A stretch of 63,804 nucleotides of DNA, counting the filler, from Collodictyon triciliatum (Eukaryota): the NCBI GenBank assembly GCA_043381765.1. It is 6 parts of 6 records of this genome, joined end to end, with 100 filler letters (N's around TTAATTAATTAA, not from the genome) between each part and the next. Parts side by side here need not be neighbours in the genome. Positions count along the whole stretch, not along the records: positions 53,234 to 63,804 come from JBHJMP010002642.1; 5 more parts are not named here. One strand, given 5' to 3'. The notes under the pieces are model-generated. The model ran no database searches, was not told the origin of the DNA, and was given only the letters and a program-made list of their open reading frames with translations. This document shows, piece by piece, positions 1 to 63,804 of the stretch. The translations under genes and the position numbers were made by a program. Numbering within the stretch: the first letter of the stretch is position 1; each line of letters begins with the position of its first letter.

Positions 1-350
1 AAGAGAAAAAAAGAGAAAAAAGAGAAAAAAGAGAAAAAAGAGAAAAAAAGAGAAAAAAAGAGAAAAAAAGAGAAAAAAGAGAAAAAAAGAGAGAAAAAAG
101 AGAAAAAAGAGAAAAAAGAGAAAAAAAGAGAAAAAAGAGAAAAAAGAGAAAAAAAGAGAAAAAAAAGAGAAAAAAGAGAAAAAAGAGAAAAAAGAGAAAA
201 AAAGAGAGAAAAGAGAAAAAAAGGAAAAAAGAGAAAAAAGAGAAAAAAGAGAAAAAAGAGAAAAAAGAGAAAAAAGAGAAAAAAGAGAAAAAAAGAGAGA
301 AAAGAGAAAAAAAGGAAGAGAAAGAGATTAGAAGAAAAGAGAAGAGAAGC
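1..350. repeat. Purine-rich (AAAAAAGAG-like) degenerate tandem repeat, probably intronic to the minus-strand gene
   Basis: Directly visible; lies downstream of a GTGAGT donor on the minus strand at about 367. Confidence 0.9.
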
Positions 351-367
351 ATAGGCGCACGACTCAC

Positions 368-498
368 TGCAACTCCACATCGATGTTTGCGATCACACCA
401 AGCGCAGAGACAAGCTTTTGGCTGACGTCTGCCCATTTTTGAGTCTGCTGCAAAAGATTTGTAAACTGTGTTGCGATTGACTCGCGCGCTGCTTCCAT
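368..498 (-). CDS. 5' coding exon of a possible C1orf109/AIRIM-like protein (partial)
   Basis: MEAARESIATQFTNLLQQTQKWADVSQKLVSALGVIANIDVELQ ends at a GTGAGT donor. The W...L..N...LQ pattern recalls the C1orf109 N-terminus (from memory only). Confidence 0.4.
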
Positions 499-639
499 CT
501 CAGTCTGCGCCTCCGGAAGTCTTTTTGGATATATATGCTTGGCTTTTGTAAGTGTGCCTCGTGCGCTGTGGAAGTAGAAGAAAAAAAAAAAACATAATAA
601 CAAAGGATTAAAATTATATAACTAACACGACTTCAGAAA

Positions 640-2495
640 ATGCAACACAGCGAAAAGGAAGGCGCGAGTCTCAAAGAGGATCGCTTGGGCGGCTTCGATC
701 TCCCTCCTTCACCAGTCTCTGCCCTCCCAAACTACGTGGAGTCGGTCAGCGCTTCCAAGCAGCTCTTTTTGCGGTTGGACATTGTGAGTTTTTATGCCTC
801 AACTAGTTTTACGCTTTGTGCTTTTATGCTTATGGTTTACGCTTTGTGCTTTGTGCTTTGTGCTTTGTGCTTTGTGCTTTGTGCTTTGTGCTTTGTGCTT
901 TGTGCTTTGTGCTTTGTGCTTTGTGCTTTGTGCTTTGTGCTTTGTGCTTTGTTCTTTGTTCTTTGTGCTTTGTGCTTTGTTCTTTGTTATTTGTGCTTTG
1001 TTCTTTGTTATTTGTGCTTTGTTCTTTGTTCTTTGTTCTTTGTGCCTTGTGCTTTGTTATTTGTTCTTTGTGCTTTTATGCTTATGTTTTGTGTTTTATG
1101 TTTATGGTAGAATAGGGATGGCTTTATCAGCGTGGAGGACCTTAAAGTTGTGATGAAGTCATTGCAGATCTACCCAAAAACTGTATGTCTCTGCGCTGAT
1201 TATTAGTATTTGTGTGCAATTCTTTTTTTTTTTTCATGACCAAGACATGATTCTGCTAATATAATGAGAATTTACTATCTTTGTGTAATTGTCAAAGTGT
1301 TTGATGGATTTGTGAATATCTCTTCACAGCAATATATAAAAGATGTTATTTCTGAGGTCGATGCTGACGGAGACCGTCTGATAAACTTTGGTGATGTAAG
1401 ATTATAGCTCGACCATACTATTTCTGAACTACTTTTGTTTCTGTTTCATATTTATATTTTGAGCCTGAATCCAGGGCTTAAATTATTATTATTATATTAT
1501 TATTTTATTATTATTTTATTATTATTTTATTATTATTTTATTATTATTTTATTATTATTTTATTATTATTTTATTATTATTTTATTATTTCGAAGATGGC
1601 ATCAATTAAGTGCCTTGTTTTTTGAACTATTTTTGTTGGCCCTTCTGAAAAAAACCATCTTTGGTTGAAACACCGAATAGTTTCTGAAGATGAGAGCAGA
1701 GAACAGGCCATACGAATTAAACATCATCGCGACATTCAAGAAGTTTGATGTGGATAAGATACACAGAGGTTTTTTAACTGACCGGGCTGTCATACAGGTA
1801 CTTAAAAATCATGATTTGAATAGTATGATATGACATTTAAAAGATATTATCCTTACACGACTTTTGGGGCACGATTTCTCCTTCTATTCCTGTACTTCTG
1901 AAATACTGGAGAATTGAATTGAAATTAATGATTGCAAATGTACTACCAAAGGTGTTGGCTGAGGAAGGTCTTAATACAGAGGAAATATGTAGCATAGCAG
2001 AATATTTAATGAAAGCAGATTTGAACAGAGATAGAAAGTTAAGTTATCAAAACTTGCGGGATTTAATGACTCAGGAAGTCCCTTTGGCATGGAAAAATTG
2101 GGTTCGAATCAGGTTTTTAATTGACAGAGCTCCATTTCATTTGGGTGATTGTAATTAATTATCCAAAGAGAAAAATTATGCAAAGGAACTTTAAAGTTTC
2201 CTATTCATCCATCCACCCGTTTTTTAAACTATGTGTCTTTTCTTTCCTACACCCATTTTTACATCCATTCTTGCGAATATGCTCCGCCTTTTCTTTTTGG
2301 TAATCGAGATATTGCGCGTATACTAGTTTGGCACGAGGTGTTGATAAGCAAACTTTGATTAAAACTTTGGAGGAAAACGGATTTACCGACGAGATGATTC
2401 CTAGGATATTCGCCGAGGTTTCATCTCCGAGGAAGAAAGAAGATTGCGATCCGTTTGCGTCGGGCTCCTATCGAATGTATTTTGTCCGCAGTTGA
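640..2495 (+). CDS. Calmodulin-like four-EF-hand protein with C-terminal helical module
   Basis: Exons 640-783, 1111-1182, 1330-1395, 1681-1797, 1952-2112, 2327-2495 join in frame via GT-AG introns. EF loops DINRDGFISVED, DADGDRLINFGD, DVDKIHRGFLT, DLNRDRKLSYQN. Confidence 0.85.
816..1090 (+). repeat. Intronic (TTTGTGC)n minisatellite
   Basis: Directly visible in intron 1 of the EF-hand gene; explains the CALCFVL ORFs. Confidence 0.95.
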
Positions 2496-3264
2496 TTCAT
2501 TATTATCTTCATTATTTTATGTACCACTGTCAAGGAATGCTGCAACTGTTGAACATCGTTTCGGTCTTATTTGATTTTTCTTTCGCAATAAATGCAGTGT
2601 TGGTTGTTAGTAGAGTCTGGGATTGTTTTCATGTGTATGTCTAAACTGTATGATTTGGTGGCATGCTCGGGGCTTGGTGAAGTAATAAGTATTTCCTATT
2701 TATCTTTTCATTTACCTTAAAAGAAAGAGTAGGATAGTCATGAAATCAAATCAAATGGCCAACCCCAACACACAAAGTCTGTTCGTAGGCTTCACATCTC
2801 TATCATTTATTTTCTAAAGTAAAAATATTCGCCATTTCCCACCAATGATTTATTTCCTGATGGTGCGGACTTGACATGACAGAATTTGGTATATTTCAGT
2901 ACGCAATTTTATACAAATAACAACAGACTTATTACTTTAACAAGGGATGTCATCTGTTAATTCGTGTAATAAGCTGCTTTTATTATTTCTTAAGATAAAG
3001 TATTGAGATAAAATAGAGTGGTTTCAGAATGATGATTGGTCAATGAGATGAAGATTAGATTCCATATTTTGGGTGCGGATGTACAGATGAGGAGAAGGAG
3101 GCGAAGTGTGCGTGTGTGACGGGAATTCTATCTTTCGTATACTAAATATCTAATGGTTCACTTCTCCTGTAGCTATAACGTTGCGCAGTATGTGTATTGT
3201 GCATTGCGCATTGTTTCTTTTTTTTCTCTCTCTCTTTTCCTTCTTACCATTCTCACGCACGCGA

Positions 3265-6200
3265 CTACGACGGGGCGCTGAGCACTTTTGTAAAGTGAGA
3301 GACAGTCGCATAATATTTGGCTGGCGTAAGTCGGATTGAACGAATCGCGCGCATTGTTTTGGCCTCGCTTATGTCCTGGTAAATATAATAATTTAATACT
3401 AATAAAATGAAACAAACCATTTATTAGTCTTCTCCAAAAAACTAAAAAAAAAAAAAAAGTCATTACGCGTGATATGTTCGTCAGCATTTTCATGCATTTG
3501 TCGAATCCAGACTTGAGAATCTTTGGTGAAAGTATTTTTATGATGCCTAGCACAAATTCAAAGTCAATAAGATGGTATTATCATTATTATTATTTTAAAA
3601 AAAAGGAGGAAATAATGGAAGTTTGACGAATTATATGTAAAGTTGAAAGAAATAAAAGCCATAAAGAAGCGAAGAGGCTGACCAATTCCTGCTCTAAAAG
3701 CAAAGAGCTCTCCATCCAAAACATATAAATCCCAAAGGCGCGTGGACAACTCCAGATTCAGTAAACGGGCAAATATTGTCATAAACCTGAGATTAATAAA
3801 CATATATTAATGGCCATCACAAACAATCAAAGAAACGAGACAGTGCGATGAGGAAATAGAGAAAAATGGACCATTCAACCACGTATAAACTGGATGTAAT
3901 TTTGAGCTGCTGAAAATGCCTATTATGAGAAAATATGTTTAAAACGCACCCCAATGAATACCAACAATCATATTTGCACTTTGTGATGATGGACAAGTGA
4001 GTCGACTCTGATTTATTAAAGTAAAAGGTAAACTATAATTACTTTGCGGTTTCCGGTAGATACTCAAGTAATAGATGGTCGAATACAGCAAACCGAACAT
4101 CGATCTGAAAAGTGAAGACCAAGAAAAGACTGCATTAGGTACAATACAAGTATTATACATCGTATCATATGGAATCGTCCTTGTTGATGCGTGCATACTT
4201 CTGGAGGCTCCATTCGGAAAAGAGCGCGCATGTGATTTGAATTCAGCAAATGGGCCAAACATATGAATGATTCGCATCCAGACATGTTCAGTAGGAGCAT
4301 CGCCGCGATGTACGACATTCCTGAGAGGCATAGCGATGAATGGAGAGAAAGTTTGGGCACAATTTTTTTTTTTTTGTGATTTTCATTTAAAAAATTGCGA
4401 TATAGACATTAAATTTCTAGAAAATGGCATTGTGTCGGAAAAAATTAATGAAATGAAACAAGGAGCTTTGCATCAGAACCTTGAACCTATATAGTACATC
4501 AGAATCATTTCTCTAATAAAGATTAAATGGATTACTCAGTCATATTTGTCTTGGAGTTTGAAGGGGAATCAAATGATTACGTATCCAACGTCTGGCCTGT
4601 ATGCCACGTATGCTTCCAATACATCCTGGAGAGATTCAAACTCTGGGGTCTATGATAGATGAAAGATAAATTGCCCGAATAGCCTTCAAACTGTACATAA
4701 TCAATCAATGATAAAATGTTGGAACATACCCCTGGAGTGAAAAAGCCAAGTTCGGGAAATGTTCGTTCCAGATCAAGAGTTATCATAGCCAGGCTGTTCA
4801 TCTTTCCCGGAAACATCTCTTCAATCGCAGCTTCGTTCATGCCCCGCTACGTTGAAATGTGATGAATTTTATACAGTTTTCGAATCTTGAACATATATGG
4901 ATAGGATACGCTCAGGAAGCATTCAGCGCTACATATACACACATATAATTCCAACACAATATTTAAATGCGTTCGAGTCATTAGCAGAAAAAGATAAAAA
5001 AAAAAAAAAAAAAAGAAAAATGAAAAAAAAAAAACTTAAAAGAAAAATGCGTTCAAATCATTAGAAAAAAAAGAAAAAAAAAAAAAAAAAAGGAAAATGG
5101 AAGTAAAATGACCTTCAACGCCAAGTCTACAGCTGTCCGGTTTGTGCGGGCATTTTTTACCATTATATTGTAAAGTTCTATGTCGCAGAAATGATATTAG
5201 GCGGCATGATTTTCTTGATTTCCAACGAAAGAAATAAGCCAATCAATAAAAGCATAGAACATGATGCTGAATAAATTGGAATGATGTAACCTTCGGTAAT
5301 GTTCATGGGATTCCCAATTGCGAGGGACCATACTTTTCCGCGATGCTTTGGTGGTATTCCTTTCCAAAAAAGCTCTCTAACACGATTGGTATTTTTTCTG
5401 CATCGACCGCAAGAAAAATGAGATAGAAAGATATAGATGAGGAAAATGTGTGATTGACTAATCTTAAAAACGAGGAGGTCGATATGTATGTAAAAGTGGT
5501 AATAAAATATTGATTATGTATTGAATAGGGTTTTTTTTTATTATTATCTTATGGGGATCAAAATTGCTTCTCATTTATTTACGAAATTTATTCATATAGA
5601 TGGGCTTACTTTTCATGGAAGTGCGGGATAACATCGTTTTCCCATATCAACTTAACACTTTGTATGGTTTCTTCCCTGGTAATTGCGTCCTCTGTGCGAA
5701 TAGGTCCACTTTCATCTTTTTTTTTTTTTTACAAAAAAATATCAAGTATCAAATGAATTGCTTAATTAGCATTTTTGATAAAGATTAATTATAGTTATCA
5801 GATAAATAAAACAAAATAGTTTATTTACTTCACGTGAATGAATATAATTACAGACCAATACGACCATATGAAAAGAACCAAGCCAGAAGAAAAAGCTGAT
5901 TGTAAATGATACAGATTGAAATGTTGATTAGCCTTGATAAATCGGATTTACCCGAGTGCTTGAGCTTCTGAACGATGCGATTCAGCTTGAATCCAACAGA
6001 ACCCCGTGGGGAGGTTATCTGGTCCGGTTGAGGAACTGATATATGCAACCTATAGACAGCTCTTGAGGACATGCGGAGGGGGGAAAAGAGGGAGGAAACA
6101 AAGCAAAGCAAAGCAAAACAAAACAAAACAAAACAAAACAAAACAAAACAAAACAAAACAAAACAAAACAAAACAAGCACGTGAAAGCAGGAAAACTTTA

Positions 6201-6521
6201 TCCTTTTTCTCTAAAAACAAAAATACCTTTCTACACTTAGAGTTTTTCTGCTTCTCGAAAAGCGCGAGGAAGTTGCCATGGATCGATGCGAGAATCCTGA
6301 GCCAGGAGACTGACTTTCGTAGCCAAAACTTGCGGGACACGAGTGCGCGATCGAAAGCACCGGCGAAGTCGACGATTCCACCGTCATTGAGGTCGTTGAG
6401 CTGTTGATTGAAGAGATTGATCGATAGCTTGTGTCGATTTCCTCCTCAGAGTCGTATACAGCCTCGCTGAGTTCTGCAGTGACAAGAGACCGGCTCAGCA
6501 TCGAAGCGAGAGTATGGGCCA
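3265..6521 (-). CDS. TBC1D14: TBC-domain Rab GTPase-activating protein, TBC1D12/TBC1D14-like (about 14 exons)
   Basis: Spliced motifs [83 protein letters not shown]. The start could be 6521 or 6618. Confidence 0.88.
6098..6176. repeat. (AAAAC)n microsatellite in TBC gene intron 1
   Basis: Directly visible. Confidence 0.95.
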
Positions 6522-8204
6522 TGAGCTTGTGTGCGTAAATGTGTATGTGGTTAATAGACAAGCGAACCGGTGGCTGTTTCCTCCAATGAACTGGCTTTGG
6601 AAGACTCTGCATAAACATCCTCAGTTGATTGAAGAAGGGGGTTCATAGTCTGGCTTTCCTTCTTCTTTTTTACCTAGAGAAGAAAAAATGAGGAAGGAAG
6701 GGCTCTAGGGGGGTAGGTTGAGTAAGAAAAGCGGGTCACTTATTACTTTTCTTATTATATTTTTTTTTGTTCTCCGTTTTCCTCTACCCAACATGCGGAT
6801 ATGATGATCGGCTGTCAAATAGGCACGGCGAGGATAACAAAAAAAGAAAAAGGAAAAAAAAGGAAAAAGGGAAAAGGAAAAAGGAAAAAGGAACTGGTAA
6901 CGTCCAACGATATATTGTCATATTGCATTTTTTTAGTAGGAGGAAGAAGTGAGGGACAGCAAAGCAGCCCAATCTGCCTTTCTCGAAAGTGATCACCCAG
7001 GCCTGATTCTTCGCCAAGGACGAGACGCGAATGTATACGTCAAATCATTGTTGACCAATTCGGCAGATGCAAAGAGAAGAAATCTCTTCGCTTTTCATTC
7101 TTTTTGGGTGAAGGAAGAGAAGAACAAAAACTAAAACGAATACGAAAATGAAACTAAACAACAAAGAAAGCAACAAAGAAAAATGAAAAGAAAAAATGGA
7201 ATGAAGAAATAAGAGTGTAGAGGAAGCTTAAAAGAACAGAAAGAATAAAAAGAACTAGGGCGCAACCCAGCAGCCTTTTGAACTCCCTTTTTGCACGCGC
7301 CCTTCTCGAGCCCACCAAGCGAGCAACAGACGCGGTCATCGATTCAAAGCTGAAGACAACGCGCTTCTTCTGTCCCACAAATACCGTTTGTCCGTGGCTT
7401 TGTCTACCCAAACAAACAATCAAACAAACAATCAAACAAACAATCAAACAAACAATCATACAAACAAACAAACCGCCAGTAAATGTCTTGGTTGATTTCG
7501 TCTTGATCAAACCCAACGTTTGCTTGGAAAGCCAAATTGCTGAATGAGGATTGATTGGGAATGATGGGATCAAACTTTCCTAATTTGGAAAAAGATAGCT
7601 GATACATAACTGGAAAGAATGATTATTCGAGAAAAGGAGGACAGAAGCGGTGGATCAATTAGAGCGAAAGTGGTGGCATTGTTTCGTTTGATTGTCTTGT
7701 GACTGACGAGATGCCACTTAGTGGTATTGCATCTTCTCATTATTATTTTTTTTAGCACTAGGACGTGGAGTTATTGAGTACGTATTTCACTGGAATTAAA
7801 ACCATCCGACTAGTCATAGAAGCAATGATAATACAAAAACCGTTTGTAAAGGATTGTTGTAAGGATTAACTACCGAAGAATATCGCGCCATTCTTTTTTT
7901 CTTGAGACGTGGATAGATTTGGCCCTTATTTGTTTTATTTTATTCATTTCGTAAAGAGGCAAAATGCTCCTTCGTTTCATGAAAGCAAGTCCGCGGTCAG
8001 CTTTGTTTTGCCTCTCCAATAAGTCTCAATAAGCATTTAACTTGAAATGAGCTGATAAAAATGGATACTGGCTGAGATCTTTTTCTGTCAACTGCAATAA
8101 TTGGACGCCAAAAAGCTTTCCTTAACAACCTCCAAAATGTCACGCTGAAGCTTCGGTGTTTTTAGATAATTCAAAAGCTCATTTGTGCGCATGTCCCTGG
8201 CGAC

Positions 8205-10297
8205 TTACATCGAAACGTTGCGATGTACAGTAAGAAAACTGATCACCTCCACCAACATGACTTGAACTTCGGTAGAGCTGATTCTCTTCTCATAGTCCTT
8301 TTCCCAGCATAGTAAGACCAATGATGCGAGGTTGGGAGGGCACGAAGTTGGCAACTTCAAATTACCTTTCGAAACACGATAACCAATCTCGTTTATTGTC
8401 ATTCCTTCATAGGGATACTCACCAGTTAGCATAGACCAGATGATGACACCGTAAGAATAGACATCACTCGAAGGCCCCATACTTTTTCCAATCTCAAAGA
8501 CTTCGGGCGGTGACCAATTTTTTGAACCGCCAAAGACGCTCATTGAATTTACTAGTAAGCCTATCTTCGAAGCACCAAAGTCGGATATCTTTGCGACCCC
8601 ATCGACTAATAGGATATTTTCAGTCTTGAGGTCGCGATGCTGGATTGGCCCTCGAATCCGAGTATGCAAGTATTTGAGGCCTTGGATGATGTGCATCGCA
8701 AATTGCAAAGTTGTATCGCTCCTTAATGGCCTATTTTCTCTAATGTAAGTACACAAGTCGCCTCCAGTTGCAAATTCCATTACAAAGAGGAGATCTTTGC
8801 CACGATAGCCATAGTCAAATAAAGTAGCTACGTTTGGGTGTTGAAGTCCAAGCATAATACTGCCCTCCATTTCTATGTCAAAGCCACAGTCTGACTTGTA
8901 GGAGGCTGCGTTGGCGATTTTTTTCACAGCAACCAAACCGGCTTTGAGTCGAACTTTGTAGACCACACCGTTGCCACCCTTTCCAATGGCATCCTCAGAG
9001 TTTTCAAAATCAAAGAAGAGAACATCGGCGTATTTGCCAAGTGCGAGACCGCTTCCAACTGAAATTATATAGTGTATTATTATTCGACTTTGTGTAAGTA
9101 TGATACCAAAAAAAAAGTGATTAACCAGTATACTTGTAAGGTTATTGTTACCAGATCTACGTCTAGACGATGCGGGTTGAGGTTGGGGTTGGAGATGTGG
9201 TGTTGCTGGAACGGTTCGTGCTTTCGATGAATTAGGAGCTCCGGGTGCCTTTGTAAGGATTGCGTTTATTCAAGAATATTATATGCCATTAGCAAGAAAA
9301 AAAACACAAGTGAGAAAAACAATAACAATCTCATGATGAGAGGATGATTATGCTGCTTTACAGTATCGTAGAGATCCAATTTTCGAAGGGAGTCTGAATA
9401 GCTTGTTGTCATCCATGCCTCCTTGTCTTTGCTCCTCCAACACGGGAGGTTTGTAATCCCTCGCGGGGCTCTCTTGATGTTTATCATGCCAGATCCGTTC
9501 TGAATAGCTAGCCTCTGTAGATTCTTTAGCATGGTAAAATGCTCTGGGAGCTCCTGAATCTATGCGCATAAGAGAGGGAGAGCAATAAGTCAAAAAATAC
9601 ATAAATTTACAAACTAAAGCATAAATCAGCCAAGTACAATTGAAAAACAAACTGGCTTTATGAGCATACTTAATGAGCTGCATAAAAAAAAATGATTTGA
9701 TATAAGCGCAAACAATTTTCACTGTATTTCTATTATCTTAGAGAATAAATATGCATTATCAAATATAAATTTACTAACAGGATTGCCGAAAACAAAGAGG
9801 ACTTCGAGCCCGGTCAAAAGAAACAGCTCTGTCGGAAGGGAAGAAATCTGGTTGTCAAAGACCCGGAAATCCTTCAGACGAACAAACGCTGATAAAAATG
9901 TAGGGAGCGATGTAAGCCGGTTGCTGGGAACACTAAGCTCTGTCAGGCCTGTCAGTCCCTCCATTCCAGCAGGCAATGACATAAGTTGATTGTCATGCAT
10001 GATGAGTCTGATAAGGCCTGTCAACAGTGCAATCTCCATAGGGACGGATGAAAGTATGTTGTTTTGCAGGTCAAGCCGCGTGAGTCCGGTCAAGCGCGAT
10101 ATGTGCGGTGCAATATTCGAAAGCTTGTTGTTGCAGAGACTTAGGCTTGCCAGACGCGTCAGTTCCCACACACCCACAGGCACGGCTCGAAGGCTGCGTC
10201 GGCCCAGCGGCAAGTATGTGCAGCGTTCCAGAGACTCGAGGCTGTCAAATCCAGCCAGCTTTTGAAGCTCTTGCAGGTGTGCGCGGAGATCCGTCAT
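8205..10297 (-). CDS. Cytosolic leucine-rich-repeat protein kinase (TKL-like)
   Basis: Exons 10297-9779, 9559-9362, 9248-9134, 9058-8205 are in frame. About 7 LRRs, then GKGGNGVVY, VAVKK, HRDLKTEN, DFG, WSPPE, SDVYSYG. No signal peptide or TM segment seen. Confidence 0.9.
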
Positions 10298-10340
10298 TGC
10301 GTGCTTTTCTGGAGGTGTTCTGAGTTTTGTTTGCTCAGTA

Positions 10341-10406
10341 AGTTTTGCAGGTTTTGCAAGTTTTGCAGGTTTTGCAGGTTTTGCAGGTTTTGCAGGTTTT
10401 GCAGGT
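10341..10406. repeat. 9-bp tandem repeat (AGGTTTTGC)n just upstream of the LRR-kinase ATG
   Basis: About 7 units directly visible. Confidence 0.9.
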
Positions 10407-10499
10407 AATCGCGATCTGCTGGTGATCTGTGCTTCGAATTGTTTGGGTTTGTTTGTTCAAAAGTTGTTTAAACCGATCAAGTAGCTAACACTACCTAAT

Positions 10500-10554
<55 letters not shown>

Positions 10555-10654
10555 NNNNNNNNNNNNNNNNNNNNNNNNNNNNNNNNNNNNNNNNNNNNTT
10601 AATTAATTAANNNNNNNNNNNNNNNNNNNNNNNNNNNNNNNNNNNNNNNNNNNN
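10555..10654. other. Artificial scaffold spacer N44-TTAATTAATTAA-N44
   Basis: Six-frame stop linker, repeated identically five times in the window. Confidence 0.97.
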
Positions 10655-10754
10655 GTATGTATGTATGTATGTATGTATGTATGTATGTATGTATGTATGT
10701 ATGTATGTATGTATGTATGTATGTATGTATGTATGTATGTATGTATGTATGTAT
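10655..10754. repeat. (GTAT)n microsatellite at scaffold start
   Basis: Directly visible; an (AG)n run at 10503-10554 ends the previous scaffold. Confidence 0.95.
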
Positions 10755-10821
10755 TTCTTAAAATAATATCTGGCGACACCCATAGCTACGTCCATGAAAT
10801 CTACTACCTGGATGTCTCAAA

Positions 10822-11077
10822 GCCTGAGACGTACATTCTCTTCTACGAGAGACAGAAACCCCACCACATAACACCCAGTAAGTCTCTGAACCCATTCGAT
10901 GAACCGGAGCCAGAACTGGGCTCAGCCAACGCGGAGGACAAGCCATCTACTGAAGCTGTTGCTGGCGATGCCACCTCAAGTTCCACCCCGAGCACAACCG
11001 CTACCGACATCCCTGACCTTGAAGACGTTGCTCTAGACCCCAAAGAACCAAACGAGGGCGAAGTGCATTCATTTTAA
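10822..11077 (+). CDS. 3' exon of a probable ubiquitin-specific protease (partial)
   Basis: PETYILFYERQ matches the USP C-terminal (A)YxLFYxR motif, followed by an acidic low-complexity tail and TAA. The exon start is uncertain. Confidence 0.5.
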
Positions 11078-11550
11078 GTCGTCCTAACTACGAACCTTGC
11101 CTCTTTGTCTTACCCAATACATCACGACACAGCACAATACACCACAACACACTATAACACATCACAACACATCACAACATTTCACAACACAACACAACAC
11201 AACACATCCAATCACATCACAATGCACACTACAATACTAAGCAATGCTCGGCCGGAAAAGAAAAGCAGAAGGCAGAAATAAAAACAAAACCCCAAGCCCA
11301 CCTCATACCAAAGCGCGCCACACCGCACACAACAGAGAAAGGCCGAAAGGGGGACACAAAACATTCAAAGAAAACAGTCCTGAAATCGCCACGGTCCATA
11401 TAATGTCCCCGGTGTTGTGGGGTCGCCACATCATGAAATAAAGCACAGGCTCGCAGAGATGAAGGCTCCCCGCACGCCATTGGCCACTGGTCTGCCATCC
11501 CTACCTGACTCACGCTCTCCCGACCGCAGATCTCCTTGGCGAAGCTGCAG

Positions 11551-13983
11551 ATGGCTCTGGTTGGGAAGACATTTCGAGTCTTCTTTGTCTTTGCAACCAC
11601 GTTGCTGTGGAGTGTCTTTGCGCTTCTCTGGTCGCCTTTCACCGCTGCGAAGAAGGCTGCGCGTGGAAAGGAGTTTGCTCGCCTGACTAAGGAGGCGATC
11701 GAAAAACTAAACTGCCAGGCAAAGTCTGTCTATCTGGTAGGTTTCCTTGCCCTCCCAGTTAAACTAGCCCTTTATTTTTTTTTTCCTTCCTCTTCCAATT
11801 TGCTCAAGAGCTGTTACCAAAAAGCTTGACCAGAGTAGTCTTCTAACTTGATCCTATCTTTCTTTAGACTTTGGCTTCCTCGTCCGTTCGTTTGCACGCT
11901 GTGGAAGCTGGGCCTGACGCTGGCCCACTTGTTGTTCTGCTCCATGGTGAGTCCATAAAGTGTCGCTTACTCACAGAATTGATTATGAATAGGATAGAAT
12001 GCCTCACAGGCTAGAGGCTATGCCGAATAGAACACATGATTGACTGTCATTTATATGCAAAGGGTTCCCTGAGTCATGGTATGCCTGGAAGCACGTGATT
12101 CCAAAACTTGCCAAGGTTTAGTTAATTGCTTAGATCGCCAACAAAGATCGTACGAGTTCTTTTTACATAGGCAAAAAGTCTATTTTGAGTTGATCCCACA
12201 CGAGCTTCTAAAATAAATATAAATTTCCCTCAGGACGGATACAAAGTGGTTGCGGTCGATATGCGTGGATATTCGTTCTCGTAAGGATACTTGTTTCAGC
12301 TATGATGTATATTATTGTGCAACAAACTACACTTTACTCTAAAAGTTAGTATAGTCTTTGACACGCACATGGGTTTAGCATTAATAATGATGAAATATAG
12401 GGACAAGCCTATCGGGCGCCAAAATTACCACGTAAGTGTGCTGTGTCTATTCGATAGCATTTGTCGCTTCCGGTACCATACAAATAGCATTCAAGTCCCA
12501 AGCCTTTATATTTTCGTCCTTTTATAATAATGATAGTGATGATAATAATTATAATCAAAGCCATCAATACCCAGTCATGGAACGACTCTCTTGCACATGA
12601 ATTAGGTTGATATTCTGGCCAAAGATGTCCATGACGTTATCACTGCAAAGAACAGGAAATCAGCATATGTAGTAGCTCATGATTGGGTCTGTAATATATA
12701 TATGAAAAAAAATCGAATCAGCCTCATATGTGTCCACTAGCTCATGTACTACTTGAAACGTATTTTAGGGAGCTGCTGTTGCATGGAAATTTGCCTGCAC
12801 CTACCCAGAAGCACTAGATAAACTTGTTATTCTGAATTGGTATATTCTCTATCTGGTTCACGATTTACAATTCAAGCAACATGACATATGCTCAATTCGA
12901 TTCACAGGAAATACAATGAGAACCCTTTTTCCTTTCCCCCCCCCCCTTTTTTTTTTCTTTTTTTCTAATAATAACCATTATGCACATATCAACATAAATA
13001 ATCTTGTTCTCCCAAATATTCTGTCCCATTGCAGCCCTCATCCGGCTGTCTTTGCTCGACAGCTTAAGACATGGAAACAGCTTTTGAAGTCATGGTACAT
13101 GTTCTTCTTCTCACTCCCGTATCTTCCTGAGGCATTCATGACCCACGACTCCCTCCAAACGGCAACAAACTTCTTCAAAACAATCCGCAAAGACGGTTTC
13201 TCCAAGTGGGATATTGAGGTTTGAAATTCATAACCCATATACCATTCCAGAAATCCTTTTCATAACTATAATAGTGATTACCGACAACACCATAGGACTA
13301 AAATATATGTACTATCATGACACTCCACTCTCTTTTAGTACTACGCATCATCCTACGTCCAACCAGGAGCAATTACGGCCATGCTGAATTACTACCGCTC
13401 CGCGATTCTTGATGGACTGTCGAAGAAGAAACCGTGTGTTGATATTACTCTCTAATAACTCCATTTTCATATATATGATCATTTCATGAGGCACAAATTT
13501 GTTTCTTATAATTTCTTTGTCTCTCCACTTGAGATTATAAGAAGAAAAAACGAAAGTAAAACATCTTTGTCCTTCCATATTCATGATTTATCTTATAACG
13601 ACATCATTCTACATTTCCCACGATAATTTGTTTGATTTCTCCTTTTTTTTTCTACCAGAAATTGGACGGTTTCTAAGCCAGTGATGGAGGTTTGGGGCAA
13701 AAACGATGTCGCGATGTCGCCCGAGGGTGCCGAATGCCAAAGATATGTCTCCAACCTTGTCATCCATTATGTCGACAATTGCAGTCACTGGGTCCAAGAA
13801 GAGGTACCTTGTTTATGAAATGAACCGTGGTTGATACACGGCCCTGGCCAAGGTCTTGCAACGCCGAATTGGATTGCAACATCCTTCTTCTCTTTCCTTC
13901 CTTTGATATTAACAACCATACTCTATTCATAGATTCCCGAGAAATTGAACGAATACATCACGGAGTTCCTTTCTCAAAAATAA
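11551..13983 (+). CDS. Alpha/beta-hydrolase-fold epoxide hydrolase (EPHX3/4-like) with N-terminal membrane anchor, 11 exons
   Basis: Spliced: LLHGFPESWYAW, DMRGYSFSDKP, VAHDWGAAVAW (Asp nucleophile), LKSWYMFFF and LNYYR (ring-opening Tyr), WGKND, SHWVQEE (His). Confidence 0.93.
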
Positions 13984-14455
13984 ACGATGGACCAGTCAAA
14001 CGCAATGACGAGAGATAGTAGAGAGTATATGAGTGAAAGGCAGTCATTTGATTTAGGGTTATTAGATACCGTCTGCGTTGTGCCCTGACGTTGCGATCTG
14101 CGCGCGAATTACCGCCCAGTCCAAGGGGCGACGCAGGCCACAAAGCGGCGACGATACCTCCAGATTTGTAATTATTCCACATATGCAATCAAATTCATTT
14201 CTTCTTACTCATACCTTATTAGTATACCGTTATCACTCCGTGTCAAAATAACGCTCTTGTCCGATCAGCCTTCTCGGCGGCATTACCGCAGCCAGCAAAC
14301 ACCCCATCGGATGCAACAGAGCGGACCAAAAGCCATAAGCAAAAGGCAAAAAAGCAAAAGGCAAAAAGGCAAAAGGGAATATAAGAAACAACCGTAGGAG
14401 TATTGAAGTAAACTCCGAAACAAAGCCTGCGCCCTACGCCGTGTCTGCCTCTGCA

Positions 14456-17400
14456 ATGTCCACGCCCACACCCGCCCGCTTTCTGACGCCGCCTGCGCCT
14501 CGTCCGCTGACGTCTTCGTCCCTTCAAAGCTGGAGCCAAATCAACAGCCTGGCCGGCCCTCGCCCGCCGACCCTCCCCGCTACGCCACTGGGGCCGAATC
14601 GTGCCGGAAACACGTTGGCCAGTCCAAAAAACATTCTTGCGAGAAGCCTCGGGTCTGCGCGATCCGCGCCTCCTGACTCTCCAGCCAACTACAGTATCTT
14701 TGCGACGCTACCCCCACAGGTTGCTGCGAATCCTGCGCCTTTGTCGTCCCCGTCTCAGAATATGCATATTCCTGAATCCCGCCGTGCCCGACTAGAAAAG
14801 ATTCTTACGGCAGAGAAAGGGAAGGATTCCATCCACTCAAAACTCCGGCTAAGGTTCCTGAAGCCTGTGAGTTTTTTTTTTTTTTTTTTACTTTATTCGA
14901 TTCAGGGAAAGCCTGTGAGTTATAATGTTCTTGTTGTTACATTCATCTGCTTGAGACCTTTATTGTATTTATTTGAGGNNNNNNNNNNNNNNNNNNNNNN
15001 NNNNNNNNNNNNNNNNNNNNNNNNNNNNNNNNNNNNNNNNNNNNNNNNNNNNNNNNNNNNNNNNNNNNNNNNNNNNNNNNNNNNNNNNNNNNNNNNNNNN
15101 NNNNNNNNNNNNNNNNNNNNNNNNNNNNNNNNNNNNNNNNNNNNNNNNNNNNNNNNNNNNNNNNNNNNTTTTTGTTTGTTTCTTTACTATTTTCACTATA
15201 CTGTCGGAAGGGAATGGAACCTGCTCTTCAAGAGATTATCAACAAAATCATCGATGAATATGTGTGCCTTCCATCTCTCAATATGTCAGATATGGACAAA
15301 ATCCAGGCCAGAATCAGTAATATTTAGTTTAACACCGTTTTCTCTTATTTTAGAGTTCAAATGAGAACCCTAACGGCTATATTTATCAATATACACTCTA
15401 TTTGCGTAATTTACCACATGTCATGTAATGCGCATGATTTATTCTTGCCATTAAATCCGTAGAAAATGCAGAAAAAGAATACAAAATCAAAGCTTCAGGT
15501 GGCCTGTATGAATCAAGACCATCGACAGGTCATTCGCGCATTTCTTTGGTACCTTTTTTCTCCTCGTAATTGGTTTGTTGGAGTAATTATTATATCAAGG
15601 ATATCTCATATCAGATGAGAAACAATTAGAAAAATAGGTTAAATAGAGTTCAAATTAAAATGAGTCCATTTTTAATTTCTCTACATATACATCAATCGAC
15701 TTTGAATTCCAATAAAGGAAAACCACATATCATAAACAAAAATACTAATATAATTTGAAAAAAAATCAAGCAATCAAGAGGGAGCGATGTGTCCAGACCT
15801 ATGACCACCCAAAGTAAAGGTCATTTGATTAGCCCTAGGAAACTCTCTGGTAATAAATCATTTTCAAGATTGACACAACCTCCCCCCCCCCCCCCCCCCA
15901 CAAAAGACTCCTCTCTTAAAAACCATTTTTTAAAAAAAAAAAACCCCCCCCCCCCCCCCCCCCCCTTTATTCGATTCAAAGAACATTGACACAACCTTGA
16001 TTTTAAGAAATATTTTATTTTATACAAAAACAACATAAATTGAAGTTCAAAAAATTAAATAAAATTAGAGCACCTGATGGATGAGTGGACTTCATTGACT
16101 TATGGTGATGTTGGGAATCACATGGAAGAAGTTCTCAAAGAAAGGGAGCGACTTTCCAGTATGAAGAAACAAATGAAAGATGACCTTGACAGGATTGTAC
16201 GTGAATTCAGATATACCCTAACTCAGCCAGCATGGTTACCCTCATGTCAAGAATTCATGAACAATATGTTCTTTGTTTTGTTTTTTTTTTTTTTTTGAAA
16301 TAAAGAGGGAAATGCACCTTTGCATATGTTGCTTACTGCATTTTTTTTCAGTCTATAGAAAAATACTCAAAGTTCCGTGCCATGCATGACCAAGACACTG
16401 ATGAGCTCTCAAAAAACAATCTCGCTAGCGAAATTTTGATATTGGAAGAAGAGATGAATGAGATAGAAAAACAAAAGAAAAGGGTAGCAGACCACGAAGC
16501 ACGATTGGTTGAAATTGCGAACAAGATGAGACGACGAGCTGCAATGAGACAGCTGGAACGAGCCGAACAAGATGAATTTCTTGAATTACTCAAAGATGAT
16601 TTAGAGGTTACTTTCTTTTTGTGTTTTATTATCGTAAGGAAATAATGCATGGTGACATTTGTGGAAACTTGAGTATGCTCGCTTACATTTCGTTTGGTCT
16701 CAATTTGCTTATAATACACCAGAGACAGAAAGCAATTAGACTTGATGAAGTCAAGAAGGTATTTATGTATCTCATTGGCATTACATAAATATATATATGT
16801 ACAAACTTATTTTCGAGATATAATTTACATTTTGAGTAAAGATGAATGCATGCAGAAACATGAGGATATGAGACAAGGTTTGCTTCAGAACGAGCTGATG
16901 TCATTGCGAAAAAAGGAAGAAGTACTTAAAGCTTTACAAGACGACCGTGAACTGCTTCAAAAATACATAGCTAATTATGACAAGGAGGTACCATATTCCT
17001 TTCCAATTTGGTTAATATTCCCTATAAATCACTCAATGTGAATGGCCTTGTTATATTTCAATATTTCTTACATGCTCTTGCGGCTCTAGTTGCATGAAAA
17101 AGAGGAATGGGATAATTATATGAAGGAAGTTCGTCTGGCTCGCGCCAATTACTTCAAGGAACCTTACTCAAAGTCTATAATAGATAAGAGTTATGAGGTT
17201 TCTATTTGTTCTCCATTAAATAATAATGACAGAACATATATTTCAGCTACAGTCGCTCATCAAGATTTATTTTTTAAAAAAAGAAAAAAGAAAGAACAAG
17301 AGACATGTGGCACGTCAATTGAAGTTATAACAATTCTTGTGTATTTTTGTGCCAAAAAAATTATCAGGATGAACTCCGGGCACAGAAAGAACTTGAATAC

Positions 17401-18117
17401 GTTGATGAGCGCATCCGACAGAATGAAATAGATCGGCTGAATAAAATACTACGAGACCGAGAGGAACTTCAAAAATCCGTCAATCAGATATCTCGTGCCA
17501 AAGAGGTCTACCGCCATGCGTTTTATTCTTGTGTTATGTATTCAGTTTTCTAATTAAATTTAACAAAAACAGGAGCGTAAGCGGCATGAAATGGAAGAGA
17601 AATCTCGTCAAATGGAGCACTGGAGAGTCGAGAATGAAATTGCTGACCGGAACGAGGAAATGAGAATGCGTCAACAATTTGAGACAAATAGGGAATATGC
17701 CAAGCAGTTGCTTGAACAATCACGGTATGTGATACTGAAAGGTTTTCTCTATATCAGACATTTTCTTGTGTATTTCACGGCTAATATTATACAATTGAAA
17801 ACTTGTTCGTGTCAGATAAACAAAAAGAAAAAAAGTGCGATTTTTTTTTTTTTTTACATTCTTTACAGAACAATTATTAACGCACCTAAAGAAAAATATA
17901 TATATAATTTTGAATCATTTCATGAAAAACCTTTAATAGGGCTGACACCATGCGAAAGAGGGGTGAGTCGAGTCAAATGTCAGATGCTGATAGAAGTATG
18001 AATAGAACATTGATTGAGAGGTACAGCACACGTTCTATATCGGTTGGCCATCCACCACGAACAGAAGTTTCTACTTACAACCAAAGTTTCGGAAGTAGCG
18101 CACTCATATTTTCTTAG
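14456..18117 (+). CDS. Long coiled-coil protein, trichohyalin/TPH-like, probably cilia-associated (contains N gap)
   Basis: Pro/Ser-rich first exon, then E/K/R/Q-rich helical exons (MDEWTSL..., EERKRHEMEEKSRQMEHW..., MSDADRSMNRTLIE) joined by GT-AG introns; TAG at 18115-18117. Confidence 0.7.
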
Positions 18118-18519
18118 TCTGAATATCGATGTGGACGCTGTTTTTTTTTTTTTTTTTAATACATCCTGCCTTAAATCACATACAATTACTTACTTTATGA
18201 CTGGAAAGCAGACAGCGATTTAGGCGATAAATAGTCTCCCTTTGACTCGTTTATATATTCATCCCTTGCATCAACACGAAGTCATTTTGATGAAGAAAAT
18301 TACTCCTATTTTATCATACAAACATCCCAATTACTAAAATGGTTATCTTATCGCAGAGTCTTTGAATTCCTTCCTTTCTCATTTCCATCCAAAAATAATA
18401 AAATTTGAAGTCAATCCATTTCAACAAAAAGCAATTCGGTGTAATCAGGCTATCCCAAAGTATCGGCCAAATCAAACAAATGAACATTAAAACAATAGTT
18501 TGTTAGCTATTCTCAATAT

Positions 18520-19199
18520 CTCCAACAGAGGGCTGTGGATAGGTGCGCGCGTAGTCCATGCAGTAACGACCTCTCCAGAATGCACCATGTGTCATAGTGG
18601 AGATGACTCTATCGAACACACATTTTTGAAGTGCTCTTGCTCAAAAAGTGACAGAATCTACACACAATATGCTTTTTGAGCTTGATTATGCTCCCAACCG
18701 ACTCAGCGCGTCTGGCATCCTGTTTGGCCCACAATACCAAATGACCCACGACTCTAGAATACTCTGGGCAGTCACAAGGGGACATATGCTGTGGTTCCTA
18801 TGGAGTGTGCGTGCATTCTCTCGCTCTAATGATTCACCCGAACGAGAAATCAATGTATCCAGGCTGGAAAGTCTCGTGCAATACGGCTTCCTGAACAGTC
18901 TGCTGAAACACACCCGCATTCTTCGCTACTCTGACCGCAAGCGAAGAGAGATGTGGGAATGTGTCGTGCGATATCTCCCACAAGCATATCCAACCCCTGC
19001 TACCCACGCAACCAATCAACCAGTTGGGTCGCCCGCCTGACCAGCTCGCTATCACTGACTTCTTTCCAGTGCTAACTTCTCCACAGTAGTGTCTTCTCTT
19101 ACCCGCGTTTGCTCTCTCCCATGCGCTCCCACCCCGCCCCTTTGTATGGCATAACCTCGCTACACTTTGAATGGAATGAAGTAGGGGAAAAAAAAAAAA
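18520..19199 (+). mobile_element. 5'-truncated non-LTR retrotransposon (L1/Tx1-like): ORF2 C-terminal zf-RVT region, 3' UTR and poly(A)
   Basis: NRGLWIGARV...SPECTMCHSGDDSIEHTFLKC (CCHC finger), 1-nt frameshift near 18647, then ILFGP...MLWFLWSVR; intronless; A12 at 19188-19199. Confidence 0.75.
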
Positions 19200-19415
19200 C
19201 TAAAATAGAGGGCTACGAGCAAATTGGAATCTTATTATCGTCACGTTCAAATCCTCGCGGCCGAGATCTCCACTTCCAATCTGCCCGCTGGTTTATGTTG
19301 ATCGGAAACACACAAACAGACCAAAACGACAGCAAACGAGAAACAAGAAACGGAATAACCAATAACTACAGTTGGCCGAGAGTGGGGCGGATCTTGGTCG
19401 TCTGCAGGATTCAGC

Positions 19416-20411
19416 ATGGGGAACACTGAATCACAGTTGTTTGAAATGGCTGGGAATGGCGACACCAGAGGTCTCGACAGCCTGCTTCTTTCTTCCGAAG
19501 TCAACATCCAACATCAAGACAAAAATGGCTATACTGCTTTGCACATGTAAGCACGGATAAACACAAGCATGATTGAGGCCACTTTGTTGCAAGGCACAAG
19601 AGGGCCGTTCTTTTTCTCTTATTGTGGCCATTTAAAATGAAAATAAAATGCCAAAAGTATTATTTATTCATTTTACTTTTTTATTTCATCATCGTCACCA
19701 AAGGGCTGCAAAGAACGGACATTACAAATGCGCTGATCTTCTGATCGATCGCGGGATAGAGATTCGTGCGCAGGACAAGTATGATTTAAACAAGGCTAAC
19801 CAAAACTTGATATCTTTAATTAATATATTCCATCCACCTCCACGAGTTTCATCGAAGGCTCTACTCATCGTTTATTTTATTCACCATAGCCAAGGCTCAA
19901 CTGCACTGCATTATGCATGTCTCAGTGGGAACATCAAAGTCATTCGCCGCATTCTTAATGGCGACCCCGACCTTGTATCTGTAAAAAACAAGAAAAGCCG
20001 AACGCCGCTCCACTTTCTGTGCATCGCTTGCTCTGCGGATGTGGCATGGATTGAGGTACTTTGATGGAAAAAGAAACAAGACATAGCATAAAAGCCTCTT
20101 CCAAGTGCGCTATGGATGACGCTATAAGCCTCTCTGATTCCTGCGTCTCAAAATGCCATCTGGTTTTAGTGCGCCAAAGCCCTATTGAAGGCAGGGGGAA
20201 ACCCAAACACGACGGATGTGAATGGCCTTTCGCCCATCGACTACATAGACAACAAAAACGCGGGCCTCACAGAGGTTCTGACGGAAGGTACACTTATCAC
20301 CCAGCGCCTTTGTTGTTAAGTAATGATTTCTGATTCTGACCCGCTGGTTTTCCTGCAGCCATGAAGAACCCGCTTGCTTTCCAGAGTCGTCTCCCAGTGT
20401 CTGCATATTAA
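19416..20411 (+). CDS. Small ankyrin-repeat protein with N-myristoylation motif, 5 exons
   Basis: MGNTES start; NGYTALHMAAKNGH, GSTALHYACLSGN, RTPLHFLC, LLKAGGNPN...NGLSPIDY; GT-AG introns in phase. Confidence 0.9.
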
Positions 20412-21002
20412 TAAACATTCATCAACCTTGTACCACCTTTGTTATTATTTGCCAGCCAAATCCAAAGGAATATCGAGATTGTGGGCGATGCTAATTGCCA
20501 TCAGTCCTGTGCATTGCGCCTTTGGCGCTTGGGATGGAGTATTTAGATAGATAGATAGATAGAATGATGGATAGAAAGAACGATAGAAAAAAAAAAGCCA
20601 ATAAATGAATATATAAAACCACGTGCTAAATATCTCGCACAAGAAGCGATATCACACAATTAGGTAGCTAGATGATAGTAGCCATGATATATTTTGTGAT
20701 TCTCTTCATTTATTATAGAATATGCTTGTGACAGAAACGTGATGAACGCAGCGACATTGCGATTTGCAAAGTAAAGCTTCTGTTGCAAAGGCGTGGTTGA
20801 GGATGAGAAAAAAAATATAAAACGAAGCTCCATATTATGTCCTTCCCTTCTTATGGGCTTTTTTTTTTCTGGTGGATTGAAGCGGAGAGAACACGACGGC
20901 AATCCTAAAAGCCAAGATAGAAGAGTCGGACCATGGAAGAAGCGCCGACAGTTCCAGTTGATATCGTTCCAGACAGTCACACGGCGCGTTGGTCAGGCCG
21001 GC

Positions 21003-21209
21003 CTACTGGTTCTTGGGCTTGGGCTGAGCCGGCTGGGGCGGGCGGGAGAGTGAGGCTGAGGCTGGGGCGGCTTCCATAATGGCCATGCGCATTTTAGAGG
21101 CGGTGTCATCCCCACTTCCAGAGCTGCCCACAAAGACGGCGTTTCCGCGGGCGGTTTGAGAGACTTCTTTGAGGGTATCAAAGTACTGATTCATCATGAC
21201 AAGCTAATG
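21003..21209 (-). CDS. C-terminus of an SPFH/band-7 protein of the HIR (hypersensitive-induced reaction) type (partial)
   Basis: LVMMNQYFDTLKEVSQTARGNAVFV resembles the HIR C-terminal VLVTQYFDTMKEIG...SAVFI motif. Confidence 0.75.
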
Positions 21210-21309
21210 NNNNNNNNNNNNNNNNNNNNNNNNNNNNNNNNNNNNNNNNNNNNTTAATTAATTAANNNNNNNNNNNNNNNNNNNNNNNNNNNNNNNNNNN
21301 NNNNNNNNN
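21210..21309. other. Artificial scaffold spacer
   Basis: N44-TTAATTAATTAA-N44. Confidence 0.97.
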
Positions 21310-21434
21310 GTATGAGTTTGTTACGATCTAGTTTTTTTTTTTGTTTGTTTTGTTGTTTTGTTGTTTTGTTGTTTTGTTGTTTTGTTGTTTTGTTGTTTTG
21401 TTGTTTTGTTGTTTTGTTGTTTTGTTGTTTTTAG

Positions 21435-24400
21435 TGGCTCCAAAGACTTTTCGAGAAGATACACCCATTAGTAAAGAGGAGGCAGCAAAGTTAGATAAGA
21501 GAAGGTGATAATTTCTTTCACGCCTTGAGTATTAGTTATTCTTATTATCATCACTGACATTATCAATATCAATATCACTATTTTCAAGAGGAAGAGTCGT
21601 GCTTGAGGACTTTAAGATAATTTGATTTTACCATAAAGGAGGAGCCGGACTGGAAGTGCTGATTTCAGTGTGCCAAATACTGCTTCTAGAAGAATCATAC
21701 CAAAAACTCCTAGCCTGATGAACATTGCGGAGGACCAAGCGACAAAGTAATCACACGAAAGGGGCATCTCCTTGAATTGAGAACTTATTCATCTTCATTT
21801 CGTTTTATATGTGTATATCCAGCCATCTTTATTCTTATTCAATTTTTATTCCGTTTATTGGCTGATTACCCGTAATTTTATTTATGATAGTGCACCCAAT
21901 AAGCAAACCCCAAGTGCCGATAAACCAACAGCGATTACGAGCGACCAACCATCATCAAGTAATGCGGATAATACCAGTGACTCTATACCTGTATCCATAC
22001 CAAAGCTCATTCGTCTGCGGTCGTGTGAAAACCTGAAAATGAAGACATCGGTTGGCGGTGGTGGCGGTGGTAGCAGTAGCGCGAGGTCAACTTCCTTACA
22101 TAGGTCTGCCAGTAACAACGATGACTTGAAGAATGCCGGTCAAGTAACGTCGACGGACGAAAAAACAAGCAAACAGAACCAAAGCATCCGGATAACAAAT
22201 TCCATAGACCGGCAACAATCTGTTGGTAGCCTACACAAGTCTACCAGCCGCGATATCATAGCAGATACGAGTAATGCAAAAATATCGACAAATGAAAACG
22301 CTAGTGAAGCCAGAGCACCAGTTGGATCCGTTGGGCCAAAGCTTGACCAAAAATTGGCGCCAGAAATTGTTCCCATGCAGGACCAGCCATCAAATAATTC
22401 TCTATTATCTGTGCCGATAGCCAAGGCGGTTGGCTCTACAAGTTCGTTGGATAAATATGATACGTCCCACTCCAGCCGGGGTGATTGTGTCTCGACATCT
22501 GGACAGTCTGTGGCCTCTGGTGTAGGAGAGCCCAAGATACCTGAACATGGAAAAGCTTTTTCCACGACATCAGAAAGCAACCAGGACCAGATGACTGACT
22601 ACATCAGCGAAGCCGATCGGAGCAATTTCGGAGACTACAATCGTGTCTCCGTCATTCGGCCAGTTGTTCCAAAACACATTCAGTTTCTGAGAAAGATAAA
22701 TCCTAGAGTAGACCCTAGTAATCTCAAGTCCTCATGGAAATGTCTTCTACTCCCATTTTTTTCTAGTAGAAATGACATGTCGGAGAATTTCTCCCCATCA
22801 TTAGAGATCGCTCAGGAAGATGACTTTGCACAGCCCGAAGAACGCGTATGGGTGTCGAAGTGTGAATGCACAGAGAAGGAACTCGAGGAAAGAAGAAAAA
22901 GATTCGCTTCTATGTATTTGAGTAAAGACTCGAATGGGGAAAAATTTGACGGTGCACAAAGTCATCCGAGGGTATGTGTTGCATCATACAATCACATCGA
23001 AACCGAATTGTACGGTATTCTTAGTGTCTATGTATATTTTTAATAGTTTATATAATAATATATTTATCTAGTTTGAAGACGACGAAATTCAAAGATTTTT
23101 GACTGTTGAAGATTTGGTGATGAAAAATGAGAAGACCAATAAAATTATGGAGGGTGCCTTTTGATTGGGAAACTACATTCGTTCTTTGAGAATCCAACTG
23201 CAGCATTTGACTAACTTCACTATTCTTTAGTACAATCAACGTCTCAAACTCTATTTGCGGGGACTGCTGCGTCATTTTTGGCCCTGGGTATTGGTATCCG
23301 GCCTATTCCTATCGAAGCGCCATTTGTATTTGAACCTCGGTCCATCATCAGGCGAACTATTTCATTTTTTTCAGTCATGGTATGTCACGAACAGTTTTCC
23401 CTTTCAGATGATTTTCCTTTGGAGTAAAGCCTATATCTAAACAGTCATTTAAATTTTAGTATAATCGAATACCGCATATATTCTCAAGGTTCTTTTTTTA
23501 AAAAAAAAAATAAATACATATATACAGGGGATCACGTACAACATTTGGGCTGTTCCCTTTCATATAGGATTTCAAGATGATATTGGATTTTTAATGATGC
23601 CAATTGATTATTTCTTTGACCTCATATTTATTTGTGACATCATTGCAACCTTTTTCACGCCGATTACGGACAAGGATGGGAAATGGTTTGCTATTTTGTC
23701 ATAAAAAAACGTATAACGATGTTTTTTCCTAAAAAAAAAAAACCAAAATTTTGCATCCACTTTTCAAAAAAATAATTTTTTAATTAATTCAACATTTTAA
23801 TAGGGTTATCAATAGATTTGTTATTAAGAAACAGTATTTTAAGAGTGGGTTCTACATGGACCTTGTTTCAACCCTACCGTTGGATGTATTTGCTTTCTTT
23901 ACTGGACTAAAATTTATAGGCATATTGCGCTTGCCAAGATTGATAAAAATCGGTCGATTACTGGAATATGCCAAAGTTTTTGAAAAAAGGTATCAACTGA
24001 ATCCGCCTCTATTCCGCATCATGAAGCTTTTTGCTATGTTCCTGTCCTTTGCCCATACATTCGCATGTATATGGTATATCGTACCCGAAGTTGTAAGTTA
24101 CCGGAACAATTGGATTGACCATTTTAAAATAGGTAAGGATTGCATTTACGATGAATATTTTATTACTATAATAATATACTATTTGTAAGATTTTAACGAG
24201 GAAATGAGGATGTTTCGTCATCGCATTTCTTTTTCACACACCAGAGGAAGACGACCTTTTTACAAAGTACCTTATCAGTCTGTACTTTGCTATGACAACT
24301 TTATGCACAGTCGGTTTTGGAGATTATACGGCGATATCAAATTTTGAGAGACAAGTCATGATTGTCGGTAAGCTTTACTCGCCGCTATTTCTTCAGTATC

Positions 24401-48082: not shown

Positions 48083-49125
48083 TGTATACACATATGCACA
48101 CATTCACACACATATTTCACGCAATGCACATTTTTCTCTATTGTTTTTCTTCTCTCTCTTCTTCCTCTTCTTCTCTTTCTTTTATTTTCAAGAGCCCGCT
48201 TCAATATTTCGCTCACGATGCAACAGAAATGGCTCGTGTAGGTTCATTCAGATTGTGTTTGAGTGGGATTTCACTTCTTTGCCTCGGATTTTACCTTTCT
48301 TATCTTCCCCCTTTTTTTCCAATTCGATTTCTTTTTTTCCCATTACAACGCAAATGAATCAAAAGGAATGATGGACATAAAATACTCTCACTACCTAGCC
48401 AGAACTCAAAATTGTGCTTCCTTTCATGCAATAAGCAATTCCACGATGAGACTATGCTCTTTTGGCTGNNNNNNNNNNNNNNNNNNNNNNNNNNNNNNNN
48501 NNNNNNNNNNNNNNNNNNNNNNNNNNNNNNNNNNNNNNNNNNNNNNNNNNNNNNNNNNNNNNNNNNNNNNNNNNNNNNNNNNNNNNNNNNNNNNNNNNNN
48601 NNNNNNNNNNNNNNNNNNNNNNNNNNNNNNNNNNNNNNNNNNNNNNNNNNNNNNNNNNNNNNNNNNNNNNNNNNNNNNNNNNNNNNNNNNNNNNNNNNNN
48701 NNNNNNNNNNNNNNNNNNNNNNNNNNNNNNNNNNNNNNNNNNNNNNNNNNNNNNNNNNNNNNNNNNNNNNNNNNNNNNNNNNNNNNNNNNNNNNNNNNNN
48801 NNNNNNNNNNNNNNNNNNNNNNNNNNNNNNNNNNNNNNNNNNNNNNNNNNNNNNNNNNNNNNNNNNNNNNNNNNNNNNNNNNNNNNNNNNNNNNNNNNNN
48901 NNNNNNNNNNNNNNNNNNNNNNNNNNNNNNNNNNNNNNNNNNNNNNNNNNNNNNNNNNNNNNNNNNNNNNNNNNNNNNNNNNNNNNNNACTCAGGAGAGG
49001 TGGGATTCGTCACAGCGTCCTTCCATTCGCCCATCCATACACATACACCACCCCTTTTCTGAAGTAGAAGCAGAAGCAGGAACTAATAAAAGAAAAGAAA
49101 AAAAGCGGGAGGGAAAAGCAGAGGC

Positions 49126-49127
<2 letters not shown>

Positions 49128-49189
<62 letters not shown>

Positions 49190-49277
49190 AAAGAAAAGAA
49201 AAGAAAAGAAAAGAAAAGAAAAGAAAAGAAAAGAAAAGAAAAGAAAAGAAAAGAAAAGAAAAGAAAAGAAAAGAAAA
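49128..49277. repeat. (AAAG)n / (AAAAG)n microsatellite
   Basis: Directly visible downstream of the PTP stop. Confidence 0.95.
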
Positions 49278-49423
49278 AAGGGCAAAAGGGCAAAAGCAGT
49301 GGCGACAGCTTCGACAACAACGGCGACGGCGATGATAATAACACAAAATCAAAACGGATGAGGGATTCGGAAGAGGAATAGGCTCGATGCAAATGCGGGG
49401 ATGGCTGCGAGCTGAGTGGGGCG

Positions 49424-51170
49424 CTAGACATCGGCCCGCGTGGCGAGACGGAGACGATTGCGGAGGATGTACTCCATGGCAAGATAGACGTATCTGAGCT
49501 GCTCCTTGGACTGGACAGACTTTGGCCTGCGCAGCCGCAGCCTGGCAAGCTCAAAGTAGATGTCGACGGCGCCGTGCAGATCCCAGGAGCGCCAGGCAGC
49601 CGCAAGGAGAAGGATGGTGCCTGTGCGGCCGACGCCAGCCCTGCAGTGGATGACGGCGGCGTTTGTCTCGGAGCAGGAGCGGACAATGGCGGCCATTTCG
49701 ACGACGCTGCGGAGGAGCCCGTCGTGCGGCACGTCAAAGTCGCCCCAGGTGGGCATGCGGAAGACATGCAGCCGGTGATGCCCGTTCAGCACATACGCCT
49801 TCTGCACAACCCCGACCAGGCTCGCGTGCAGCGCAAAGCCGTCCTTGAGGATCGGGTCGTCGGCATCGTGGAGCGGAAGCAGGCTGGACGAGGCGAGCCA
49901 CTCGGGCGGCTGTGGCTGTGGCTGTGGCTGTGGCTGTGGCTGAGCAAGCATCTTGAGGCGGCTGCCAAGGGTCAGATGCTCCGAGGCGTCCGGGCGCGAG
50001 CGGGGTCGGCGTCCCGGGGTGGATGCGGCAGACAGAGTGGATGCGGATGTCGATGCACTGGCCGAGTAGGACGTGTTCGAGTCTGCTTCTGCGTCTGCGT
50101 CGGCCTCTGCATCGGTCGCGGTCAGCAGGGTCGGGATCGGGGCTGGCTCGTCCAGAGGGTCGATTTGATGCACGACAAAGGAGGCGTATCGGCGGATGGT
50201 GTCTGGGCGCCAGTAGGCCACGTCGATGAGGGGCCCGAGTGCGATGATGTAGTGGATGTGCGCCTTGAGCACGGCCTCGTAGAGCTCGGACAGGTTTGTC
50301 AGGAGCGGCCACTGGATGGCGGCCACGCCCGGGCGGATCCAGCTGCCCATGTGGGCGAGATGGTTGAATGCGTATGGCTGCGTGTCGCGGAAGCGGATCT
50401 TGTCCTCTGCGGATGCTGATGCTGATGCTGATGATAGTGTTTTTGACTGTGATGACGATGACGATGATGATGGGCGTGAGGTGGATGATTGTAACTGTGA
50501 TTGTAACTGTGATTGTGATTGTGATTGTGATGACGACGACTCGGCGCAGGATGCACACGGGGTCTCGCCGTGCGGGCAGAGGCTGTGGGCCAGCGTGTGG
50601 AGCGTCTCGGCAAAGAGCGGGTTGTGGAGAGACAGGTGGTGCAGAAGCGCGTCCCAGCGGGCGGCGTGCGGATCTGTCAGGCGCGCAGCCTCGGCGGCAA
50701 AGTCGTCGGCCGTGCGGCACACGCGGTGCGGCGGAAGCGTCACGTACAACTCGCGCAGCCGCTCCTGATACGCTCGTCGGCCGCCCTCCGTGCAGAAGCG
50801 CAGCCCCGGCCGGATCGGCTCCTCGTCCCGGATCAGCCGCCCGTCCGGCTGCGTCCGCCACTCCTCCAGCGCTGCGTCGCTGCCGCTTGGCTGGCCCTGT
50901 GTTTCTCTTGCTTAGCTTTGCTTTTCAATGGTTACTTGATTCATTCGTTTTCTTTTATTTGGGGGTTTCTTTTCCCTTCATGCTGCAAGGTAGCAGCAGA
51001 GAGAATGGGAGTGTGTGAGTGAGTGTGGGAGTGAGTGTGTGCGTGTGTGTGTGTACCGTTCCAGGACGAAGGCGGGTTGGTGCGGTTTGGACGCCTCCGT
51101 CGTAGAGTCCGTCGGGATTCGGGATTGATACGCGCAGGCGTCCATAGGCCTGTTGCTGCAGATGCCGCAT
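49424..51170 (-). CDS. Classical protein tyrosine phosphatase, GC-rich, probably 2 exons
   Basis: KIRFRDTQPY (KNRY-like), WGDFDVP (WPD loop), IHCRAGVGRTG, RLRRPKSVQSKEQ. Candidate intron 50897-51056; the first exon is less certain. Confidence 0.88.
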
Positions 51171-52213
51171 CGGGAGTCGGTCTCTGGGCGGGCCTTTGTT
51201 TAGTCGGTGGTTTATTATGCAGGTTTATTGTTTTGTCACTGTGCTGCTTTAAGAGTATTTCTTTTTTCTTTTCTTTTTAACAAGCGTGAGAAGATTGTAA
51301 AGAAAAAAAAAAGAAATCGTCGGCCTTAGCTCTGCTTTACTCACTAACTCCCTCCCTCCCTCTCTCTCTCTTTCCTCACCTCTGTCCCTCTTATATTCCT
51401 TTTTTATTTTTTATTTATCTTTTATTTTTTGTCTATTCGGTTGACAGTTAGGCGTGTGCCATGAGCGAAAAGGGAACGCACAGGAAAAGCAGCTGCGCGA
51501 TCAAACGAAGGGAAGGATCGACATGCTGCAACCGCTGCCGCGCAGTACTCTTTGTCGTTTGCTGTGTGCCGCGGGATCTCTCGAGTGGAAGGAGACGCCT
51601 CTCAGACGTTTGGCAAGCGAACCAGCGTTGCTTTTCTTTGAGACAGAGATGCGGATGCGAGCGAGAAAGTGGCGTTGCCTTTGTTGCTTGTGTCGTCGTT
51701 GCGTTAAAGGCTTTGCCTGCTTATGGTTAGTCCCTTTCCATTGTACGATTATCTTTCTATTCGTGGCATATTCCCCTGATATAATAGCACGCTTAAAGAA
51801 GAAAAATGCATTCATAGTAAATGTCATCCTCCTATATTGGATACTTGTTCAACATTTTGTAATATTCTTATATACCTTCACACTAAAGATAATTAATACG
51901 GCTAAAAGTGATATTAAATAAAACCTAATAGCAATAATATAAAAATCCACATTAGTATATTTGAATTATAACGTCATTTGCTGTTAAGTTTCAGTTTCTT
52001 TTTCTGGAATATTTACTCAACCTTTCTGTGAGTTTTTTTGTTTTCCGAGAGGGCATAGTCTCAGGTGGGTTGCGGTGATCTGTTCGGGTTGTGGAAGTTG
52101 TTTTTTTCTTTGATCGTTTATTGATTTTTTTTTCTCTTTCTCTCTTTTCCTTTATCTTCTGCCGCGGTGCGTCCCGTAGAAGAGAATGGGGTATGTGAAG
52201 GACAGTTCTTGTT

Positions 52214-53008
<795 letters not shown>

Positions 53009-53133
53009 CTTTTGGAGAAGAAAAAAGGACACCGAAAGGATTTTTATGGGTCACCGTAAACTTCGTGATTTGGTGGTACATTAATTCGGTTATTAAACAG
53101 CACCAACAAAACAAACAAAACAAACAAACAAAC

Positions 53134-53233
53134 NNNNNNNNNNNNNNNNNNNNNNNNNNNNNNNNNNNNNNNNNNNNTTAATTAATTAANNNNNNNNNNN
53201 NNNNNNNNNNNNNNNNNNNNNNNNNNNNNNNNN
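53134..53233. other. Artificial scaffold spacer
   Basis: N44-TTAATTAATTAA-N44. Confidence 0.97.
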
Positions 53234-53756
53234 TACTGGACAAGCCCGCACATCGCAAGACCCAAGAGCAGCGCATCTCCCAACCCCGAAAGAAATCCCC
53301 CTTAAACTACCCATTCAGACTGACGTGAATATGGTTAACATAGGAGGCCTCAAGGCAGTCTTCGTTACACATCCGAAAGGATACTCCAAAGCGAAGGCAA
53401 CACAAGAACCAGCGACCACCGAAGATAGTCTGTCTACGCTGCCCCAGCCCGTCGCATCGAGAACCAAGGAGCAAGAGCAAACAGCACAAGTCGAATCCAA
53501 GCTTGGAACTCCACACACTAAAAACAGTCTGAGCAAGCAGGAGTGTATGTTTCTAAAACCACAAATGCATATCCATACTCCGGTTAAACAAAGACCACTG
53601 CCGGCTACGCATGGCTCCGAAACCAGGGGATGGTCAAGCGCCACTTCCGTTAATACCAGACAAACAACTATGTATCGCTTTTTGTCTGAGTCGCCCAGCA
53701 AGAAACGCAAGGAAAGTGACCCGTTGTTCCCTCAAAAGATTCATCCAGTGGAATGA
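53234..53756 (+). CDS. 3' end of an unknown protein with disordered tail, PIP-box-like motif and NLS (partial)
   Basis: Open frame from the scaffold edge to TGA at 53756; QTTMYRFL followed by SPSKKRK. Confidence 0.5.
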
Positions 53757-54020
53757 AATAGAATGTAAACCTTGTCTGAGATAGGTGATTGAAAGGACTC
53801 GTCGGAATCGATGTGAGAAGTAACTGCCATGTGCGTACTTTCACTAACCCAACTTTATCCGCTCTTCTGTCAGTCTCGAATACAACCAGAAATCGCGTTG
53901 GAGCTGATTCACTTCGGGTAGAATCGTCTGTGTGTGAGAACACTGTTCTCTCCTTTCTATCTTTCTTTTTCTCTTTCTCTTTCTCTTTCTTTTTCCTTTT
54001 CCTTTCCGATTCGCACAGAT

Positions 54021-54130
54021 ATACATACATACATACATACATACATACATACATACATACATACATACATNNNNNNNNNNATACATACATACATACATAC
54101 ATACATACATACATACATACATACATACAT
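54021..54130. repeat. (ATAC)n microsatellite spanning a 10-N gap
   Basis: Directly visible. Confidence 0.95.
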
Positions 54131-56314
54131 CTTTTGACTTATTCTTCATTCACAATTAAAAATAACGATAAAATTAATAAAAAAATGGCAATATACATGA
54201 AAATATATTGTTTTCTTTTGCTTGTAACATTTTGCATTTTTTTGGTTAGCCGATGAAATACATTGCAATGTGATTATTTTCCATCAATTGATTCAAAGTT
54301 TCGAGTACATTTTGCTGGGCTCTTTCAGACATTTTTTTATTCTAAAAGTCTTAGCTGTTGAGCCCGTCTCAACAATCAAAGGCTCTTTCAGACATTCTAA
54401 AATCACAATTATTAAATTATAAGATATCTTGCAAATAACTGCTAAATGCAGTACAAATCTAACAAATCTAACATATCTAACACCATTATTAATGGAACGA
54501 CTCTTTCTCATCTCAAAATGAGCTCTTTTTTTTTTTTTTAAAAAAAAAGGTTCCTTTTGTTAATAATAATATGTAAATATCTTAAGATGAAATAATTGTA
54601 GGTATTTTCAGATTTTATGTATAGTTATGAAAATAAGCTATTATTTGAAAGTGATTTATTTGACGATTCAATATTTTAAACTTTGCATAATTGAATAGAT
54701 ACGTAACCTGGGTATATACAAAACTGAGAACATTGAACACAGTTTTAATCAAATTTCATTATAAAAATAGCATATGCCGAGTTAAAATAATTTTTTAAGA
54801 CTTACGAATTTATTGTCAATCCTCAAAGAAATTTCATACGCCATAAAATTTGATTATCTCTGACTTTACCTTTAAACCTTATATTCAGCCATATATATTA
54901 CATAGAACCACCCATAGTCATCTTTACAAAAGTATAGAGAAATACATAATTTTTGTAAATGCACATTTTTATATTGAATTTGTGAATGTATTTTTATGAG
55001 ATGAAACAAAATTGCTTCGAATCTCTCAGGAAAAATATTTGAAAGATATAATATCAGTTTAAAAATTAGTTATTTTGATTAATTAGCAAATTCTGTCCTC
55101 AAATAATTATTTTTGTGTTCTATATAGTAAGAAAAAAAGGCAAACCAAAACCAAATATATCAATATCATTTAAGAGTAGAAAACTGTACATCGAGGAAAT
55201 AAAAATTGTACTTCATATAGTTCTTTCCTATGTCTAGAGAATAATTAAGTTTTCATCTAGTTGGAAAAAACCCCCAAATGTACTGTCATCATTACCAAGA
55301 CTGCATATTCTGAAGACAAGATTTCTCTAAACTTATCATAATCATATCAAAAAATTTCCTTATTTATTCAAAATAAAAATTTTATCAAATTTAAAACAAA
55401 ATGAAGCTGCTAGGAACATAACTCATATGACCTAATTTTCTTGCTTACCCACCCCAAAATTACCTCTTAATCTTGATTTTAATCCTTTAAAATACATTAA
55501 ATACTTCAAAAACAAATATCGCCAAGATAGTCATTAAACATAAAGCTTTATCACAAGCAATTCCTAATGAACAACTGTGGTATTCAGGATACTCAAATAT
55601 TTTTTTTATCTTTATACGATTCAGGACACTGAAATATATGATATTTACCCTAAATAACAATTGAACAAGAGGGGCATCCATTGATATTATGTCACTTTTT
55701 TTTAATCTTGAATGTACTCTTGAATAAATCATAGTAAATTTCATCGAAAGATACACAAATATGAACATAGGACGATTTATATAAACCAAATAATCAAAAA
55801 TTACTGTGTTAAAATGAATTTCTTTAAAGGTTAAATCACATATTTACATCATAGTATTTTTCTTCGGATTCTGCCATCACAAGCCCTAATTTTATTTCGG
55901 TAATTGCTATATGTTGTAATGAAACTTTGAGAAAACAAAGTTTTAAGATTTAGTTTTTGCAATCATGAATATTTAAATCAGAAAATATTTTATTAAATAT
56001 CGTAGCCTCTATGTGGGCACTTCTTGTTTGGGCTTCAGGCTTCGTTAAAATAGCACCACATGAACTTGAATGTGCCATGTGTGTGTCATAAGATTTTAAA
56101 ATTATGCCCAATTGAGGTTTGATTTTTATTATTGTAGGGAAGAAGTACATATGTCTTGTGAAAGTAAAGCAAAATTTGGATATAATTGGGGTTTCGAACT
56201 GCGACATCTATTTCGTTGGAAATCTACAAGGCTTGTGTTGTTTATCTTTTCGGTTTCGAATGCCAAAAAAATTGATAGTTCTCATCTTTGCTGAAAAATT
56301 TATATAAAATATAG

Positions 56315-59300
56315 ATATACAAACCTACTTGCTCCATGTTTTGTCGTTGCTTTTTTATTTTTATCGGTGACTTATGCTCGGCCGCCTCCAAGGTATCTTT
56401 AAAAAAAAAAAGAAGAAAATTTTAAACAGCAGTGAGTGATTGACTTACAAAAAATATTAGATGTCAATACTCAAGAAACGAGTTGCTTTCAATGAAAGTT
56501 GAAGATGCTTTTCAAATACTGCTGAGAAACTATGATGAGACATGCCCTTACATTAAAGATAGCGTTGAATGTATTTCTGAATCGATAAACAGTCATCAGA
56601 ACGTAGACTTTAATGCTGAAACCATAGATTCTTATAAATGGAACGATGATTACGAAACTTGCATTCAAGAAGCAGATTTCCATGAAAATGACAACATATT
56701 GCAACGGAGAGACAAAAAAAACTGGACACCGGTACAAGAAAGCGATAAGATAACCAATATCAATGGCACTTCCAGCCAATATAAACTTCTTGTCAGGCTC
56801 TACGATGTGCTTGATGGAGATAATTGGTCTGACAATCGTGGATGGAAGAATGAAAGCATTCCAATATGTGAGTGGTATGGAATAGGTTGCTATGAACGCT
56901 GTATGGGTGAGGAATACATGGTAAGCATTTTTTTTAAAATGTCATTCATGAACATACCAAAATTAAAAAATTGCTTCTTTGTGGGTATTTACAAAATTTT
57001 ATCAATAGAACAATACATGTCCTGTTGTTAGAATGGAGATGCCAAAAAATTCTCTTTATGGAGATATTGAAGCGGCGTCTGCGATTTTCGGACAGTTTCT
57101 ATTGTTGAACTCTTTGGACTTGAGTTATAATTTAATATACGGAAATCTTCCAGATTTCAACCTCCCAAGAATATCATCTTTGAATCTCTATGGGAATCAT
57201 ATTGTGGGTAGTATTCCAGATTTTCAAGAAATGACCCAAATTGAGGAGTTGCTAATAGATGGGAATGAATTAGAGGGATTTATACCTGATTTTTCCCAAA
57301 TTCCACTAGTGAAAACATTAAGGATTGGTACTAGTGACAATATTACAGGTTCCTTGTTACATAAAAATTATTTTTTTGAATACCAGTACATGGAGATTCC
57401 TCGAAAATTTTTCTTTCATTAGACATGGGTGCTAATTGAAGTATAGGAACTTTGCCTGATTTCTCTGGATTGCCCAATATTCGTTTCCTCGCAATATATA
57501 ATTGTGAAATATATGGTTTGTTATTTTTCTCATAAATATCAATTTTGTACTACACTAATCATACTTGTTAGGAACGATTCCAAACTTTGGTCAGATCCAA
57601 TATGCTGAGAGACTATATTTCTACAATAGCAAACTGGATGGTGATGGTTATATTTATGTAGTAGAAATCCCAAGTATTTCATGCTTGGTAGATGGGAAGA
57701 AATCATATTTGAATGATTAAAAATGATAGGAATAATTTTATGTCATTATTTAATTGCAGGGACTGTCCCAGACTTCAATCGTGTTCCAAATATAATTCTG
57801 ATGTCTATTTATAATAATCAGTTAAGCGGTAAGCACTCATTTTTAGGTATGTAATATCCATTAAATAATGATATCTAATTTTAGGAACAATGCCAAACTT
57901 CAGTAGCACTCCAAACATTATACTGATATCATTTTCTGTCAATCAGCTCACAGGCGAGTGTCGATTTTCCAGCACCATTATCGTATTTATTAAATACTAA
58001 CTTTATTCCATCAGGCTCTGTTCCGAATTTTAGTGAGATCACGAGTATTAGATATGTTTATCTCGACGGAAATCAACTCATAGGTAATCCATACGAATGT
58101 TTAATGCGATATAAATACATCACTGACATAAAAATTATAGGAACGGTTCCAGACTTCAACAAAATTCCCAATATTTTAGAAATTTCTTTGAGCAGTAATA
58201 TGCTGACTGGTGAGGTTTCCATGATTTTTATTTCGGTTATGAATATTTTCCTAATGTTAAGATTGTTGGCACGGGCGCCAACAGCTAAGTCTGTCGTGAA
58301 TAAAAAAAAAACAATTTTTTTTCCTAATGTTTACTATAGGTACCATTCCAAACTTTTCAAATTTAAGAGAAATTGAATTTTTATCTGTATTTGAAAACAA
58401 CATCGAGGGAATGGTTCCGAATTTCAAGGACTGCGTCAGCATGAAGAAAATATTACTGTTTCGAAACAAGTTGACTGGTACTTTACCTTCGTTTAATTTT
58501 ATGAATCTGACAAGACTCGACGTAAGCGAAAATCAAATCAACGGAACTCTTCGCAGAGATTGGAACATTCCTTCAATCCAATATATGGACCTGTCCTGGA
58601 ACAAAATGGATGGTACATTACCAGATTATTTTCAAGATTTATCAGAGTTAAAATCGCTGATTCTTTCCAACAATCGCTTTTATGGAAGTATACCGACCAA
58701 GTTCTGGAACCTGCCTAATTTAGTTACTATCGATCTGAGAAACAATTCTTTTTCTGGGGATGTTGGCACTTTCACTGTCCCTCCTTCTACTAGCTATGAT
58801 TATTTTTATGAAAATTTGTTGCTGGATGATAATGACCTATATGGAGAATTAAACTGGAGGATATATGACTATCTCTTAAATGTTAAAACAATAAGCTTAA
58901 AAAACAACAAGATCACAAGAATTGATGAGCTGACAGCCTTGTTGAAATGGAACTCTCTTGACCTCACTGGAAATCCGATTATTGGAAACATACCAGAGTC
59001 ATACAGAAAATTTTCAAAGCTTGAATATTTAGGGCTATCCAATACATCGATGAATCATGCACCAGCAAATTTTCTTCCTGATTTCATAAGCTACACTTCG
59101 CCGTACAATCTGGAAGATGAGACGAAGCGTTACCTATGTCCGTCCATTATTTCAAAATCTGGCCTTATTGAACTAATGATTGACATAGACCCAAAATACT
59201 ACAATTTTGAGCTTTGTAAGTGCTTACCGGGATATTTTGGTTTTGGAAATAATTGTGTCCAATGCCCGAGAGAATGTGAATGTCTCGATGGAACATCTCT

Positions 59301-60550
59301 GCAAAAATGTCACGCTTCACCAGATGTTACTTCCGCAAAATCAATCCTGGCATGTCCTCTGCCAGACTCATGCAACTCCCTGATTCCAGAAAAAATATCA
59401 AATTCAAGTACGACTATTGAAATAGTTGATCTTTGTAGGATGGGTTACGAAGGGCATGCATGTTCGAAATGCCAGGATGGATATGGAAGTCAAGGAAGGA
59501 CATGTGTCAAATGTGACGAAGAGATGTTTTATTCAACTCTAATCATCGGCTCACTTGGATTTGGCATATTCATTGGTTATCTATATTTCTCTGAGACATC
59601 AAAAGCAGGTTGATTCAAGTAACCCAGTTGCTGCTCAAAATTTATACTAATTTTATTTATTTATTTGTTCTTTACCTAGCGAAAATTAGAATCATCTTGT
59701 TCCACATGCAAACATTGTCCATTATTTCAGCGGGTCTTGTTCTCTCGGAGGATACCGACAGATTTATTGATATTTCTTCGTCTATTGGTTCAATTCAATA
59801 TCCGAATCTTTCTTGTATAATGGGGATAGACGATGCATTTTTTTCCCTTTTATTTAGTTTTGCGAGAATACCAATTTTCATCATTCTTGGTGCGATGGGA
59901 TACTATTTTGGACATGGAAACCATCGAAACAAAGTAAAAATTACTATTGTTATTATCTAATAGCTATATCATGTTTGCTGTTATTTTTTAACAATTAAAT
60001 CAAAAACAGGCGGTTTTTATCACTTTGAACCTCTTATTCTTTATATACTATTCGGTTGCTAGAGAGGTGTTTGGTGTTTTTGGGTGCACTGTTTATGACG
60101 AAGGCATGAAGATATGGTATTTGAACTCTAAGCCCTGGATTCAATGTGGTCCGGCCTCTGATGAATACCGCAATCTGCTAGCAATATCTGTTCCGATTTT
60201 TGTTTTGTTCTTGTTTGGATTGCCTGCTCTTGTTTTTTGGAAGGTATATATGGTAGCTAAAAGACCTGGGTACGAATCAGAAGCGCGCTATGGCTTCCTG
60301 TACTTGCCATATAAAGAGGTATGCACAAACAAATTTTCGGTAAATTATATCATCGAGTGGTATAATCAATTTGGTTTACACTTTCCTTTTTTCGATTACA
60401 TATCTTTGAAAAATGAAAATATTTTGACCTTGTTTAGTCGTTCAAGTTTTGGGAATTTCGTATAATTGCTCGCCGCATCGCTTTTTCGTTCGTGCTCGGT
60501 GTGATTCCGTACACAAGTCCGGCAGTTTTCTTCTTGTTACTTGTCATTAT
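56315..60550 (+). CDS. Cell-surface receptor-like protein: signal peptide, plant-type LRR N-cap, about 20 LRRs, Cys-rich repeats, multi-pass TM domain (3' end lost in gap)
   Basis: Exons 56315-56392, 56461-56920, 57009-57348, six 69-nt exons (57447-58209), 58340-59608, 59680-59933, 60010-60318, 60438-gap, all in phase. NWSDNRGW..ICEWYGIGC; CRMGYEGHACSKCQDGY; KIRIILFHMQ, RYGFLYLPYKE, FWEFRIIARR. The start codon lies upstream and is unresolved. Confidence 0.9.
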
Positions 60551-61689
60551 NNNNNNNNNNNNNNNNNNNNNNNNNNNNNNNNNNNNNNNNNNNNNNNNNN
60601 NNNNNNNNNNNNNNNNNNNNNNNNNNNNNNNNNNNNNNNNNNNNNNNNNNNNNNNNNNNNNNNNNNNNNNNNNNNNNNNNNNNNNNNNNNNNNNNNNNNN
60701 NNNNNNNNNNNNNNNNNNNNNNNNNNNNNNNNNNNNNNNNNNNNNNNNNNNNNNNNNNNNNNNNNNNNNNNNNNNNNNNNNNNNNNNNNNNNNNNNNNNN
60801 NNNNNNNNNNNNNNNNNNNNNNNNNNNNNNNNNNNNNNNNNNNNNNNNNNNNNNNNNNNNNNNNNNNNNNNNNNNNNNNNNNNNNNNNNNNNNNNNNNNN
60901 NNNNNNNNNNNNNNNNNNNNNNNNNNNNNNNNNNNNNNNNNNNNNNNNNNNNNNNNNNNNNNNNNNNNNNNNNNNNNNNNNNNNNNNNNNNNNNNNNNNN
61001 NNNNNNNNNNNNNNNNNNNNNNNNNNNNNNNNNNNNNNNNNNNNNNNNNNNNNNNNNNNNNNNNNNNNNNNNNNNNNNNNNNNNNNNNNNNNNNNNNNNN
61101 NNNNNNNNNNNNNNNNNNNNNNNNNNNNNNNNNNNNNNNNNNNNNNNNNNNNNNNNNNNNNNNNNNNNNNNNNNNNNNNNNNNNNNNNNNNNNNNNNNNN
61201 NNNNNNNNNNNNNNNNNNNNNNNNNNNNNNNNNNTATGGATCGCTTCACCAGTTTGCGTTCGATTTTATTTTTTTAAGTTGAAGGTTGTTTTTAGAATTT
61301 AACTATTGAGACGACAGACTTTAAAACTACTCGATTCTTTTTGAGAAAACTACAAGGGTTTCATTACTTGATTTTATTTCTTAAGTCACCTGAGGGTCGA
61401 AGCAAAGACATCGGTGAATTCTTTTGTACACAAAAATCCTTTAGTTTATTTGTATATGATGTCCTTTTGAATGGATATCATGTTGGCATAAACTACCAGT
61501 TTGTGTGCATGCACGAATAAAATTCAGCAAAGCCGTGGAAAAAAAAAGTTGGCACCAGCAAAGGTTGTGAATAGTTGAATTTAATTACAGAGACAGAGTC
61601 CACCAATCGAACAATTGTGGCTAACATATCGTAATCAAAAAGTGTGATTGAGAACGAACTCTTCAAAGACGAAGACTGCTTTGTCTGCC

Positions 61690-62200
61690 TTTGGGGCAGC
61701 TATGGTCTGTTCTATCTTTCGCAAACTGTAGTAGTATGTGCATGCAACTGCGAGCTGTGATGAAAGCCCGAAAGTGCTACGAAATGAACACGCCACTTCT
61801 ATTGGACAACCCTGCCCTCGGACTCCGAATATCTTTCCCAATAAATGAAAACGCCGCTGCCTTCATTATGGGTGATTCCTTTCATCTCCTCAATCACCAA
61901 CACACACACCCATGCCAGCCAAAACGGTCATAAAGGTCGCGCACCTGTCTAACATACCGCTGGGGGTCACCTGACCGATATTTCCGAAGCTTGAAGCAAC
62001 CACTTCAACCCAATCAAAGTCAACCGGACAAAGCCTGGAGGAATATGCATGAATGATTCATTCGCTAGATTTGGCGAAGAACTGAGAAAATGAGAAAATA
62101 CCTACCGTTGTCGTCATTCATGAGAGAAGCAGTCGTGTGGAGATACGCTCCCTCTAAGAGTCCGATATTCCATCGACTCTCCTCAACAAAGAAGGAAATG
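61690..62200 (+). pseudogene. Decayed RRM-type ORF1 of a non-LTR retrotransposon (tentative)
   Basis: Frameshifted mosaic LRISFPINENAAAF..VIKVAHLSNIPLG/TDISEA*SNHFNPIKV..GICMNDSFARF/EKIPTVVVIHERSSRVE; intronless; several stops. Confidence 0.45.
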
Positions 62201-63209
62201 GCACACAAGGCCAGTCCACCCAAAAAAAAAAAAATAACTACCACCAAGTCGACCACTACCAGACAAGCGACCATCAACAAACAAAATGTCATCACACGCC
62301 TTGGGCTCCAACACAAAAGAAGCTGACTTTAGCGCTGAAGCCTGGCCAAGTGTTCGGGAATCGTATGTGCCAACCCAGTCTAGAACCCAACAAAATAGCC
62401 AAAGGCACAGCGATTCACTTTTCCAAAGCTAGAGGGTAATCTCGCGACAAACCCTCCAATGATGAAGTACTCGAAGTCTATCAGGGCAAAGGTTTATGAA
62501 CGGCCTCATAATCAAGAAATGGATATCAAAAAAAATGGACGAGTCACCAGATGATATGTCTGAAAGTGCTTCTTCAAGTTCGCCCAATGAGCACGGAGGA
62601 GGCAGTATCAGTAATGGATTCGCTTTTTCGAAGAAGCGGAGGAAACATCGCCAGCACCCATGATTACCAATTTTCTCAAGCCGATGGCATCTCACCAAAA
62701 CCACCTTCGGAATATGGAGAGGATATTTAGGAAAGCGAAGACCAAGCCAACTCGGCAACAGAATCGGGAGACAGTGTAGCAGCACCCAGTAAACTACATC
62801 TACAAGCAATATTAGATATCATAGCTCCTAAAACCACCCAAGAGACTCCTTCAGCAATCACCGTGCAATCAATGACAAGCGATATCCCAGAAACCGGATT
62901 GCAAGAAGAACAGTCTGCTCAATCTGTCACCCTCCTAGAAGGCTCTGCTGAAGAAGAAAGGGAGCAGCTCAAAGCCTCGGGAACGACAAAGGGCTCTCTA
63001 AGCACTGCTTATTAGAACACTTCGACCATTGAAATAGATTCGACTCCTAGCTGGGAAACCACTTCCGATGCAAGAAAAAGAAAAGTACGCGGGGCTGAAA
63101 CACTTGCTACTCAAACAATCGGCACAGGCGCTCCGCAAGAGAATGGAACAGATAAAGCCTTGCCCGAGGATAAAGGAGTATGTTAATCGAACGTGCCACT
63201 AAGTATACC

Positions 63210-63325
63210 GAAAAACACAAAATAAACACAAAATAAACACAAAATAAACACAAAATAAACACAAAATAAACACAAAATAAAAACAAAATAAAAACAAAAT
63301 AAAAATAAAACAAAACAAAACAAAA
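63210..63325. repeat. (AAAATAAACAC)n tandem repeat
   Basis: Directly visible. Confidence 0.9.
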
Positions 63326-63804
63326 GTGAAAGCATAAGTTGCCGAGCCTATGAAATATATAACAAGGGAGAATAAGTAGAGTCCATGATTACTAGTGACC
63401 GACAGAGTGCATCTCCCAACACACCAGTTATAAAGAGGTAGCAGCTCAAAGCCCAAAGCCATCAAACAAATTCTTGCCGAACCACGAGCAATAATGGCAT
63501 CGGCCAAATGAAAGATAACTCGAGTAATCCATCCCACTCTGAGAAATCCAGCTCCAGCGGAGAGAGCCAACAACTGGAAGCTAAGGCCTCCAAAAACCAA
63601 TAGACTATTCATGCGTTTTAGCGTTCTGTCGTGGGGCTTTAGGAGATTACGACCCCCAAAAAAAGAAAAAAAAAAGAGCCTAAATACAGCTCTTTTCACT
63701 CGTGCAGATACCATCTGCTTCCAAAAAAAAAAAAAAAAAAAAACAAAACCACAAAAAAAAAAAAAAAAAAAAAAAAACCCAACAATAAACACAAACAAAA
63801 AAAC

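Follow-up and report, generated by a model that had tools for sequence, protein, structure and literature searches.

An array of six 69-nt single-repeat exons in a leucine-rich repeat receptor-like gene of Collodictyon triciliatum: probably a fixed layout left by ancient exon duplication

Results

Gene model of the receptor-like gene

The window analysed in the present study, that is, the whole 63,804-nt (63.8-kb) stretch of Collodictyon triciliatum DNA, contains on its plus strand a gene whose product combines a leucine-rich repeat (LRR) ectodomain, a Cys-rich stalk, and a multi-pass membrane module, according to Pfam and homologue alignments (Table 1). Elsewhere in the window, a kinase ORF occupies 8205-9269 on the minus strand; its matches reached 33% identity only, the best coming from an amoebozoan transcriptome. 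No Rfam family was matched.

Table 1. Exons and other features of the receptor-like gene, in positions of the window
Feature	Position	Strand	Basis or remark
Putative first coding exon, signal-peptide-like stretch	56336..56392	+	start uncertain
Exon 2: N-terminal region and LRR N-terminal cap	56461..56920	+	translation
Exon 3: end of cap and four LRR units, intron-free, phase 1 end	57009..57348	+	Pfam, unit listing
Cassette C1, 69 nt, one 23-aa LRR	57447..57515	+	exon check, spliced-product match
Cassette C2, 69 nt, one 23-aa LRR	57572..57640	+	exon check, spliced-product match
Cassette C3, 69 nt, related to C4 and C6	57760..57828	+	exon check, cassette comparison
Cassette C4, 69 nt, followed by GC-AG intron 57954-58014	57885..57953	+	exon check, cassette comparison
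Cassette C5, 69 nt	58015..58083	+	exon check
57-nt intron between C5 and C6	58084..58140	+	GT-AG ends, 26% G+C
Cassette C6, 69 nt, related to C3 and C4	58141..58209	+	exon check, cassette comparison
Exon 10: ~10 membrane-proximal LRRs, Cys-rich stalk, first membrane helix; intron-free	58340..59608	+	Pfam and homologues
Exon 11: membrane module	59680..59933	+	translation; conserved motifs of the family read in alignment
Exon 12 onward: membrane module, probably one more intron	60010..60550	+	conserved family motifs read in alignment

At the 5' end, the ATG at 56336 is one base off the frame that joins exon 2, and the joining frame encodes a hydrophobic signal-like stretch without an ATG back to the stop at 56292. 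This frame problem reflects either an error in the length of a T run in the gap-rich draft or a further upstream exon. The 3' end of the model is lost in an N gap (60551-61234). The cap in exon 2 matched LRRNT_2 weakly in Pfam (E 0.0027, 18.4 bits against a cut-off of 20.7), and its motif aligned with Diphylleia homologues. The start of exon 3 follows the acceptor at 57007-57008, the only one that both preserves the frame and agrees with homologue P0002 in the cap. Exon 10 matched LRR_1, LRR_4, and LRR_8, with weak matches to DUF7630 and LRR_ComC, and was 30-40% identical to Diphylleia proteins over its whole length; the exons downstream of it carry the membrane-helix motifs of the family, as read from the translation against the alignment. 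The metagenome ORF P0286, which is 51% identical, has its start and its stop exactly where exon 10 is bordered by introns, and these thus count as old introns. The predicted ectodomain is of the plant type, with about 20 repeats.

Six symmetric cassettes within the ectodomain

The initial annotation described the central block as six consecutive 69-nt exons, each encoding one 23-aa LRR and bounded by phase-1 introns that split a Gly codon. This description proved accurate: all six exons are exactly 69 nt long, each translates to the unit listed there once the G left by the exon before it is added, and all bounding introns are in phase 1 within the Gly codon. An AG acceptor precedes every cassette, and a GT donor follows five of them, the exon ending at 57953 being followed by a GC donor. 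The Gly, Pro, and Phe positions are invariant across the six cassettes, and the flanking exons (57009-57348 and 58340-59608) carry the same G-x-x-P-[DN]-F unit type. Only the central block is modular, as had been proposed, since the flanking LRRs lie in intron-free exons (four units on one side; ~10 units and the Cys-rich domain on the other), and adding or removing any of its symmetric exons would preserve the frame.

The inter-cassette introns measure 56, 119, 56, 61, and 57 nt, with an intron G+C content of 20-34%. Among the seven introns bounding the cassettes, five contain in-frame stops and one (130 nt) shifts the frame; splicing is thus needed for an open frame in six of the seven. Intron 58084-58140 is the only one both free of stops and a multiple of three in length, so that its retention would keep the frame while disrupting the 23-aa period of the homologues. 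Single cassettes are too short for scoring by Pfam, which assigned no family to four of five read-through ORFs and found only sub-threshold LRR matches in the fifth.

In a second sample, a 570-nt contig of sequencing run X1 was collinear with 57580-58149, with one difference and no gaps. Because this contig retains the introns, it derives from DNA or unspliced RNA; in the four runs examined, among which X1 is labelled RNA by guess only, no splice joint was present at the locus.

Age and relatedness of the cassettes

The cassettes are old, and only C3, C4, and C6 are related to one another, as judged from sequence comparison. Pairs among these three share 13 of 23 amino acids and 41-45 of 69 nucleotides, whereas the remaining 12 cassette pairs share 29-39 of 69 nucleotides, about the level seen between cassettes and units of the intron-free flanks (means of 35.1 and 31.2 of 69 nt). 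Of the 13 amino acids that two cassettes of the C3/C4/C6 set have in common, 7-8 are encoded by different codons, and synonymous sites are scrambled. The 10 introns of the gene show 36% mean column identity in alignment, in which the terminal AG alone is invariant. No near-identical cassettes or introns thus occur within the gene, the best cassette pair sharing 45 of 69 nt and the introns being unalignable. The 11-nt stretch reported as common to the third and sixth cassettes is present; the tandem duplication deduced from it is supported for C3, C4, and C6 only, and there it is ancient.

Search for orphan cassettes, paralogues, and intron pairing

The initial annotation suggested searching for orphan cassettes, and none was found on either strand of the 63.8-kb window: a DNA profile recovered the six exons at E < 4e-9 and its next match at E 0.47, and a protein profile run over all six frames of the window gave nothing outside the gene above 6.4 bits. 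The window likewise contains no paralogue of the gene, and the introns, 56-130 nt long, were judged not to offer room for a cassette. Complementarity between the introns that surround the cassettes was at chance level (z from +0.61 to -1.56, with 23 to 210 of 300 shuffles reaching the observed value). Pairing of the Dscam-like docking/selector or looping-out kind was considered and rejected, the inverted repeats around C3 and C6 being no better than shuffles.

Homologues and isoforms in Diphylleia rotans

In phmmer searches, 18 of the 19 family proteins derived from cDNA matched the spliced 138-aa product (E 1e-32 to 1e-116), whose residues 1-138 aligned without a gap to the Diphylleia cDNA proteins P0436, P0121, and P0125; in the latter two, the match to the cassette block lies directly upstream of the equivalent of exon 10. 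The family comprises at least 19 genes in the Diphylleia rotans transcriptome, from which all full-length relatives that were looked up derive, and the gene fits this family in its collinear membrane-proximal LRR block and its Cys-rich stalk with at least 12 invariant Cys. Five of the 18 Diphylleia paralogue alignments show one extra 23-24-aa unit inside the cassette-collinear region, indicating that unit-level change has happened in the family. Among Diphylleia paralogues, the part that lies upstream of the conserved exon-10 block is ~500 to ~850 residues long, and in two further matches it reaches up to ~1290 residues. When metagenomes were scanned for genomic relatives, the 80 loci recovered were all generic LRR genes, and none of them carries the Cys-rich and membrane module. 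A limited literature search found no paper combining 'Diphylleia rotans' and 'leucine-rich repeat'.

Loss of a whole unit was seen in none of the 55 Diphylleia isoform pairs drawn from EukProt, which lists only some Trinity isoforms, so that skipped forms could have been filtered out. The 55 pairs included one single-unit swap and one half-unit deletion. Transcripts of DN3242 differ by the exact replacement of one LRR unit (22 versus 23 aa), bounded by the unit-opening Gly, and by two linked substitutions just downstream, the rest being near-identical; all four combinations of the two variable blocks are listed. Isoform P0426 carries a 12-aa deletion that starts exactly at the Gly of a repeat, a further sign, beside the borders of P0286, of old introns.

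Identity of the ectodomain and membrane module

The ectodomain shows the features of plant-type LRRs, namely, 23-24-aa repeats, an L-x-x-L-x-L-x-x-N-x-L core, a G-x-[IL]-P turn, and an N-terminal Cys cap. In a Foldseek search of the PDB with the AlphaFold model of homologue P0326 (pLDDT 83), plant LRR ectodomains were the best matches (E 3.5e-9 and weaker, ~200-260 columns), and all matches listed were to the LRR ectodomain except LGR4 (rank 48, 734 columns, rmsd 22).

Remote homology of the family's Cys-rich and membrane module to TRP (PF06011)/Ephrin_rec_like proteins is supported by its alignment with P0146 (hhalign probability 99.3%, E 3e-20, 330 columns), a protein that itself passes the Pfam cut-offs for TRP and Ephrin_rec_like. 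Neither family was found at its Pfam cut-off in the window exons or in four full-length relatives, three of them from Diphylleia, and DUF7630, with scores of 15 and 22.4 bits, stayed under its threshold of 27. Neighbours in the Atlas carry Ephrin_rec_like, DUF7630, and TRP (scores 0.94-0.95). In the window exons and the four full-length relatives, Pfam detected no ROC-COR tandem, only LRR families and weak DUF7630 and LRR_ComC, and no protein kinase domain, the C-terminus being a multi-pass membrane module.

Discussion

The protein resembles the plant LRR ectodomains that P0326 matched best in the PDB (MIK2, RGFR1, PSKR, ERL1/2, FLS2, BRI1, and PGIP) in its repeat length, G-x-[IL]-P turn, and Cys cap, but differs from plant LRR receptor kinases in that it has no kinase and its ectodomain leads into a Cys-rich stalk with some nine to ten membrane helices after it. 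In the initial annotation, plant ERECTA-family genes were cited as a case of constitutive one-LRR exons. The Cys-rich and membrane module has remote counterparts in protist multi-pass proteins with Ephrin_rec_like (PF07699), DUF7630 (PF24633), and TRP (PF06011), in which other sensor domains, e.g., Cache in P0151, take the place of the LRR ectodomain.

In brown-algal ROCO genes (Ectocarpus, Saccharina), type I LRR exons are described as 72 nt long, in phase 2, and encoding one LRR each; orphan and reverse-strand LRR exons lie within introns, recent duplicates differ in their number of LRR exons (13 and 17), and as many as nine splice variants occur (PMC3341825, PMC11378527). Both exon sets have one LRR per exon, equal length, symmetric introns of the same phase, and exons opening at G-x-x-P, and both have been proposed as frame-safe modules for receptor variation. 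They differ in length and phase (72 nt and phase 2 versus 69 nt and phase 1), in the lack of orphans within the 63.8-kb window and the old age of the units here, and in the protein encoded, ROCO proteins being cytosolic LRR-ROC-COR GTPases whereas the present gene encodes a membrane protein without ROC-COR. The LRR exon arrays of Tetrahymena are described as tens of thousands of 90-bp, phase-2 exons in proteins mostly without membrane domains, with clonal exon expansion given as the explanation (PMC6564038). The two systems share arrays of equal-length LRR exons with an extreme bias to a single phase, but the present array has six exons, each of 69 nt, belongs to a membrane receptor, and bears no mark of having expanded recently.

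Considering these results, we propose that the six exons are probably constitutively spliced parts of one receptor-like gene, whose layout was left by ancient exon duplication and is now fixed. A unit of one exon and one intron was probably duplicated long ago, clearly so in the case of C3, C4, and C6, and the same-phase introns at the opening Gly of each repeat would be a relic of growth of the repeat array. Alternatively or additionally, an ancestral layout of one repeat per exon may have been reduced by intron loss in both flanks. Joining of all six exons would yield a regular solenoid, which presumably binds an extracellular ligand and may signal through the membrane module. The initial annotation had gone further, suggesting that skipping or swapping of cassettes may generate a variable recognition repertoire. 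The present study lends this no support, given the window without orphans, the lack of near-identity among cassettes or introns, the chance-level pairing, the collinearity of the all-six product with expressed homologues, and the absence of whole-unit loss among the 55 Diphylleia isoform pairs. The beta-strand positions do differ in every unit, as it stated, but this is a property of all LRR proteins and thus no sign of diversification. Against constitutive use stand the symmetric phase-1 exons, which permit in-frame skipping, the GC donor after one cassette, the unit swapped between the DN3242 transcripts, and the extra unit in five of 18 paralogue alignments. In some organisms, GC donors are overrepresented at alternative exons.

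Germline exon shuffling appears unlikely. On this reading, the cassette block would be the evolvable part of a multigene receptor family, in which single LRR exons are gained, lost, or replaced over evolutionary time as alleles or paralogues undergo gene conversion or cross over unequally, as likened to the brown-algal ROCO genes or the 90-bp exons of Tetrahymena, with each allele still constitutively spliced. Symmetric phase-1 exons would make such events frame-safe, and the exact DN3242 replacement with its two linked downstream substitutions fits two genomic templates; the extra unit in five of 18 paralogue alignments and the variable length upstream of the exon-10 block are also in line with it. 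However, LRR families of every kind, intron-bearing or not, commonly gain or lose whole units, and the Trinity variants could have arisen by assembly across paralogues, each of the four block combinations being listed. The old cassettes, the unrelated introns within the gene, and the 63.8 kb free of orphan or reverse-strand cassettes and of paralogues further argue against it.

We regard as improbable that regulated or stochastic alternative splicing skips or selects cassettes, producing a repertoire of receptor variants per cell or population. The six symmetric exons, the one weak GC donor, and the one frame-preserving 57-nt intron would allow it, the Diphylleia unit swap could represent mutually exclusive exons, and the P0426 deletion suggests variable splice choice at the Gly intron; alternative LRR-exon transcripts of Ectocarpus ROCO genes provide a published precedent (PMC11378527). 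However, none of the 55 isoform pairs of the relatives lacks a whole unit, the linkage of the swap to downstream substitutions argues against a single template, intron-intron complementarity does not exceed that of shuffles, and the six-unit form is the one conserved in homologues.

A broader reading, on which the DN3242 replacement offers a hint, is that the central block is the exchangeable part of a large undescribed family of LRR and TRP-like multi-pass receptors in Diphylleia-like protists, single LRR exons being either swapped between alleles or paralogues or mutually exclusive; we hold this to be doubtful at best. If true, a deep eukaryotic lineage other than animals, plants, brown algae, and ciliates would have independently invented the diversification of receptors by cassettes. 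That the gene model is an artefact, the short 'introns' not being removed and the locus being a decayed pseudogene or chance pattern, is very improbable despite the frame problem at its 5' end, considering the consensus-like acceptors and donors of all six cassettes, the low G+C content of the introns and the stops in five of the seven that bound the cassettes, and the fact that 18 of the 19 family proteins match the spliced product (E no higher than 1e-32), three of them without a gap.

In brown algae and ciliates, arrays of exons with one repeat each supply the material from which receptors diversify without loss of frame, and finding this layout in a third, deep-branching lineage of protists would tell something about how frequently such systems arise among eukaryotes. 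In the gene proposed here to be constitutively spliced, the layout is present but looks frozen, providing a useful negative example: exon symmetry by itself does not indicate a diversification mechanism. A by-product of perhaps longer-lasting interest is the sizeable family in which a plant-type LRR ectodomain is combined with a multi-pass module resembling TRP.

Structure of the cassette exons and the surrounding gene

All six cassette exons were exactly 69 nt long in a scripted check of region 55800-60200, and each, together with the G contributed by the prior exon, encodes one 23-aa LRR with Gly first, as claimed in the initial annotation; the 11-nt segment reported as common to cassettes 3 and 6 was also present. 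AG precedes all six cassettes, whereas GT follows five and GC (57954) follows one. The gene model has 10 introns, of which the one after cassette 4 (57954-58014) is GC-AG and all the others have a GT donor. The introns between the cassettes measure 56, 119, 56, 61, and 57 nt, and intron G+C content is 20-34%. On read-through, five of the seven bounding introns give in-frame stops and one (130 nt) shifts the frame; only the intron separating cassettes 5 and 6 (58084-58140), whose length of 57 nt is a multiple of three, is open and in frame, its retention giving 19 extra residues with the frame kept. The check confirmed the six-exon observation and added to it the GC donor and an intron that preserves the frame.

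Exons were joined by their coordinates into a gene model whose product matches the Pfam families LRR_1, LRR_4, and LRR_8 and, weakly, LRRNT_2, LRR_ComC, and DUF7630. The flanks proved intron-free as proposed, and in both of them the LRRs keep the same repeat type as in the cassettes (G-x-x-P-[DN]-F ... N-x-L), so that the cassettes are set apart from their neighbours by introns alone.

Exons of the gene model containing the cassettes
Feature	Position	Strand	Content or remark
Possible first exon	56336-56392	+	one-base frame problem
Exon 2	56461-56920	+	
Exon 3	57009-57348	+	end of cap and four LRRs
Six cassettes	57447-58209	+	one LRR each, between exons 3 and 10
Exon 10	58340-59608	+	about 10 LRRs, Cys-rich domain, first membrane helix
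Exon 11	59680-59933	+	
Further exon	from 60010 into N gap at 60551	+	

Within 56292-56461, the only ATG (56336) is offset by one base from the frame continuing into exon 2, and it is this continuing frame that encodes a signal-peptide-like stretch. This mismatch reflects either a wrong T-run length in the draft, which is rich in gaps, or an additional exon farther 5'. Intron 58210-58339, otherwise A+T-rich, contains a G+C-rich element some 35-50 nt long (58259-58310). Its matches, which have a loose end on either side, include many unrelated short contigs from three sequencing runs aligned to the locus (X1, X2, and X6). A second copy was not found in the window, and Rfam and tRNA searches gave no match there; it resembles a dispersed repeat or a small conserved element.

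Elsewhere in the window, an ORF encoding LRRs of a different class is followed directly, on the minus strand, by a protein-kinase-domain ORF (8205-10456), the two possibly forming a cytosolic LRR-kinase gene. A long minus-strand ORF (49424-50911), which has low-complexity runs and an active-site motif of the tyrosine-phosphatase type, falls in the window's only G+C-rich stretch (50001-52000; 52.9% G+C). The N runs (10555-10654, 21210-21309, 31858-31957, 42499-42598, 53134-53233, and others) show paired 44-N blocks with 12 bases between, some flanked by TGTA-type microsatellites; the paired pattern was read as draft-assembly scaffolding, and the five runs listed are filler between parts.

Relatives and receptor family

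A search among longer proteins with exon 10 returned 705 matches at E <= 1e-3 of 6606 candidates, mostly generic LRR proteins. Eight of these spanned 93-100% of the query, including the Cys-rich domain and membrane start, at 26-38% identity, and all seven that were checked are Diphylleia rotans Trinity transcripts (EukProt). When the query was limited to the Cys-rich and membrane region of the best exon-10 match, 15 proteins were found: eight strong matches, all EukProt Trinity transcripts, and seven weak ones (E 2e-7 to 5e-4), some with Ephrin_rec_like, TRP, or DUF7630. The seven strong matches that were checked (P0001, P0009, and P0139-P0143) belong to Diphylleia, as does P0144. Further Diphylleia genes, together with the metagenome ORFs P0286 (51% identity) and P0292 (63%), emerged when the representatives were searched exhaustively, which brought Diphylleia to 20 clusters seen at the 90% level; two of these are variants of the same gene. 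In the family alignment, at least 12 Cys are invariant and the membrane helices have conserved motifs, and the same helix motifs were recognized by eye in the translation of the window's downstream exons. Freshwater metagenomes contain short contigs near-identical to the locus; these contigs and the confinement of the family to Diphylleia suggest that the window comes from a freshwater relative of Diphylleia, a point on which a kinase gene in the window was uninformative. A metagenome scan for genomic relatives gave generic LRR genes only.

The family profile aligned with the metagenome-derived protein P0146 over 330 columns (hhalign probability 99.3%, E 3e-20). For both TRP (PF06011) and Ephrin_rec_like, P0146 scores above the Pfam cut-off, and Atlas neighbours agree with this affinity. 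P0151, also metagenome-derived, has Cache sensor domains in place of LRRs ahead of this Cys-rich and TRP-like membrane module. The other sensor domains of P0146 and P0151 suggest that a sensor ectodomain on a multi-pass module is a general protist design. The AlphaFold model of the related protein P0326 (mean pLDDT 83, pTM 0.66) comprises an LRR solenoid, a beta-rich stalk, and about nine to ten long helices, the LRR part matching plant receptor ectodomains, among them MIK2, RGFR1, ERL1/2, FLS2, and PGIP. As far as the literature search shows, this receptor family is undescribed.

Origin of the cassettes and tests for an active system

The cassette structure is real. The six cassettes are most likely spliced constitutively in one receptor gene, with the same-phase introns remaining either from ancient unit duplication or from loss of introns in the flanks. 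The spliced 138-aa six-cassette product matches 18 of 19 family proteins and aligns gap-free from end to end with three cDNA-derived proteins, in two of which the counterpart of exon 10 follows immediately after the match. A contig from a run guessed to be RNA keeps the introns and is collinear with 57580-58149, with one difference, which is intronic.

The proposed tandem duplication held in part. Cassettes 3, 4, and 6 are related, with 13/23 residues and 41-45/69 nt in common, whereas the remaining 12 pairs share 29-39/69 nt, close to what a cassette has in common with an intron-free unit (means 35.1 vs 31.2). In cassettes 3, 4, and 6, different codons encode 7-8 of the 13 conserved residues, and the introns show no alignable similarity (mean column identity 36%). 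Any cassette duplication is thus ancient. Furthermore, P0286 starts at most nine residues from the exon-10 acceptor and its similarity ends at the exon-10 donor, indicating that both introns are older than the split at 51% identity.

Ongoing germline shuffling of cassettes is unlikely. It is favoured by five of 18 paralogue alignments with one extra 23-24-aa unit in the cassette-collinear region, which indicates unit-level change in the family over evolutionary time; such change is usual in LRR families generally. The hallmarks tested were those published for brown-algal ROCO genes, and Tetrahymena LRR exons were also considered. Neither orphan cassettes nor paralogues were found within the window: the DNA profile of the six cassettes matched only its own six exons (next match E 0.47), and the protein profile in six frames gave nothing above 6.4 bits in the window beyond the gene.

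Transcripts of the Diphylleia gene DN3242 also favour an active system, showing one LRR unit exchanged exactly for another (22 vs 23 aa), with the unit-opening Gly as the boundary; the preceding 708 residues contain 0 mismatches, and 2 occur just after the unit. The same transcripts (P0143, P0144, P0162, and P0163) carry two N-terminal block variants (~280 residues, about half identical), which occur with the LRR-unit variants in all four combinations, the rest being near-identical. The pattern is consistent with an assembler linking two alleles or paralogues in every way; the variants are either mosaic alleles or paralogues, or alternative, possibly mutually exclusive, exons. Splicing-based receptor diversification, to which an isoform of the Diphylleia gene DN449 points by lacking 12 residues from exactly the Gly of a repeat, as would be expected from an alternative acceptor at a same-position intron, is quite improbable, net loss of at least one whole unit having been found in none of 55 Diphylleia isoform pairs (9 + 13 + 33; one of the 33 without an aligned block). 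At the RNA level, inverted repeats are present around cassettes 3 and 6, yet the introns bracketing each cassette pair no more strongly than their dinucleotide-shuffled versions (z +0.61 to -1.56). Diphylleia isoforms also show replaced segments (12-21 aa) beyond the LRRs, so these transcript "bubbles" are not peculiar to LRR units.

One-LRR-per-exon arrays occur in plants and gonadotropin receptors. They are also known in brown algae and ciliates (PMC3341825, PMC11378527, PMC6564038). As described there, brown-algal ROCO genes have 72-nt LRR exons, in contrast to 69 nt here, with several splice variants and recent duplicates differing in exon number, and their introns contain orphan and reverse-strand exons, of which none was found here within the window (PMC3341825, PMC11378527); the LRR exons of Tetrahymena are 90 bp long (PMC6564038). 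What is new here is a set of 69-nt, phase-1 one-LRR exons confined to the centre of the array, in an apparently undescribed receptor family.
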